Assembly (NCBI GenBank): GCA_050309605.1
Contig: JBNRMN010000067.1
Span: 96,001-160,000, forward strand
Source: Anaerohalosphaeraceae bacterium
GTDB taxonomy: Bacteria > Planctomycetota > Phycisphaerae > Sedimentisphaerales > Anaerohalosphaeraceae
Reading direction: 5' to 3'
DNA: 64,000 bases
The notes beneath the pieces were generated by a model. That model was not told the DNA's origin. It did no database searches and saw only the letters and a program-made list of their open reading frames with translations. This document shows positions 1 through 64,000 of the stretch, one piece after another; position 1 is the stretch's first letter; the number at the start of each line of letters is the position of its first letter. Both the position numbers and the translations under genes were made by a program.

Positions 1-569
1 GCCGGTTTTTCAAGCCTGCCATCCTGAAAGACCGGTGCGTGGAAAATGATGTCGTAGGTTTGCCATTGTCCCGGTTCTCGACAGGCGTTGACCAACGGAG
101 GTTTCTGACCGTAAATGGCCGCGGCCTGGCCGTCGGGATAGGTGTCGTTCTCATAGGAGTCCAGCACCTGCACTTCGTAATGGCCCATCAAAAAGACGCC
201 GCTGTTGCCGCGCCCCTGTCCGCTGCCTTTGACGACCTCAGGGGCGGCCCACTCGATATGAAGCTGACAGGAACCGAATGCCTGGCGTGTTTGAATATCG
301 CCTGTGTCGCGGACCACTTCCATATAGCCGTCCTGAATCTTCCATTTGGCATTGCCGCCGTCTTTGCTGCTGCGCCACGCCGACAGATCCGTGCCGTCAA
401 ACAGCACGATGGCATCCGCAGGCGGCAGATGATTTTCGACGCCCGGCGCGACCACCGGCGGCCTGGGCCGATTCATATCATGTACTTCCCATTCAAACAC
501 CTGTTGAGCCGCAAATACGCCCAGTGCCATTGCTGCGACAAGTACCCCTGCTCGAACGATAAGATGCAT
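1..569 (-). CDS. DUF1080 family (3-keto-disaccharide hydrolase-like) exported protein; 3' end runs off the window
   Basis: Not in the ORF track. Manual minus-strand translation from ATG 569 (GGAG upstream): [20 protein letters not shown] signal peptide, then [17 protein letters not shown]...LHIEW...[21 protein letters not shown]...[10 protein letters not shown]. Confidence 0.9.
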
Positions 570-955
570 AGCCGATCTCCTGAAAAAACGATATTTCTGA
601 TATTTTTTATCTTTCTCGTGCATTGTTTTCATTTCTGTTTTACAAACGCAAAATTATAATCGAAAAAGGTGAAAAAGCAAAGCAGGTAATTTACGTTTAC
701 GCCATTGTTTTTAGGACGTTGAGAACCACGCCCTAATTTTTTAGTTATTTAGCGCGCCCGACAACGACCGATGACTCTGCAAAATTCGTCTGGACGACCT
801 GTTATTGGCCGGGTTATCGGACGGCCCCATAAATATTATACGGAACCGCCGTTACAGGGCATTTGCTTTTTGCATTTTTTGGGGTATATTTTGTTAAGAT
901 GACGTTAAGTTAATGTGTAGAAATATAATAAACCTTGATGCTTATGGGGGGTCCT

Positions 956-2131
956 ATGGCAACGAAACATGATTTCAATAATAGCCGTCGGCTCGGCGTT
1001 GTCCTGAGTCTGTTGGCCTGCTGTTTCAGTTTCACCCAGGCGTTCACTGTTATTGACCGCAGCGACGGCGATGAGATTACCATTGATTATGAGATTGAAG
1101 GCTGGGTCATGGTCTCGGATACAACCGTCAATCTCGTTGACGGTGCGTGGATCAAAGATTCATCTACCGAGGCCGGACAGTTGTGGGCCACACAGGGGGC
1201 GGTCGTGAACATCTACGCGGGGCAGATCGATGATGTGGTGGTGATTACCACCGCACAGGACCAAACACTGCCCGAGGCCCAGGTGACAGTCTTTGGCAGT
1301 GAATTTGTGAGGATCAATGCTCAAAATGAGATTATTCCCATTGATCCCGAGACGACCGAATTGGTTCTGGAAAATGAAATCTTAGGCGGCGTTTACGAAG
1401 ACGGGACGGCGTTTGCCTTTCATGTTGACTGTTACAGTCAGGGCGATTTTAAGATGTCCATCAAGCTCGGCTGGATCGCCGGTGCACCTGAAATTGACGT
1501 CTGGCCCGATGTCGTTGATTTCGGCGAGGTGGAAATCGGCCAGCAGGCATCCGCTTTTGTTACCGTCGCCAACATCGGCAACACCAGTCTGACGCTTCAG
1601 GGACTTGAAATGGTCCAGGGCGATGAGCTGGAATTCGGCATTGTGCCCTTGGCGCAGCTGCCTGTGACCCTTGAGCCTGATGAAGCGATTGAGATTGAGC
1701 TGGTCTATACGCCTCTGGTCGAAGGGCCCGCCTCGGCGGTCCTGCTGATCGGCAGCGATGACCCCGAAACGCGCGTTAGGGAGGTGCTGCTCGGTGGGGA
1801 CGGCCTGGCCCCTGAAATACCCGAACTGACGCCTCGTGAGCGAATTGACGCCATCTGTGCGTTTTATATGGCGGGTCTGAAAAACGGATCGATTGAAGGC
1901 GTCGGTCGCGGCAATTCCGGTAAAAACAAGGCGATTGCGCTGGGGCATATGCTGATCAGCGCCCGCCATTTGATCGGCGGCGGTTACGACCGGCTGTCCC
2001 TGATCGTGCTGTATTCGGTTGAGAAAAAGACCGACGGCATGCGCCGACCCCCTGATTTTGTCCAAGGGCCTTCGGTTCCCGTGCTCAATGAGATGGTCAA
2101 CGACTTGATTGAAGCCATTCGAACCCAATAA
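956..2131 (+). CDS. Exported protein with an ASH/choice-of-anchor-D-like Ig domain and a helical C-terminal domain
   Basis: Signal peptide; PEIDVWPDVVDFGEV...TVANIGNTSLTL...LPVTLEP...IGSDDP matches the ASPM-SPD-2-Hydin pattern; the start may be 935 instead. Confidence 0.7.
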   Translation: MATKHDFNNSRRLGVVLSLLACCFSFTQAFTVIDRSDGDEITIDYEIEGWVMVSDTTVNLVDGAWIKDSSTEAGQLWATQGAVVNIYAGQIDDVVVITTAQDQTLPEAQVTVFGSEFVRINAQNEIIPIDPETTELVLENEILGGVYEDGTAFAFHVDCYSQGDFKMSIKLGWIAGAPEIDVWPDVVDFGEVEIGQQASAFVTVANIGNTSLTLQGLEMVQGDELEFGIVPLAQLPVTLEPDEAIEIELVYTPLVEGPASAVLLIGSDDPETRVREVLLGGDGLAPEIPELTPRERIDAICAFYMAGLKNGSIEGVGRGNSGKNKAIALGHMLISARHLIGGGYDRLSLIVLYSVEKKTDGMRRPPDFVQGPSVPVLNEMVNDLIEAIRTQ

Positions 2132-2162
2132 GGAGCCAAAAAAGAAAAACCCGACATCCGCT

Positions 2163-2192
2163 ATGCCCGCCCTTCACGGCGGGCATTTTTTT
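2163..2192 (+). terminator. Intrinsic terminator
   Basis: ATGCCCGCC/GGCGGGCAT stem followed by a T-tract. Confidence 0.85.
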
Positions 2193-2220
2193 ATTCACGC
2201 TGCACCAATGAGGGGATTTT

Positions 2221-2275
2221 TTAGCCACTTTTTAACCGATTGCTAACATTCTGCTCATCATTGAACGGTATCTTG
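2221..2275 (+). promoter_or_regulatory. Pho-box-like 11-bp-periodic direct repeats with a downstream -10-like TATCTT
   Basis: TAGC 2222, TAAC 2233, TAAC 2244, TCAT 2255; upstream of the porin-pst operon. Confidence 0.6.
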
Positions 2276-2349
2276 CCTTCGTCCAAATCAACGTGTGTTC
2301 AGAACGGTCTGAACACCGAATCATGTGAATTGTTTGACGGAGGTAAACT

Positions 2350-3603
2350 ATGATTAAGACAATGAGCAGGTGGTTGGCCGTGGTGGTACTGGCGGCCGGT
2401 TGGGTCGATGTGTCGCGGGCCGACGAGATCAGTGAACTGCGGCAGCAGCTTCAGGAACAGTATAACGCGCTTCGCGAAGTTCAGCAGAAACTGATCGAAA
2501 TCGAGTCGGCCCAAAAACAGCAGGGCCAGGCGGTCAAAAAATTCGAATCGACCGGCGGGGCGGTGATTCCCGAAACGCTGAAATGGGCCGAGAATATCCG
2601 CCTCTACGGAGATTTTCGCTATCGCCATGAACAGATCGACGGCGACCGTGTAGATCAACGCGACCGTCACCGCATCCGGGCACGTCTGGGGCTAAAGGGC
2701 ACGATCACCGACGAATGGACGTTTGATTTGCGTTTGGCATCCGGTTCGGATGATCCGACATCGACCAACCAGGATCTGGACGGCGGCTTTTCCAGCAAGG
2801 ATTTTTGGCTGGATCGTGCCTTTTTGACCTACAAGCCGCACGCGATTGAGGGGCTGTCGCTGATGGCTGGCAAGATGAGCAACCCCTTTATGACGGTCGG
2901 CGGCAATCAGTTGATGTGGGACAGCGACCTGAATCCGGAAGGGATTGCCGTCAAATACACCGCCAGGCTTACCGACGCTGCGAGCCTGTTTGTCAATGGC
3001 GGCGGGATGTGGGTTGAAGAACGCGGCAGCGATACCGATACCAGTCTGTGGGGCGTTCAGGGCGGTCTGATACACGCCTTCGAAGACCAAAGCAAACTGA
3101 CCGGCGGAGCGGGCTTTTTCAAATACGGCAACATCAAGGGCAAACCGGCCATCGGCGCCTTTTTGGGCAATACGTCTGACGGCGGGGTGTACGCTTTCGA
3201 CTATGAGCTGATGGAGCTGTTCGGCGAATATGCGAGCAAGCTGGGCGATGTGCCGTTTACCCTGTATGGCGATTATGTCGTCAATACCGCATCACGCGTC
3301 CGTGCCGATACCGGCTGGCTGGTCGGCGCTACATATAACAAGGCCTCTGCGCCGGGGACGTGGCAGACGGGTTACGAATACCGCGACATTGAACGGGATG
3401 CGGTGCTGGGCCGCTTCAACGACTCGGACTTCGTCGGCGGCGGCACACACGGCAAAGGCCATAAGTTCAGCTTTAAGTATGCCTTGGCGAAAAATGTGGC
3501 GGCTGCGGCAACCTATTTTCTCAATGAGCGTGATGCTGTCGGCGACGGCAAGCGCGACGATGCGTATCGTCGGCTTCAATTGGATATCGAGGTCAAATTC
3601 TAA
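2350..3603 (+). CDS. Putative outer-membrane porin (phosphate-regulon associated) with an N-terminal coiled coil
   Basis: Signal peptide, coiled coil, GDFRYRHE...RHRIRARLG, DPTSTNQDL, WDSDLNPEG, C-terminal RLQLDIEVKF beta-signal; first gene of the pst cluster. Confidence 0.85.
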   Translation: MIKTMSRWLAVVVLAAGWVDVSRADEISELRQQLQEQYNALREVQQKLIEIESAQKQQGQAVKKFESTGGAVIPETLKWAENIRLYGDFRYRHEQIDGDRVDQRDRHRIRARLGLKGTITDEWTFDLRLASGSDDPTSTNQDLDGGFSSKDFWLDRAFLTYKPHAIEGLSLMAGKMSNPFMTVGGNQLMWDSDLNPEGIAVKYTARLTDAASLFVNGGGMWVEERGSDTDTSLWGVQGGLIHAFEDQSKLTGGAGFFKYGNIKGKPAIGAFLGNTSDGGVYAFDYELMELFGEYASKLGDVPFTLYGDYVVNTASRVRADTGWLVGATYNKASAPGTWQTGYEYRDIERDAVLGRFNDSDFVGGGTHGKGHKFSFKYALAKNVAAAATYFLNERDAVGDGKRDDAYRRLQLDIEVKF

Positions 3604-3645
3604 CACAATGCTAACAAGGCGTTAATCCAGACCTAACGAAACAAA
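3599..3645 (+). promoter_or_regulatory. Second Pho-box-like 11-bp-periodic array, upstream of pstS
   Basis: TAAC 3601, TAAC 3612, TAAT 3623, TAAC 3634. Confidence 0.6.
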
Positions 3646-3676
3646 CATAAAATAGCAAACGAACCAAACGAAAGGA

Positions 3677-4519
3677 ATGCGTATGAAGACTCAAAAAAAT
3701 GATTTTACGGTCATCGTGGTGTGTGCCGTCATATTGGCTGCCGGCACCGTCGTGATGGCGTCAGATAAACTCCAGATTGACGGCTCGACGACCGTCGGCC
3801 CGATTGCCGACGCCTTTACCGAGGCGTTCAGGGCGACGCATCCGACTATCGCGATTACGGTCAGCAAGACCGGCAGCGGCGACGGCGCGGCGGCGCTGGT
3901 GGACAATCGCTGCGATATTGCGATGATGAGTCGGTTTATGAAAGAATCCGAATTCAAAAAGGCCGTCGAAAACGGCGTACTGCCGGTGGCTCATGTGATT
4001 GCGATGGACGGCGTGTGCGTGGTACTGCATCCGTCCAATCCCGTTCAGGAACTGACGACCGAACAGGTACGCGGCATTTACGCCGGCCGGATTACCAACT
4101 GGAGCCAACTGGGCGGCGTCAATCGGCCTATCGTCGTCATCAGCCGCGATACCTCCAGCGGAACGTATGAATCCTTCAACGAGATGGTGATGAACAAAGA
4201 GAAGATGGCCGACCACGTCGAGTATGTCAACTCCAACCCGCAGGCCCATGCCCGCGTGCGCAGCACCGAAGGGGCGATTGGGTATGTAGGGATCGGTTTT
4301 CTGGATCGTTACGTCAAGCCGGTCAAGCTGGACGGCGTGATGCCCAGCCGCTCGACGATTGCCCGCGGCATCTTTCCGGTCAGCCGTCCGCTGTTTCTGT
4401 TTACCAACGGCTATCCCAAACTCGGCTCGCCGGCCCATGCGTTTGTGACGTTTCATCTGACCGAGCAGGGGCAGGAAATCATCGAGTCCAAAGGGTTTGT
4501 TCCTCTGACGGAGTATTAA
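3677..4519 (+). CDS. pstS: Phosphate ABC transporter substrate-binding protein
   Basis: IDGSTTVGPI, TGSGDG, SRDTSSGTYESF, AIGYVGIG motifs; operon context. Confidence 0.95.
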   Translation: MRMKTQKNDFTVIVVCAVILAAGTVVMASDKLQIDGSTTVGPIADAFTEAFRATHPTIAITVSKTGSGDGAAALVDNRCDIAMMSRFMKESEFKKAVENGVLPVAHVIAMDGVCVVLHPSNPVQELTTEQVRGIYAGRITNWSQLGGVNRPIVVISRDTSSGTYESFNEMVMNKEKMADHVEYVNSNPQAHARVRSTEGAIGYVGIGFLDRYVKPVKLDGVMPSRSTIARGIFPVSRPLFLFTNGYPKLGSPAHAFVTFHLTEQGQEIIESKGFVPLTEY

Positions 4520-5533
4520 GTGAACAACGGCGCAACCCATCCGAACATCACGTTTGAACCCGACGGCTCAGCGGTGCGGTTTACCCGTCCGCTGAGCCTC
4601 AGCGCGTCGCAGGATCTGCGCGGCTATCTTGTCTCGCACGCCGGACGCGGCCTGTTGTTTCTGATTACGTTCTTGTCGGTGGTGGCGGTGCTGCTGATTT
4701 TTGCGTTTGTGGTGGTCGAGGCGGCGCCGTTCTTTTTCAGCGGGTCATTTGCCGAGGCGTTTGCCCGGGTGCGTGAGTTCCTGGCGACCAACAACTGGTA
4801 TCCGCAGCGGGAGCACGACCCGCAGTTTGGGGCCTTGGCCATTATCGTCGGCTCGCTGTATGTAACGGTCTGTTCGCTGGCGCTGGCGGTTCCGGTGGGG
4901 GTGCTGGCGGCGGTGTTTTTAAGCGACATCGCGCCGTTTGGCGTGCGGCAGGTCTGCAAGCCGGTCATTGAGATTCTGGCGGCCATTCCGTCGGTGGCCT
5001 ATGGCGTCTTTGCGGTGATGGTCGTTGCGCCGTGGATGCAGCGGCGATTCGGGTTTGATACCGGCACCAACGCCCTGAACGCCTCGCTGATTCTGGCGGT
5101 GATGGCGCTGCCGACGATTATCAGCGTGGCCGAGGACGCCCTCTCGGCCATCGGACGAAAGACACGCGAGGCCTCGTATGCCCTGGGCGCCACCCGCGCC
5201 GAAACCATCATCAAAGTGGTCATTCCGACGGCTCACAGCGGTATCATTGCGGCGGTGATTTTGGGGATGATGCGGGCTATTGGCGAAACCATGGTCGTCT
5301 GGATGGCCTCCGGCAATGCCGCGCGGCTCCCTTCGCCGTGGTGGGATTTGTCGCAGTCGATTCGCACAATGACCGCCACAATTGCCGGCGAGCTGGGGGA
5401 AGTGCCCAAAGGCACTGATCATTACCATGTGCTGTTTGCCATCGGCATTCTGCTGTTGATCTTTACGTTTACGCTGAATTTATGCAGTGAGTATTTTATG
5501 GCCAAAGTCAAAAAACAGGCGCAAGGCGGATGA
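4520..5533 (+). CDS. pstC: Phosphate ABC transporter permease PstC
   Basis: EILAAIPSVAYG, EASYALGATRAETI, RAIGETMVVWMASGN. Confidence 0.95.
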   Translation: MNNGATHPNITFEPDGSAVRFTRPLSLSASQDLRGYLVSHAGRGLLFLITFLSVVAVLLIFAFVVVEAAPFFFSGSFAEAFARVREFLATNNWYPQREHDPQFGALAIIVGSLYVTVCSLALAVPVGVLAAVFLSDIAPFGVRQVCKPVIEILAAIPSVAYGVFAVMVVAPWMQRRFGFDTGTNALNASLILAVMALPTIISVAEDALSAIGRKTREASYALGATRAETIIKVVIPTAHSGIIAAVILGMMRAIGETMVVWMASGNAARLPSPWWDLSQSIRTMTATIAGELGEVPKGTDHYHVLFAIGILLLIFTFTLNLCSEYFMAKVKKQAQGG

Positions 5534-7164
5534 TGCGAATGATGCTGCGAAAATGGATGGACCGGTGTTTTACCTCGCTGTCGTCGCTGACGATTGTGCT
5601 GCTGGCCGGCGCGCTGCTGCTGTTTTTGATTCCGATGTTTGCCCGCGGGATGACGGCGGTGTTTTTCGGCGCGACGGTGGAATTTCGCAAGATGCAGGCC
5701 GAGTTGTTCGAGCGCGGCGATACCGACGCGCTGCGGCGGGAAATCGAACGCACCGACGCAGCGCGTGCCGAGGTGTTTGCCCTGCTCGAGCGATTCAGCG
5801 CCGGCATCGATATCGAGCGGCTTGAGAGTGAGGCCAAGAGCCTTTATCGTCAATATGGCGACGAACTGCGCTATCGCGAGACGCCGGCGGACCAATTCCT
5901 TGCGTTGCGGCAGGAAGCGCGGGCGATTCGCGACCGCCTGCTTGAGGCGTTTGAGAGTCGCGACAAGGCCGACGTGTATGCCGTTCTCGATGAACTGACC
6001 GAGAGGTATGCCGACGACACGCGATTTGTCGGTACCTCGATGGAACATCTGATCCAAATGGCCGCGACGTATCGCCGAACCCTTGAAGGCGTTGATTTGA
6101 GCCGTCGTGAAGACTATGCCGCCGAACTGGAGGCGGTCAAAGAGCAGCTTCGGTCATTGTTCGGCCCGCTGCCCGGCGAAAGTACGCCGAGTCTGGCAAT
6201 GTATCGCTTCGGGGCGACGCGGCGGGATGTAATGGAAAAGCACATTCACTACCTCGTTTGGCAGGAAAAGTGGGTTCAGCAGGCCCCCGACCAGCCGCTG
6301 GTCAAAGTCGCCGTTCGCCGCGACGACCCCGAACAGGGCGTGTTTGCCGGTACCGAGCTGGCGCCGCTTTTTGCGCTGGTCGAATCGCAGGCCGAGGCGA
6401 TGTTTGAGCCGCGAACGACGTGTTACTGGCAGTATTTTATCGATGACAGTACGCCGGGGCACTACTTTGGCGGCGTCGGGCCGGAAGTGCTCGGTACGCT
6501 GCTGCTGACCCTGCTGGCGATGGTGTTTGCCGTGCCGCTGGGTGTCATCTCGGCGGCGTATCTGGTGGAGTACGCCGGGCAAAATGTCGTGATTAAAATC
6601 ATCCGCACCTGCATCAATACGCTGGCCGGTGTGCCGAGCATCGTCTATGGCCTGTTCGGGCTGGCGTTTTTTGTGATGCTGATCGGCAATCCCTGCATCC
6701 TGACCGCCTCAATGACGCTGGCGCTGCTGGTGCTGCCGGTGATTATTCGAGCGTCTGAAGAGGCGATTCGCGCTGTGCCGCAAACCTATCGCGAGGCGTC
6801 GCTGGCCTTGGGCGCAGGGACGTTTCGCACGTTTATGACGGTTACGCTGCCGGCGGCCGGGCCGGGTATTTTGACCGGCATCATCCTGAGTCTCAGCCGA
6901 GCCGCCGGCGAGACCGCACCGATCCTCTTTGCCGGAGCGGTGGCGCTGGGGCCGGTTCCCGATTTTTCGGGGAAATGGTGGCTTCAGCCGACGCGGGCCT
7001 TGTCGTATGGCAGTTATGATATCACCGTCGGCGACAAGCTGGCGATGATGGCGCCGCATAATCAGTACGGTATGGTCACAACGCTGATTGTGCTGGTGCT
7101 GCTGCTGAATGTGACCGCGATTGTGATTCGGTCACGAATGAGCCGAAAACTGAGAGGTACCTGA
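5530..7164 (+). CDS. pstA: Phosphate ABC transporter permease PstA with a large soluble insertion after TM1
   Basis: [34 protein letters not shown]; about 270 hydrophilic residues between TM1 and the permease core. Confidence 0.93.
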
Positions 7165-8069
7165 TGAAATCGATGCTGACCCATTCCCGTCAAATGATGG
7201 ATGATGACCCGCACCAGGCCGCAAAGGCAGCCCCGCCGGACAAGGACAGACCGAACGGCCGTATTCGCATCAAATCGCGACAGGATATCTTTTCCGATGC
7301 GGCCATTGCGCCGGAAAAGGTGGTGATCTCAGCGCGCGATTTCAGTTTTTATTACGGCGCCAAGGTCGGCGTTGAAAACATCACGATGGATATTGAAGTC
7401 GGTTCGGTGACCGCCATCATCGGTCCCAGCGGCTGCGGTAAAAGCACATTTCTTCGCTGCATCAACCGGATGAACGACTTGATTCCGAGCGGTCGGGCCG
7501 AAGGGCTGCTGGCCGTCGGCGGACAGAATGTCTATGACCGACGCACCAATCTGGTCAATCTGCGTCAGGAGGTGGGGATGGTCTTTCAGCAGCCCAACCC
7601 GTTTGCCAAGTCGATTTATGACAACGTTTGTTACGGGCCGCGCTTGCAGGGGATTCGCCGCCGCGCCCGACTGGATGAGATTGTCGAAACGTGCCTCCGC
7701 GATGCCGCGCTGTGGGACGAGGTCAAAGACGATTTACACAAATCGGCGCTGGCCCTGTCCGGCGGCCAGCAGCAGCGGCTGTGTCTGGCCCGCACGCTGG
7801 CCACCCGCCCGACCGTCGTGCTGATGGATGAGCCGTGTTCGGCGCTGGATCCGATCGCCACCGCACGCATTGAAGATTTAATCGCGGCATTGAAGGGCAC
7901 TTACACCATCGTGATTGTAACGCACAATATGCAGCAGGCCGCCCGCGTCAGCGACCGTACGGCCTTTTTCTGTCTGGGCAAACTGATCGAGTACGGCAGG
8001 ACGGATCGGCTCTTTACCAACCCGGCCGTCAAACAGACCGAAGATTATATCACCGGACGATTCGGCTGA
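7164..8069 (+). CDS. pstB: Phosphate ABC transporter ATP-binding protein
   Basis: [51 protein letters not shown]. Confidence 0.97.
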
Positions 8070-8160
8070 TGTCAGCCGAAAGGAGCCGCTCCCAGGACGG
8101 GACGATTGTGCAGTGGTAACCGAATGATTAAAACCGCCGATTCACAAAGGATCGTACTGT

Positions 8161-8826
8161 ATGACAACACATATGAAAAATGAGATTGAAAAGCTCAAAA
8201 AGAAGCTTCTGGCCCTGTCAGCGGAGGTGGAACAGCAGCTCTGGCTGGCGGTCAAATCCATCAAAGAACGCGACGGCCGGATGGCTCAGCGCGTCATTGA
8301 GCAGGACTTGACCATCGACCAAAACGAAGTGGATGTGGAAGAAGAATGCCTCAAGATTCTTGCCCTGTACCAGCCCGTGGCGGTGGATTTGCGGTTTATC
8401 GTCACCGCGTTCAAGATCAACAATGACTTGGAGCGGATCGGCGATTTGTCGGTCAATATCGCCGAGCGAAGCGACTTTCTGGCTCGCCATGAACCGGTTG
8501 ATGTGCCGTTTGATTTTGACCGGATGGCGCAACTCACCCAGACCATGGTGCGCGACAGCATCGCCGCCCTGGTCAATCTGGATTGTGTACTGGCCTACGG
8601 CGTCTGTCGGCGCGACGACGAGGTGGACGCCATGAACAAGCAAATGTACGATCAGGTCAAACAGGGGATTCTTGCACACCCCGACCATATCGAAAGCCTG
8701 ATTCATCTGCTCAGCGTCTCGCGGCACCTCGAACGCATCGCCGACCACGCCACCAACATCGCCGAAGATGTCATCTATATGGTCGAAGGCCGCATCATCC
8801 GCCACAAAACCGAAGAATACACATAG
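8161..8826 (+). CDS. phoU: Phosphate signalling complex protein PhoU
   Basis: QPVAVDLR, DLERIGD, LERIADHATNIAEDVIY. Confidence 0.97.
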   Translation: MTTHMKNEIEKLKKKLLALSAEVEQQLWLAVKSIKERDGRMAQRVIEQDLTIDQNEVDVEEECLKILALYQPVAVDLRFIVTAFKINNDLERIGDLSVNIAERSDFLARHEPVDVPFDFDRMAQLTQTMVRDSIAALVNLDCVLAYGVCRRDDEVDAMNKQMYDQVKQGILAHPDHIESLIHLLSVSRHLERIADHATNIAEDVIYMVEGRIIRHKTEEYT

Positions 8827-9026
8827 CCTATCCGATGTCTCGGTACGGCATTTTGCAGTCAAGGATTAACGAAATAAGACAATCGATTGACCAGGAAAGA
8901 CGCCACCAAGAGTAGTATTTAGTTTTGAGTGTTCAGTTGAACTACGAACTTGTCCCTGTCTTCTCAGTACTGTCATAGTAAAACGTCTTGCTCAACAAAC
9001 CAATCAAAGGTGAATCTGCGCGCCGT

Positions 9027-9554
9027 TCAGTCGGTAATGCCCAGGTCGTCTTTGGTCATCAGGCTTTCGAAGACGTAGCCGGCCCGTTCGATGTTTTCGC
9101 GGGCGCCTTGTTTGCGGTCGATGACGGCGACGATTTTTTTAACGGTGGCGCCGGCGTCGGCGATGATTTTGGCCGCCTCAAGGACCTGTCCGCCGGTGGT
9201 GGCGATGTCTTCAACCAGCAGCACCACATCGCCGGCGCCGAGTCGTCCCTCGACCATTTTGCCGGTGCCGTAGTCTTTTTTGCTGTTGCGGATGATGACC
9301 CAGGGTTTGTCGGCTTCCATTGCCGTCGCCGCCGCCAGCGCCACCCCGCCCAGCTCGGCGCCGGCAATCAGCGTCACATCGTCGGTCAGATGGCCGCAAA
9401 ACGCCTTGCCCAGTGCCCGCAGCACGTCCGGCTGTGTTTCGAACAGGTACTTATCCATATAGTACGTGCTGCGTTTGCCGCTGCGCAGCACAAAATCACC
9501 TTCCAGATACGACGTTTCTTTGACTCGTCGAATCAGCGTCTGTTTATCCATCAT
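9027..9554 (-). CDS. pyrE: Orotate phosphoribosyltransferase
   Basis: GDFVLRSGKRSTYYMDK, KDYGT, LLVEDIATTGGQ PRPP motif; start chosen at the ATG after GGAG. Confidence 0.93.
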   Translation of the reverse strand: MMDKQTLIRRVKETSYLEGDFVLRSGKRSTYYMDKYLFETQPDVLRALGKAFCGHLTDDVTLIAGAELGGVALAAATAMEADKPWVIIRNSKKDYGTGKMVEGRLGAGDVVLLVEDIATTGGQVLEAAKIIADAGATVKKIVAVIDRKQGARENIERAGYVFESLMTKDDLGITD

Positions 9555-9607
9555 CGTCTCCGAAAAAACTCCGTTGTTTGTTTGCGTCTGATTCATTGTC
9601 GCCGACG

Positions 9608-12265
9608 TTAATCCTGTGGGATGACCCGCGCAAATCCGGCGTCAATGTACTGGCCGCCGGTGGTCTGCCGGCAATGAATAGCCATGACATTGGTTCCGAT
9701 TGTCAACGCCTTGCGGGCGGTTTCACTGAGCGGATACGGGTCATAATCGGTGGTAAATCCGCCCAGCTCTGCCACGAAAACGCCGTTGATGTAGATTTGG
9801 GCGTCCTCGTCGTGGTGGACATACAGGTGCAGGTCGTCCGGGATCTCGGTAAGAGTAAATTCCCGCCGCAGCCAGATGTTCGACGTGTTCCATCGTGTTC
9901 GCACGACCGCGCCGGGGGTGCCGCGCGTGCCGAAGCCGCCCGGGCCGGTGCGCCAGCCGGCCGCGGCCGGATCAAAAGCAACTGTGTACCAGTTTTCCGC
10001 CGGGCGGTCGAACACGTAGTGCCATTGCCGGGGTGAATCCATTGATGTGGCGACCGTTTCGATGATTTTCGGCGGATTCGGAATCGCCGACCACGCGCCG
10101 GTCATTGAATCGGCTTGGGCGACCCATTTGTTCCAGATGTCCCGGTCCTGCATCAGACGAATAAAGACGCCGCCGACGACCGGACGTGCGCGAAAACCGC
10201 GCTGGCGGGCATTATGCGTCCAGTACCAGTCCGTCATCGGCACGCGATCCGGCGTCTCGTTGAGAAAGCGAACGACCGGGGCGATCAGTGCCTTAAAGTC
10301 ATCCTGATTGTTGGTAATCGAGGCCGTCCACAGGATCCAGTCCAGTTTTGTATAGTTGCTGCGATTGTCCAGCGGCAGGCCGTAGCGATTCTGCACCCGC
10401 TTGTAATGAGCCATTTCTGTTGTGGCCACCTCTTTCGGGAACAGGTTCAGCTTCAATATGTCGTCCCAGACAAGATTGTACTTCTGACTCCACGTGCCGG
10501 GCCGGTCAAACGCCAGTCGATAATGATCGCCGTCATCGGCCATACGCATCCACTCGTTGACATAGCTTTCTGCGGTTTTACGGTAAAGTTCAGCCGTTTG
10601 GGTCTCGCCCATCCGCTCGGCCAGTTTGGCATACGCGCCCAGGGCGACAATCGCCTTGAGCGACAGGTTGACGTTATGCGCCAAATGGCCCGCAAAGTCA
10701 TCCGTACAAAGCTGGTTTTCCGGATCAAGCCCCTTGCTCTTGAGATACTCGGCCCATTCGGTCAGCGTATCCCAGTACATCCGGGCAAAGGCGATGTCAT
10801 CCTCAGCCTCGACGACCGCCGCGGTCAGCAGGATCATATTGCCGCTTTCCTCGACCGGCATCTGATTTTCCTCGGAGCGTTCTCCGCCGCCGTAGGCCTG
10901 TCCCATGGCGTGCGGATAGGTCCCCAGATCGTGCGGGGCAAACGGAAATCGCCAGCGATCCGAGCGGGCGTATTCAAAGATCGGCGCAAACGAAGCCCTG
11001 GCCAGCGTGGGATTGAGCAGCAGCACCTGCGGGGCAAACGGATAAAACACATCCACCGTCCCCATACACCCGTTGCTGTTGTTTTCCTTGCTGAACATCA
11101 GCGGCATGCCGGTGGTATCGGCGACGATTTTGTTGGCCCCCAGCGCCTGCCGATAGGCCAAGGCGCCGATCAGTTGATAATCGGACCCGCCGCTGCGATA
11201 TAAATCATCCATCAGCGCCTTGTCGAACGCCGCCGCGCGAGCAGCGATGTCTGAATAATCCCGCACAGCTTCTTGCAGAAGCATTTCAGCGGTTTTGCCG
11301 TCGCGTTTCCAAAACGGACGCAGTTGCTGGCCGAAATAAAGTACAGAATAAAGGTCGTCATAAGCCAAAATCACCTGACAGGTTGTGCCGCCGTTGGCCC
11401 CGGGCCGGACCGTGGCCGGGGCCAACATCATTGCCATCACCGGGGCGTTGTCACTGACGCGCCGGGGCATCTGCGTATCGGTTTCAGTCGGCAGGGTGGC
11501 CTCTTGAATAAACGTGCGGCGGGCCAGGTCAGCCGGCGCGATGACGGTATTCGGGGCGTCTTGCGCCGCGGCGGCCAGATAAAAATAGCCCCAGTCGATC
11601 CGCACGTCGTCGCCTTTGCGTCCGAGAACAGGCTGCGCTTCGCTTCCGGCTTTGAGAATTTTCAGCCCACCGGTCTCATATGGCGACCAGACGACCGATT
11701 GACTCGGGTCATTAACGACAATTTCCATCCCTGAATCGATATAGATGCTTACGTCGTGCGACCGGCCGTCCGTTGCGACGCAGGACCAGTTCAGATAGAC
11801 CACCGGACGGCTCATCAGGTCGATATCGTCCGGCAGCGCCGGCTGTAAAAACGTCATATCCACCCGCACGCCCTGTCCTTCGAAGGTATAGACGGTTTGC
11901 GTCGGCAGCACGCGCACAGCGGTTTGCGGCAGGGCGGGCAGCGATTGCGGCTCGACGCCCATCAGTCGAAAGGTCTTGCCGTCGATTCGCACCAGCGAGG
12001 TCAACGGATGCGGCCGTCCCGTCCAGTGGCGGGTTGCATCGCCGTTCAGCGCATCGGCCATGGACCACATGCTGAAATACGGATCGGCGGCCACCAGCGG
12101 TACAGCCGGCGGTCGAAAGGACGGCGAAGGGTCCGCGGCCGGCGAAATGGCGGAGAGTCCCGACAGCAGGACGATTCCGAGGGTCAATACGCCCAACAAC
12201 GTAAAGGGTCGGGGACGCACGGCGGCCACCGTCGCCGGCTCATTTTGTTTTATCCTGTGTGTCAT
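9608..12265 (-). CDS. GtaA/glutaminase-A-like six-hairpin glycosidase-fold protein (DUF4964/5127/4965/1793-type) with a C-terminal galactose-binding-like domain
   Basis: RPPAVPLVAADPYFSMWS, RIDWGYFY, FSKENNSNG...TVDV, MPVEESGNM, QLCTDDFAG, WSQKYNLVWD, ARPVVGG; C-terminal IWLRREF...HHDEDAQIYING; signal peptide; GGAG RBS before ATG 12265. Confidence 0.85.
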   Translation of the reverse strand: MTHRIKQNEPATVAAVRPRPFTLLGVLTLGIVLLSGLSAISPAADPSPSFRPPAVPLVAADPYFSMWSMADALNGDATRHWTGRPHPLTSLVRIDGKTFRLMGVEPQSLPALPQTAVRVLPTQTVYTFEGQGVRVDMTFLQPALPDDIDLMSRPVVYLNWSCVATDGRSHDVSIYIDSGMEIVVNDPSQSVVWSPYETGGLKILKAGSEAQPVLGRKGDDVRIDWGYFYLAAAAQDAPNTVIAPADLARRTFIQEATLPTETDTQMPRRVSDNAPVMAMMLAPATVRPGANGGTTCQVILAYDDLYSVLYFGQQLRPFWKRDGKTAEMLLQEAVRDYSDIAARAAAFDKALMDDLYRSGGSDYQLIGALAYRQALGANKIVADTTGMPLMFSKENNSNGCMGTVDVFYPFAPQVLLLNPTLARASFAPIFEYARSDRWRFPFAPHDLGTYPHAMGQAYGGGERSEENQMPVEESGNMILLTAAVVEAEDDIAFARMYWDTLTEWAEYLKSKGLDPENQLCTDDFAGHLAHNVNLSLKAIVALGAYAKLAERMGETQTAELYRKTAESYVNEWMRMADDGDHYRLAFDRPGTWSQKYNLVWDDILKLNLFPKEVATTEMAHYKRVQNRYGLPLDNRSNYTKLDWILWTASITNNQDDFKALIAPVVRFLNETPDRVPMTDWYWTHNARQRGFRARPVVGGVFIRLMQDRDIWNKWVAQADSMTGAWSAIPNPPKIIETVATSMDSPRQWHYVFDRPAENWYTVAFDPAAAGWRTGPGGFGTRGTPGAVVRTRWNTSNIWLRREFTLTEIPDDLHLYVHHDEDAQIYINGVFVAELGGFTTDYDPYPLSETARKALTIGTNVMAIHCRQTTGGQYIDAGFARVIPQD

Positions 12266-12402
12266 TGTCTTGTGTCTCCATTTACGCAACATGTCGATTT
12301 GATGAGGATGCAAAAGAAAAACGGACGATCCGATAATAAGCGTTTTGAGGCATTCGTCAACGACGATTTTACCGGATTTTTCAAACAAAATCAACAAACC
12401 GC

Positions 12403-12429
12403 TTAAGATGACGCCAATGTCTCCGATAA
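12403..12429 (+). promoter_or_regulatory. Sigma28 (FliA)-type promoter of flagellin 1
   Basis: TTAAGATG-N11-TCCGATAA versus consensus TAAAGTTT-N11-GCCGATAA. Confidence 0.75.
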
Positions 12430-12539
12430 TGTAGGTTGAATCGATACACGAAAACAGTTTTTATCGGATACGCAACGTTCGGGATACGCTTGTCTTGGCA
12501 AGTTAAAAGTTTACTTTTCTAAGTGGTAAGGAGAGTTAT

Positions 12540-13349
12540 ATGTTAGCAATTAAAAACAACATTATGGCAGAAAGCGCAGCGCGTCATTTGGGCAAAAGCT
12601 ATTCCGCCCTGGCTCAGTCGGTCGAACGACTCTCCAGCGGATTGCGCATCAACAGCGCCAAGGATGATGCCGCGGGGCTGGCGGTACGGGAACTGATGCG
12701 GGCGGACATTGCAGTGCTCAAACAGGGCACCCGCAATGCCAATGACGCCATCAGTATGCTCCAGACGATGGAAGGCGCCCTGGCATCCATCGACGGAATA
12801 CTCATTCGCATGAAAGAACTGGCTGAGCAGGCCGCCACCGGTTCCTATTCGGATCAGCAGCGGCGCATCATGCAGAATGAGTTCGAGCAGATGATTCAGG
12901 AAATCGACCGGATTGCCCAAAGCACGGAATTCAACAGCATCAATCTGCTCAATAATGCTTCCGCCCAGGCGGTCATTCACTTTGGTTCGGAAAAGACCAT
13001 CGACATACAGTCCGTCGATGCCCGCGCCTCGGCGCTGGGGGTCAGCAACTTAAGCATCTCGACCGCCTCAAAGGCCCAGTCGGCGCTGTCGGCTGTGACG
13101 GATGCGATTGAACTGAAAGACAGTGCCCGGGCGATGTTCGGGTATATGATGAACCGGTTGGAAAGCACCAGCGAAGTGCTGAGCATTCAGACGGAAAATC
13201 TGATGGCCTCCGAGTCGCGTATCTCGGATGTGGATGTGGCGACCGAGATGGCGGCACTGACGCGAAACCAGGTGCTGGCCCAGGCGGGTATCTCTATGCT
13301 GGCGCAGGCCAACACGATGCCGCAAATGGCGCTGACGCTGCTGAGATAA
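12540..13349 (+). CDS. fliC: Flagellin (minimal, 269 aa)
   Basis: ERLSSGLRINSAKDDAAGLA; SRISDVDVATEM...QAGISMLAQANTMPQMALTLLR. Confidence 0.97.
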   Translation: MLAIKNNIMAESAARHLGKSYSALAQSVERLSSGLRINSAKDDAAGLAVRELMRADIAVLKQGTRNANDAISMLQTMEGALASIDGILIRMKELAEQAATGSYSDQQRRIMQNEFEQMIQEIDRIAQSTEFNSINLLNNASAQAVIHFGSEKTIDIQSVDARASALGVSNLSISTASKAQSALSAVTDAIELKDSARAMFGYMMNRLESTSEVLSIQTENLMASESRISDVDVATEMAALTRNQVLAQAGISMLAQANTMPQMALTLLR

Positions 13350-13483
13350 TTATTTTCAGACTTCTTACCATGATGGCGGGATGGTTCGGCGTGCCTGCGT
13401 CGAACCATCCTCTGTGGTAAGAGCGGTGAGTCTTGTCAATGATGAATTTAATACATAAGAAAACTGGATAAGGAGCAACCATT

Positions 13484-13843
13484 ATGGATGTCGTATCCGT
13501 CTATCAGGAAAACGCCGTGGACACACAAAGCCGAGGTCGCTTGATTGTGATGCTGTATGACGGCGCGATCAAATTTCTTCGTCAGGCCCAGCAGTGTATC
13601 GCGTCCAACGACATTCCCGGCCGCAACCGTTCCATTAACAAAGCCCGCGATATTATCTTTGAATTGAATACCTCACTGAATATGGAACAGGGCGGACGCA
13701 TCGCACAGAATCTGCGTTCGCTGTACAATTTCATTTGGCGTTATCTGGGCGATGCAAATCTGAAAAACGATCCCCGAATGCTTGATAAAGTCATCGGCAT
13801 GCTGGACGATCTGGCCGGGGCATGGCGAAAAATTACCGCTTAA
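13484..13843 (+). CDS. fliS: Flagellin chaperone FliS
   Basis: LIVMLYDGAIKFL...IIFELNTSLNMEQGGRIAQNLRSLYNF. Confidence 0.95.
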   Translation: MDVVSVYQENAVDTQSRGRLIVMLYDGAIKFLRQAQQCIASNDIPGRNRSINKARDIIFELNTSLNMEQGGRIAQNLRSLYNFIWRYLGDANLKNDPRMLDKVIGMLDDLAGAWRKITA

Positions 13844-13872
13844 GATTGTATCTGTCTTTGGAAATTGATCGA

Positions 13873-13901
13873 GGCGCCGCGCATTGTGCGGCGTTTTTTT
13901 T
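13873..13901 (+). terminator. Intrinsic terminator after fliS-1
   Basis: GCGCCGC...GCGGCGT stem followed by a T-run. Confidence 0.85.
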
Positions 13902-14197
13902 GCGCCTGCGATGGTCAGTCGGCAACTGAAAGCTGCATTGTGGCACGACAATACGCCCGCCCGATAAAATCTTTTCGTTCCTTAATGATAGTGTCATTGC
14001 GGTTTCGACCGTTTTGAAAAAGACTCCAAACGGCTCTGTTGTGCCTCGTTTCAGGCCCCATAAGCCCCATGTCATCCGGTTGTGAAAAAATAAATTTTTC
14101 AAAAATTTTTATCTGCCTGTGAATATGCTTTTACTATCGTCCGGCGATGCACTATCGGTCGTTGTCGAAAAGCGCTGATTTCAGCCGTTTTGCAGCC

Positions 14198-14224
14198 TAA
14201 AGAACCCCCTTTTTGCGTCGATAA
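14198..14224 (+). promoter_or_regulatory. Sigma28-type promoter of flagellin 2
   Basis: TAAAGAAC-N11-GTCGATAA. Confidence 0.8.
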
Positions 14225-14329
14225 TGGACAATGGAACGTCGTGTGTGCGACGTTGTCCTGAGTAAAGCGTATCCATTAAAATGTCCTGACAGGGGCACAA
14301 TTTAATTACTTTTTGTTAGGAGTCCAGAA

Positions 14330-15145
14330 ATGTTATCAATCAAAACCAACGTCATGGCGGAAAACGCCACCCGACACCTGGGGCAAAGTTATGGCGCGTT
14401 AGCCAAGTCGATCGAGCGCTTATCCAGCGGTCTTCGAATCAACAGCGCCAAAGACGACGCCGCCGGGCTGGCGGTACGGGAGCTGATGCGGGCGGACATT
14501 GCGGTCCTCAAGCAGGGCACACGCAATGCCAACGACGGCATCAGCATGCTGCAGACAATGGAAGGTGCAATGGCGGTCATCGACAACGCACTGATTCGGA
14601 TGAAAGAGCTTGCCGAACAGGCCGCCACCGGCTCGTATTCCGATATGCAGCGCAACATTATGGAAAATGAGTTCAAGGAGATGATGGCCGAAATCGACCG
14701 TATCGCCGGCAGCACCGAATTCAACAGCATCAACTTGCTCAACAGCAGCAGCTCGGCCAATGCGGCGACGATCCATTTTGGTGTCGGACAGTCCATTACC
14801 GTGAATTCGGTTGATGTTCGTTCTTCGGCGCTGGGCATCAGCAGCTCCAGCATCTCAACCGCCGCCAAAGCTCAATCGGCTCTGGCTTCGGTCACCACCG
14901 CCATCGAGCTGAAGGACAGCGCCCGGGCGATGTTCGGCTATATGATGAACCGCCTCGAAAGCACCACCGAAGTGCTGGGTATTCAGACGGAAAATATGAT
15001 GGCCTCCGAATCGCGCATCTCGGATGTGGATGTGGCGTCCGAAATGGCCGCACTGACCCGCAACCAGGTGCTGTCGCAGGCGGGCGTGTCCATGCTGACG
15101 CAGGCCAATACGATGCCTCAGATGGCGCTGAGTCTGCTGCGGTAA
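14330..15145 (+). CDS. fliC: Flagellin (minimal, 271 aa), paralog 2
   Basis: Same conserved N- and C-terminal flagellin motifs; closely similar to 12540..13349. Confidence 0.97.
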   Translation: MLSIKTNVMAENATRHLGQSYGALAKSIERLSSGLRINSAKDDAAGLAVRELMRADIAVLKQGTRNANDGISMLQTMEGAMAVIDNALIRMKELAEQAATGSYSDMQRNIMENEFKEMMAEIDRIAGSTEFNSINLLNSSSSANAATIHFGVGQSITVNSVDVRSSALGISSSSISTAAKAQSALASVTTAIELKDSARAMFGYMMNRLESTTEVLGIQTENMMASESRISDVDVASEMAALTRNQVLSQAGVSMLTQANTMPQMALSLLR

Positions 15146-15315
15146 GGACAAACCCGGCGACCCTAAGACCGTTGGAATAACCGGCAAGACGGTTGCGCCT
15201 TAGCGGGCGCAGCCGTCTTCCGAAGGGCTTGGGGGCTTCGAACACGATCTGATGATTTATAGGCGGTTGTTTAAGGATGACCGTCGCCGACGAATAACGT
15301 CGGGGAGAAGCAGAT

Positions 15316-15675
15316 ATGAACGGATTCGATGCATACCAGGAAACCGCCGTCAGCACCCAAAGTCGCGGACGGCTGATTGTTATGCTGTACGACGGAGCGA
15401 TTCGCTTCCTTCGACAGGCGATTGCCGACATAGAACGCTGCGATTACGCCGCCAAAGGCACCCATATCAGCAAAGCGCAGGATATTCTGTTTGAATTAAA
15501 TTCCGTGCTGGATATGGAGCAGGGCGGACCGATCGCCCAGAATCTGCGCGGCCTCTATAATTTTATGAACAAGCATCTGGCTCAGGCCAATGTTCGAAAA
15601 GATCCGCAGATGATTCGTGAAGTGATCGCTATACTGGAAGAACTCAATCAGGGCTGGCGGGCCATTACCGGCTGA
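15316..15675 (+). CDS. fliS: Flagellin chaperone FliS, paralog 2
   Basis: LIVMLYDGAIRFL...ILFELNSVLDMEQGGPIAQNLRGLYNF. Confidence 0.95.
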   Translation: MNGFDAYQETAVSTQSRGRLIVMLYDGAIRFLRQAIADIERCDYAAKGTHISKAQDILFELNSVLDMEQGGPIAQNLRGLYNFMNKHLAQANVRKDPQMIREVIAILEELNQGWRAITG

Positions 15676-15735
15676 ACCGCGATTTATCCTGTCTGTCGGT
15701 GCGCGTTGTTTTTGCCGATCCTGCAAACTTCAAAG

Positions 15736-15767
15736 CCGTCTTGTGCATAGCGCAAGACGGTTTTTTT
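15736..15767 (+). terminator. Intrinsic terminator after fliS-2
   Basis: CCGTCTTGTGC/GCGCAAGACGG stem plus T7. Confidence 0.85.
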
Positions 15768-16011
15768 ATGAGACGCTTCGACGAAAACGACCGGTTTTTG
15801 AAACGTCATTTGTTGTTTTAATTGAATCGGATCGAGGGTCTTGCCCATTGCGTTGTCTTGCGGGATGTTCTTATCGGACGACAAACGGGGCCGATGGCGC
15901 TTTAAGAAAATCGCCAATCCGACGATTGCCGTGCTTAATCAATGCGGCGATTTGGCCGAACTGACAGGGTATAAAATATGTCTTCTTGTATGATTTACGG
16001 AAAAAATCGCA

Positions 16012-17253
16012 ATGTCAAACGGAGCGGATACCCTTGAAAAACACCATCTGTTCGAAGCGTTTTTGGATACGTTGGAGCAGGTATTTTGCCGGTTTACGTG
16101 TGTTGACGCGGCCATCCGATTGACCTATGTCAGCCGCACCGTCTATGACTGGACCGGCTGTAAACCGACAACATGGGTCACACAGGGGCGCAACTGGCTT
16201 GAATTTGTCCATCCCGCTGAGCGGCAGACACTGTTACATACCCTCGCTCAGGCCCGGGATCGTCGGGAAGGCTTTGTCATCGAATATCGTCTCATCGGCG
16301 ATCCGGTGCGAACGGTTCGTCATACGGCCCGGTATGTCGGCCGGGAACACGACGGCTCGCCTGTTTTCTGGCACGGCTGTCTGGAGGATATAACCGCATT
16401 TCGTCGGGCACAAAGCGACCTTGAACGATCGCAGCTTTTGCAGAATATGGGACGGCTGGCCGCCGGCATTGCCCATGAAATCAATACGCCCATCCAGTTT
16501 ATCGGCGACAATCTGCACTTTCTGACCGAAGCCTGGGAGGCGCTGTGTCTACAATACCGACATCTGCTGCAAATCGTCCGACAGGCGGGACTGGAACCGG
16601 ATTTATCCGCCTCGTCTCAGTCGGATTTGTCGTTTATTCTGACCGAGGCGCCCGATGCGATTCGTCAGAGTCTGGACGGCATTGAACGCATCAGCACACT
16701 GATTTCTGCGATGCGGGATTTTTCGCATCTGGATGAGCGGCGGATGGCGACGGCCAATCTGAACCGGGCGATCAGCAGTGCGCTGACGCTGCTTCGCAAT
16801 GAATTGAAATATACCGTTGAGGTACAGACGGAACTGGATCCTGCGCTGCCGGAGGTGTTTTGCTCGGTCGATGAACTCAGTCAGGCGATTATCAATCTGC
16901 TGATTAACGCCGGCGACAGCATCAGGGAAAAAATTGATAAAGGGCTGTACCGTCGCGGCCGGATTTGCGTACGCACGCAAAAGCAGCAAGAGGCCGTTGA
17001 AATCTCGATTTCAGACGACGGCATGGGAATACCGGCCGCCATTCAGCCGCGTATTTTTGAACGGTTTTTTACGACGAAACGAAATACCGAAGCCAGGGGA
17101 ACCGGTCAGGGACTGGCGATGGTGCAGGCGGTGGTCGAGCGGCGTCATCGAGGGCAATTGACGTTCCACACCGAAGTCGGACGGGGCACCACGTTTGTGC
17201 TGCGGATTCCCATTGGCGGTCCCCCAGAAAGAGAAGGCCGATCATGCGGGTGA
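16012..17253 (+). CDS. Cytoplasmic PAS sensor histidine kinase
   Basis: PAS (WLEFVHPAER, IEYRL), AGIAHEINTPIQF H-box, NLLINAGD, DDGMGI, FFTTK, GTGQGL; no TM helix. Confidence 0.92.
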   Translation: MSNGADTLEKHHLFEAFLDTLEQVFCRFTCVDAAIRLTYVSRTVYDWTGCKPTTWVTQGRNWLEFVHPAERQTLLHTLAQARDRREGFVIEYRLIGDPVRTVRHTARYVGREHDGSPVFWHGCLEDITAFRRAQSDLERSQLLQNMGRLAAGIAHEINTPIQFIGDNLHFLTEAWEALCLQYRHLLQIVRQAGLEPDLSASSQSDLSFILTEAPDAIRQSLDGIERISTLISAMRDFSHLDERRMATANLNRAISSALTLLRNELKYTVEVQTELDPALPEVFCSVDELSQAIINLLINAGDSIREKIDKGLYRRGRICVRTQKQQEAVEISISDDGMGIPAAIQPRIFERFFTTKRNTEARGTGQGLAMVQAVVERRHRGQLTFHTEVGRGTTFVLRIPIGGPPEREGRSCG

Positions 17254-18482
17254 TGTTTGTGGATGACGACCTCAAGGCGCTGGAAGCGCTGCGGCGAATG
17301 CTGTTCGGGCGACGTGACATCTGGCAGATGCGGTATCTGGCCGATCCGAACGCCGCGCTGGAAAGTCTGCAACAGGAGCCGGCGGATCTGGTCATCTCCG
17401 ATTTGCAGATGCCCGAAATGGACGGGATGGTGTTTTTGGATCAGGTGCGCGATCATTTTCCGCAGACGATTCGTTATGTCTTGACCGGTGTGATGGATCA
17501 TCCTTCGCTGGCGCGGGCGCTGCGCTGTGCGCACCATGTCATCGCCAAACCGTGTCGCCCCCCCGAACTGCATGAGGTGATGCAGCGGGCCGAAGCCATT
17601 ATGCAGCGGATGAACAAACTGAAAAAAGCCTCCCTGCTGGCGGGCATGGACCGTCTGCCGGTGATGCCCCGAATTCATCAGCAGGCACTGGAGATGCTCG
17701 ATTCACCGATGGTCAGTCTTCGGGGTCTGGGGCGTCTTCTGGCCGGCGATGCGGGGATGGCCGCGCGTGTGCTGCAGCTTGCCAATTCCGCTTCCATGGG
17801 CCGGTCGGGGGCGGTTCACGATCCGGTTCAGGCAGTGGTGCTCCTGGGCATCAAGACCGCCAAAGCCATGATTCTGACCGACGGACTGTTTGCCCGTCTG
17901 AATCCGCATTTGATCAGGATGTTCGGCGTAACGGAACTGCAATCGCATTGCATTCGCGTCGGCGCACTGGCGCGTCGAATCTGTACGGACTTGAATTTCG
18001 GAACCGAAAAGATCGAAGCGGCAGCCACGGCCGGTATGCTTCACGACGCCGGCAAAATCATAATGCTCTCGCAGCAAAAAGACGTGTTTCTCCAGGCGCT
18101 GGAGCGCTCGCGAAAAGAAGGACGGCCGCTCTTTGAAACCGAACAGGATCTGATGGGCATCAATCACGCCGAATTGGTCGGAGCCATGCTTCAATTGTGG
18201 GTGATGCCGGCGGAAATCATCGAGGCCGCGGCCTGTCATCACCAGCCGCTGGATGCGACCTCGATTCTTTCGGCTTCACACACGCCGACCCTCGCGGACG
18301 TGATCCATCTGGCCGATGCCATTGATCATCGCTTTTGCAGCAGCGGCGTGGACGGCACATCGCCGGAAATGGACGAACAGCGTCTGCGGTTTTTCAATCT
18401 GGCCGAACACATTCCACGCTGGATACAACAGCATATGCAGATTCAGAACAGGAAAACCGTCTATGACTGCCAATACGTGTGA
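17244..18482 (+). CDS. Response regulator, REC + HDOD domain
   Basis: VMFVDDD...ISDLQMPEMDG; LPVMP, VLQLANSA, GMLHDAGK, HAELVGAMLQLW. Confidence 0.92.
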   Translation: MRVMFVDDDLKALEALRRMLFGRRDIWQMRYLADPNAALESLQQEPADLVISDLQMPEMDGMVFLDQVRDHFPQTIRYVLTGVMDHPSLARALRCAHHVIAKPCRPPELHEVMQRAEAIMQRMNKLKKASLLAGMDRLPVMPRIHQQALEMLDSPMVSLRGLGRLLAGDAGMAARVLQLANSASMGRSGAVHDPVQAVVLLGIKTAKAMILTDGLFARLNPHLIRMFGVTELQSHCIRVGALARRICTDLNFGTEKIEAAATAGMLHDAGKIIMLSQQKDVFLQALERSRKEGRPLFETEQDLMGINHAELVGAMLQLWVMPAEIIEAAACHHQPLDATSILSASHTPTLADVIHLADAIDHRFCSSGVDGTSPEMDEQRLRFFNLAEHIPRWIQQHMQIQNRKTVYDCQYV

Positions 18483-20697
18483 TTCCATACTGCTGATTGA
18501 TGATGATGCGGAGCTGCTGGCGGGGTTTCGCCGGCGTCTCGGCGGGCATTATGCGCTGCGGTTTTTTACTGAACCGCAAGAGGCGCTGGAGGTCATCCGT
18601 CGGGAAGGGATGGTCGCCGTAGTCGTTTCTGATATGCGGATGCCGCAGATGGACGGCTTGGCTTTCTTACGTCAGGTGCGGCGGCTGTGTCCGGAGACGG
18701 TGTGTATGATTCTGACCGGCGCCGACGAGCAGGGACCGGCCGTGCAGGCGGTCAACGACGGACACGTTTTTCGTTTTTTGAAGAAACCCTGTTCAAAAGA
18801 GGCCTTAACAGAAGCCATTGATCAGGCCTGTCAGGAATTCAACAACCGCTGCCGGCGAAATGGATTTGTGTATCGGCTGAACAAAATCAATCAGAACCTG
18901 TCCATCGTTGAAGTCGAGGTCGGCGCGTTGGCGGTCACCGGCTTTACGGGCGTCGATTTTGCGGCCTCCTCGAGCCGATGGGACGAACTGACGCTGCCGG
19001 AAGATCGGGCGGCGGTGCAGGCGTTTTATGAACACGCCTGGGACGGAAAGCCGACCGATCCGATTGAGTATCGCCTTCGCCGTAAAGGCGGAACCATTCG
19101 CTGGGTTCGCAACACGCTGCTGAATCGATATGCCGGCGGCCATGTGTGTCCGCTGACGCTTGAAGGTCAGATTCAGGATATTACCGAACAAAAGCGAATG
19201 GAGCAGAGTCTGGAGCAGACACGCCGGCGCTATGAAAAAATCGTCGCCAATGTGCCCGGCCTGGTGTTTCAGTGCCAAATGCAAAGCAACGGCGATTTCG
19301 CGTTTACCTTTGTCAGTCATTCCTGCCTGCGTCTGCTGGGCGTAACGTCCGAGCAGATTTATACGGACAACGGGTTATTTTTTAAGGCGTTCGATCCCGA
19401 TGATCGTTCGCGCTTTTTCAGCAAACTGGCCGACTCCGCTGAACGATTGACCCCGTTGGTCTGGCAAGGCTGCCATACGCACGACAAAACCGAGCGGTGG
19501 TTTCAGATGACTGCTCAGCCGGAGCGATTGGCCGATGGGGCTGTCCTGTGGGATGGGCTGCTGATGGAGATCACCGAACAGAAACAAAGCGAACGACATG
19601 CCGAGTTTCTGGCGCAGATTTCCAAAGAGAATCCCAATCCCGTCCTCCGTGTTAATGAGCAAGGGCGCATCATTTACGCCAACGACGCTGCGGCGCCGCT
19701 GCTGTCGATCTGGGATCGGCAGAGCGGACAAATCCTGCCGCAGGACGTGGTTGAAACGGCATTGAAGGTCAGCGGAAGCGACAGCCACAGGACCGTTGAA
19801 CAGCGCTGCGACGATCATTATTATGCCATTGTATTTGCGCCGGTGCGGGGCACAACAGATGTCAATCTCTATGCGCGGGATATCACAAAAATCAAGATCG
19901 CCGAGCTGGAATTGCGCAATGCCAATCAAACCCTGATGGAACACGACCGGCTCAAGAGCGAATTTGTCTCCACCGTCACGCATGAACTGCGCACGCCGTT
20001 GTGCATTTTTCGCAATATTCTGTCTAATGCGCTGGCCGAGGTGCACGGCCCGATCAGCAAACGTCTTCGCGAAAATCTGGAAATGGCGCAGACCGGCGTC
20101 GAACGGCTCAGCCGCATTATTTCAGATTTTCTGGATATGACCAAAATTGAGGCCGGAAGCCTGCAGTTGAATCTGGATATTTGCTCCCTGAACGATGTCA
20201 TTGTCGAGACCTGCCGTTCGCTGAAACTGCTGGCCGCCGCCAAAAAAATCAAGATCCAGACCGTCCTGCCGAGCCGTGATTGCCTGACCTGGATCGATCG
20301 CGACCGCATTGTGCAGGTCCTGGTCAATCTCATCGGCAACGCCATCAAGTTTATTTCCATCCGCGGCCGTATCGTCGTTCGGCTGGACGAGGACCACGAC
20401 GGCTTCAGGATTGGTGTTGAGGACGACGGGCCGGGACTGACGCCGGAGGAAATGGCGCGTGTGTTTGATCGGTTCGTGCAGACCAAAAACCTCAAAGGTC
20501 CCGGCCGGCACGGCACCGGATTGGGACTGGCCATATCACGGGAACTGGCGCGGATGCACGGCGGACAAATTCGGGTCGAAAGCCAGGTCGGCAAAGGGTG
20601 TGTCTTTTGGTTTACGCTCCCGCGAAAGCCCCTTTCGCAGGCGATGGCCTCTGGCCCTGCGGCAACGGCATGGGGTGAACCTGTTAAGAAAATGTAA
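18463..20697 (+). CDS. Hybrid kinase: N-terminal REC, multiple PAS domains, HisKA-HATPase
   Basis: ILLIDDD...VSDMRMPQMDG; PAS repeats; STVTHELRTPL, NLIGNAIKF, GTGLGLAI; the ATG at 18463 overlaps the end of the upstream gene. Confidence 0.92.
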   Translation: MTANTCDSILLIDDDAELLAGFRRRLGGHYALRFFTEPQEALEVIRREGMVAVVVSDMRMPQMDGLAFLRQVRRLCPETVCMILTGADEQGPAVQAVNDGHVFRFLKKPCSKEALTEAIDQACQEFNNRCRRNGFVYRLNKINQNLSIVEVEVGALAVTGFTGVDFAASSSRWDELTLPEDRAAVQAFYEHAWDGKPTDPIEYRLRRKGGTIRWVRNTLLNRYAGGHVCPLTLEGQIQDITEQKRMEQSLEQTRRRYEKIVANVPGLVFQCQMQSNGDFAFTFVSHSCLRLLGVTSEQIYTDNGLFFKAFDPDDRSRFFSKLADSAERLTPLVWQGCHTHDKTERWFQMTAQPERLADGAVLWDGLLMEITEQKQSERHAEFLAQISKENPNPVLRVNEQGRIIYANDAAAPLLSIWDRQSGQILPQDVVETALKVSGSDSHRTVEQRCDDHYYAIVFAPVRGTTDVNLYARDITKIKIAELELRNANQTLMEHDRLKSEFVSTVTHELRTPLCIFRNILSNALAEVHGPISKRLRENLEMAQTGVERLSRIISDFLDMTKIEAGSLQLNLDICSLNDVIVETCRSLKLLAAAKKIKIQTVLPSRDCLTWIDRDRIVQVLVNLIGNAIKFISIRGRIVVRLDEDHDGFRIGVEDDGPGLTPEEMARVFDRFVQTKNLKGPGRHGTGLGLAISRELARMHGGQIRVESQVGKGCVFWFTLPRKPLSQAMASGPAATAWGEPVKKM

Positions 20698-20799
20698 AAT
20701 TGTCCCAAAAAATACCTATACAATCATCACCCTTCAAGGTATGATAACACCCCGAATGAAACGGTATTGTATTATTCAACCCTTTTTCGGGACATCTTT

Positions 20800-23358
20800 A
20801 TGAAGGCCACCGATTGGACAAACGCCGCATCAACCGCAACACTTCTTGTTTTTTTGTTCTTTTTAGGTTTGATCGAGGCCGGCGGGACGTCGGCTGATTA
20901 CCAACGCGCCCAGGCCCTGCGGGCGCGATTCAGCGGCAAGGTGTTTCGGGACAATGTTGACCCGCAATGGTTTGCCGACGGGACGCTGTTCTGGTATCGC
21001 CTCGCCGTCGGCCCGGATTCACATGAATGGGTTCTGGTGGACGCGGAAAACGGCCTTCGGCAAGCGGCCTTTGATGCCGAGCGTCTGGCCGCGGCCCTGA
21101 CGGAAGCCGGCGTGCCGAATGTACGCCCTGAGGCGCTGCCAATTGAACAGCTTGAGTTTGAAGTTCAGGAACGCACGCCTCAGGCCGTTCAGTTTCAGGC
21201 CGACGGCAGACGCTGGCGCTGTGATTTGCAGACGTATGAATTGCAAATGACCGGACAGGCCGAAGAAGAATCCCTGCCCGCGATACCGCCCGACCGGGCG
21301 CCTCGGGCCAGCCGTCAAACAGGCCGGCAGGTGATTTTGACGTTCGTCAATCGCACCGACAGCGACGTGCACTTGTTCTGGCTCGACGCCGGCGGTCAGC
21401 GTCAAAATTACGGCGTGCTCGGCCCCGGCCAGGAGCGTCGCCAGAATACCTACGCCGGCCACGTCTGGTTGGCGGCTGAGGCCGACGGCAATGCCATTGC
21501 GGTCTATCAGGCCGTCGAGCAGCCCGCCCGCGTATTGATCGGCCGGGAGAACACAACGCGACGCCGCGGCGCCGACAGACCCGCACGGCGTACCAGGCCG
21601 ACTGGCTCGGATCGGTCAACGTCGCCGGACCAGCGGTGGCAGGCGTTTATTCGGGATCACAACCTGTGGCTGCGCGACCGGCAGAATGAGGAGCACGAAA
21701 TCCAGTTGAGCACCGACGGCAACACCGAAGACAGCTATCAGCCGCGGGTGTATTGGTCGCCCGATTCCCGCAAGCTGGCCGCGATCCGACGTCAGCCCGC
21801 TCAGGAACGTAAGGTGTATTTCGTTGAATCCTCCCCGCGCGATCAGCTTCAGCCGCGGCTGCACAGCATCGATTATCTCAAGCCCGGCGACCGGGTGGCG
21901 ATTGACAAACCGCAGTTGTTTGACGTGGAAACCCAAACACATATTCCCGTCAGCGATGAACTGTTTGCCAATCCGTACAATATCTATGGCCTGCGCTGGC
22001 AGCCGGATTCAAGCCGCGTGACGTTTATTTACAATCAGCGCGGTCATCAGGTCTTGCGGGTTGTCGCCGTCGATGCCGAAACCGGCCAAACCGCAGTCGT
22101 CATTGATGAAACCAGCGATACCTTTATCTGTTATTCGCAGAAGTTTTTCTGCGACTATATCGATGATGCCGATGAGATCATCTGGATGTCCGAGCGGGAC
22201 GGCTGGAATCACTTGTACTTGTACGATGCCCAAACCGGCACGGTCAAAAATCAAATCACCCAGGGCCAATGGGTCGTCCGCAGCGTGGACTACGTGGACA
22301 AAGACAACCGTCAAATTTGGTTTCAACTGAGCGGCTATTATCCCGAACAAGACCCTTATTATGTGCATTATGCACGGGTTAACTTTGACGGGATGGAACT
22401 GACGCTGCTGACCGAAAGCGACGGCACGCATTCAGTACGCTTTTCGCCCGATCGCCGGTTTGCCGTGGCCCAATGGTCGCGGGTCAATCACCCGCCGGTT
22501 CACGAGCTGCGGCGGTGTGAAGACGGCACACGGCTGTGCGTCCTTGAACAGGCCGATGCGTCCGCCCTGTTCGAAGCCGGCTGGCAGACGCCCGAACCGT
22601 TCGTCGCCAAAGCCCGTGACGGCAAAACCGACATCTACGGCGTTATCGTCCGCCCGACCACCTTTGACCCCAATATCAGCTACCCGATTATTGAGCATAT
22701 TTACGCCGGCCCGCAGGGGTCGTTTGTACCCAAAGGCTTTCAGCCCTATCTGCGGATGATGCAGATGGCCGAACTGGGCTTCATTCTGGTGCAGATCGAT
22801 GGTATGGGCACATCCAACCGCTCCAAGGCCTTTCATGATGTCTGCTGGCAAAATCTGGCCGATGCCGGCCTGCCGGATCGGGTGCTGTGGATCAAGGCCG
22901 CGTCTGACAAATACCCCTATATGGATACGCAGCGCGTCGGCATTTACGGCGGCTCGGCCGGCGGCCAGAACGCCGCCGCGGCGGTGATGACCCACGGCGA
23001 TTTTTACAAGGTTGCTGTCGCCGACTGCGGCTGTCATGACAATCGAATGGATAAAATCTGGTGGAATGAACAGTGGATGGGCTGGCCCGTCGGGCCCCAT
23101 TACGAGGCCAATTCCAACGTGACGTTAGCGCCCGGCCTGAAGGGCAAGCTCCTGCTGATTGTCGGCGAGATGGACACCAATGTCGATCCCGCTTCGACCA
23201 TGCAGGTGGTTGACGCCCTGATTCGTGCGGATAAGGATTTCGACATGCTCATCGTGCCCGGCGCCGGACACGGCGCCGCCGAGGGCCGCTATGCCAGCCG
23301 TCGGCGAGCCGATTTCTTCGTGCGGCATTTGCTGGGTTCAGAACCCAGACGACAGTAA
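20800..23358 (+). CDS. S9B (dipeptidyl-peptidase IV-like) serine peptidase with an inserted VHL-beta-like domain
   Basis: Signal peptide; DPP-IV N-terminal propeller (WSPDS, SERDGWNHLYLYD); GIYGGSAGG nucleophile, DTNVD, GAGHG. Confidence 0.92.
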   Translation: MKATDWTNAASTATLLVFLFFLGLIEAGGTSADYQRAQALRARFSGKVFRDNVDPQWFADGTLFWYRLAVGPDSHEWVLVDAENGLRQAAFDAERLAAALTEAGVPNVRPEALPIEQLEFEVQERTPQAVQFQADGRRWRCDLQTYELQMTGQAEEESLPAIPPDRAPRASRQTGRQVILTFVNRTDSDVHLFWLDAGGQRQNYGVLGPGQERRQNTYAGHVWLAAEADGNAIAVYQAVEQPARVLIGRENTTRRRGADRPARRTRPTGSDRSTSPDQRWQAFIRDHNLWLRDRQNEEHEIQLSTDGNTEDSYQPRVYWSPDSRKLAAIRRQPAQERKVYFVESSPRDQLQPRLHSIDYLKPGDRVAIDKPQLFDVETQTHIPVSDELFANPYNIYGLRWQPDSSRVTFIYNQRGHQVLRVVAVDAETGQTAVVIDETSDTFICYSQKFFCDYIDDADEIIWMSERDGWNHLYLYDAQTGTVKNQITQGQWVVRSVDYVDKDNRQIWFQLSGYYPEQDPYYVHYARVNFDGMELTLLTESDGTHSVRFSPDRRFAVAQWSRVNHPPVHELRRCEDGTRLCVLEQADASALFEAGWQTPEPFVAKARDGKTDIYGVIVRPTTFDPNISYPIIEHIYAGPQGSFVPKGFQPYLRMMQMAELGFILVQIDGMGTSNRSKAFHDVCWQNLADAGLPDRVLWIKAASDKYPYMDTQRVGIYGGSAGGQNAAAAVMTHGDFYKVAVADCGCHDNRMDKIWWNEQWMGWPVGPHYEANSNVTLAPGLKGKLLLIVGEMDTNVDPASTMQVVDALIRADKDFDMLIVPGAGHGAAEGRYASRRRADFFVRHLLGSEPRRQ

Positions 23359-23391
23359 TGCCGACCTGTTGACTTGTGGACAAGGAGTTGT

Positions 23392-24084
23392 ATGGATATG
23401 AATACCAAAGTGCTGGTCGTCGATGACCAGAAGGACTTGCTTGAACTGCTCAGTATGGCGCTGACGCAGGAAGGTTACATCGTACGCACCGCCGCCGGCG
23501 GAGCCGAAGCGATGGAGGCGGTCGCCGCCGATAAGCCCGATCTGATCCTGCTCGACATTATGCTGGGCGACACATCGGGCATCAAGCTGACGACCCGTTG
23601 GAAAAACGACGCTCAGACCGCCCATATCCCCATCATTCTGCTGACGGCCAAAGACAGCGAGACCGATATTATCGTCGGCCTGAGCGTCGGCGCCGATGAC
23701 TACATCACCAAGCCGTTCAGCACGCGGGTGCTGCTGGCGCGGATGGAGGCCGTGCTGCGTCGGGCCTATCCGGAACCGTCGGCCGTGCGGGAAATTCTTT
23801 CCGCCGGACCGGTGCGATTGTTTCCGGCAGGCCGCCAGGCCTTTGTCCAGGGGTCGCCGGTCGATTTGACCGGCGCCGAATTCAATATTCTGCTGGCCCT
23901 GATCAAGGCCGGCGGCCAGGTGCTCTCGCGCGAAGCACTGCACAGCGTCATGGCCCCCAACGCGGATGAGGCCGGCAATGTCCGCGTTGTGGATGTGCAC
24001 GTCGCCGCACTGCGGAAAAAACTCGGCAAGGCCCGACATATCCTCAAGACTGTCCACGGCAAAGGCTATCGGGCCGTCCTTTAG
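23392..24084 (+). CDS. OmpR/PhoB-family response regulator (PhoB-like, orphan)
   Basis: VLVVDD, ILLDIML, IPIILLTAK, GADDYITKPFS, RVVDVHVAALRKKLG, TVHGKGY. Confidence 0.9.
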   Translation: MDMNTKVLVVDDQKDLLELLSMALTQEGYIVRTAAGGAEAMEAVAADKPDLILLDIMLGDTSGIKLTTRWKNDAQTAHIPIILLTAKDSETDIIVGLSVGADDYITKPFSTRVLLARMEAVLRRAYPEPSAVREILSAGPVRLFPAGRQAFVQGSPVDLTGAEFNILLALIKAGGQVLSREALHSVMAPNADEAGNVRVVDVHVAALRKKLGKARHILKTVHGKGYRAVL

Positions 24085-24166
24085 AACAGTCGTAAACCGA
24101 ATCGCCGACAGCCGCAAGCCGGCCGCCGATGGAAAGCCGAAAGCGATTCACTGCAAGAGCGTTCCA

Positions 24167-24592
24167 ATGACGGATGTACAAATCAATGACCAACTGACTA
24201 TTCCGGAAAGCTGTCTTGACTTTCAAACCAGCCGCAGCTCCGGCCCCGGCGGCCAGAATGTCAACAAGCTCAACACCCGCGTTACGTTAATCTTTGATCT
24301 GCCCCATTGCCCGACCCTGACTGACGCGCAGCGGACGTGCCTGCGCAAAAAGTGCGCCTCCCGGCTCGACAGAGACGGACGTCTGCATCTGTCCTCACAG
24401 CGATATCGCTCCCAGCATGCCAATCGGCGGGACGCTCTTGAGCGATTCAAAGCTCTCATCGCCGAAGCCCTTAAACCCCGTCCCAAACGGCGAAAAACAA
24501 CCGTCCCGGCCAAAGCGATTCGTCAACGTCTCGAACAGAAAAAACGCCGTTCAGCACTCAAACGATTACGAGCTTCATTGGATTTTGACTAA
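24167..24592 (+). CDS. arfB: Alternative ribosome rescue peptidyl-tRNA hydrolase ArfB (YaeJ)
   Basis: SRSSGPGGQNVNK, RSQHANR, basic C-terminal tail RLEQKKRRSALKRLR. Confidence 0.95.
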   Translation: MTDVQINDQLTIPESCLDFQTSRSSGPGGQNVNKLNTRVTLIFDLPHCPTLTDAQRTCLRKKCASRLDRDGRLHLSSQRYRSQHANRRDALERFKALIAEALKPRPKRRKTTVPAKAIRQRLEQKKRRSALKRLRASLDFD

Positions 24593-24879
24593 TGAATGTC
24601 TTGATATGCAAGGGTCTTCTCGACGGGGCATGGCCGTCTTGTCTGTAGAGTGGCATTAATGTCTTTTGTCGGCGGTGGTTCAGGGACCCCTTGGTTTCGG
24701 ATCGACTCATGTTTCGCTATTTTTTTTGACGTTTTTGTGAAAATTCTATTGACAAACCCAATTTTGGTCGATTTATTTGTATCTGTGTTGGAAGGTCGTT
24801 CCCGTCCCTCGGAACGGTCTTTGAGATGATGTTGAGGGATTTTCGGCAAAGCGGGCCAAAACGGCCCAAGGAGTGACAC

Positions 24880-25083
24880 GTGAGTGCTGGTACAGTAAAG
24901 TGGTTCAACGAGAAGAAGGGGTTCGGATTTATTACTCCCGATGATGGCGGCGATGACTTGTTTGTGCATCACACCAATATCGTCGCGAAGGGCTTTCGGA
25001 CGTTGAAAGACGGCCAGAGAGTGGAGTATGAGGCGGCTCAGGGAAAGAAAGGAATGGAAGCGACTGACGTCAAACCCTGTTGA
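24880..25083 (+). CDS. Cold-shock protein (CspA family)
   Basis: [25 protein letters not shown] start after AAGGAG; TTGACA at 24749 implies a long 5' UTR. Confidence 0.97.
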
Positions 25084-25113
25084 ATTGTTGTGATGGCTCA
25101 AGTACACACAATC

Positions 25114-25142
25114 GGGCCTGCTGAATGAAGCAGGCCTGTTTT
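25114..25142 (+). terminator. Intrinsic terminator between convergent csp and rpoN
   Basis: GGGCCTGCT/AGCAGGCCT stem followed by GTTTT. Confidence 0.75.
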
Positions 25143-25170
25143 ATGCGCTGCCCGGTTTGACAACTCCGGT

Positions 25171-26652
25171 TCAGTATTTCCGTCGGAACTTGGCCGTGGG
25201 AATATTCAGCAGTTTGCGATATTTGGCGACGGTGCGGCGGGCGATGTGGCCCATGCCGGCCTCGGCCAGTTGTTTGCGGATTTCATCGTCACTGAGCGGA
25301 CTGGATTTATCCTCGTGGTTGACGATTTCTTCCAGTTTGGCCTTGATCGCGTCATAACTGCGCTGCTGGCCGGTCTCATCCTCCAGCCCGCCGCTGAAGA
25401 AACTGCGCAACGGCAAAATACCCTGCGGACACTGCACGTATTTGCCCGCCACCGCCCGTGAGACGGTCGCGATATGCACCCCGACCTCATCGGCAATCAC
25501 GGCCATCGGCAGCGGTTTGAGATACAGCTTGCCGTGTGAGAAAAAGTCGTGCTGATGCCGCACAATCGCTCGGGCAACCTTCAGCAGGGTGTTTTTGCGC
25601 TGCTCAATGGCGTCCATAAACCACTGTGCCGAACGAATATTTTTCAGCAGAAAATCCCGCGTCTGATCGTCAATTGACCGGTTGCGCGCCATTTTCTTGT
25701 AAAAGCTGTTGATTCGCAGCGACGGCATAAACGAATCGGTCAGCCGTACATCATAGCCGCCTTGCTCGTCCGGCTCAACGATTACGTCGGCGTTAATCGG
25801 ATAGTTGTCGTTGCGTCCGACCACCAGCCCCGGCGACGTATCCAGCTTGCTGAGCCGTTCAATCGCCTCGTTGATGCGTTCCACCGAGCAGTTCATTTTT
25901 TTGGCGATCTGTGGCAGATGGTTTTCCAACAGTTGCGACCAGTGTTTGCTCACCAGCTCAATCTCAAACGACATATCCTCCGGCGATTGCCGCATCTGAA
26001 TCAGCAGACACTCGCGCAGATCACGCGCCCCGACGCCGGACGGCTCCAGCTTTTGCACCAGTTCCAGCGCAGCCTGTAAATGCTCCATCCCGAATGACTG
26101 TTTGTCCGGGTTGTGCAGTTGTTCCAGGCGAACTGACAGGTAGCCCTTTTCGTCCAGATAGTCGATAATCAGCTCCCCCGCGGCCTGCACCTTCGGGTCG
26201 GCATCGACCATCCGCCACTGTTCTTTGAGCCAGTCGTTCAGCGATTGGCCCTGAGCGGCGGTGTTCAGCAACGCCTCCATTTTTTTGTCAGGGTCGCCGC
26301 CGCTTGTCGGCTGCGGATGTATCGGCCCGGAATTGTTCAGGTAGTCATCAAAATCCTCGCCGAAGTCTTCCAGCCGCTGAAAATCCTCAACATGGTCGTT
26401 GTCCTCGCCGACGACCATTTCCTGTTCGTCGGTGCTGGTTTCGGCCGTCGCGACTGAATCGCCGTTGTCGCAGCCGGCCTCGGCCTGATCGGCGGTCTCC
26501 AGCACCGGATTGCTGTTCAACTCGGCCTCGATCCGTTCCTGCAGCGCAAGCAGCGGAAGCTGAAGGATTTCCATCGACTGGATCATCCGCGGTGCCAGCT
26601 TCATCCGCTGCTCCATCCGCATCTGGCCGGTCAGTGATAATTTCATCGCCAT
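25171..26652 (-). CDS. rpoN: RNA polymerase sigma-54 factor
   Basis: MIQSMEILQLP, GVGARDLRECLLIQ, HIATVSRAV, RpoN box ARRTVAKYR. Confidence 0.97.
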   Translation of the reverse strand: MAMKLSLTGQMRMEQRMKLAPRMIQSMEILQLPLLALQERIEAELNSNPVLETADQAEAGCDNGDSVATAETSTDEQEMVVGEDNDHVEDFQRLEDFGEDFDDYLNNSGPIHPQPTSGGDPDKKMEALLNTAAQGQSLNDWLKEQWRMVDADPKVQAAGELIIDYLDEKGYLSVRLEQLHNPDKQSFGMEHLQAALELVQKLEPSGVGARDLRECLLIQMRQSPEDMSFEIELVSKHWSQLLENHLPQIAKKMNCSVERINEAIERLSKLDTSPGLVVGRNDNYPINADVIVEPDEQGGYDVRLTDSFMPSLRINSFYKKMARNRSIDDQTRDFLLKNIRSAQWFMDAIEQRKNTLLKVARAIVRHQHDFFSHGKLYLKPLPMAVIADEVGVHIATVSRAVAGKYVQCPQGILPLRSFFSGGLEDETGQQRSYDAIKAKLEEIVNHEDKSSPLSDDEIRKQLAEAGMGHIARRTVAKYRKLLNIPTAKFRRKY

Positions 26653-26844
26653 ATCGATAACACCTGTAGTCATTCAGGATGCAATTGGTCTTGTAAAACA
26701 CCCCCATTATAACACCCCTGCGTCCGAAAATACAGCCCCGATTTTTACCGATTACCGATTACGGATGATTGACAATGGATGATTGGTGATGTATCCTATT
26801 GGTAACAATAGCAGGGATCGAACCGAAATTCGGAGGACTATCGA

Positions 26845-27945
26845 ATGAACAGAACCTTTAAGATTGGCTCGCTTATTATCTGCAGCATTTCTGCACATCT
26901 GATGGCGGACGGAAAAATGTTTTGGAAAGAAACTGTTCCGCCCACGATTCCCTACCAGCGAGCCTTGATCCTCCACCGGGACGGCGTCCAAACCCTTTTT
27001 TTGCAGAGCAAATACGAAATACCCGAACAGGTCAAAGTCGCTGCACTCGGCTGGGTCGTTCCCGTTCCGGCGGTGCCTGAAGTGGCCAGTCTGCCAGCAG
27101 AAAATGCACGTCAAATATTCTGGCGTTTAAGTTTCCGTTCACGACCGAGCATAATGTCCATCGGCGGCATCTTATTTTCTTTGTCTATTCTTGGGTTAGC
27201 CGGACTTCTTCTGATGGCGCTTGTTCTATGTGTATTTTCCAAATATATTCCGATTCACTGGACTCAGAGAAATAGGAAAAGGGTGCTTTTGTATGCGGTT
27301 GCTTTTCTCATCATTGTTGGCATACTGTCGGCAATAATGCCTGCTCTTTCAAAATCAGAGATTTCAGGAGTTGATGTGATTTCCGAGCATCGTATCGGTA
27401 TCTATGACGTTCGTGTAATTCAATCTGATGATGCCGGAGAATTGATTGCATGGCTAAACGTCAATAATTTCCAGTTCGATGACGCTGATCAATCCGTTTT
27501 TGATGATTATATCAACAAGGGCTGGTGTTTTGTCGTTGCTTATATCAATCCGTCAGCAGACCAGGAGCAATATGAGATCGTTTCGGAAGGATTGGCTGCA
27601 CCGCTGATTCTTCGCTTTCCAATCGAAACGCCAGTTTATCCGCTCGCCTTGACTGGAACGGGCGGCCATGACACTCAAGTTCTGATCTATATTATGAGCG
27701 ATCAAAAGATGATTTGCAAGAGTCAATTGACACTCCGATTTTCCGGGCAAATCAACAATGACTTTTTCCCAGACTATCTATTTGAAGGAGTCGAACCGAA
27801 AGGATTTTTTACAGAGAACGATTTGTCGTGTATGTATCTCTGCAAGTTCCGCGATACACTGAAGGCTGAGCAGATGCAGCAAGATATCTTCTTTGCACCG
27901 GCTCAGGACAATACCCCCTATCGTGAGCGTATTATCAAATGGTAA
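26845..27945 (+). CDS. DUF2330-like exported/membrane protein
   Basis: ADGK...QRALI...GWVVPVPAVPEV, IGIYDVRVI...LIAWLNVNNF...YINKGWCFV...PLILRF...VYPLALT; two internal TM helices; visibly AT-richer than neighbours. Confidence 0.7.
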   Translation: MNRTFKIGSLIICSISAHLMADGKMFWKETVPPTIPYQRALILHRDGVQTLFLQSKYEIPEQVKVAALGWVVPVPAVPEVASLPAENARQIFWRLSFRSRPSIMSIGGILFSLSILGLAGLLLMALVLCVFSKYIPIHWTQRNRKRVLLYAVAFLIIVGILSAIMPALSKSEISGVDVISEHRIGIYDVRVIQSDDAGELIAWLNVNNFQFDDADQSVFDDYINKGWCFVVAYINPSADQEQYEIVSEGLAAPLILRFPIETPVYPLALTGTGGHDTQVLIYIMSDQKMICKSQLTLRFSGQINNDFFPDYLFEGVEPKGFFTENDLSCMYLCKFRDTLKAEQMQQDIFFAPAQDNTPYRERIIKW

Positions 27946-27967
27946 ACCCAACAGAGAAAGGACACAA

Positions 27968-28216
27968 ATGATGGAGATAGACGCAATCCGAACGTTTTTT
28001 CTGTGGTGTACCATCCTCAACGCAGGCCTGCTGCTTGTTTCGGCGGCGGTTTGTGTCTGCGCCAAGGACTGGGTGTACGCCAGGCACAGCACATTCTTTC
28101 CGCTGACCCGAGAGGCCTTCGACACGGCAATCTACTATTTTATCGGCGCCATGAAAATTATCGTTCTGATGTTCAACCTTGTGCCGTATCTGGCCCTGCT
28201 GATTGCCGGATACTAA
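27968..28216 (+). CDS. Small membrane protein (DUF6868-like)
   Basis: FFLWCTILNAGLL...H...F...KIIVLMFNLVPYLAL pattern; AAGGA RBS. Confidence 0.75.
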   Translation: MMEIDAIRTFFLWCTILNAGLLLVSAAVCVCAKDWVYARHSTFFPLTREAFDTAIYYFIGAMKIIVLMFNLVPYLALLIAGY

Positions 28217-28236
28217 AAAGCACGCCGGACCGCGGC

Positions 28237-28479
28237 CTATAGCAATTTGCGAATGTCAGCATCGAGTTTCGGCAGATGGGTAAGAACAATATCCCAGACG
28301 ATTCGATTATCAATCGTACTGTAGCCGTGTATCAAGGTGTTGCGAAAAGCGATGATTTTGGCGTGGTCGTCGATTAGCTCAACGGTATCGGGGTCGTGGT
28401 AACTCAAGCGGTTGAGAGCTTCACCGATAATTTCAAATTTTCGCTTGACGGATATCTTCCGGTAATGTCCGGGTTTCAA
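28237..28479 (-). pseudogene. HepT/DUF86 HEPN ribonuclease toxin with an internal deletion
   Basis: [13 protein letters not shown] and FRNTLIHGY (R-X4-H-X-Y) are intact, but the ORF is only 80 aa with a TTG start; the N-terminal EDIRQA remnant lies in another frame. Confidence 0.75.
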
Positions 28480-28784
28480 GCCGCATAAAGCAATTTTCGA
28501 TGTTGATGAATGGATTCGAGAAAATAAGGATTTTTGACCGCATCGGGCATCACCAGATCCACATTCCGCCCGAACAGGGATTGCAGGCCAAACAGCAGGC
28601 CGAAATAGTTGTTCGCCGCATGGCCGGTTTCAAGCGACTTGAACTCAACCAGAAAATCAAGGTCGCTGGTGTGTTCATCAAATTGCTCCGAAACAGCCGA
28701 GCCGAACAGCTCAAGTCGCCGAACGTCGTATTGCTGACATAACGCCTTCAGTGCATCACGCTGTTGTTCTATCAGTTCAATCAT
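28476..28784 (-). CDS. MNT (minimal nucleotidyltransferase) antitoxin
   Basis: LELFGSAV...[26 protein letters not shown]; stop codon overlaps the HEPN start. Confidence 0.92.
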
Positions 28785-28835
28785 AAGTATCAATTATAGT
28801 CCCTGTACCGTAGTCGTCAAGTCTTCGCGCCAAGG

Positions 28836-29438
28836 CTAAAAATTCGTGCGGCCGAGGATGGCGTCCTGCAGGATGGATGATGCGGCAAACTCGATGGCCG
28901 AGCCGGCCGGCAGCCCGCGCGCCAGCCGTGTCACCTTGACCTTCATATTGCGCAGCAGCGAGTGAATATACAGTGCCGTACCGTCGCCTTCGAGGTTGGG
29001 GTTGGTGGCCATCACCACCTCGCCGACGCCGCCGGCGCGAATGCGTTTGACCAGTGCGTCAATCGTCAAATCGTCCGGCTCAATCCCTTCCAGCGGGGCG
29101 ATATGCCCGTTGAGTACATGATAGACCCATTGGCACAGGCCGGTTTTTTCGAGGCTGATCACGTCCTTGGGCTGTTCCACGACGCAAATCACACTGTGGT
29201 CGCGGCGGCTGTCGGCGCAGATGCCGCACAACTCGGCCTCGGCCAGATTGAAGCAGACCCGACATTGACGAATGTTTTTTTTGACATCGCTGATCGCCTC
29301 CGCCAGCGCCATCGCCTCATTCGGTTCAGCTTTGAGGATATGAAACGCCAGCCGCTCAGCCGTCTTGGGGCCGATCCCCGGCAGCTTGCCGAACTGTTCA
29401 ATCAATTCATTCAGGCTTTGGGTATAGGCGGGATTCAT
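28836..29438 (-). CDS. recR: Recombination mediator RecR
   Basis: LPGIGPKTAERLAF, C4 zinc finger, ICVVEQPKD, ATNPNLEGDGTA Toprim. Confidence 0.98.
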   Translation of the reverse strand: MNPAYTQSLNELIEQFGKLPGIGPKTAERLAFHILKAEPNEAMALAEAISDVKKNIRQCRVCFNLAEAELCGICADSRRDHSVICVVEQPKDVISLEKTGLCQWVYHVLNGHIAPLEGIEPDDLTIDALVKRIRAGGVGEVVMATNPNLEGDGTALYIHSLLRNMKVKVTRLARGLPAGSAIEFAASSILQDAILGRTNF

Positions 29439-29441
29439 ACG

Positions 29442-31202
29442 CTACTCCGTTAATTCCTCAGGCTCCCGCGGCACATCCGGCACATCCGGCAGCTCAACCT
29501 TCTGAATATCAATCAGTCGGGCATTCAGCCCCAGCAGCACCATCTTGACCTGCGGATCGTTGAGCAGTTCGTTTCGCTCCTGCCGGCCGGGTCGAGCGGA
29601 GGTATCGGCCGGGGCGGGTGCGTCGGTGGCAGCACCGGCAGATAGCCCAGTACTTGTCGGGCTGAGCCGGCTTTCCGTTGACGCCGGACTGGTTGACGCC
29701 TCAAACGCGATGCGCATCGGCTGGCCGGCCATTGATGAGAGTATCTTTTCAATCGCCCCCTTGCGATTCTCACAGATGCTGCGGGTCATCGCGCCGGCGC
29801 CGTTGTTGGGAAATGCCAATTGCAGCGTTTGTTCATTGACCGCGACCGCTTGCGTCTGTGGCAGCATCGCAGCCAGCCCACCCCCCACGGATTGGCCGAT
29901 CTGCTCGGCCGTCTGCGGCCATTGCCGGCAAATCGCCTCAGCGTCCCTTGAGCCACGAACGGGCTGCACATCACGTGCCCTCTGCCCGGTGTCGCACGAA
30001 CGGTCGAACGGTCGGTCAGCCGAGGCGGTCAGGGATTTTTTTTTTACCTCCATCGCAGCGGCTGGGGTCTTGCGAATCTGCGCGGCCAGTTGATCCAGAC
30101 CGATGAAATGCTCGCTTAGCGCCAGTCGCAGCAGCGACGCCTCCAGCAGCGCCCGGCTGGTTTCGCTGTTCTTGAGCGTCCATTGCAGTTTTTCAAGAGC
30201 GGTGATACCGTAAACCAGTCCCGCAATGTCAAATTGCTCTGCCAGTTGAGCCAAATCCGTACGCTCCTCGTTCGTCAGTGTCAGCAGGGGACTGTCTTTG
30301 CCGGCGCACCGGAAAATCATCACCTCACGCATCACCTCGATCATCGCCTCGCAAATCTGGCTGGCGCTTTGACCGGTCAGCAGCATTTCGTTTAAGCGCT
30401 CCAGCACACCCGCGCCGTCGTGCTCGGCGATGGCCGTCAGCAAGTGCGTCAGTTTTTGTCGGTCGGGAATACCGAGCAGGTCGATCAATTGTCGGGCATC
30501 CAGCGGCGGCGTGCCGGCACTGATGAGCTGGTCCAACAGACTCAGCGCATCGCGCATCGACCCGTTGGCCAGCCGCGACAGGTGCACCAGCAAATCCGGC
30601 TCAAACGCAATACCCTCATCGCCGAGAACCTTGCTGATTTGTTGACTGATTACCTCCGGCGGGATATTGTGAAAATCAAACCGCTGACACCGCGACTGGA
30701 TCGTCGGCAGCACCTTGTTCGGCTCGGTTGTGGCGAAAATGAACTTGACGTGTTCCGGCGGCTCTTCAAGAATCTTCAGCAGGGCGTTGAAGGCCCCGGT
30801 ACTGAGCATATGGACTTCGTCGATGATATAAATCTTGAACCGGGCGCGGGCCGGTCGATAGGCCGCATTTTCCCGAAGCTGGCGGATGTTATCGACGCCG
30901 GTGTTGGACGCCCCGTCGATCTCGATGACGTCGATGTCATCGCCGGTGTTGATGTTGACGCAACTGTCGCATTTCAGGCATGGCTGGGCGGTCGGGCCGT
31001 CGGCGGCAAGACAATTGAGCGACTTGGCCAGAATTCGCGCCATCGTCGTCTTGCCGCAGCCCCGCGTTCCGCAGAACAAATACGCATGCGCCACCCGCCC
31101 CCCGGCAATCGCATTGCGCAGCGTTCGGGCCACCACGTCCTGCCCCAGCACGTCGTCAAACGTCTGCGAACGATACCTGCGTGCCAATACCGTATATGCC
31201 AT
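29442..31202 (-). CDS. dnaX: DNA polymerase III subunit gamma/tau
   Basis: YTVLARRYRSQTF, GTRGCGKTT, EIDGASN, IIDEVHML, TIQSRCQ, GSMRDALSLLDQ. Confidence 0.98.
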   Translation of the reverse strand: MAYTVLARRYRSQTFDDVLGQDVVARTLRNAIAGGRVAHAYLFCGTRGCGKTTMARILAKSLNCLAADGPTAQPCLKCDSCVNINTGDDIDVIEIDGASNTGVDNIRQLRENAAYRPARARFKIYIIDEVHMLSTGAFNALLKILEEPPEHVKFIFATTEPNKVLPTIQSRCQRFDFHNIPPEVISQQISKVLGDEGIAFEPDLLVHLSRLANGSMRDALSLLDQLISAGTPPLDARQLIDLLGIPDRQKLTHLLTAIAEHDGAGVLERLNEMLLTGQSASQICEAMIEVMREVMIFRCAGKDSPLLTLTNEERTDLAQLAEQFDIAGLVYGITALEKLQWTLKNSETSRALLEASLLRLALSEHFIGLDQLAAQIRKTPAAAMEVKKKSLTASADRPFDRSCDTGQRARDVQPVRGSRDAEAICRQWPQTAEQIGQSVGGGLAAMLPQTQAVAVNEQTLQLAFPNNGAGAMTRSICENRKGAIEKILSSMAGQPMRIAFEASTSPASTESRLSPTSTGLSAGAATDAPAPADTSARPGRQERNELLNDPQVKMVLLGLNARLIDIQKVELPDVPDVPREPEELTE

Positions 31203-31285
31203 ATTGATTTCCTATTTCAAATTTTCTATTTCAAATGTTCAGAAACGAAAATAGAAAATTGGAAATTGACAACCTAAAAAAAGGT

Positions 31286-31381
31286 GGTCGGGTTTGCCAC
31301 GCACAGCACCGCGAATGCTTATGGCTGCTCGGTTCCCCGCCTGACCAGATTCGCACCGGGCACTTGCATGGGACCCGACCC
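31286..31381 (-). ncRNA. ffs: Signal recognition particle RNA (small 4.5S type)
   Basis: Minus strand GGGTCGGGT...TCAGGCGGGGAACCGAGCAGC...ACCCGACC: domain IV motif with a GGAA loop, terminal stem, and the classic position upstream of dnaX-recR. Confidence 0.92.
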
Positions 31382-31602
31382 TGAAAAAGTTCAAACTGAT
31401 AAAAGATCCCATTCCCGCCGGATTTTGACGCGGATCTTTTATGCTCTCGTGTTCGTCCATCCTGATTGTAAAAACAGCAGTTTACACAAAAAACAGCGAT
31501 TTTCCACAAAAAACATTGCAGATCAACGATTTTTTGGATTATAATAACACTCGAATCGTGTTATGGCTAATATCAAGATCAAACCTCAAACGGAGTGGAC
31601 GC

Positions 31603-31785
31603 ATGAAGGTACGAATCGAAGACAGCTGCACCGCTTGCGGATTGTGTGTGGATACCTGCCCGGAAGTATTCGCAATGGGCGATTCCATCGCTGAGGTCAT
31701 TGTTGACGAAGTTCCCGCAGAATTGGAGGAAACCGTCCAGCAGGCCGCCGATGAGTGTCCGGTTGAGGCGATTGTCGTCGAGTAA
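31603..31785 (+). CDS. Single-cluster ferredoxin (60 aa)
   Basis: CTACGLCVDTCPEVF...AADECPVEAI; GGAG RBS. Confidence 0.93.
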   Translation: MKVRIEDSCTACGLCVDTCPEVFAMGDSIAEVIVDEVPAELEETVQQAADECPVEAIVVE

Positions 31786-31813
31786 CCGTCTGGATATTGA
31801 CTCCCATCCGCAT

Positions 31814-31850
31814 CCGCCGGTCGGCTGACCGGCGGGGTGTTTCTTTCCTT
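31814..31850 (+). terminator. Terminator-like hairpin after ferredoxin
   Basis: CCGCCGGTC/GACCGGCGG stem with a T-rich tail. Confidence 0.65.
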
Positions 31851-31988
31851 TGCAGAGCGGCCTTTGCGTGGCTTTTAATCCCTCCGTTTGGCGGTTGTCC
31901 TTCAAAGGCAATGAGCCGATAAAAGGCGGAGCCGAGTACGTGCAGGGCGCACGGGACGAGGTTGTATTTCTCAGAATCAGGAGGTTTA

Positions 31989-32807
31989 ATGGATAAAATA
32001 GGCATTATCGGGTGCGGCAATATGGCCGAAGCCATCATTAAAGGGCTTATCAGCTCCGGGCTGTACAAGCCCGATCGTATTATGGCCTCGGACGTTCGCG
32101 ACGAGCGGCTTCGTTATATCGCCGAGGAGTATCATATCAAAACGACCGCCCGCAATGAAGAGCTTGTCGCGCATGCGAAGGTACTGCTGATCTGTGTCAA
32201 GCCGCAAAATGTCAAAGCGATGCTCCAGGGCATCCGGGGCAAAACGCAGGACAATTCCATCATCATTTCGATTGCCGCAGGCATTACCACCGATTATCTG
32301 TCGCAGTCGCTGAGCAATTGTCAAATTATCCGGGCGATGCCCAACACGCCGGCGATGGTCGATGAGGGAGCCACGGCCATCTATTCGGCCAATGGCTCCG
32401 ACGCCGCGGTCGAGCTTGCCCTCCAGTTGTTCTCGGCGGTGGGGCGCGCCGTCGTGGTCAATCAGGAGCACCTCATCGATGCGGTAACCGCGATCAGCGG
32501 CTCAGGGCCGGCCTACTTTTATGTGCTGATGGAAGAGATGGTCAAGGCCGCCGTTGAGATGGGCATTCCGGTTGACAGTGCCGAGGAGTTGGTCTATCAG
32601 ACTGCCAAAGGGGCCGGCGTGCTGGCCAAGCAGGCCTATGCCCGCGGCGAAAGCCCCGCCGAGCTGCGCCGCAAGGTCACCTCACCCGGCGGCACGACCG
32701 AAGCGGCGATTGACGCCTTTAACAAACTCGGCCTGGGCAAGGTGCTGTTTGCCGGATTCGAGCGCGCCCGTCAGCGCAGCATCGAACTGTCGCAGGAAGC
32801 CCAATAA
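31989..32807 (+). CDS. proC: Pyrroline-5-carboxylate reductase
   Basis: IGIIGCGNMA, RAMPNTP, TAISGSGPAY, VTSPGGTT. Confidence 0.97.
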   Translation: MDKIGIIGCGNMAEAIIKGLISSGLYKPDRIMASDVRDERLRYIAEEYHIKTTARNEELVAHAKVLLICVKPQNVKAMLQGIRGKTQDNSIIISIAAGITTDYLSQSLSNCQIIRAMPNTPAMVDEGATAIYSANGSDAAVELALQLFSAVGRAVVVNQEHLIDAVTAISGSGPAYFYVLMEEMVKAAVEMGIPVDSAEELVYQTAKGAGVLAKQAYARGESPAELRRKVTSPGGTTEAAIDAFNKLGLGKVLFAGFERARQRSIELSQEAQ

Positions 32808-32831
32808 CGCTGCACGGAACGGCAGCGGCGG

Positions 32832-34460
32832 TCAGTCCATAAACGGATAACGATAATCGGTCGGCGGCGTGAATGCCTCTTTGATCGTCCGCACCGAGAC
32901 CCACCGCAGCAGGTTCAGCATTGACCCGGCCTTGTCGTTGGTACCCGACCCCCGTCCTCCGCCGAACGGCTGCTGACCGACGACGGCGCCGGTGGGTTTA
33001 TCGTTGATATAGAAGTTGCCCGCCGAATGACGCAGAACCTCAAGCGCCTGGGCAATGGCATAGCGGTCGCGGGCAAAGACGCACCCGGTCAGCCCGTAGG
33101 GACTGGTCCGGTCGCACAGCCCCAGCGCCGCATCGTAGTCGGCGTCGTCATAAATATACGCCGTCAATACCGGCGCGAATAGTTCCTGCTCCATCGTCTC
33201 ATAGTGCGGGTCGTCCGTTTCGATGAGCGTCGGTTCGATGAAGTAGCCCGTCCGGTCGTCGCATCCGCTGCCGACCAAAATGCGAGCCGACGAGCTGGCC
33301 GCGGCGCGCTCAATATACCCTTGGGTATTGGTGAAGGACGCTTTGTCAATTACCGCATTCATAAAATTGCCGAACGCCTGCGGCGGACCGACCTGAATGG
33401 ATTGAATCTGCTCAATCAGCGGTGCTTTGATGGTTTTCCACAAACTTTTGGCGATGTACATCCGCGACAGAGCCGAGCATTTCTGCCCCTGATATTCATA
33501 CGCGCCGCGAATGATCGCTGCAATGGTCGCCTCCGGGTCAGCCGAGGCGTGCGCGACCATAAAATCTTTGCCGCCGGTTTCGCCGACGATCCGCGGATAG
33601 GATTTATAGTCGGCGATGCGGCCGCCGATCGTCTTCCACATCGACTGAAAAACCTCCGTACTGCCGGTAAAGTGCAGCCCGGCAAACAGCGGCGAGGCTA
33701 ACGCCGGATCGCCCACATCCGCGCCGGAGCCGGGCACAAAGTTAATTACGCCGTCCGGCAGCCCCGCCTCCTGAAGGATTTTCATCACCCAATAGGCCGG
33801 ATACACCGCCGTCGATGCCGGTTTCCACAAGACCGTATTGCCAAGCATTGCCGGTGCCGTGCAGAGATTGCCGCCAATAGAGACAAAGTTAAACGGTGTG
33901 ACCGCAAACACAAACCCCTCCAGCGGGCGGTATTCCACGCCGTTCAGCGTCCCGGCGGGCGAGTAGAGCGGCTGATCCTTATACAGTTCCTGGATATACC
34001 AGGCATTGAATCGCCAAAAATCAATCAGTTCACATGCGCTGTCGATCTCGGCCTGATACACGTTCTTGCTGAGATTGAGCATCGCGGCGGCATTAGCCCA
34101 ATAGCGATATGTGCTGCTAAGCAGCTCGGCGGCCTTGAAAAAAATCGACGCTCGCTGCGGGAAACTGAGGTTTTCCCAGTCTTTTTTTGCCTTCTGCGAG
34201 GCCTCAATCGCCAGATGGACCTCCTTTGGACCGGCCTTGTGAAAATGACCCAGCGAGCGGCTGTGGGCGTGAGGCTGGATGCAGGGCTGAGTCTTGCCCG
34301 TGCGAATTTCCCGCCCGCCGATGATCAATGGAATATCCAGGGGTTCACCTTCCAGTTGCCGGATTGCTTCTTGCAGTAAACGGCGAGGTGTCGTGTCCGG
34401 CGCGTAGGAAAAAACGGGTTCGTTGACGGGCTTGGGAATATTGCTGACGGTATTGTACAT
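32832..34460 (-). CDS. pruA: L-glutamate gamma-semialdehyde (P5C) dehydrogenase
   Basis: QAEIDSACELIDF, TPFNF, FTGST, GETGGKDF, EYQGQKCSA, NFYINDKPTGAVVGQQPFGG. Confidence 0.95.
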   Translation of the reverse strand: MYNTVSNIPKPVNEPVFSYAPDTTPRRLLQEAIRQLEGEPLDIPLIIGGREIRTGKTQPCIQPHAHSRSLGHFHKAGPKEVHLAIEASQKAKKDWENLSFPQRASIFFKAAELLSSTYRYWANAAAMLNLSKNVYQAEIDSACELIDFWRFNAWYIQELYKDQPLYSPAGTLNGVEYRPLEGFVFAVTPFNFVSIGGNLCTAPAMLGNTVLWKPASTAVYPAYWVMKILQEAGLPDGVINFVPGSGADVGDPALASPLFAGLHFTGSTEVFQSMWKTIGGRIADYKSYPRIVGETGGKDFMVAHASADPEATIAAIIRGAYEYQGQKCSALSRMYIAKSLWKTIKAPLIEQIQSIQVGPPQAFGNFMNAVIDKASFTNTQGYIERAAASSSARILVGSGCDDRTGYFIEPTLIETDDPHYETMEQELFAPVLTAYIYDDADYDAALGLCDRTSPYGLTGCVFARDRYAIAQALEVLRHSAGNFYINDKPTGAVVGQQPFGGGRGSGTNDKAGSMLNLLRWVSVRTIKEAFTPPTDYRYPFMD

Positions 34461-34703
34461 TCGATTTCTCCTGTTCGGTTCCGTGATCGCTGCTGTCGCG
34501 AACGTGAGGGACTATCCCTCCCTGCAATAGTGATAACCGATTATCTGTTTGCGATTATTGTACACGCATGTGCCTCAAAAACAAGACAGAGACTCGAAAA
34601 CTTTGTTCCCAAGCGGTCTGTTTTCAATTACAATACCGGCGAGTGCCGGGACGATGCCGTGAACAAGACGGTTCAGTACGATTGAATATGTTACGGAGGT
34701 TTT

Positions 34704-37070
34704 ATGATGAGGTTATGTGTGCAGAAGATCACTGTTCGCCTGTGGATAGCAACAATCGGGTTTGTGTTGTGGGGAGTCGGCGCTTATGCCGAACGTCAGC
34801 AGACCCTGTCGCTGTGGTATCAGCAGCCGGCTCGACGCTGGACCGAAGCACTGCCGGTCGGCAATGGTCGGCTCGGAGCGATGGTGTTCGGGGGGGTCCA
34901 AAACGAGCGTATTCAATTGAACATCGATTCGCTGTGGGCCGGTCCCCCTGTCCCGCAGCCGCCGCAGGGCGCCTATGAGGCACTCGTCGAGGCGCGCAAG
35001 CTGTTCTTTGAGGATCAATACGCCCAGGCCGAACGTATCATCGCCCGTCGTTTTTTAGGGCCGCGGATTTCGCCGCGCAGTCATCAGACCCTCGGCGACC
35101 TGCGGCTGGAAATGCGATTACCCGACACCGACATCAACACCTATCGGCGGGAACTGAATCTGGATACCGCTGTGGCAACGACGACGTTTGAAGTGGACGG
35201 CGTTACCTATAAACGCGAAGTATTTGCGTCTGCGCCGGATGAGGTTCTGGTGATTTCGCTGACGGCGTCCGAACCGGCGGCACTGAACTTGACGGTGCGT
35301 CTGGACAGACCGGCCGATTATGAAACCGTCGCCGTCGGCGACAGTATGCTGATGATCAGCGGCCAAGCCTCTCATAATGGAAGCCATAAAGGCGTGCGTT
35401 ATCATGCGACGCTGTATGCCGATGTGTCCGGCGGACGAAGCACGACCGAAGGCAATGCGCTGGCGATTCACGATGCCGATGCGGTGCGTCTGCTGCTGAC
35501 CGCGGCGACCGACTACAATCAAGACGATCCTTACGATCCGTTGACCGATGACCTCCGCGCCCGATGCGGCGGACGGTTGCTCGAGGCCCTGGCCCAATCG
35601 CACGAGACCCTTAAAACCGCCCATATCGACGACCATCGGCGGTTATTCCGGCGGGTTGAACTGGATTTGGGCGGTTCAGAAGCGGCCCGCATACCGACCG
35701 ACAAGCGGCTGGAGGCCGTCAGCGGCGGCGCACACGATCCGGCCCTGGTAATGCTCTATTTTCAATTCGGACGCTATTTGCTGATAGGCTCCTCGCGTCC
35801 GGGGACGTTGCCGGCCAATCTCCAGGGGCTGTGGAATGAACACATCGAAGCGCCGTGGAATGCCGACTATCACATCAACATCAATATGCAGATGAACTAC
35901 TGGCCGGCGGAAGTGACCAACTTGTCCGAATGCCACGACCCGTTTTTTGATTTGGTCGAAGCCCTCATTCCCTCAGGACAGAAAACCGCCCAGGAAGTCT
36001 ATCGCTGTCGCGGGTTTGTCGCTCACCACACCACCGACGCCTGGCTCTGGACCACACCCATCGGGGCGCCGTGGTGGGGTATGTGGCCGTTCGGCGGGGC
36101 GTGGTGTACGCAGCATTTTATGGAACGTTACCGATTTACACGGGATAAAGCGTTTTTGCGCGACCGCGCCTGGCCGGTGCTTAAAGAGGCGTCGCTGTTT
36201 TTCCTTGATTATCTGGTTGAGGATCCGCGCACCGGCAAACTGGTCGGCGGCCCGTCAAACTCCCCGGAAAATACATTTATCGGCCCGGACGGCCAGGCGG
36301 CCAGTCTGGACATGGGCGCGGCGATGAGCCAGCAGATTGTCTGGGACGTATTTACCAATGCGCTGGAGGCTGCCGAGATCCTCGGCATTGACGATACGCT
36401 GGTCGCTGAGATTCGTGCTGCTCGGACCAACCTGGCGATGCCGCAAATCGCCCCCGACGGTCGCCTGCTCGAATGGTCGCGCCCCTTCGAGGAGCGCGAG
36501 CCGGGGCATCGGCATATGTCCCATGTCTATGCCCTGCATCCGGGGCGGCAATTCACAGTCGAGCAAACGCCCGATCTGATCGACGCGATCCGCAAGAGTA
36601 TTGATCATCGGCTGGCACACGGCGGCGGACATACCGGCTGGAGTCGGGCCTGGATCATCAACATCTGGGCGCGCCTCCGCGAAGCGCAAAAAGCCTATGA
36701 CAATCTGCACGCGCTGCTGGCGCACTCGACGCTGCCGAATCTGTTTGATACGCACCCGCCGTTTCAGATTGACGGCAATTTCGGCGGAACCGCCGCGGTT
36801 GCCGAGATGCTGCTGCAAAGCCATGCCGGGTATGTGCATCTGCTGCCGGCGCTGCCCACGACCTGGGCCGACGGCTTGGTCAAAGGCCTGTGCGCCCGCG
36901 GGGGATTTGTGGTGGATATGCAGTGGAAGGACGGTCGGCTGACCGAAGTGCGACTGTTTTCTCGACAGGGCGGATCCTGTATTGTCCGTTACGGCGATCA
37001 AATCGCTGAAATCCATACGACTCCGGGACAAACAGTCGTACTGGACCGCCATTTGGCGATTCAGCGGTAA
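34704..37070 (+). CDS. GH95 family alpha-L-fucosidase-like glycoside hydrolase
   Basis: [62 protein letters not shown]; signal peptide. Confidence 0.95.
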
Positions 37071-37140
37071 GGGATCACACAACGGCTTTTCATCGCGCTA
37101 ATGTATGCAAATTGGCGCGATTTTTTTAAAATTATTATCA

Positions 37141-37173
37141 AACTTCGCGTTTTCGGCGGCGTCATCATCTATG
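37141..37173 (+). promoter_or_regulatory. ECF-type promoter-like motif, copy 1 (upstream of the ECF sigma gene)
   Basis: AACTTCGCGTTTTCGGCGGCGTCATCATCTATG; AAC-N16-CGT; nearly identical to the copy at 43077-43110 on the minus strand. Confidence 0.6.
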
Positions 37174-37323
37174 GAAACTTGCATACAGTCGGAAAAAATC
37201 CGGATTTTTTGGCTCTTTGATAATGAAATAAACACAGACAATGCTATTCTGTCATCGGATCGGATTGATTATTTCTCTTAAAAAGCGTAGAATGAGAGAA
37301 AAACGACCTGCCGGCGGTGCATC

Positions 37324-37863
37324 GTGGAGAGTGAACAAACAAGAACGCCTCAGAATATGTCCGATAATGTAGATAAGGCTGCGCGTTTGTTTGCAGAACA
37401 GGAAACGTTTATCCGAGGAACCATCGGCTATTTTGTCAGCGACCGACAGGAACGGGAAGACATTTACCAGGAGTTGTTTGTTTATTTTGTCCGAAAACCG
37501 ATTCCTGAGGACATCTGCCGTCTCAGAACATGGCTGTATCGAGTCATTTTAGACCGCATCCGTGATCGAAAGCGTTCTCAGGCCCGTTACCAGCAGCATC
37601 TTCAGGCGTATGCCCAACAGCAGCTCAAAACGGAAATGCCGCCGCAGCGGGCTGTCGATCCCGACCAGATAGACGCATTGTTTGCTTTGATTCAGGAGCA
37701 TTTATCCCCCCATGAAGCGCGGGCAATTCGCTATAAATTTGTCCACCACTTGACTGTTCAACAGATCGCCCGCTCTATGAAGGTTAAATCCACCACCGTG
37801 TCGAATTATTTGGCGGTCGGGCTGAACAAGCTCCGAGCCTTACTGGACAAGGATGACACATAG
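37324..37863 (+). CDS. ECF RNA polymerase sigma factor
   Basis: EDIYQELF, RTWLYRVILDRIRD (region 2); LSPHEARAI...QIARSM...TVSNYL (region 4); the start may be ATG 37357. Confidence 0.88.
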   Translation: MESEQTRTPQNMSDNVDKAARLFAEQETFIRGTIGYFVSDRQEREDIYQELFVYFVRKPIPEDICRLRTWLYRVILDRIRDRKRSQARYQQHLQAYAQQQLKTEMPPQRAVDPDQIDALFALIQEHLSPHEARAIRYKFVHHLTVQQIARSMKVKSTTVSNYLAVGLNKLRALLDKDDT

Positions 37864-37880
37864 TCTGAAGGAGACACATT

Positions 37881-39134
37881 ATGGAATGCAAACAGGTTTG
37901 TGAATATTATTACAGTTATCTTGAAAAAGCGTATGAGTCCATCCCGCCGGCGCAGTTGAGCCATCTTCAGTCCTGCACGGCCTGTCAGCATGAAGTGGAA
38001 CGGCTGGCTCAGTCTCTTGCGGCCTCGGCCGAAGTGCAGAATCCGGCCTCGTGTCACTATCTGGCGCTGCATTACCGCATGTTGGGGCAATGGGTCGATT
38101 GTGCCGCGGCCAAGCCTTTTTTGCCCTGTCTGGCGATGGCGTCGCTGCCGCTGCACGCCCACACGCCGATCACGGCACATCGGGACGCCTGTTCGGCGTG
38201 CCGAGCCGACCAGGAGGCCATTGCGTCTTTGCATCTGTCCGATGAGCAATTGATGGATGCGTCGCGTTTTCTGGCCGGGCGCGGCGAGCTTGCCGAGGGC
38301 ATTTGCGAACAGGCACGGACCGTGCTGACGGCGATTCGCCGGCGGTCTTTGTCCGTCGTATTGACGCGCGCGTCGTTTTCCGAACCGGATGAGTCGAATG
38401 CGTTGCAGGTCGAGATCGCCGATGTTTCCTCGAAGCGGGCAAACGTTGCCTCTCGGCGCATGCCTCGACTGGTCGCCGCGACCGCGATGGCGGCGATGCT
38501 GATGGTGGCGGTGTTATTGTTTGTCCGATTGCCCTCGGTTGAAGCGCTGGATTTGCAGCGGTTCTATAACGCACTGGCGGATGCACAGACCATTTTGATT
38601 CGGACGGCTGTCCCCGAAGAAGACGCCCCCGTGCAGCGGATTTGGATTTCCCAGGCGCACGGACTGCGGCTTTTTGAGTCGCCGGAAAAAACGGTTTTGT
38701 ATGACGTTAATACCCAACGTCTGCTCCGGCGGGACAGCGCCCATTCCGGCGCGCAGGCAATACACGTTGCCGTCGCGGGCGCACCGGACTATCTGCAGCT
38801 TCCCTGGGGGCTGCTGCCGTTCAAAGACATTACCCAGTTGTCCGAGCATTGTCAGTGGACGCGACTGGATGACTTGTCCGATGAGCGGACCGTCGTTTAT
38901 GAGCTGTTCTGGGCCGAGACGATGTCCGCCGGTCGTGCCATTGAGAAAAAGTGGGTTGGATTTCTGGACAGAGCGACACATCTTCCCCACGCCATTCACC
39001 GATATGAGCGTCTTGCCGGTCAGTCGTCCTGGCGGCTGGTGATGACTACGGAAGTAGCCTATCCGGAGCCGTCGTCGGTGCTGGAGGCGGTGCGCAGCGC
39101 CCGCTTCGAGAGTTTCTACGGCGACCAGATGTAA
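37881..39134 (+). CDS. Putative anti-sigma factor: two HxxxCxxC zinc motifs, one TM helix, periplasmic LolA-like beta domain
   Basis: HLQSCTAC and HRDACSAC; TM LVAATAMAAMLMVAVLLFV; directly downstream of the ECF sigma. Confidence 0.78.
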   Translation: MECKQVCEYYYSYLEKAYESIPPAQLSHLQSCTACQHEVERLAQSLAASAEVQNPASCHYLALHYRMLGQWVDCAAAKPFLPCLAMASLPLHAHTPITAHRDACSACRADQEAIASLHLSDEQLMDASRFLAGRGELAEGICEQARTVLTAIRRRSLSVVLTRASFSEPDESNALQVEIADVSSKRANVASRRMPRLVAATAMAAMLMVAVLLFVRLPSVEALDLQRFYNALADAQTILIRTAVPEEDAPVQRIWISQAHGLRLFESPEKTVLYDVNTQRLLRRDSAHSGAQAIHVAVAGAPDYLQLPWGLLPFKDITQLSEHCQWTRLDDLSDERTVVYELFWAETMSAGRAIEKKWVGFLDRATHLPHAIHRYERLAGQSSWRLVMTTEVAYPEPSSVLEAVRSARFESFYGDQM

Positions 39135-39895
39135 AGCCGATTCGGTCCGCCGTCGTTGGGATCGCCCGCGGCCAGGAGCGACGCTTTCAGCGAGCGGGCG
39201 TACCCATCGGCAAACGCGACATTGATCGAATGTCCGGTGTGTCGGCCTCGAACGGCGTCGTGAAGCTGGGCCGGATCAATACGGCGGCGGCTGTTGTCGG
39301 CAAGACCGGGCAGATAGAACGCGCTGTCCCGTTTGGGATTTTCAAAGTCCGACCGTCCTGTCGGCAAGGCGGCCTTCCAGCTCATCAGTGCATAGCCTGA
39401 ATCGCACAGAAGTACCGTACGGGCCGGCTGTTTCAGTTGGCTTATTTTCAGCGGCGTCCCCTTGAATTCCGTTTCTTCGTCGGCGCTGCCGATTTTGTAA
39501 ATCGCATAATTGACGCCATAGTTGGCGCACAAAACATTGTCTGTCGGCGAGGTGGATGGACAGCTCAGCGAGGCGTCCTCGGTGGGATTGCGGCTGTCGC
39601 TGACCTGGTGAAACCACCACCACCCCTGCCAGTCCAATGCCGCATCCCCCACAAAACCGCCCGGCGGCGCTGAAGAAAAGCCCCCGATATGGCAAAACCC
39701 GAAAGGAAACCGGTCGTTGTTGTCTTGGGTAAATACCTGCGCGGCCATGGTATGTTGTCTGAGGTTGGACTGACAGACTACACGTTGCCCACGCTGTCTG
39801 CTGCTTATCAGCGCAGGCAACACAATTCCCAGCAATAAGGCAATCAGGGCAACGACCGTCACCAGTTCAATCAGCATAAAACCCCATCGGCGCAT
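39116..39895 (-). CDS. Prepilin-type N-terminal methylation / H-X9-DG (DUF1559-like) protein
   Basis: RRWGFMLIELVTVVALIALLLGIVLPAL, VCQSNLRQ, NYGVN, RHTGHSINVAFADG. Confidence 0.9.
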   Translation of the reverse strand: MRRWGFMLIELVTVVALIALLLGIVLPALISSRQRGQRVVCQSNLRQHTMAAQVFTQDNNDRFPFGFCHIGGFSSAPPGGFVGDAALDWQGWWWFHQVSDSRNPTEDASLSCPSTSPTDNVLCANYGVNYAIYKIGSADEETEFKGTPLKISQLKQPARTVLLCDSGYALMSWKAALPTGRSDFENPKRDSAFYLPGLADNSRRRIDPAQLHDAVRGRHTGHSINVAFADGYARSLKASLLAAGDPNDGGPNRLYIWSP

Positions 39896-39901
39896 ACATA
39901 C

Positions 39902-39930
39902 ATTATATGCGCTGAGGCCGTCCGATACAA
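39902..39930 (-). promoter_or_regulatory. Sigma70-type promoter giving a probably leaderless mRNA
   Basis: TTGTAT-N17-TATAAT, then 6 nt to the ATG at 39895. Confidence 0.7.
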
Positions 39931-39932
39931 CC

Positions 39933-39967
39933 AAAAAAACAAAAACAGGACAAAGAATTTCCTGTTC
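39933..39967 (-). terminator. Intrinsic terminator after the C39 gene
   Basis: Minus strand AACAGGA...TCCTGTT followed by TTTGTTTTTTT. Confidence 0.7.
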
Positions 39968-39997
39968 TTGCCGTTGCCCCCGTGTACAACAGTCGCC

Positions 39998-41665
39998 TTA
40001 CATACACGCCCGAATATACCGGCTGTACCATCGACCGGTGATTTCACACCAGTTCGGGTAGTAGGGGTGGTTGATGCAATGGGTATAATCGTAGCCGATC
40101 ATCTTTTGTCCGGTGCAGGTCGTGCCGTAATAGTCTTCCCGACAGCCGTAGCGCAGCCAGAACCGATAGTACGCCCCGCCGCACAAACCGCCGATCGGTT
40201 CGGAACAAAGCCATTGTTCTTCGTTCTGGATCAATTCAGTGCAGGAATAGCCGATGTTGCCGCCGAGAATTTGCTGCTGACGGGCGTCATCAAGCAGTTC
40301 CACCTGTCCGCTGAGCACAATCGGCTGATCGGCCACCAGCAGCGCCACGCCGTCTTTCCAGTCCGCCAGCAATTCGCGTATCGGGCGTTTCCAGTAAAAT
40401 TTACGGTCGGTCAAGTCCACCGTCCAGACCGCATCTTTTTCGATGCGATCCAGCACCACGTAGTGCCGGGCGGTCGGGTAATGCAGAATGATCCCGTAGT
40501 TCTTGAATTCGGCCAGCGATTTGACATCCGTCTTGACGGCCGCACAATACAGCCCTGCGGCCTCCAGCGCTTGGCGGATGGCGTACAGACTGGTCATTTC
40601 AGGTTGTCCGGCCGCGGCCGGGGCGGGCGGATTTGGTGTTTCCGGCAGGCTCAGACTGATGTTCTTTGCGAAGCGTTTGGCAATATGCGCCACCGCCAGG
40701 ACCGCACAATTGGCCTGCTCCTTTTGAACCGATAACGTCATCACTTTTTGTTCGAGCATTCGAGTGATGTCCGCCGCTTCGGAAGCGTGGTACAGAAACG
40801 ACTTCATCTGCCCGTACGGCTGAAGCTCAACGACCGTGCCTTCGGCAAAGACCGGCTGATACGGTTCGGTCGGACGGTTCGCATCGACCGACAGAAACCG
40901 CCAGTCTTCATACGACACCAGCGTCGGGGTGTCGCCCTGCAAATGAAACCGTTCGACGACGATGATAAAGGGAATCCAGTTCTGTCCGATTTGTCGATAG
41001 TCTCGATAATGCTGTCGGATGGTTACCGCTTGGTTTTTCATGGTGTAGGAAAGAGGCAGGAAGGCTTTTTCCGGGTCGAGAACCATCGTCGTTTCAACAG
41101 GCGACCGGTCGGGGTTGTCGGTCAGCGTCAGCCGCATCAGCCGCCGTCCGTCTTCAACAAATGCCGCCGCCGAAGGATTCCTCTCGGCCAGTTTTTCGCG
41201 AGTGAACAGTCCCAGCCCCCACGGAATGACCCCTGCGGTAAACGGGCCGAACAGATTCATCGGCATTTCCTGTTGGTCCATCACCACGACGGCATAATCG
41301 GCGGATTTGTAATAGCGGGTGTAGGCGTTGCCGTCATACGCAAAAATCCGGTGTTTGTTACTTTGATGGTCCGGCCGCTCCACGTCCGGCGAGGCTGCAT
41401 CCGCCGGCGGATCCGCAAGGACAATCTCCCAATAAAACCGGTTTCCGTCAAACCGAAAAAGTTCCTGCGATTCATACGCCATTTCTTCGCCAATGCGATA
41501 TTCGAGATATTTGGCGCGGATCGTCCCAGCCTCAAGCCAGGTATGTTTCGGCGCAGCGGTCAACTCCTCAAGCAAGGCGTTGACCTGACTTTCATCAAGC
41601 GTTTGATCTGCCGCTGCCGCGGCGAGAACCGACCCCATTAATACAGCATAAACAAGCGTCTTCAT
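39998..41665 (-). CDS. Exported protein: beta-rich (LolA-like) N domain, C39 peptidase domain, double-glycine motif, Cys-rich C-terminal peptide
   Basis: Signal peptide MKTLVYAVLMGSVLAAAAA; QANCAVLAV, TSLYAIRQALEAAGL, HYVVLD, TVD, WKDGVALLV; ELLDDARQQQILGG followed by an 86-aa tail with 8 Cys. Confidence 0.8.
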   Translation of the reverse strand: MKTLVYAVLMGSVLAAAAADQTLDESQVNALLEELTAAPKHTWLEAGTIRAKYLEYRIGEEMAYESQELFRFDGNRFYWEIVLADPPADAASPDVERPDHQSNKHRIFAYDGNAYTRYYKSADYAVVVMDQQEMPMNLFGPFTAGVIPWGLGLFTREKLAERNPSAAAFVEDGRRLMRLTLTDNPDRSPVETTMVLDPEKAFLPLSYTMKNQAVTIRQHYRDYRQIGQNWIPFIIVVERFHLQGDTPTLVSYEDWRFLSVDANRPTEPYQPVFAEGTVVELQPYGQMKSFLYHASEAADITRMLEQKVMTLSVQKEQANCAVLAVAHIAKRFAKNISLSLPETPNPPAPAAAGQPEMTSLYAIRQALEAAGLYCAAVKTDVKSLAEFKNYGIILHYPTARHYVVLDRIEKDAVWTVDLTDRKFYWKRPIRELLADWKDGVALLVADQPIVLSGQVELLDDARQQQILGGNIGYSCTELIQNEEQWLCSEPIGGLCGGAYYRFWLRYGCREDYYGTTCTGQKMIGYDYTHCINHPYYPNWCEITGRWYSRYIRACM

Positions 41666-41681
41666 TGTCATTCTCCTGTTT

Positions 41682-43040
41682 TTATTCAACTGACTCCATT
41701 TCAGCGGATTGTTTAACGGCTTCAACAAATTCCGTCCATTCGTCTTCATCGACGGTCTCCTGCAATTCGGGCGATTCATCCCAAATGGTCTCGAGTGCTT
41801 CGACCATTTCCTCGGTGGTCTTTTCCGTGGTCGTGTCGTCCTCGACGACGATCGGGTCGCCGGCGGACATCATCTGCATCTGACCTTCCGGTTCATACTG
41901 GTGCAGCACCATCGGCCCAAGAACCACCCGTTCCTCGTCCAGATGGGTGTACAGGCTCAGGGTGACGGTCCCCGGCATCATGGGCGTATAGACAAAGGAG
42001 GCAATCGGTCCGTCTTCGATCGGTCCGCTGAAGCTGGCGGCCAGGAACTGAATGCCTTCCTGCTGGATCTCGCCCGGCCCCCAGTAGTCAAAGAACGTGG
42101 AATGCGGCCAGGCCAGCAGCTCGGCGGTTCCGTCGCCCGGCGGGTCGTTGGGGTCATACGGCGTGTTGTCGATCCAGCCGAGATTCGGATCGGAAATCAG
42201 CACCTCAAGCCAGAATATCGCGACGTCGTTATCAATCGTTGTTTTGTCCAGATACAGCCGAACACTTTGACCGACGGGGATGGAGATTTCATCACGCCCG
42301 TTCGGGTCTGTAATGGAATAAAACAGCGTCGGCTCCGGCGCCGGCCCCGGCGTCACCTCAGGCGGCCATGTGGGCGTTCCCCACAGCCAGAAATCCGCAA
42401 ACATCAGTACATCCGACAGCCCCACTACGCCGTCGCGATCCAGATCAGCGCCGCCGCAGGTGTTCGGGTCGGCGCACTCGGTGAGCCAATACGATGAAAA
42501 AATCGCAAAATCCGCATAATTGACCACGCCGTCGTCGTTCAAATCCCGCGAGGCCGTATTGTCCAGTACGACCGTCTTATTGGGATCCGGCACCGTAAAC
42601 GACGAACTGTGATTGTAATAATGTATCAGGCACTCTCCCTCGTCCAGCGGTGTGTAATCCAGCACGAACCAATCGCCGGGCGTGCGGCTTAACTCATCGG
42701 TGTACAGATCAAAACCGCTCATCCACGAATCCCGCCAGTGCAGGAGAAAGGCCCGCCGGCCGGCTGCTTCCAGACCGCTGGCCTGTCCGGCCGGCGCATT
42801 GGGGTCGTCGCTGCGCCAACTGAGCATACCCGCAGGGCGATGTTCATTATGAATGAACAGGCCGCCGCTCCAGAGGTCGTTGGCGTCCGAATGCACCAGC
42901 AGGCTGACCTGTGAGCCGAGCATCACCTCGTGATGCCACAGCGGGCGCAGATGAACCGGATCGCAGACCGTTACGTTGACCGCTGCCCGGACCGACAGTA
43001 CGCCGACCAGGAGGATGCAAAACACGAACAGGTTTTTCAT
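41682..43040 (-). CDS. Exported protein with a central dockerin-like double Ca-binding repeat flanked by two related beta domains
   Basis: Signal peptide; DLNDDGVVNYADFAIFSSYWL and DLDRDGVVGLSDVLMFADFWL; acidic helical tail; GAGGAG RBS. Confidence 0.82.
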   Translation of the reverse strand: MKNLFVFCILLVGVLSVRAAVNVTVCDPVHLRPLWHHEVMLGSQVSLLVHSDANDLWSGGLFIHNEHRPAGMLSWRSDDPNAPAGQASGLEAAGRRAFLLHWRDSWMSGFDLYTDELSRTPGDWFVLDYTPLDEGECLIHYYNHSSSFTVPDPNKTVVLDNTASRDLNDDGVVNYADFAIFSSYWLTECADPNTCGGADLDRDGVVGLSDVLMFADFWLWGTPTWPPEVTPGPAPEPTLFYSITDPNGRDEISIPVGQSVRLYLDKTTIDNDVAIFWLEVLISDPNLGWIDNTPYDPNDPPGDGTAELLAWPHSTFFDYWGPGEIQQEGIQFLAASFSGPIEDGPIASFVYTPMMPGTVTLSLYTHLDEERVVLGPMVLHQYEPEGQMQMMSAGDPIVVEDDTTTEKTTEEMVEALETIWDESPELQETVDEDEWTEFVEAVKQSAEMESVE

Positions 43041-43076
43041 AAAATTCAATCTCCTCACAAAAATAAATGATGTGTA

Positions 43077-43110
43077 CATCGATGGGGACGCCGCTCGAAA
43101 ACGCTATGTT
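43077..43110 (-). promoter_or_regulatory. ECF-type promoter-like motif, copy 2 (upstream of the dockerin-C39 operon)
   Basis: AACATAGCGTTTTCGAGCGGCGTCCCCATCGATG; AAC-N17-CGT. Confidence 0.6.
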
Positions 43111-43218
43111 GGTGGTGTTTTGAGATTTTTTTGGAAAAAGTCCGAAAAAAAGGAAATTTTTGAAAATTTACCACATTTTTCACATTTTTTTCAAACTCAT
43201 CACACATATTACATCGCT

Positions 43219-43238
43219 GAGCGGCGTCAACATCAATG
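43219..43238 (+). promoter_or_regulatory. Copy 3 of the motif (core only), divergent from copy 2
   Basis: GAGCGGCGTCAACATCAATG. Confidence 0.45.
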
Positions 43239-43389
43239 AGAACGAATACACAGAGCGAACACAGCGGCAGGACGAGCGGTCGTGAGCCGACGGCGATGAA
43301 TTGAAAAATTCGGTGTGAAGTGTGGTTTGTGGACCGGGGCGATCAGGGAGGGATAGCAGACGCGGCAGAAGAGTTTGACGGTGAGGGGA

Positions 43390-43432
43390 AAAATTAAAAG
43401 GCGTTGTCATGGAAAACAACGCCTTAAGTTTT
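43390..43432. terminator. Probably bidirectional terminator ending the etf operon
   Basis: AAGGCGTTGT/ACAACGCCTT stem (43398-43425) with A-rich left and T-rich right flanks. Confidence 0.75.
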
Positions 43433-43451
43433 TAAGGGCATTTTAGGGCGG

Positions 43452-45113
43452 TTACATCGTTTTATAGCGGGGCCCGCCCGTCGGTTCCGGTACCGTCCAG
43501 CGGATATTGTCATACGGACATTTCCGCTGACAGGTCTTGCAGTGCAGACAGTTGGACGGGTTGGCGGGTTTGAGCTGCTCATGGATGATCTCATAAACTC
43601 CCGCCGGACAGAAGGTTACGCACGGTGCATTGAATTTGGGGATGCATTGTTCCACACAAATTGCCGGATCGCTGATCAGCAGATGGCAGGGCTGTTCCTC
43701 GCGGTGCACGGTGGCCGCCATGGCGGTAAAGGTATCCTTATCAAATCGGACCGGCGGTTTCAGGCGATACCGGTCTGTGGTCAGGGTCTGATAATCGGGC
43801 TCGATGTGGAATTTCGGCAGCCAGCTGCCCAAAACCGATAACGGCATACCCTGAAGCGGGCCGAACCGAGCGACGGTCTGGCGGAAGTTTTTGGCGGTTT
43901 CCAGCTCTTTCAGGACGCCGGTTTCATCCAGGAGGCGGGTGTAGCATTGCGCCACCGCCATGGGGGTCTCGAGGTTGTCGGACGCGGCGGTGCCGGCGGC
44001 GATGCCCGACTCAATGGCATTGTGCAGGCCTTTGATTTTGAGCATATTGACAAACCCGGCGCTGTCGCCGATGAGCACGACGTTGCCCCGTCCAATGGCT
44101 TCGGTCTGCGGACAGCGCGGCACGGCATACAGACCGCCTTCGGGGATCATCTTGGCCCCGGCCTCGGTGATCTGGCCGCCGTCGATGAACGGCTTGACCC
44201 AGGCGTGTTGTTTGAACAGCGTCAGGGCATCCTGGGGGTTGAAGTCGCAGTATTTGTAATCCAGCCCGACGATCATCCCCACTGCAATGTGGTTGTCGCC
44301 CATCGGGTACATAATCCCGCCGCCGAACATCGATGGACCGACCAGCGGTCGCCAGAGCGGCCAGCCCATCGCGTGCACCACGCGCCCTTCAGTGAATTTT
44401 TGATATTGTTCGTCGCTCACACGAATCAGTTCCTTCACCCCCAGTGAATAAAGCTGATTGCCCTGACGAACCAAGCCGGCTTTGTGGATGAACGATTCGC
44501 TGAGCAGGCCGTCGCAGCCCTCGGCCAGAATCACCACATCGGCGGTAACGGTTTCCCCGGCCAGATAGTTGCGTTCTTTGTGCCCGTGCGGATTCATCCC
44601 CTGATCGACGAGTTTGACGCCGGTTGCGCGGTGTGCGACACCATCCCAGAGAATCTCTTCGGCGGCAAAACCGTGCATCACTTCCACGCCAACCGCCCCG
44701 GCGATACCGGACAGCCACGCGGTCAGCTTGCTGATCGAGCAGATATAGTCGCCTTCGTGCATCATCTGCCCGAAGGCCAGCTTCAGCCCGCGGGCCATTT
44801 TCAGCATCGGCAGCATAGAAAACGCCCGCTGTTGTCCGCAGAAGAATAGAATGTCGTCTTTTTCGACCGTGGCCGAGAGCACGGCTTTGGCTGCGTCGCT
44901 GTCGCGCCACTGCGGATCGACCGGGTCAAGCAGCTTGCCCAGGGCCTTGGCCTCCAGTACCGCCCCGGACAGATTATGATTGCCGGGCGCGGCGGCTTTG
45001 TCGATGACACAGACATCCGCCTTGGGGTTAAGCCGTTTGGCGGTGATTCCGGCTGCCAGACCTGCCGGTCCGCCGCCGACGATTAAAACCGATACATGTG
45101 TGTAGTCCTGCAT
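43452..45113 (-). CDS. ETF:quinone oxidoreductase-like flavoprotein with a C-terminal 4Fe-4S domain (equivalent to FixC+FixX)
   Basis: LIVGGGPAGLAA, LSGAV, ILAEG, GAKMIPEGG, IGDSAGFVN...IKGLHNAI, FCPAGVYE...NCLHCKTC...NIRWTVPE..GGP. Confidence 0.92.
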   Translation of the reverse strand: MQDYTHVSVLIVGGGPAGLAAGITAKRLNPKADVCVIDKAAAPGNHNLSGAVLEAKALGKLLDPVDPQWRDSDAAKAVLSATVEKDDILFFCGQQRAFSMLPMLKMARGLKLAFGQMMHEGDYICSISKLTAWLSGIAGAVGVEVMHGFAAEEILWDGVAHRATGVKLVDQGMNPHGHKERNYLAGETVTADVVILAEGCDGLLSESFIHKAGLVRQGNQLYSLGVKELIRVSDEQYQKFTEGRVVHAMGWPLWRPLVGPSMFGGGIMYPMGDNHIAVGMIVGLDYKYCDFNPQDALTLFKQHAWVKPFIDGGQITEAGAKMIPEGGLYAVPRCPQTEAIGRGNVVLIGDSAGFVNMLKIKGLHNAIESGIAAGTAASDNLETPMAVAQCYTRLLDETGVLKELETAKNFRQTVARFGPLQGMPLSVLGSWLPKFHIEPDYQTLTTDRYRLKPPVRFDKDTFTAMAATVHREEQPCHLLISDPAICVEQCIPKFNAPCVTFCPAGVYEIIHEQLKPANPSNCLHCKTCQRKCPYDNIRWTVPEPTGGPRYKTM

Positions 45114-45167
45114 CGAATATCCTTATCTTCGTGTATTTCTGTCGTCCTGCGTTCTTGTATGATTTTC

Positions 45168-47258
45168 CTACGCTTTCAGTGCCGCGGCCAGCTCCGGCAC
45201 CACTGTTTCGGCGTTGCCGACGATGTAATAGTCGCATTGCTTGAAAATCGGCGCGTGCGGGTCGGTGTTGACAGCGACAATGGTCTCGGTGTTGGCGACT
45301 CCGATCATATGCTGGATTGCGCCGGAAATACCGATGGCAACATACAGTTTCGGGCCGACGGCAGTGCCGGTCTGGCCGACTTGGCGAATCCGCTCGGCAA
45401 AGCCCTGCTCTACGGCGGTGCGCGTTGCGCCTTTTTCGACCGACACATCAAATCGCCCGCGGATCGCCTCACACAGCGAATCCAGCAGCCGGTCGTAGCT
45501 GTCGCGGTTCTGCATGCCCTTGCCGCCGCTGACAATGACCTCGCTGTCAAACTGGACGCTGCCGTGTCCGCGCTCGGTCTGCAGGACATTCAGACTCAGA
45601 TCGTCCTGGGTGATCTCGACCTGGCAGGCGATGATCTGCCCTTTGCGGCCGGGATCCGGCGGCAGGCGCTTCATCACGCCCGGTCGGGCTGTAGCCATCT
45701 GACAGGTGGAGTCTTTGGTGCAGATAGTCGCCATCACATTGCCGCCCAGCGCCGGACGGGTCTGCATCAGCACGGCGATTTGTCCCTTGCGGCTGCTGTC
45801 GCGGATGTCCAGCCCCGTACAGTCAGCCGTCAGCCCGCAGCCGACGCGATAGGACACCATCGGCGCCAGCACGCGGCCCTGGGGCGTGGCGCCGTAAAGG
45901 AATATTTGCGGACTATATTTCTCGAATGCCGCGGAAACGGCCTTGCGATAGCTGAACGGGTCAAACTGCTCCAGCAGGGGATGCTCGATGAGATAAACGG
46001 CATCAGCGCCGGCGGCGATCAGGTCATCGGCCAGCGGTTTGACTTTGTTGCCGACCAGTACCACGCCGACCTTGACCTCCAGCGAATCGGCCAATTGACG
46101 TGCTTTGCCGGTCAACTCAAACGTCGCGGCGTTGATTTGACCGTCCTGATGCTCGGCCATCACCCACACATCGCCGCTGTAGCTCGGCTCGGTATGGCGA
46201 TAGCCTTCGATCATGTCGTCGAAGGCTTTTTTGTGGAATGAGATTTCATCACAAGCCAGTATTTTTTCTTTGATTTCGTCGGTGATTTGTTCCGGCTGGG
46301 TAATGTTGAGTTTTGTGAGCTGCTCAGCCAGTGCTCGGTAATCTTCGATTTCCTTTTCCGTGCCTTCATACGACCGGTCAAAGACCGATCTGCGTTTGGA
46401 CGGCAGCACATAGGCCGGCTGCTGTGCGGTCTGTTGAATGTCCTGTTCGTCCGATGCGGACAGGTGTTTGCTTATGCACTGAGCCAGTTGAGCGACCGAG
46501 TCAACCTGTTGACATTTACGGGTGGTTTTACCCGGCGGAAAGACGCGGATGACGCGGGTTTTGGAGCCGGCCACACCCATGGCGGTGGCGTTGACTTCGG
46601 CGGCACCCCATTGGGTCGATGGATGGCGATTGGCTCGCCGGGTCGCGGCAAATGAGGCGAACAGCGGATATTCGTATTTGGCCACGGTGATAATTGCCGG
46701 TGTATGCAGCGGCTCGACGATCTGACTGCCGCCGGAAATGATGCGGGTAAATCGGAAATGACCGTTTTCGTATTCCGCTTCAGTGGCATAGGGCACGCAG
46801 GGGATGCCCAGCTCCTCGGCGATCTGGGCGGGAACCTGTGCCGTGTCGCCGTCCACCGACTGCATTCCGGCCACGACATAATAATCCGTTGTCCCATGGA
46901 GCATCTCGGCGGTGATTTTGCGAATGGCATAGGCCAGGGGGTTGGCCGTGGCCCAGGTATCCGCACCGCCCAAGGCCCGGTCGGTCAGCAGCACGGCGTC
47001 ATCGGCGTGGCGACTCAGCCCGTAGTGCAGCACCTCGGCGGCCATCGGCGGACCCATCGTCAGGCAAATCAGTTTGCTGTCGGGATTGCCCGACAGTGTC
47101 TTCATCCACCATGCGTACGCCAGTGCCTGGGCGTCCAGTTCATTGATGACGCTCGGAAGACGGGTGCGGATCAGATTGCCGGTGTTGGGGTCGAACGCGT
47201 TGTCGGTAATCTGCGAGACATCCGGTACTTGTTTGACCAGTACTATATAATGGCTCAT
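45168..47258 (-). CDS. Fused electron transfer flavoprotein beta-alpha (EtfB-EtfA)
   Basis: N half IVLVKQVPD, TMGPP, GGADTWAT, SVDGDTAQVP; C half GLTADCT, TRPALGGNVMATI, QMATARPG, QVGQTG, GISGAIQH; one continuous ORF; AGGAG RBS. Confidence 0.93.
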   Translation of the reverse strand: MSHYIVLVKQVPDVSQITDNAFDPNTGNLIRTRLPSVINELDAQALAYAWWMKTLSGNPDSKLICLTMGPPMAAEVLHYGLSRHADDAVLLTDRALGGADTWATANPLAYAIRKITAEMLHGTTDYYVVAGMQSVDGDTAQVPAQIAEELGIPCVPYATEAEYENGHFRFTRIISGGSQIVEPLHTPAIITVAKYEYPLFASFAATRRANRHPSTQWGAAEVNATAMGVAGSKTRVIRVFPPGKTTRKCQQVDSVAQLAQCISKHLSASDEQDIQQTAQQPAYVLPSKRRSVFDRSYEGTEKEIEDYRALAEQLTKLNITQPEQITDEIKEKILACDEISFHKKAFDDMIEGYRHTEPSYSGDVWVMAEHQDGQINAATFELTGKARQLADSLEVKVGVVLVGNKVKPLADDLIAAGADAVYLIEHPLLEQFDPFSYRKAVSAAFEKYSPQIFLYGATPQGRVLAPMVSYRVGCGLTADCTGLDIRDSSRKGQIAVLMQTRPALGGNVMATICTKDSTCQMATARPGVMKRLPPDPGRKGQIIACQVEITQDDLSLNVLQTERGHGSVQFDSEVIVSGGKGMQNRDSYDRLLDSLCEAIRGRFDVSVEKGATRTAVEQGFAERIRQVGQTGTAVGPKLYVAIGISGAIQHMIGVANTETIVAVNTDPHAPIFKQCDYYIVGNAETVVPELAAALKA

Positions 47259-47617
47259 GGCGGTTCCTGAACTCCTGTAACATAGTTGCGTTTTGTTCCA
47301 ACCCGTTCTGCGACACGAATCATAGCGAATCCGGCGGGGTTGTCTATCGAAATCCACCAGTGGTAAATTTTTAACACACCCGTTCAACTCGCGCAGGGTT
47401 GTTTTTCAGCCGCCTGCCTATTCAAACGGCAGAGGGGCTGAATACGAACAACCGGCATTATACGCTCTTAATCCTGCGGAAAGTGTTTTATTTGTGCCTC
47501 TTTTTAGACCAATTCTGTCAAAATGTCCGTCGGGGGTTGATTTTTTTGGAGTCAATGAGTACAAAAGGTGCGGAAATAATACGTTAACCCAATTTTGAAC
47601 AGACAATGAGGTGAAAC

Positions 47618-48244
47618 ATGGCAGACCTGAAGGTGTTGTGTGATGCAATTATCAAAGGCGATCAAAAGACCGCCGTGGATGTGACCAAAGCGGCGCTGAG
47701 CGAGGGCATGGAACCGTCGGAGATTCTCAACGACGGACTGATTGCGGGGATGAACGTGGTCGGCGTGCGATTCAAGGCCAATGAGGTCTATATCCCCGAG
47801 GTGTTGATTGCCGCCCGCGCGATGAAAATGGCGATGGAGATACTGGAGCCGAAATTGATTGAAGCGGGTGTCAAGCCGCTGGGCAAGGCGATGATCGGCA
47901 CCGTTCAGGGCGATCTGCATGATATCGGCAAAAATCTGGTGGCGATGATGCTCAAGGGCGCCGGCTTTGAGGTGGTCGATTTGGGTGTGGATGTTTCGCC
48001 GGATAAGTTTGTTGCGATGGCCAAAGAAAACAGCCCCCAGATCGTGGGGCTTAGCGCGTTGCTGACCACGACGATGCCTGCGATGGAAAAGACGATTGTT
48101 GCGCTGAAAGAGTCCGGCGTTCCGGTCAAAACGATGATCGGCGGCGCCCCCGTGACCCAGGCCTATGCCGATAAAATCGGCGCCCACGGCTATGCCCCCG
48201 ACGCCGCCAGCGCAGTCGATCTGGCCAAAACGCTGCTGAATTAA
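47618..48244 (+). CDS. Corrinoid (B12-binding) methyltransferase cognate protein
   Basis: B12 cap domain (GLIAGM...YIPEVLIAARAM), GDLHDIGKNLV, GLSALLTTTM, MIGGAP. Confidence 0.95.
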   Translation: MADLKVLCDAIIKGDQKTAVDVTKAALSEGMEPSEILNDGLIAGMNVVGVRFKANEVYIPEVLIAARAMKMAMEILEPKLIEAGVKPLGKAMIGTVQGDLHDIGKNLVAMMLKGAGFEVVDLGVDVSPDKFVAMAKENSPQIVGLSALLTTTMPAMEKTIVALKESGVPVKTMIGGAPVTQAYADKIGAHGYAPDAASAVDLAKTLLN

Positions 48245-48318
48245 AGCGTGCTTTTGAACGCATTGCACGCTGCGCGCATACAGTTACAACGTAGGGCATA
48301 TGTCATCAACGAATCGTT

Positions 48319-48349
48319 CGCAGATGCCCGCATTCAGCGGGCATCTGCG
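48319..48349. terminator. Strong hairpin between convergent genes
   Basis: Perfect 13-bp stem CGCAGATGCCCGC/GCGGGCATCTGCG. Confidence 0.75.
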
Positions 48350-48370
48350 TTGATGCAAAGAGCACGGCGG

Positions 48371-49177
48371 CTACGTGGTGTGCATATGCACATCGCGCTG
48401 CGGGTATGGGATTGAAATGCCGTGGTCGTCAAAGGTCAGTTTGATTCGTTCGGTCAGGTCGAATTTCAATCCCCAATAATCCGATGTTTTCACCCAGGGA
48501 CGCACGACAAAGTCAACGCTGCTGTCCGCCAGTTCCGACACCGCGATTGTCGGCGCAGGCTCTTGAAGGATGCGGGCATCGTCGGCTATGATCTCTTGAA
48601 GAATCTGTTTGGCTTTTCTCAGGTCGGATTCATAAGAAACGCTTGCGACCAGATCAAGCCGCCGCGTGCCGGTGGCGGTATAGTTGGTGATGCTGCCGGC
48701 GGTTATCTGCCCGTTCGGCACGATAATAAGCAGATTATCGGGCGAGGTGAGGATGGTGTTGAAGATCTGTATTTCTTTCACTGTTCCGGCTTTGCCTGCC
48801 GCTTCGATATAGTCGCCCACCTTGAATGGTTTGAACATAATCAGCATCACACCCGCCGCGAAATTGGCAAGCGAGCCTTGCAGTGCAAAGCCGATGGCCA
48901 GCCCCGCCGCTCCAATGACGACGGCCAACGAGGTGGTGTCAAACCCCAGCGCATTCAGAGCCGCGATAATCACATAGGTCAGCAACCCGATATAGCACAG
49001 TTTCTCTATAAAGAGGCCAAGCGTTTTTTCAACTTTGGCTCGCGTGAGCAATCGACCGACGATTTTCGTGACTAATTTGGCGACCCACCGTCCGACAACG
49101 ACGATAAGAATCGCGGCCACGATTTGCAGTCCGTACGTTGCAAGGTACTCATAAATCTTGTCCAGTACATTTTCCAT
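48371..49177 (-). CDS. mscS: Small-conductance mechanosensitive channel
   Basis: GAAGLAIGFALQGSLANFAAGV, KPFKVGD, IIVPN, ISIPYPQRDVH. Confidence 0.95.
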   Translation of the reverse strand: MENVLDKIYEYLATYGLQIVAAILIVVVGRWVAKLVTKIVGRLLTRAKVEKTLGLFIEKLCYIGLLTYVIIAALNALGFDTTSLAVVIGAAGLAIGFALQGSLANFAAGVMLIMFKPFKVGDYIEAAGKAGTVKEIQIFNTILTSPDNLLIIVPNGQITAGSITNYTATGTRRLDLVASVSYESDLRKAKQILQEIIADDARILQEPAPTIAVSELADSSVDFVVRPWVKTSDYWGLKFDLTERIKLTFDDHGISIPYPQRDVHMHTT

Positions 49178-49558
49178 TGTGCCTTCCTTTCAGGTTTAAG
49201 AAGTGGGCTATGCGAACTGATTTGTTGGGGGATATTCTCCGCATCCGGCAGCGGCCCACACCCAGAGGTCTTGGGCCTGTATTATGGTATCTTCGTTTCT
49301 CCTCTTAAGGTCAGACGGTCAATGACAGTCCATCTCTGTTGATAACGGAATATTATAATCTTGCGGCAAAGAAAGTCAATATGACACTTTTCGCTTCAAT
49401 TTTTTCCTGAAACGCGATATAGTGGGGGTAGGGAGAGCGTTTTGTTTATTATCTAAGGTGCTCTGAGAAAACAGCTTATAGCATGAGGGACCCAGCGAGT
49501 TAGAGCAGGCTCCTCGACATGGTCATAACCGGCAAAGAATGAGAAAAAGGTGTCTGGA

Positions 49559-50584
49559 ATGAGAAAATGGACAATTGGTGTTATCGGGGCCGGGTCGATT
49601 GCACGGGTGCATGCTCAGGTCGCCGCGCAGTTGCCCAATGCGATGTTTGCCGGCTGCTGCGACGGCGGCTCGGGCCGGGCCAAGGGGATCTGTGCTGAAT
49701 TCGGCGGGCGGGCGTATGCCGATTACGATGCGATGATGGCCGATGAGTCGATTGACGTGGTGATGATTGCTACGCCCAGCGGACGGCATATGGAACCGGC
49801 GGTCGCGGCCGCCAAAGCGGGCAAGCACGTCCTGTGCGAAAAGCCGCTGGAGATTACGCCGGAACGCATTGATGCGATGATCGCCGCCCACGACAAGGCC
49901 GGCACGTATCTGGGCGGCATCTTTCAGAATCGTTTTACCGACGGCGTGCGTCATCTGCGCGAGGCGATTGCGCAGGGGCGGTTCGGACGGATTTCCTATG
50001 CCGGTGTGTATGTCCCCTGGTGGCGGCCGCAACGCTATTACGACGGCACGTGGCGCGGCACGTGGGCGCTGGACGGCGGCGGGGCGCTGATGAATCAGGC
50101 CATCCACATGGTCGATATGCTGTGCGACTTAATGGGGCCGGTCGTCGAGGTCAAGGCCGTGGCCGATACGCTGGGGCATACCATCGAGGCCGAGGATACC
50201 GCCGCGGCGGTGGTGCGGTTTGAAAACGACGCGGTCGGTCTGATTTACGGCACGACCGCCTCCTGGCCCGGCCGGCCCAGACGCTTTGAGATCACCGGCA
50301 CGCAGGGCACGGCGATCTATACCGATGATCGGCTGACCGTCTGGGAGTTTGCCGAGCCGCAGCCGGACGATGAGGCGATTCTCAAAGGGATGCAGGCGAG
50401 CAATCGCACCGGCGGCGCGGCCGACCCCAAAGACATCAGCTCGGACTATCATCGCCGTAATCTGGCCGCATTTCTGGAGGCCATCGAACAGAACAAGCCG
50501 TTTGAGCTGGACGGTCGCGAAGCTCGAAAATCCGTCGAGCTGATTTTGAAGATCTATGCCGACGCCCATATCGGCAAAGTCTGA
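49559..50584 (+). CDS. Gfo/Idh/MocA family oxidoreductase
   Basis: IGVIGAGSIA, GKHVLCEKPL, WRGTWALDGGGALMNQAIH. Confidence 0.95.
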   Translation: MRKWTIGVIGAGSIARVHAQVAAQLPNAMFAGCCDGGSGRAKGICAEFGGRAYADYDAMMADESIDVVMIATPSGRHMEPAVAAAKAGKHVLCEKPLEITPERIDAMIAAHDKAGTYLGGIFQNRFTDGVRHLREAIAQGRFGRISYAGVYVPWWRPQRYYDGTWRGTWALDGGGALMNQAIHMVDMLCDLMGPVVEVKAVADTLGHTIEAEDTAAAVVRFENDAVGLIYGTTASWPGRPRRFEITGTQGTAIYTDDRLTVWEFAEPQPDDEAILKGMQASNRTGGAADPKDISSDYHRRNLAAFLEAIEQNKPFELDGREARKSVELILKIYADAHIGKV

Positions 50585-50645
50585 TTACCCGCTTGATTTG
50601 TCTTTAAGTGCACATACAAACGACAATGCCAATACAGGATGCCAA

Positions 50646-52775
50646 ATGACTTCAGCACGAATAACACGGTCCGAATCATTCCTTTCCCCCACCCTTTTGC
50701 CGGTCGGCGCTGCATTGCTTGTGTTCTTGATAGCAGGTGGTTGGGCACGCGACGGTCTTGCGGCGGCGGTCGAATATGACCTGTCCACATCGCTGATTTC
50801 AAACGGCGGTGCCGAAGCGGGCTTAGCCGGCTGGCAGACCGACGGGGCGGTTTCGGTTCAAAGCGATGATTCGGCGTCAGGCCGCTGGTTTCAACTGGTC
50901 GCCTCCGACCGGGCTGCGATACTGCAAACGCCGCCGCTGCCGGTGCGGCGCAGCGAAGCGATCCGACTGAACTATCGCCTCAAGGCCGATATTCAACCTA
51001 TCGCCGCCGTGATCCTCCGCAATTGGGCCGCCGACGGACAAACGCCGCTCAGCCAAATCCGTTTGCCGCTCGAAGAGACCGGCGGACGGTGGCGTCAACA
51101 GACCCATCACATCACCACCGATCCAAAGGCGTATTTTGTGGATGTTCGGTTCGTGCTGAATCCGTCGGCCCCTTCGTCGGCGTCTGTTTTTATTGACGAT
51201 GTGGTGCTGTCTCGTGAAATCCGGTATGAGCCGATGTATGCCGATATCCAACCGTTGTCTGCAAACGATACGCTCTATGTCTTTACCAAAGGGCCGGATC
51301 GAGAAAACAATCAGTTTGTCGCCATCCAGACGCTTCAGGGCGTGACGGCCCGCACGGATCGGCCGCGGCTGTGGATTGATATGGGCGATGACACCTTCGT
51401 TCGCGACTTGGAGCGGCGGTATCAGATTCGATTTGACCGGTCGATGGCTCGCGATTGTGCAGGTCTGCTCAAGACGCTCAAGCCTTATACCAGCGGCCGC
51501 TATGTGCTGTATTCGATGCGGGATCGGGCGTCGCTGTCGGCGGCGGCCACCCTGGCCGGGATTCTGGATGCGGTGGCGGTCGATACCGACCTTGAACAGA
51601 CCGTCATCGACCTGGGTTACACCCTGGCGGTCGATGTCCGCGGCAAGGACGGACAGTGGGTGTTTGAGAACTACCGGGAACAGATCAATGACAATTTGAT
51701 TATCGTTCACACCAACGATCCTCGTTTTCACCGCAGCGCGTATCATCTCAAGGATTGGCCGGCCGCCACGCAGGCCCTGTCGTGGTGGCACAACGATGAG
51801 GCTCTCTCACGCCGGGTCTTTGGCGGTATGGCGCCGTGTTCACCGGTTTATGGCTGGCTCAATCCGGTTACCGGCCGGGACGAGGGGCTGGCCGTACGGC
51901 TGCACTCGGAGCAAGGGCTGTTTCAGATTCCCAGCGACTGGATGGTGAACCTGTCCGTGCACGCTTCAATGGGGCACGCCTTAAAAGACAAGACGTTCAG
52001 GCAGATCGCCCCGCGCCGGTCGCCCGTTACCGAAAAGGAGGTGCATTACGTTACATTCATCATGAGCGATATGGATAATATTCTGACCGAGATCGGCACG
52101 AATTCATTTTATTCGACGCGGAAGTTTTATCGCAGCCCTCATCGCGGCACATTCCCGATGACGTGGGGAATGGCCCCGTCGCTGGTGGAACTGTCGCCCA
52201 ACGGCGTGGCGATGTGGTATCGCGATGCGACACCCAACGATGTGTTCATTGCCTATTGTGGGCTGGGGTATTCGTATAACAGCGTCTCGCCGTATTTGCA
52301 GACGCACGCCAAACGGCTCGGCGAATGGATGGAGCGTGCCGACTTGCGGGTGCTGCTGCTGATAGATTACGTCCTGCCGCACGATACGCTGGACGACAGC
52401 TATTACGAATCGGCCCGGTGGTTTACCGCCCTGGAGCAGGTTGAGGGGCTGATTTATCTTGAATACATTCAGTACGCCCCGCACGATGGAAAGATCCTCT
52501 GGTTTGACGGCAAGCCGATGGTGACGGCACGGTTTGATTTTCGCCAGGAGACGTTTTACCCGGCGGTGCGGCCGACCGCCGCGGCTCTGGCCGAGAGCAT
52601 CAACGCACTGCCGGCCGATCCGTCCCGCCCGGACGGCTATACGGCGGTGACCGTTCATGCCTGGAGCAAAGGGATGGACGATATTGCCGAGGTCATTGGA
52701 TTGCTGGATGACGATGTACGTGTCGTGGATGCCGAGACCTTTATCCGGCTCATTCGGCGGAATCTGAAACCGTAA
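50646..52775 (+). CDS. GxGYxYP-family putative glycoside hydrolase with an N-terminal CBM-like domain
   Basis: LISNGGAEAG..GW CBM-like start; TLQGV, PVYGW, NLSVH, HYVTFIMSDMDN, GLGYSYN, VTVHAWS; start uncertain. Confidence 0.8.
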   Translation: MTSARITRSESFLSPTLLPVGAALLVFLIAGGWARDGLAAAVEYDLSTSLISNGGAEAGLAGWQTDGAVSVQSDDSASGRWFQLVASDRAAILQTPPLPVRRSEAIRLNYRLKADIQPIAAVILRNWAADGQTPLSQIRLPLEETGGRWRQQTHHITTDPKAYFVDVRFVLNPSAPSSASVFIDDVVLSREIRYEPMYADIQPLSANDTLYVFTKGPDRENNQFVAIQTLQGVTARTDRPRLWIDMGDDTFVRDLERRYQIRFDRSMARDCAGLLKTLKPYTSGRYVLYSMRDRASLSAAATLAGILDAVAVDTDLEQTVIDLGYTLAVDVRGKDGQWVFENYREQINDNLIIVHTNDPRFHRSAYHLKDWPAATQALSWWHNDEALSRRVFGGMAPCSPVYGWLNPVTGRDEGLAVRLHSEQGLFQIPSDWMVNLSVHASMGHALKDKTFRQIAPRRSPVTEKEVHYVTFIMSDMDNILTEIGTNSFYSTRKFYRSPHRGTFPMTWGMAPSLVELSPNGVAMWYRDATPNDVFIAYCGLGYSYNSVSPYLQTHAKRLGEWMERADLRVLLLIDYVLPHDTLDDSYYESARWFTALEQVEGLIYLEYIQYAPHDGKILWFDGKPMVTARFDFRQETFYPAVRPTAAALAESINALPADPSRPDGYTAVTVHAWSKGMDDIAEVIGLLDDDVRVVDAETFIRLIRRNLKP

Positions 52776-52806
52776 GGCGGTGATGAATGAAAGCGAGGGG
52801 TTGCGG

Positions 52807-54324
52807 ATGAGACGATTCAAACAAGTCGTATGCCTGGCCGCGGTATTCATGGTCGGGGTGATGGCGGCCGGTTTTGCGTCAACGCTGCCTGAACCAAGGC
52901 CGGACTCACTGCCGCGCTGGCGAGGGTTTAATCTGCTTGAAAAATTCATCAAGGGCGGTTCGAGCGGCGGGCCGTATCGGCAGGAGGATTTCCGGCTTAT
53001 TTCCGAGTGGGGATTTAACTTTGTTCGCCTGCCGATGGACTATCGGTTCTGGATCAAAGACGGCGACTGGACGCAGATTGACGAAACGGCTTTTGCCGAT
53101 ATCGATCAGGCCATCGCCTTCGGTCGCAAGTACGACATCCACGTCTGTATTAATTTTCACCGCGCACCGGGCTATACCGTTGCTCAGCCGCCTGAACCGG
53201 CCGATCTGTGGACGGATTCGCAGGCTCAGCACGTTTGTGCAAAGCATTGGGCGTATTTTGCCCGTCGATACAAAGACGTGCCCAACACCCATTTGAGTTT
53301 CAATCTGCTCAACGAGCCGGCGGATATCGACGGCCGGACGTACTATCGTGTGGTCGAAAAGCTCGTCGCGGCTATTCGGGCAGAGGATCCGAATCGGCTG
53401 ATTATTGCCGATGGACTGAACTGGGGCAAACAGCCGTGCGAGGAACTGTTCCGCCTTGGCGTTGCGCAAGCGGCGCGCGGCTATGAGCCGTTTGCGCTGA
53501 CGCACTACAAGGCAAGCTGGGTCGCCGGTTCGCAGTCCTGGCCGGTTCCGCAGTGGCCTGCGCCGGTGGCCGGCGGCGGTTATCTGTACGGCCCGACCAA
53601 GCCCGAACTGCGTTCACCGATGAGGCTCAATGTGAATCTTCACGCCCCGGCCACGCTGACGCTGACGGTCGGGACGGTTTCGGCTTCAGCACATCTGGTC
53701 GTGTGGCAAGGCGACGAAGAACTCTGGTCGCAGACCTTCACGCCCGGCCCCGGCGAGGGGCCGTGGAAAGAGGTGGTCTTTCGACCCGAATGGAATGTGT
53801 ATCAAAATGTTTATGATCGGTCTTATGAGGTTTCGCTTTCGGCCGGACGTTATCTCCTGACGCTGGACAATGTCCGGGGCGATTGGCTGACCCTGACCGG
53901 TCTAAAACTGAGGACGCAGGACGGCACGGCTGTCGATTTTCCGATTCGTCCGGAGTGGGGCCGGCCCAATGAACCGCTCCGGGTCGAATCGGATGCGAAC
54001 GGCTGCCGATTTGTCGCGCCGCGCCGTCAGGATGCCCACTGGCTCTGGCAGACGGTATTTAGCCGCTGGCACACGGCACGTGGTCAGGGCATCGGCGTAA
54101 TGGTTGGCGAGTGGGGCGCGCACAACCGAACCCCGCACGAGGTGACGCTGCGCTGGATGGAGGATTGCTTAAAAACGTTTCAGCACGCCGAAATCGGCTG
54201 GGCACTGTGGAATTTTCGCGGTTCGTTCGGCATTCTTGACAGCGGACGAACCGATGTCCCATACGAAGACCTTGACGGCCTTAAACTCGACCGAAAAATG
54301 CTTGAGCTGCTTCGGCGATATTGA
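52807..54324 (+). CDS. GH5 family glycoside hydrolase with an inserted beta domain
   Basis: WRGFNL, GFNFVRLP, NFHRAPG, FNLLNEP (acid/base), MVGEWG (nucleophile), GWALWNFRGSFG; start 52780 or 52807. Confidence 0.92.
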   Translation: MRRFKQVVCLAAVFMVGVMAAGFASTLPEPRPDSLPRWRGFNLLEKFIKGGSSGGPYRQEDFRLISEWGFNFVRLPMDYRFWIKDGDWTQIDETAFADIDQAIAFGRKYDIHVCINFHRAPGYTVAQPPEPADLWTDSQAQHVCAKHWAYFARRYKDVPNTHLSFNLLNEPADIDGRTYYRVVEKLVAAIRAEDPNRLIIADGLNWGKQPCEELFRLGVAQAARGYEPFALTHYKASWVAGSQSWPVPQWPAPVAGGGYLYGPTKPELRSPMRLNVNLHAPATLTLTVGTVSASAHLVVWQGDEELWSQTFTPGPGEGPWKEVVFRPEWNVYQNVYDRSYEVSLSAGRYLLTLDNVRGDWLTLTGLKLRTQDGTAVDFPIRPEWGRPNEPLRVESDANGCRFVAPRRQDAHWLWQTVFSRWHTARGQGIGVMVGEWGAHNRTPHEVTLRWMEDCLKTFQHAEIGWALWNFRGSFGILDSGRTDVPYEDLDGLKLDRKMLELLRRY

Positions 54325-54493
54325 AGAGTATTCTTCTTTGTCCAGACCCCTTCAACCGGTGGCGTTTGATGCGGGCCTAAACCCAGTCGGGATGCAGAAA
54401 CAATGCCGGCTGCAAAATGGAATCGCAAAGGGGGAACGGTCCTGGAAGTCAGCGCTTGCGAAAATCCGAGCAAGCGCGGATAATAGGGGGGTT

Positions 54494-56137
54494 ATGAAGA
54501 TTCGGATTCATCATCCTGCGTTGCGAGAATTGTTCGATCAGTTTCGCTTTGCGCCGACTCGCCAGCAGCACAAATATATGGCCGCGGCCGAGAAGCTGAT
54601 GCTGATCATCGATCCTGATCAGGAATACCCTTATGAGTTCATTGTTTTTCGAATCACCGGGTTTCGTCCGACCGGATTCAAATATGAAGACTGCCTGATC
54701 GCCGGACGCGAGTTATTGGCGGATTTGCGGGTCTGGCTGTCGCAGGTCAGCGGACGGCTGGAAGTGCCGACCGCGATGCAGCAGGAGCGAATCTTCACCG
54801 TCGAAGCGTTGGCCGGGCGGTTTTCGGTCTCGGAAAAAACCATCCGCCGCTGGGAAAAGCGGGGGTTGACCGGTCGGATTTATGTGTTTGAAGACGGCAA
54901 AAAACGCAAAGGCTACGCCGAGTCGGCGGTGCTTCAGTTTGAGCGGGAACATCGCGGCTTAGTGACCCGCTCGGCGCGGTTTACCAAGCTGAATCAGGCC
55001 GAAAAGGAAACAATTTATCAATTGGCGCGCCGGTGGGCAGGCTCACAGCCGCTGCGCTCTCGAAACGAGCTGCTTAAACGGCTCAGCGAGCGCACCGGTC
55101 GGGCGCGCGAAACCCTTCGCGTCGTTCTGGAGCAGATGGAACAGCAGCACGGACCGTGCGGTGCGCTGCCGGTGTCGCGCGGACGTCTCAGCGCCCGTGA
55201 GGCGGCTCAGATTTACAAACTGCATCGTCAGGGCGTGCGTATGTGTGAACTGAGTGAGCGGTTCAACAAAAGCCGAAGCTCGCTGTATCGCATCATCAAT
55301 CAGCATCGCGCCCGCGAACTGCTCAACCGAAAAATCGATTATATCGACAGCCCTGCGTTTATCGCCCAAGACGCCGAAACCCGCCTGCTCAAGCCGCCGC
55401 TTGAGACGCTGCTGGCCGACTCAAAAGACGGCGGCGGTCTGCTGACCCGTACGCAGGAGTCGGCGCTGTTTTGCCGGTATAATTTTTTGAAATGTCTGGC
55501 CGCACGAGAACGCGCCAAACTACGCCCCAAACAGCCGGCCGTTGCCCGCTTACGGCGGATTGAGACGCTGCTGGAGCAGGCCGATCGCGTCAAACAGCAT
55601 ATCATCGGCGCCAATATGCCGTTGGTGGTCAGCATCGCCGGGCGTCATTTGTCGGCGGGATTGACCATCAATGAACTCATCGGTGAAGGCACCCTGTCGC
55701 TGATGGCGGCGGTGGAGAAGTTTGACTACACGCGCGGCTATCGGTTCAGCACCTATGCCGGCTGGGCGATTGCCAAAGACTTTGCCCGCAAGATTCCCGC
55801 CGAGGCTCATCGGCCCGACCGCGCCGGCGGTTCGGATGTCGCCGGTCTGCCGTATGATTTTCGGCTCGGCAATTTGCCCGATATCGCCGCGGTCGAGCAG
55901 GCGCAGCACGATTTAATCAGCGTGATCAACAGCAATCTTGATCAGCGTGAACGGTTTATTATCCTGAATCATTACCCGCTGGATACCGGCGTGATTAAGA
56001 AAAAGCCGATGACCCTCAAGCAGATCGGCGACGAACTGGGGCTGACCAAGGAGCGCGTCCGGCAAATTGAGCTGCAGGCCCTGCAGAAACTTCGCCACAG
56101 TCTCAGCCCCGAACAATTCGACCTGCTGACCGGCTGA
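54494..56137 (+). CDS. Sigma-70 family factor with a long N-terminal multi-HTH extension
   Basis: ANMPLVVSIA...AVEKFDYTRGYRFSTYAGWAI (region 2), TLKQIGDELGLTKERVRQIE (region 4); TTGCGA-N17-GATAAT just upstream supports ATG 54494. Confidence 0.88.
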   Translation: MKIRIHHPALRELFDQFRFAPTRQQHKYMAAAEKLMLIIDPDQEYPYEFIVFRITGFRPTGFKYEDCLIAGRELLADLRVWLSQVSGRLEVPTAMQQERIFTVEALAGRFSVSEKTIRRWEKRGLTGRIYVFEDGKKRKGYAESAVLQFEREHRGLVTRSARFTKLNQAEKETIYQLARRWAGSQPLRSRNELLKRLSERTGRARETLRVVLEQMEQQHGPCGALPVSRGRLSAREAAQIYKLHRQGVRMCELSERFNKSRSSLYRIINQHRARELLNRKIDYIDSPAFIAQDAETRLLKPPLETLLADSKDGGGLLTRTQESALFCRYNFLKCLAARERAKLRPKQPAVARLRRIETLLEQADRVKQHIIGANMPLVVSIAGRHLSAGLTINELIGEGTLSLMAAVEKFDYTRGYRFSTYAGWAIAKDFARKIPAEAHRPDRAGGSDVAGLPYDFRLGNLPDIAAVEQAQHDLISVINSNLDQRERFIILNHYPLDTGVIKKKPMTLKQIGDELGLTKERVRQIELQALQKLRHSLSPEQFDLLTG

Positions 56138-56149
56138 CGGCCGCGGGGG

Positions 56150-57202
56150 TTAGATTATCAGCATCGCATCGCCGTAGGAATAGAAGCGGTATCGTTGCGC
56201 GACCGCGTGGCGATAGGCGCCCAGCACCGTGTCCAACCCGGCAAACGCCGCCGCCAGCGCCAGCAGCGTAGAGCGAGGCAGGTGAAAATTGGTCACCATT
56301 GCATCGACGATGTTGAACGTATAGCCGGGCATAATAAACAGCCGCGTGCGTCCGGAGGCCGCCGCCAGCGTGCCGGCAGCGTCGGCAACGCTTTCAAGGG
56401 TGCGTACACTCGTCGTGCCCACGGCGATGATGCGGCCGCCGGCCCGGCGTGCGGCGTTAATGGTTGCGGCCGCTTCGGGGCTGACGTGGTAAAACTCCTC
56501 GTGCATCAGATGCGCATCAAGCGTGTCAGTCTGGACGGGGCGAAATGTGCCGATACCGACATGCAGCGTCACATAGGCCAGCCGAACGCCCGCGGCCTCA
56601 ATGCGTTCAAGCAGGGGTTTATCAAAATGCAGACCCGCCGTGGGGGCCGCCACCGCGCCGGGCTGAGCGGCATAAACCGTCTGATAGCGCCGCAAGTCCT
56701 CTTGCGTTTCAGGGCCGGCGGCGGCGCGTTTGATATAGGGCGGCAGGGGCGCAAAGCCGATCTGTTCAAGCAGGCCGTCCGGCGACTGGGTGCAGGCCGG
56801 TTCCAGTCGCCACAGGCCGTCTTTGAGCCGTTCGGATGCGACGGCCTCCATCGCGGGCTGACCGTCCCGATCCAGCAGGATCAGCGTATCACCCGGCCTG
56901 AGCTTGCGGGCGTTTTTGAGCAGAACCTGCCAGCGGCCGTCGGTCTCTTGCATAACGAACAACCCCTCCAGCCGCGCGCCGGTCGGTTTTTGAGCGTAAA
57001 AGCGGGCCGGCAGCACCTTGGTATTGTTCAGCACCAGACAGTCGCCCGCCCGTAAGTAGGAAGGCAGGTCGGTAAACATCCGGTCGCTCAGCGCCCCGTC
57101 GGTCCGGTTCAGCACCAGCAGCCGCGAGGCCCCGCGTTTGTCGGCCGGCTTTTGGGCGATCAGCTCATCCGGCAGCGTGTAATTCAGCAATTCGGTTTTC
57201 AT
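56150..57202 (-). CDS. queA: S-adenosylmethionine:tRNA ribosyltransferase-isomerase
   Basis: YTLPDELIAQ, PLPPYI, YQTVYA, AAPTAGLHF, VGTTSVRTLE, TNFHLPRSTL, YRFYSYGDAM. Confidence 0.98.
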   Translation of the reverse strand: MKTELLNYTLPDELIAQKPADKRGASRLLVLNRTDGALSDRMFTDLPSYLRAGDCLVLNNTKVLPARFYAQKPTGARLEGLFVMQETDGRWQVLLKNARKLRPGDTLILLDRDGQPAMEAVASERLKDGLWRLEPACTQSPDGLLEQIGFAPLPPYIKRAAAGPETQEDLRRYQTVYAAQPGAVAAPTAGLHFDKPLLERIEAAGVRLAYVTLHVGIGTFRPVQTDTLDAHLMHEEFYHVSPEAAATINAARRAGGRIIAVGTTSVRTLESVADAAGTLAAASGRTRLFIMPGYTFNIVDAMVTNFHLPRSTLLALAAAFAGLDTVLGAYRHAVAQRYRFYSYGDAMLII

Positions 57203-57241
57203 GGCCGCAAAGCGTATCCTAAACAGAGTGAGTTTTCAAGT

Positions 57242-57268
57242 TAATCGAGCCGCCAAAAACTCCGATAA
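57242..57268 (+). promoter_or_regulatory. Sigma28-like promoter
   Basis: TAATCGAG-N11-TCCGATAA; the -10 is identical to that of flagellin 1. Confidence 0.5.
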
Positions 57269-57312
57269 AGCCCGAATGGACAAGACAACATTGATTTCGG
57301 AGTGATGGATAT

Positions 57313-57528
57313 ATGTTGATGGATGTAGATTTTGAGACGGCCTGTGCGAAAGTCACGGCGATGAGTAAATCCGAGGTGACCTGGCAACTGCTTCATTTTA
57401 ACGGTCCGCTTCATTTGGATTTTACCGCCGAGTACCTCAATACGCTGGATGTGGACAAACTCCGTCATATCCTTCTGGCCGCCCTGATTACGTCCCGCCG
57501 AAAGGAAATCAGCTGCCCAAGAAATTGA
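57313..57528 (+). CDS. Small hypothetical protein (71 aa)
   Basis: GGAG upstream, amphipathic helices (LDFTAEYLNTLDVDKLRHILLAAL), own promoter-like site, divergent from queA. Confidence 0.65.
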   Translation: MLMDVDFETACAKVTAMSKSEVTWQLLHFNGPLHLDFTAEYLNTLDVDKLRHILLAALITSRRKEISCPRN

Positions 57529-57554
57529 ACCTTTAACTTAAAGGTTTTAAGAAG

Positions 57555-57809
57555 AGGTATTATGACCTAAAAAAACTTGAAGTTCTTGACCATTTTAAGG
57601 TGTGTGTGCAATTTGAGGACGGCACATCCGGAGAAGTGGATTTGGGCGAAATCATTCACGGCGGCGGTGTTTTTGAGGCACTCAAAGATCGTCGGCTTTT
57701 TGAGCAGGCTTATATCGACCCTGATTGGAAAGTACTTTGCTGGCCGGGCGAGATTGATATTGCTCCGGAAACGCTTTATGAATGTTTGAATGCTTCAAAG
57801 AAGACTTAA
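57555..57809 (+). pseudogene. DUF2442 family antitoxin-like gene with probable start-codon loss
   Basis: In frame (AGG)YYDLKKLEVLDHFKVCVQFEDGTSGEVDL...VFEALKD..LFEQAYID....VLCWPGEIDIAPETLY; AGG stands where the ATG is expected. Confidence 0.7.
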
Positions 57810-57847
57810 AAACCCTTTTTTGTCCCCTTTTCTTATTTCTGCGCAAT

Positions 57848-57984
57848 AAAAAAGGGCCGGATTCGAGGGGTCCGGCCCTTGCTGAGATGCAAATCGTATT
57901 TTTAATATATCAACAGGTATAACCTACATCTCAGCACCGAAGAAACACATAGAGCTATAAGAAGAAAAAGAGCAATTATTTCAC
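57848..57984 (-). ncRNA. Candidate small RNA (about 135 nt)
   Basis: TTGAAT-N16-TATAAT promoter (58017-57990), long internal stem TGCTGAGATG/CATCTCAGCA, terminator AAGGGCCGGA/TCCGGCCCTT plus T-tract; no substantial ORF. Confidence 0.55.
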
Positions 57985-58139
57985 TCTTGATTATACGCGA
58001 AATATCGGTCGATTCAAGCAAAAAGTTGAAACTTTTTTCGATTTTTCCAAAAAATACTTGTTTTCAGCACAAAAAACACGGTTTTTTTCATTTAAGCTCC
58101 GACGGATTTTGCGTTTCCTTCGATGGCCGCCCGATGATT

Positions 58140-59063
58140 TCAGGCGAATAGGGCCTCGACAAAGCCGTCCGGATCAAATTCGGCGATATCGTCGGGGGTT
58201 TCTCCCAATCCGACAAACTTGACCGGAATATCGAGCATATCTTTAATGGCGATGACGATCCCGCCACGAGCGGTACCGTCGAGCTTGGCCAGAAAGATGC
58301 CGGTAACCCGGATCGACTCGGTAAAGATTTTGGCCTGCATAATGGCGTTCTGTCCGGTGGTCGCGTCGATGACCAGCAGCACTTCATGAGGGGCGCCGGG
58401 GATTTGTTTGGCCACGACGCTGCGGATTTTGCTCAGCTCTTCCATCAGGTGTTTTTGGGTATGCAGCCGACCGGCTGTATCGACAATCAGGAAATCCGCC
58501 CCGCGCGACACGGCCGCCTGACAGGCGTCATAAGCGACCGCGGCCGGGTCGGCGCCGGATTTGTGTTTGACAATCTGCACGCCCGTGCGTTCGGCCCAGA
58601 TGCTCAATTGCTCGACCGCCGCCGCTCGAAAGGTATCGCAGGCCGCGACGATGACGGATTTGCCATTGCCGCGCAGATTGGCGGCCAGTTTGGCGATACT
58701 GGTGGTCTTGCCGGAGCCGTTGATGCCGGCGACCAGAATCACCGTCGGGCCGGACGGCGCGATGTTGAGCTGACGGTCGCGGTCGGGCCAGTACGATTTC
58801 ATCCGGGTCTTCAGGAACGGAATGATGTCGTCGCTTTGCGTGATCTGACCGGCTTTCCAGGCTGAGCGCAGGTCGTCGATCAGCCGCTCGGTGGTCTCCA
58901 CGCCGATGTCGTCGCTGATCAGCGTTGCCTCCAGGTCGTCCAGTAATTCATTGTCAATCCTTCGTCCCATCGGCAGCACCGCCGCCAGACTGGACGAAAT
59001 CCGTGAGCGCGTCTTGCTCAGGTGGTCTTTCAGGTATTGGACCGTTTTCGTGAAAAAACCCAT
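58140..59063 (-). CDS. ftsY: SRP receptor FtsY (NG domain only)
   Basis: GINGSGKTTSIAKLA, DTFRAAAVEQL, DTAGRLH, DATTGQN, KLDGTARGG. Confidence 0.98.
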   Translation of the reverse strand: MGFFTKTVQYLKDHLSKTRSRISSSLAAVLPMGRRIDNELLDDLEATLISDDIGVETTERLIDDLRSAWKAGQITQSDDIIPFLKTRMKSYWPDRDRQLNIAPSGPTVILVAGINGSGKTTSIAKLAANLRGNGKSVIVAACDTFRAAAVEQLSIWAERTGVQIVKHKSGADPAAVAYDACQAAVSRGADFLIVDTAGRLHTQKHLMEELSKIRSVVAKQIPGAPHEVLLVIDATTGQNAIMQAKIFTESIRVTGIFLAKLDGTARGGIVIAIKDMLDIPVKFVGLGETPDDIAEFDPDGFVEALFA

Positions 59064-59141
59064 CGATATCTCCGCAAAATTATAGTTTGAGAAACCGGTA
59101 TTCTAACGATACCGACGGATTTTTCAAGCCGTATCTGACCC

Positions 59142-60110
59142 TTACAGCGCGTTGATGATGCCCTCGGCGATGGCTGAAGCGATGCGTTCCTGATAGCCGC
59201 CGTCCAGGAGCATCGCCGCTTCGTTGGGGTTGGACAAAAAGCCCGTTTCGACCAGAACCGCGGGACATCGGGTTTGCACCAGCACGCGGTAATCGGCCGA
59301 GCGAAGCCCTTTACTGGGGATGCCGATGTGGGACAGGGTGTTCTCAAGGCTTCGTCCGACTTGCCGGGATGTGTTGCTGGCCGAGCGTGCGACATAGACG
59401 GTAAATCCCTGATGCACGCGGTCGTTGTGTGAGTCGGCGTGGATGCTGACGAATAAATCGGCGTCGGCGCGGTTGGCAATGGCCGCCCGTTCTTCCAGTT
59501 CAACAAAGGTATCGTCGCGGCGGGTCATAATGACCTCCACGCCGCGGCGCTGGAGGATTGAGGCCAATCGCCGAGAAATCTGCAAGACAATGTCTTTTTC
59601 GTGGTGTCCCAAATAGCTGATGGCGCCCGGGTCTTTGCCGCCGTGGCCGGGGTCAATCACAACCCGTCCAATGTTGGTACGGGGCGTCCAAGGGGTTGGT
59701 GACGGCGTCGGCGTCGGTGTCCAGGTGCTTTGGCCGGACTGAAGATAGGGGCGAATCTGCGACAACAGGATTTCAGAGACATAGTAGGTCCCGTTGACAT
59801 CCACCACCGGTCCGACCGAGGCGACCGAGGAGCCGTTGACATACACCTTCCCATTGTCGTACATAAACAGCAAAACACGGTTGGATGCGTTTTTCAGTTC
59901 ATAATAGGGATTGCCCGCCGTAGTGACCGACAACCCCAGTCGGCTGCCCAGATCGTTTACCGAGAGCATATATGACGGCGGGGTGCTGCTCTTTCTGATG
60001 GCCGGGCCGCCGGACGTTTGCGTTGGTTCCTGACAGCCGGCCAGGGCAATTGCCAAAACAGCCCACCCGACACAGCCGATCAACCGGTTCAATGGAATTT
60101 TATTGACCAC
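59142..60110 (-). CDS. N-acetylmuramoyl-L-alanine amidase (Amidase_3) lipoprotein
   Basis: Lipobox ALAGC; VIDPGHGGKDPGA, FVSIHAD, AVLVETGFLSN; GTG start after GAGG. Confidence 0.93.
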   Translation of the reverse strand: MVNKIPLNRLIGCVGWAVLAIALAGCQEPTQTSGGPAIRKSSTPPSYMLSVNDLGSRLGLSVTTAGNPYYELKNASNRVLLFMYDNGKVYVNGSSVASVGPVVDVNGTYYVSEILLSQIRPYLQSGQSTWTPTPTPSPTPWTPRTNIGRVVIDPGHGGKDPGAISYLGHHEKDIVLQISRRLASILQRRGVEVIMTRRDDTFVELEERAAIANRADADLFVSIHADSHNDRVHQGFTVYVARSASNTSRQVGRSLENTLSHIGIPSKGLRSADYRVLVQTRCPAVLVETGFLSNPNEAAMLLDGGYQERIASAIAEGIINAL

Positions 60111-60325
60111 AAAAAACCTCTTAAAATTTGCAGAATTCTTATGCCATCCCCAAGCAGGCCGTATTCAATGATGTCAATGGACGATTTTCTTTGCATCGTC
60201 AAAACACAAGATGATTCTTTAAGTTTCCGCGTGTTTTATCTGAAATCAATCGGCCTTGCAAGCGAAAAACGCCGGAAGGAGCCTTTGTAGAACACACGCA
60301 AAGACAGGTGTTATATGTCCGAATT

Positions 60326-61039
60326 TCAGAAACGTCGTATCAAAGACCATCCGCCTGCCAACAGGAGCACCAGCGTCGTCGGCTCCGGCACAACGTGGAA
60401 CTGAAACACCGCCTGGTGGGTCAGCCGATCGCCTTCGGCTGACAGCGCCGATGCTTCAAAGGTAATCCAGTAGTTGCCGGGCTGCGAAAAGGCAAGGTTG
60501 TAATGGCTGTGGGCGCCGGCCGGGACGGTTACTCGATCGTCGGCTAAGATACCGTCGCTGTCGGCCATAAAAACCACAGGCAATCCGAAACTGACTTTAT
60601 ACACGCTAAAATATCCGGGGCCATCGACTGCTATTAACGTAAGATCAAGTTGGTCGTTCAGGAAGATGCCCGTATCCACCTCTTCGGCCCCGATGCCGAC
60701 AAACGGCGAGGCGAAGGTTTCCGCGTCGGTTCGACTTTGCGGCAGACGCCACGTGTCATCGCCGGCCGCATTGCCCAAAAAATCCCATTCGGCACCCGCA
60801 GGGCGCGCAAAAACAGTGGAATTCGGCACAACGATGATTATCTCGTCGGGTTCGTATTCGGCATCGTGCGACAGGGCGAGGCCGTTGATGGTCGCTCCGG
60901 AATGAGCGTGCAGGTGCAATTCGAGAGCGTCGTGTTCACCCAGCCCGATATCCGCGTGGCCGGCGGTATATTCAACGTGTGCATCAACCGAACCAAGAAA
61001 TAACGCCGTCATAGTGAGCATCAAAACACCGGTTTTCAT
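60326..61039 (-). CDS. PEP-CTERM surface protein with a His-containing TIGR03769/choice-of-anchor-M-like domain
   Basis: Signal peptide; GHADIG, HLHAH, WDFLG..G...W.LPQ, GPGYFSVY, GAHSHYNLAFSQPGNY; VPEPTTLVLLLAGGWSLIRRF. Confidence 0.85.
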   Translation of the reverse strand: MKTGVLMLTMTALFLGSVDAHVEYTAGHADIGLGEHDALELHLHAHSGATINGLALSHDAEYEPDEIIIVVPNSTVFARPAGAEWDFLGNAAGDDTWRLPQSRTDAETFASPFVGIGAEEVDTGIFLNDQLDLTLIAVDGPGYFSVYKVSFGLPVVFMADSDGILADDRVTVPAGAHSHYNLAFSQPGNYWITFEASALSAEGDRLTHQAVFQFHVVPEPTTLVLLLAGGWSLIRRF

Positions 61040-61092
61040 TGAAGGGGTTCCTTTCTATCGAGAGAGTTTGTTTGTTCATAGAGTATATTGGA

Positions 61093-62034
61093 TTACGGAC
61101 ATTCGGATTCAAACGGAGTGCCGCACAGCAGCCACTGCGTTGCCAATTCGCACAGATCGTCCATCGTGACCTGTCCGGATTCGGTGATGTCGGCCCGGCC
61201 GCAGTCCGGCTGCCCGGCACAGGCGTCGCGCAGCCAGTGTGCGGCAAGCAAGGCAAAGTCGGCCCAATCGACCCTGCAATTACCGTTGATATCCGCCGTC
61301 AGCGCCGCATCGCAGCGGACATACGTTGAGATCTGAAGTTCCACCTCATACCGCCCCGGACGGGTAAACGCCCAACTGTTATGCGCGTGTTGACCGGCGG
61401 GAATGTAAAATACGTCCGACTCGGTGATACCGCCGTCGAAGGTGGAAAAGAACACCGTCGGCGCTGTACCGGCCTCCTGCCACATTGCGATATGGCCGTC
61501 TTTGGGACCGCGGACTTCGACAAGATGGACGCGCAGCCAGCGAGCGGGAGTGTTTGCGCTGCGAGTCGGATCATTCGGATCCCACAGACAAAGGGCGTTG
61601 CGTTCGTCGGCGGTCATATCCTGCGAGTCAAATCCCGGCGCCGGCGGCCGTTCCTGATCGTAGTGCCAGAAGGTTTCTCCCGGTACGGCGCCGATGAAGG
61701 CAAACGCCGGCGGCACGGCGCCCTGAAAAGCGAACCGATGTTCGGTCCCCAGCGCGAAGTATGCCTGCTCGGCTTCGATGCGGGTATCGGTCGCCGGGCG
61801 GTCGGTCTTGATGTGCACATCCCATCCGGAAAAACGCAGCGGGATTTCGATGTCCGTATGTGCCGCCGGTATCATCTGCGCCGCGTTCGGGTCGGACGGC
61901 GATGTTTCCACGCCGAAGTGCAGCGTGACGACAGGGCTTTGGCTCAGGACACAGTAATCGCCATAGACGGCCGCATTGCCATATAACGCAACGCACAAAC
62001 AGGACACACGGACAAAAAAGTTCAGCGGTTTCAT
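61093..62034 (-). CDS. Exported TIGR03769/choice-of-anchor-M-like protein with a C-terminal dockerin-like repeat
   Basis: AHTDI, FAFIGAVPGETFW, GQHAHNSWAFTRPGRY; ADINGNCRVDWADFALLAAHWL and ADITESGQVTMDDLCELATQWL. Confidence 0.85.
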   Translation of the reverse strand: MKPLNFFVRVSCLCVALYGNAAVYGDYCVLSQSPVVTLHFGVETSPSDPNAAQMIPAAHTDIEIPLRFSGWDVHIKTDRPATDTRIEAEQAYFALGTEHRFAFQGAVPPAFAFIGAVPGETFWHYDQERPPAPGFDSQDMTADERNALCLWDPNDPTRSANTPARWLRVHLVEVRGPKDGHIAMWQEAGTAPTVFFSTFDGGITESDVFYIPAGQHAHNSWAFTRPGRYEVELQISTYVRCDAALTADINGNCRVDWADFALLAAHWLRDACAGQPDCGRADITESGQVTMDDLCELATQWLLCGTPFESECP

Positions 62035-62047
62035 GGAATCTGTTCCT

Positions 62048-62773
62048 CTATCGGCTTGGTTTTGCAAAATTGAAATTGCGGTCAGACATGTCTTTGACGG
62101 CTTCGGCGGTGATGACCTCGGTGCGGGTATCGGCGTACAGAAACAGCGTAGAGCCGCGGGTGTTGTCTTCGTTGGGGCTGCCGGTTCGATAGCGGTCCGG
62201 CTGGATGTCGGCACGTATGGCGGTCCATCGCTGCTCGGCTTCGTCGGATACGAACCAACTGCGCGAGTGGGTATGATCCGCCCCTGCGTCAATCGCGTTC
62301 CAGCGGTCGGCGGCGACAAAGACGGTTATTGCGGTGTCTTTGCGCCGAAGACGATGGAGGTTATGAAACGATTCGTCGGCGACAAGCTGACCGAATCGAT
62401 ACCACGGCGTCATATAGTCATTCATAATATAGCTGGTGGTGTTGTTTTCAAGCCGTTCTTTGCCCTGCGGATCGGCCGGGCAAATACGGATTTGATCGAC
62501 ATTGGACAGATACGGCGACAGGGTGTAAATCCAGGTCTGCCGCACATCGGAGACGGTATGAGTGGTCAGCGGAAAATCTCCTTCATAGTCGTCGGCGTAA
62601 AGCGTCATCGCGATGCCGATCTGCCGCAGATTGCTCATTGACACAAGGCGTTTGGCCGTTGTTCGCGCAGTGCGCAGGCCGGGCATAACGATGGCCAGCA
62701 GCATCGCAACAATCGCAATCACCACCAGCAATTCAATCAGGGTAAACCCTTTGGAAGGAATTGTCGTACGCAT
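62048..62773 (-). CDS. Prepilin-type N-terminal methylation (DUF1559-like) protein
   Basis: KGFTLIELLVVIAIVAMLLAIVMP, SNLRQIG, CPAD, SYIMN, DHTHS; H-X9-DG degenerate (FLYADT). Confidence 0.92.
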   Translation of the reverse strand: MRTTIPSKGFTLIELLVVIAIVAMLLAIVMPGLRTARTTAKRLVSMSNLRQIGIAMTLYADDYEGDFPLTTHTVSDVRQTWIYTLSPYLSNVDQIRICPADPQGKERLENNTTSYIMNDYMTPWYRFGQLVADESFHNLHRLRRKDTAITVFVAADRWNAIDAGADHTHSRSWFVSDEAEQRWTAIRADIQPDRYRTGSPNEDNTRGSTLFLYADTRTEVITAEAVKDMSDRNFNFAKPSR

Positions 62774-62857
62774 GAGACCTGCTTTCTTTGTGGACAGACG
62801 CATGGTCTGAAAACAAGAATGTCCGTAATCCGTAAAACGAACAGATCGATTGTTGGA

Positions 62858-63214
62858 TTAGGCGACAGGCGGCGCGCGGGCAATCGCGGCGTGCAAGAAA
62901 GCGGTGCGGACTGAAAAAGACCGGCAAGCAGCCTGACCCCCTTGCCCTTCGTCGATTAAACAAATCGGCTGCGGCAGGGAGGAAAAACCGGTGTCAATCA
63001 GTGATTTTAAGAGATGACAGGTGCCGCACCGGGTTGGCGCATGGCTGCCGAGAGGGTCGGGTTGATCATCCTGATTGTGTCGGTCGCACTCGGCGGGCTG
63101 GATATGGCAGGCGGATAAATGCAGCGACAGCAGCACAGAAGGGCTTGCCGTTGTCAAGCACAACAGGCTTACAAGGAGAACGAGCAGCGGGATGTTCAAA
63201 AGCCGTTTGTTCAT
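62858..63214 (-). CDS. DUF2946-like CxxC / C-terminal RAPP protein
   Basis: N-terminal hydrophobic signal, His/Cys-rich middle (HAPTRCGTCH), ends IARAPPVA. Confidence 0.75.
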   Translation of the reverse strand: MNKRLLNIPLLVLLVSLLCLTTASPSVLLSLHLSACHIQPAECDRHNQDDQPDPLGSHAPTRCGTCHLLKSLIDTGFSSLPQPICLIDEGQGGQAACRSFSVRTAFLHAAIARAPPVA

Positions 63215-63216
63215 GG

Positions 63217-63636
63217 TTATTGGCACAGGGCGCAAAGTCCTTCAATTCGAATTTGCTGGCGGTGCATCGTCAGGCCGTCGGGCAGCTTGACCAGCGGGGC
63301 CTCAATGCCGATCAGGCATTCGGTGCGCCGGCAGCGCACGCAGGTAAAATGCGGGTGGCACTGGGTTGCCGTGCAATGATGCGCCGGCTCAAAATGCCAT
63401 TGCCGCTGCTGCACGAACGCCTTGTGGACCAGATTGGTCTTAACCAGGCTCATCAGCGTGCGGTAAATGGTCGTCTTGTCCGGCGCATCATGGCCCAGAC
63501 GTTCGGCGATTTGCTGTTGGGTTAAGGGGCAGCCGGCCTGCAGCAGGGCCGTCATCACCGCCACCCGCGGCGTGGTGATGCGCAGCCGTTTTTGTTTCAG
63601 CATGGCCACGGCCAGAGGGTCAGTGTTGTGTTTCAT
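63217..63636 (-). CDS. Fur family (Zur-like) metal-responsive transcriptional repressor
   Basis: LRITTPRVAV, DKTTIYRTL, HPHFTCVRC, IEGLCALC. Confidence 0.93.
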   Translation of the reverse strand: MKHNTDPLAVAMLKQKRLRITTPRVAVMTALLQAGCPLTQQQIAERLGHDAPDKTTIYRTLMSLVKTNLVHKAFVQQRQWHFEPAHHCTATQCHPHFTCVRCRRTECLIGIEAPLVKLPDGLTMHRQQIRIEGLCALCQ

Positions 63637-64000
63637 GGGGCGGTCTCCTTTGGCTCTGCCGGGTCGTGCTTTCCGCATAGCACACAGCTATGGCGGCCCA
63701 AATGGACGCCGTCGGCACGGAGAAACAGCGTCGGAAACACAATATCGCTCAGACAGCACGGCAGCCAGACGGCCAAAAACAGGACAATAAACATCCCTAA
63801 AAGCAATCCAAAGCTCAACTGGTCGGGGCTGCTGATCAGCATAAAACTGGCTGAGGCCCACGTGCTGACCAGGATATGCCCGGCGTGTGGAATTTTGGTC
63901 AATGGACGGAAATAGGCCAGTACCACGCCCAGCAAGGCGGCCGGAGTGACCAGATACCACTCTTCGATAAACCCCAGATGCAGGTGGGGTTCGTGGCCGT
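63633..64000 (-). CDS. His/Cys-containing integral membrane protein; 5' end outside the window
   Basis: Open frame from the window edge: GHEPHLHLGFIEEWYLVTPAALLGV...TKIPHAGHILVSTWAS...VWLPCCLSDIVFP; stop overlaps the Fur ATG. Confidence 0.7.
   Translation of the reverse strand, partial: GHEPHLHLGFIEEWYLVTPAALLGVVLAYFRPLTKIPHAGHILVSTWASASFMLISSPDQLSFGLLLGMFIVLFLAVWLPCCLSDIVFPTLFLRADGVHLGRHSCVLCGKHDPAEPKETAP

Follow-up and report, generated by a model that had tools for sequence, protein, structure and literature searches.

The product of a 555-aa reading frame in the window (the whole 64,000-nucleotide stretch analysed) combines a C39 peptidase, a double-glycine leader and a cysteine-rich C-terminal domain in a single chain, behind an N-terminus that resembles a signal peptide. 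We believe it on balance probable that this protein, referred to here as the C39 fusion, is a one-shot module that would release its own C-terminal domain in cis as part of an envelope signalling circuit, and not a polymorphic toxin. C39 peptidases are the cytoplasmic gatekeepers of ABC exporters and act on separate precursor peptides. Here the pair formed by the enzyme and the leader that it recognizes appears to have been rewired, with enzyme, leader and cargo in one putatively Sec-exported chain and no C39 transporter in the genome. No paper on this family was found in the full-text literature, the coverage of which leaves out subscription journals.

Architecture of the C39 fusion

The reading frame (39998..41665, minus strand) is translated without an internal stop. 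There is an alternative longer frame starting at 41779, over which the MK at 41665 is favoured as the probable start because the aligned homologues begin near it and an AGGAGA ribosome-binding site is found 6 nt upstream. The protein is made up of five parts:

41606..41665 (-), residues 1-20: signal-peptide-like N-terminus (MKTLVYAVLMGSVLAAAAAD), from the sequence and from similar hydrophobic N-termini in aligned homologues
40781..41605 (-), residues 21-295: beta-rich domain of LolA/LolB/RseB fold, from AF2 and Foldseek
40316..40768 (-), residues ~300-450: C39 cysteine peptidase domain, from Pfam, PDB profiles, Foldseek and conservation
40259..40309 (-), residues 453-469: in-chain double-glycine leader (GQVELLDDARQQQILGG), from conservation and modelled contacts
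40001..40258 (-), residues 470-555: 86-aa all-beta, 8-Cys domain, from conservation and the model; stop codon at 39998-40000

Judged by its residues, the N-terminus (MK, a hydrophobic stretch and AAA|AD) looks like a Sec signal. An earlier, sequence-only reading of this DNA had picked out QANC, HYVVLD, TVD, the leader glycines and NIGYSC...YIRACM as landmarks. All of them were recovered in place, and the set goes beyond chance, as it is maintained in 158 non-identical homologues. The family search covered fused or split forms of 305-972 aa, and identity to the C39 fusion spans 27-65% (first alignment, 44 sequences). The full-length AF2 model has a pLDDT of 87.4 and a pTM of 0.85. Sequence, conservation and models together uphold part of that reading, namely a protease, a leader and a separable C-terminal domain in one exported chain. 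None of the outcomes that it had named as speaking against this, and that are accessible to computation (catalytic residues or glycines not conserved, a tail inseparable from the protease), was found.

The peptidase and its leader

Residues 312-447 match positions 5-131 of the 133 in Pfam PF03412 with 43.3 bits (E 4.1e-11), well above the curated gathering cut-off of 22, and the domain also matches the PDB profiles of PCAT1 (5.2e-6) and ComA (8.1e-6). Foldseek finds the same fold in LahT150 (6mpz, TMt 0.71, rmsd 3.2 across 133 columns) and in ComA (5xe9, TMt 0.71). The candidate catalytic residues Cys320 (QANC, codon 40706-40708), His401 (HYVVLD, 40463-40465) and Asp417 (TVD, 40415-40417) line up with the regions of Cys, His and Asp in PCAT1 and ComA. 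They are conserved in 158, 158 and 156 of the 158 homologues, respectively, and an Asn directly precedes the catalytic Cys in 155. In canonical C39 domains a Gln about six residues before the catalytic Cys is the proposed oxyanion residue. This position is not fixed in the family: only two of the 12 commonest patterns have Q at -6, while 46 of the 158 homologues have it at -4/-2, 22 at -2 and 36 have none within eight residues. The oxyanion role has itself been questioned for LahT150, according to the accessible part of PMC6363468.

Pfam detects neither ABC transmembrane nor nucleotide-binding domains in the 555 aa of the C39 fusion, which places it outside the PCAT/AMS class. The observation that no ABC transporter is encoded nearby can be extended to the whole genome (3.4 Mb, 99.7% complete), where no ABC transporter with a C39 domain was found and PF03412 matches in two places only, the C39-fusion gene and the gene of a 274-aa membrane protein.

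The leader, ...VELLDDARQQQILGG, ends at Gly469, and the predicted scissile bond is Gly469|Asn470. As given in the accessible part of PMC6363468, double-glycine leaders have G at -2, G/A/S at -1 and hydrophobic residues at -4, -7 and -12, and are helical from -4 to -11. Residues 453-469 follow this rule. The G-[GAS] site is a family-wide feature, with Gly at -2 in 151/158 and G, A or S at -1 in 147/158, a few members having L, R, D, E or N at the latter position. Hydrophobic residues occupy -4, -7, -12 and -15 across the 158 homologues (Ile at -4 in 135, Leu at -7 in 108, one of I/L/V/M/F at -12 in all of them). In the full-length AF2 model residues 460-464 (-10 to -6) form a helix, and the leader blocks have a pLDDT of at least 90.

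It had been suggested that the leader helix could be modelled in the C39 groove, and a two-chain model does place it there, against Cys320 and His401. The score was 0.69, the best of three controls reaching 0.30; the mark that it passes is attained by 116 of 157 solved complexes and by 2 of 215 mismatched pairs. At least 70% of the contacts are common to the runs, and the partner pLDDT is at least 72. Confident contacts on the partner side are limited to residues 453-472, and those on the C39 side are 319-321, 355-361, 364, 375-380, 382-383, 386, 395, 397, 399-402, 440 and 451-452. Residue 453 adjoins 451-452 in this model, and since it remains beside them a cis arrangement of the leader in its own groove appears sterically possible. 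The docked leader may mirror the model's memory of solved C39-leader complexes (6mpz, PCAT1), and the result is therefore to be read as a likeness to them, not as activity. A leader HMM run against the genome had the C39 fusion itself as its best match (E 0.083) and gave no significant second leader-bearing candidate, cassette proteins included, the power of a 19-column profile being low.

The N-terminal domain and the tail

The beta-rich domain of ~290 aa described in the sequence-only reading is confirmed, and Foldseek assigns it to the LolA/LolB/RseB fold. Its pLDDT is mostly >90 in the AF2 model, which matches LolA3 (9tp6, E 2e-8), LolB (9tpm, E 1.1e-6, TMt 0.53) and RseB (3m4w, E 6.5e-5); the RseB and MucB structures were matched with E 6.5e-5 to 2e-4 and modest TM-scores (0.26-0.31 on target). 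Because Pfam gave no family for the domain, and no MucB_RseB match, the modelled likeness to the LolA/LolB/RseB superfamily is limited to the level of the fold.

The tail, NIGYSC...YIRACM, has 86 aa (10,257 Da) and is, as had been said, rich in Cys (8), Tyr (12), Trp (4) and Gly (10). The same 8-Cys domain is found in all complete family members, with each of the cysteines (475, 487, 495, 508, 517, 530, 540 and 554) kept in 157-158 of the 158 homologues. It is separable from the protease: modelled by itself it folds with a pLDDT of 95.6, and the two-chain model shows no confident contact between it and the C39 domain. No solved fold in the PDB resembles it (Foldseek best E 0.88; VIA best Z 3.9), Pfam has no family either for this tail or for 68 tails of the family (best E 0.059), and a search of the genome with the tail HMM gives no further copy. 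The tip had been expected to vary among homologues. This was not the case: mean pairwise identity is 0.40 in the tail (0.34 without Cys), versus 0.40 in the LolA-like domain and 0.42 in the C39 domain. Tails are mostly acidic, with a median net charge of -4. The genome matches none of the DSBA, DsbB, VKOR and Thioredoxin_4 profiles, which weakens the idea of four disulfides.

A phmmer search with leader plus tail (101 aa) against 1.84 billion representatives gave 76 matches at E <= 0.001. Family members of 542-618 aa, matched at their C-termini, account for 46 of them, and an 855-aa repeat protein (P0086) appears spurious. There were 29 shorter matches, 17 of which were inspected; 16 of these were not stand-alone tails, being N-terminally truncated, with C39/leader sequence or a start inside the tail. 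The other one, P0116 (118 aa), is the only one of the 17 with a signal-like N-terminus of its own directly before the tail. We take it as a lead only to a possible stand-alone form. One metagenome locus for P0116 (L084) turned out to be an off-frame chance match within another gene, and a second (L085) matched 13 residues only.

Likeness to known C39 systems

The PCAT/AMS peptidase domains (LahT150, PCAT1, ComA) are like the C39 fusion in Pfam family, fold and Cys/His/Asp triad, and in a modelled leader pose that contacts the catalytic Cys and His. The substrate grammar, a G-[GAS] site with hydrophobic residues at -4/-7/-12 on a short helix, is also alike, as far as it is set out in the accessible part of PMC6363468. 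However, the C39 fusion has no ABC transporter, fused to it or encoded with a C39 domain in the genome; it is probably exported by its signal-peptide-like N-terminus instead of staying in the cytoplasm; its enzyme is followed, towards the C-terminus of the same chain, by the substrate; the Gln at -6 is not conserved in its family; and it carries an extra N-terminal LolA-fold domain.

In-cis processing has a precedent in StbD-CT, a C39 toxin of CdiA type. It cleaves itself in cis after Gly-Gly, in a reaction that needs the catalytic Cys and depends on redox state (from the accessible part of bioRxiv 10.64898/2026.05.07.723447). In what that part describes, the Gly-Gly is part of a linker on the N-terminal side of the peptidase, and what is set free is the peptidase itself, a toxin with an immunity protein. 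The C39 fusion, in contrast, has a full canonical leader C-terminal to the peptidase and would free a non-enzymatic 8-Cys domain, and it has neither a CdiA context nor a recognisable immunity-like gene. FapD, from the Fap amyloid system of Pseudomonas, is an active periplasmic C39 peptidase. As is probable for the C39 fusion, it is exported by Sec and works beyond the cytoplasm, and like the C39 fusion it has no ABC transporter fused to it (accessible part of PMC5557850). By the same partial account FapD is a single domain encoded in an amyloid operon, and its substrate is a separate Fap protein without a canonical leader, whereas the C39 fusion carries a canonical leader in cis and is encoded in an ECF sigma cassette.

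A conserved five-gene cassette

The sequence-only reading had missed that the gene is part of a conserved ECF sigma/anti-sigma cassette, which encodes a dockerin-like protein, the C39 fusion, a pseudopilin-like protein, a zinc-motif anti-sigma factor and an ECF sigma factor. The features around the C39-fusion gene are:

37138..37163 (+): ECF-promoter-like motif TCAAAC-N-GCGTTTTCGGCGGCGTC, upstream of the sigma gene; similar motif in L003
37324..37863 (+): ECF-type sigma-70 family factor (TIGR02937, 60 bits vs 42.9; Sigma70_r2, r4_2)
37881..39134 (+): convergent gene of a membrane anti-sigma factor; HxxxCxxC motif twice, extracytoplasmic domain of ~195 aa (residues ~222-417)
39116..39895 (-): prepilin-type (G|FMLIE) pseudopilin-like protein, directly downstream (N-terminal GspG/PilA model matches below cut-offs; weak DUF1559)
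41682..43040 (-): exported dockerin-like protein, directly upstream on the same strand (Dockerin_1, 28.1 bits vs 22.9)
43087..43112 (-): matching motif CCAAC-N-GCGTTTTCGAGCGGCGTC, upstream of the dockerin-like gene; similar motifs in L002, L003 and L004

The C39 fusion's arrangement of enzyme, leader and cargo was found in 119 places in a collection of 185,579 species genomes; the 80 places retained are nearly all labelled as Planctomycetota/Phycisphaerae MAGs. Among loci with enough flank, the dockerin-like gene lies directly upstream on the same strand in 58/65 and the pseudopilin-like gene directly downstream in 66/71, while the anti-sigma gene was found in 60/65 and the ECF sigma gene in 56/62. 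The C39-fusion gene is single-copy, both in its own genome and in all seven carriers among 401 sampled genomes. The dockerin-like gene has its probable start at 43040 (MKNLF, preceded by GAGGAG), and the N-domain of its product has no Pfam family. In the anti-sigma factor the residues H28/C32/C35 and H100/C104/C107 are at least 90% conserved (63 sequences), in agreement with the ZAS motif. Both halves of this protein are without a Pfam family, the single profile match being a weak one to RsrA (E 0.071). A relationship between its extracytoplasmic domain and the LolA-like domain was considered and discarded (hhalign probability 2.2%, P 0.022, not significant). The two domains do have a local motif likeness, LPWGLLPF and IPWGLGLF. 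PADLOC, run on four cassette proteins, gave no match.

The common motif GCGTTTTCG(A)GCGGCGTC precedes both transcription units and could be a shared promoter; six genome-wide matches to its 13-14-nt core were found, and only these two sites have the full motif. In relatives, the regular expression AAC-N16/17-CGT[CA] was found in just 2/63 dockerin-side and 4/56 sigma-side upstream regions, an ungapped 28-mer comparison within loci did no better than shuffles, and bipartite k-mer counting upstream returned low-complexity pairs only. Because these tests failed in the distant relatives, we restrict the putative promoter to the window and its closest relatives (L002, L003 and L004).

RseB and MucB are LolA-fold periplasmic regulators of anti-sigma factors (RseA/MucA, sigma-E). 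The C39 fusion resembles them in having a domain of LolA-superfamily fold and in having the genes of a membrane anti-sigma factor and an ECF sigma factor next to its own. It differs in that there is no membership at the sequence level and TM-scores are modest, in the fusion of the LolA-like domain to a protease and a cargo domain, and in the position of the gene, which is convergent to the sigma operon and not within it.

The RNA library X1 has five contigs, at least 99% alike, that fall on the sigma and anti-sigma genes and on the 3' part of the pseudopilin-like gene, and none over the C39 gene; these contigs carry no information on transcription, starts or levels. Two 151-nt pieces of run X2, which is probably DNA, fall inside the C39 gene.

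Proposed in-cis release and its alternatives

In the self-release that we favour, the protein would be exported by Sec and the leader would bend back to fill the substrate groove of the C39 domain in the same chain, with a short helix presenting the hydrophobic residues at -4, -7 and -12 and the extended Gly468-Gly469 lying at Cys320/His401. The chain would then be cut after Gly469, in the periplasm and in cis. The leader, being N-terminal to the cut, would stay covalently joined to the peptidase and keep the groove occupied, and a tethered leader holding the groove would make this a single-shot enzyme, of which the one cut would free a ~10.3-kDa tail. The freed domain could act in a lineage-specific envelope signalling or housekeeping circuit of the Phycisphaerae. 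We place it there because the gene is single-copy, the tail is conserved, a sigma/anti-sigma cassette surrounds it and a promoter-like motif is common to both units. Cleavage, its action in cis, the role of the tail and the limit to one turnover are all inferred. A free catalytic thiol would fare badly in the periplasm, which is normally oxidising. As a counterpoint, this genome has no Dsb/VKOR match.

The docked leader would be equally expected if it were an uncleaved autoinhibitory latch, a pseudo-substrate that closes the C39 site and is cut, if at all, only on activation. A cue at the LolA/RseB-like domain or at the tail would displace it, and the peptidase would then cut another envelope protein, for example the extracytoplasmic domain of the anti-sigma factor, as the site-1 protease of a circuit like that of RseA/RseB/DegS. 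The fold matches to RseB/MucB, the conserved sigma/anti-sigma pair beside the gene and the leader modelled in the groove are all compatible with this, and a conserved triad would suit any genuine protease function. We nevertheless consider the latch unlikely. The site is a perfect, cleavable G-[GAS] and not a non-cleavable variant, and a leader once cut remains tethered and should go on inhibiting the enzyme; neither the low-powered leader HMM, which found no second candidate substrate in the genome or in the cassette, nor the conservation map of the anti-sigma extracytoplasmic domain, where no conserved G-[GAS] site was seen, provides it with a target. It could also be that nothing is cut and that the C39 domain serves for binding, as the C39-like domains of type 1 secretion transporters do; it would then clamp the linker and fix the tail in an uncut multidomain envelope protein. 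Such non-catalytic, substrate-binding domains exist (accessible part of PMC6363468), and the full-length pTM of 0.85 suggests a defined arrangement of domains. However, the C39-like domains described in that same part lack the catalytic Cys. In this family all 158 homologues retain both Cys and His and 156 retain Asp, which points to catalysis being under selection, and a tail without confident contact to the C39 domain does not look fixed. We regard this as quite improbable.

The sequence-only reading had also thought of a toxin or antimicrobial. A bacteriocin or toxin precursor, from which the freed 8-Cys mini-protein would target competitors and vary between strains, would make sense of a C39 peptidase and a double-glycine leader, the classic logic of bacteriocin maturation (accessible part of PMC6363468); the tail is small, Cys-rich and without a known fold, and one source labels a homologue as 'bacteriocin-like protein'. 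Against it, the tail is as conserved as the enzyme domains and no polymorphism was seen, the gene has a single copy in its own genome and in the seven sampled carriers, the tails are mostly acidic and not cationic, and PADLOC gave no match for four cassette proteins. A small immunity-like gene was not seen among the conserved neighbours, which are regulators and two exported proteins; one of them may nevertheless have an unrecognised immunity function. This makes the bacteriocin very improbable, and the toxin or antimicrobial part of the earlier reading is not supported.

A wider version of the self-release, which we find distinctly unlikely as a whole, would see in the five genes a sensing circuit of the envelope, complete in itself, in strictly anaerobic Phycisphaerae. 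Through the common promoter motif, the ECF sigma factor would drive its own operon and that of the dockerin-like protein and the C39 fusion. The thiol peptidase would be active only with Cys320 reduced, as in StbD-CT, that is, a redox-gated one-shot enzyme, and the freed 8-Cys domain of new fold would serve as the ligand, or as the redox sensor, to which the double-ZAS anti-sigma factor responds through its extracytoplasmic domain. Such a protein signal, released by a protease and both made and sensed in the periplasm, would have been assembled from the parts of bacteriocin maturation with no transporter involved.

If the self-cleavage is true, the C39 fusion would amount to a compact release module, genetically encoded, good for a single turnover and at work beyond the cytoplasm, which could be of use as a self-removing tag. 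After the CDI toxin StbD-CT, it would be the second case in nature of C39 processing in cis. It would also open a first way into an ECF sigma cassette that is so far uncharacterised, in a lineage that has been little studied and is for the most part uncultured. Structural genomics has a good target in the 86-aa 8-Cys domain, because its fold is predicted with very high confidence and yet matches no solved one.

Architecture and distribution of the C39 fusion

The C39 gene is a 555-codon open frame at window 39998-41665 (-). An alternative longer frame begins at 41779; the homologues shown in the alignment start near the MK at 41665, and the ATG there lies 16 nt past the stop of the upstream gene, with AGGAGA 6 nt ahead of it. 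The first 20 residues resemble a Sec signal. The landmarks described by the sequence-only reading were all located where it had placed them:

40706-40708 (-), catalytic Cys320
40463-40465 (-), His401
40415-40417 (-), Asp417
(-), stretch ...VELLDDARQQQILGG, ending at Gly469
40001-40258 (-), tail, Asn470-Met555 (8 Cys, 12 Tyr, 4 Trp, 10 Gly; 10,257 Da)

Pfam Peptidase_C39 matches residues 312-447 (43.3 bits against a cut-off of 22, E 4.1e-11), and among solved structures the family profile matches PCAT1 (E 5.2e-6) and ComA (E 8.1e-6). The full-length AlphaFold2 model (44-sequence alignment) has a mean pLDDT of 87.4 and a pTM of 0.85, with the leader at pLDDT 90 or more and a helix at residues 460-464 (-10 to -6 from the cut). 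By Foldseek, the N-terminal ca. 275 residues fall in the LolA/LolB/RseB superfamily (LolA3 9tp6, E 2e-8; LolB 9tpm, TMt 0.53; RseB 3m4w, E 6.5e-5) and the middle domain among the C39 peptidases, e.g., LahT150 with its leader (6mpz, TMt 0.71).

A word-indexed protein search found 45 proteins, 44 of them spanning at least 89% of the query (543-623 aa) and the other a 332-aa piece on a contig of 1,276 bp. A pattern scan over 185,579 species, each represented by a single genome, gave 119 places encoding relatives, and the titles of the 80 that were kept are nearly all Phycisphaerae, Sedimentisphaerales, Anaerohalosphaeraceae or Planctomycetota MAGs, with some "uncultured Pirellulales". The tail profile was positive in seven genomes of an even sample of 401 from the phylum, all in the order of the window, with a single match each in frames of 563-629 aa; the window's own genome also has a single copy of the gene. 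Full-text literature searches yielded no publication dealing with this family. Tox-PL-C39, known from polymorphic toxins, is arranged differently: passages of PMC3482391 describe such domains as C-terminal toxin domains.

Conservation of the triad and leader

Conservation was assessed in 161 sequences (158 without identical ones): the window protein, the complete locus ORFs with a length of 500 aa or more, and the database entries of 500-650 aa, leaving out incomplete or shorter ORFs.

Table. Conservation among the 158 sequences (leader positions counted from a cut after residue 469)
Cys320: 158/158
His401: 158/158
Asp417: 156/158
Asn319: 155/158
Leader -1: Gly 74, Ala 49, Ser 24
Leader -2: Gly 151
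Leader -4: Ile 135
Leader -7: Leu 108, Gln 29, Met 9
Leader -12: I/L/V/M/F 158
Leader -15: mostly Phe/Val/Leu/Ile
Eight tail Cys, each: 157-158

The Cys/His/Asp triad and the double-glycine site, on which the sequence-only reading depended, are thus retained across the family, with Ala or Ser often replacing the second Gly. Where the Gly site seems to be lost, the alignment has mostly just shifted and IIG-x-G can still be read; in a few members the -1 residue is L, R, D, E or N. The Gln six residues ahead of the catalytic Cys, a canonical C39 feature, is not conserved in these 158 sequences. A passage of PMC6363468 questions the role of this Gln in LahT150, and the leader grammar set out there for double-glycine leaders is the one found in the C39 fusions.

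To model the leader in the C39 groove, as the sequence-only reading had proposed, we folded residues 296-452 and 453-555 as two chains, with the family alignment for each. The model scored 0.69 and the best of three controls 0.30; among solved complexes 116 of 157 reached this mark, and among mismatched pairs 2 of 215. Since C39-leader complexes are solved, the success may reflect prior exposure of the predictor to them. Contact agreement between runs was at least 70% and partner pLDDT at least 72. The confident contacts on the partner side came only from residues 453-458, 460 and 462-472, that is, from the leader and none from the 8-Cys domain, and those of the enzyme include Asn-Cys-Ala (319-321) and the surroundings of His401 (399-402). 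Residue 453 remains adjacent to 451-452, a geometry in which the leader could get into the groove of the chain that carries it. The model supports this binding, which is different from showing it.

The tail domain

Folded alone (68 tails), the tail gave a pLDDT of 95.6, a pTM of 0.77 and seven beta strands; together with the lack of confident C39 contacts, this speaks against a tail that is an inseparable part of the protease. It matched no Pfam family, nothing better than E 0.88 in a Foldseek search of the PDB, and none of 48,161 representative chains at Z >= 5 with VIA-align (best match Z 3.9, rmsd 4.0, 55 aligned). Such weak or missing matches are not proof of a new fold.

The variable tip envisaged among homologues did not materialize: mean pairwise identity is 0.40 in the tail (0.34 without the Cys columns), 0.40 in the LolA-like domain and 0.42 in C39. 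Tails are 78-98 residues long, aromatic-rich and usually acidic (median net charge -4). A leader+tail search of 1.84 billion representatives found 76 proteins; 46 are complete members of the family, and of the 17 short matches inspected, 16 were truncated pieces of such members. One protein of 118 aa, P0116, has a signal-like N-terminus directly ahead of the tail domain and starts about at the fusion's would-be cut, possibly a stand-alone form of the 8-Cys domain.

Pfam DSBA, DsbB, VKOR and Thioredoxin_4 had no match in the 99.7%-complete own genome (the controls gave matches in 3-9 of the 14 reference genomes), which would favour a reduced catalytic thiol but offers no account of the redox or metal state in which the eight conserved Cys are kept. 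The tail sequence has no CxxC pair suggesting a classical metal site.

A conserved cassette

The window ORFs were compared by tblastn with the 80 loci to find conserved neighbours; the counts cover loci whose flank is long enough and accept a neighbour only on the correct side and strand.

Table. Conserved neighbours of the C39 gene
Dockerin-like exported protein, directly upstream: 58/65 loci
Prepilin-type pseudopilin-like protein, directly downstream: 66/71 loci
Membrane anti-sigma factor, convergent: 60/65 loci
ECF sigma factor, convergent: 56/62 loci

We regard the architecture, its conservation and this cassette as solid. The genes flanking the cassette are unrelated (GH95 hydrolase, ETF-QO, ETF), and terminator-like hairpins are found at its borders (37092-37121 and 43398-43425). 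The anti-sigma factor (window 37881-39134 (+)) has two HxxxCxxC motifs, H28/C32/C35 and H100/C104/C107, at least 90% conserved in 63 sequences; one is usual in such proteins. The resemblance of its extracytoplasmic domain to the LolA-like domain is weak and not significant (hhalign P 0.022; LPWGLLPF vs IPWGLGLF).

Past the C39 stop and ahead of the pseudopilin-like gene, a hairpin (AACAGGA...TCCTGTT) with a T-run after it lies at ca. 39935-39975 (-), and a TATAAT lies within 39896-39910 (-), just ahead of that gene's ATG at 39895, so the pseudopilin-like gene may be attenuated or transcribed from a promoter of its own.

The absence of an ABC transporter nearby extends to the own genome, where no C39-bearing ABC transporter was found. 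Outside the window (G000:C67:61111-61506 (+); locus L083:1093-1917) lies one more C39 domain without an ABC transporter attached: its Peptidase_C39 match (E 2.6e-10) is C-terminal in a 274-aa protein whose N-terminal half is hydrophobic and seems to cross the membrane several times.

Proposed release or inhibition

There is an intact triad, a perfect cleavable site docked there and no other recognisable leader in the own genome (the C39 gene was the best match, E 0.083, of a short, low-power leader HMM), from which we infer that the C39 domain would cut its own chain after Gly469. By the order of parts in the gene, the leader would remain on the enzyme past the cut, the groove should then stay filled and the module would act once. 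This one-shot self-release in cis is the reading towards which we lean, with some reserve. In-cis cutting has been described for StbD-CT, a C39 toxin that cuts its own chain after Gly157-Gly158 only if reduced (in a part of bioRxiv 10.64898/2026.05.07.723447), and FapD shows that a C39 peptidase exported by Sec can work in the periplasm (in a section of PMC5557850).

It is also conceivable, if rather unlikely, that the leader is an autoinhibitory latch and that the protease in truth acts on some other protein of the envelope, perhaps the anti-sigma factor; however, a leader that stays on the enzyme would suit a dedicated release device better than a zymogen, whose inhibitory piece is normally removed. 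We doubt that this is an uncut multidomain protein with C39 serving for binding only, and we give still less credit to a bacteriocin or toxin precursor, towards which the sequence-only reading had leaned: the single copy, the even conservation, the acidic tails and the sigma/anti-sigma neighbours argue against a polymorphic toxin and for a role of the tail within the cassette, be it that of a ligand, a sensor or a structural partner. What remains of our confidence goes to readings other than these four.

A shared promoter-like motif

The regions upstream of the sigma and dockerin-like genes share, in the right orientation, CAA(A)C-N-GCGTTTTCG(A)GCGGCGTC, in which GCGTTTTCG(A)GCGGCGTC (17/18 nt) is near-identical at both sites:

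37138-37163 (+), sigma side
43087-43112 (-), dockerin-like side

Its 13-14-nt core has six occurrences genome-wide (3.4 Mb; control 1), and the longer motif is present at these two sites only. ECF promoters usually have AAC and CGT elements ca. 16-17 nt apart, and the motif is probably the promoter that the ECF sigma factor of the cassette recognises. In locus L003 (protein 60% identical) TCAAC-N-GGCGGCGTC is present at both places, and in L002 and L004 ahead of the dockerin-like gene; no common motif was found upstream in more distant relatives. The first ATG of the dockerin-like ORF (window 41682-43079 (-)), at 43079, is just 7 nt after the promoter-like -10 element, and the protein likely starts with MKNLF at 43040, preceded by GAGGAG. 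Five loci (L031, L040, L043, L060, L078) carry a long, well-conserved non-coding block (…gatagatgatgacaagggag…ctattgatgctgggttaaggttctaaaaactcat…) ca. 130 nt upstream of this gene, which could be a leader RNA or reflect the mere close kinship of one subclade.
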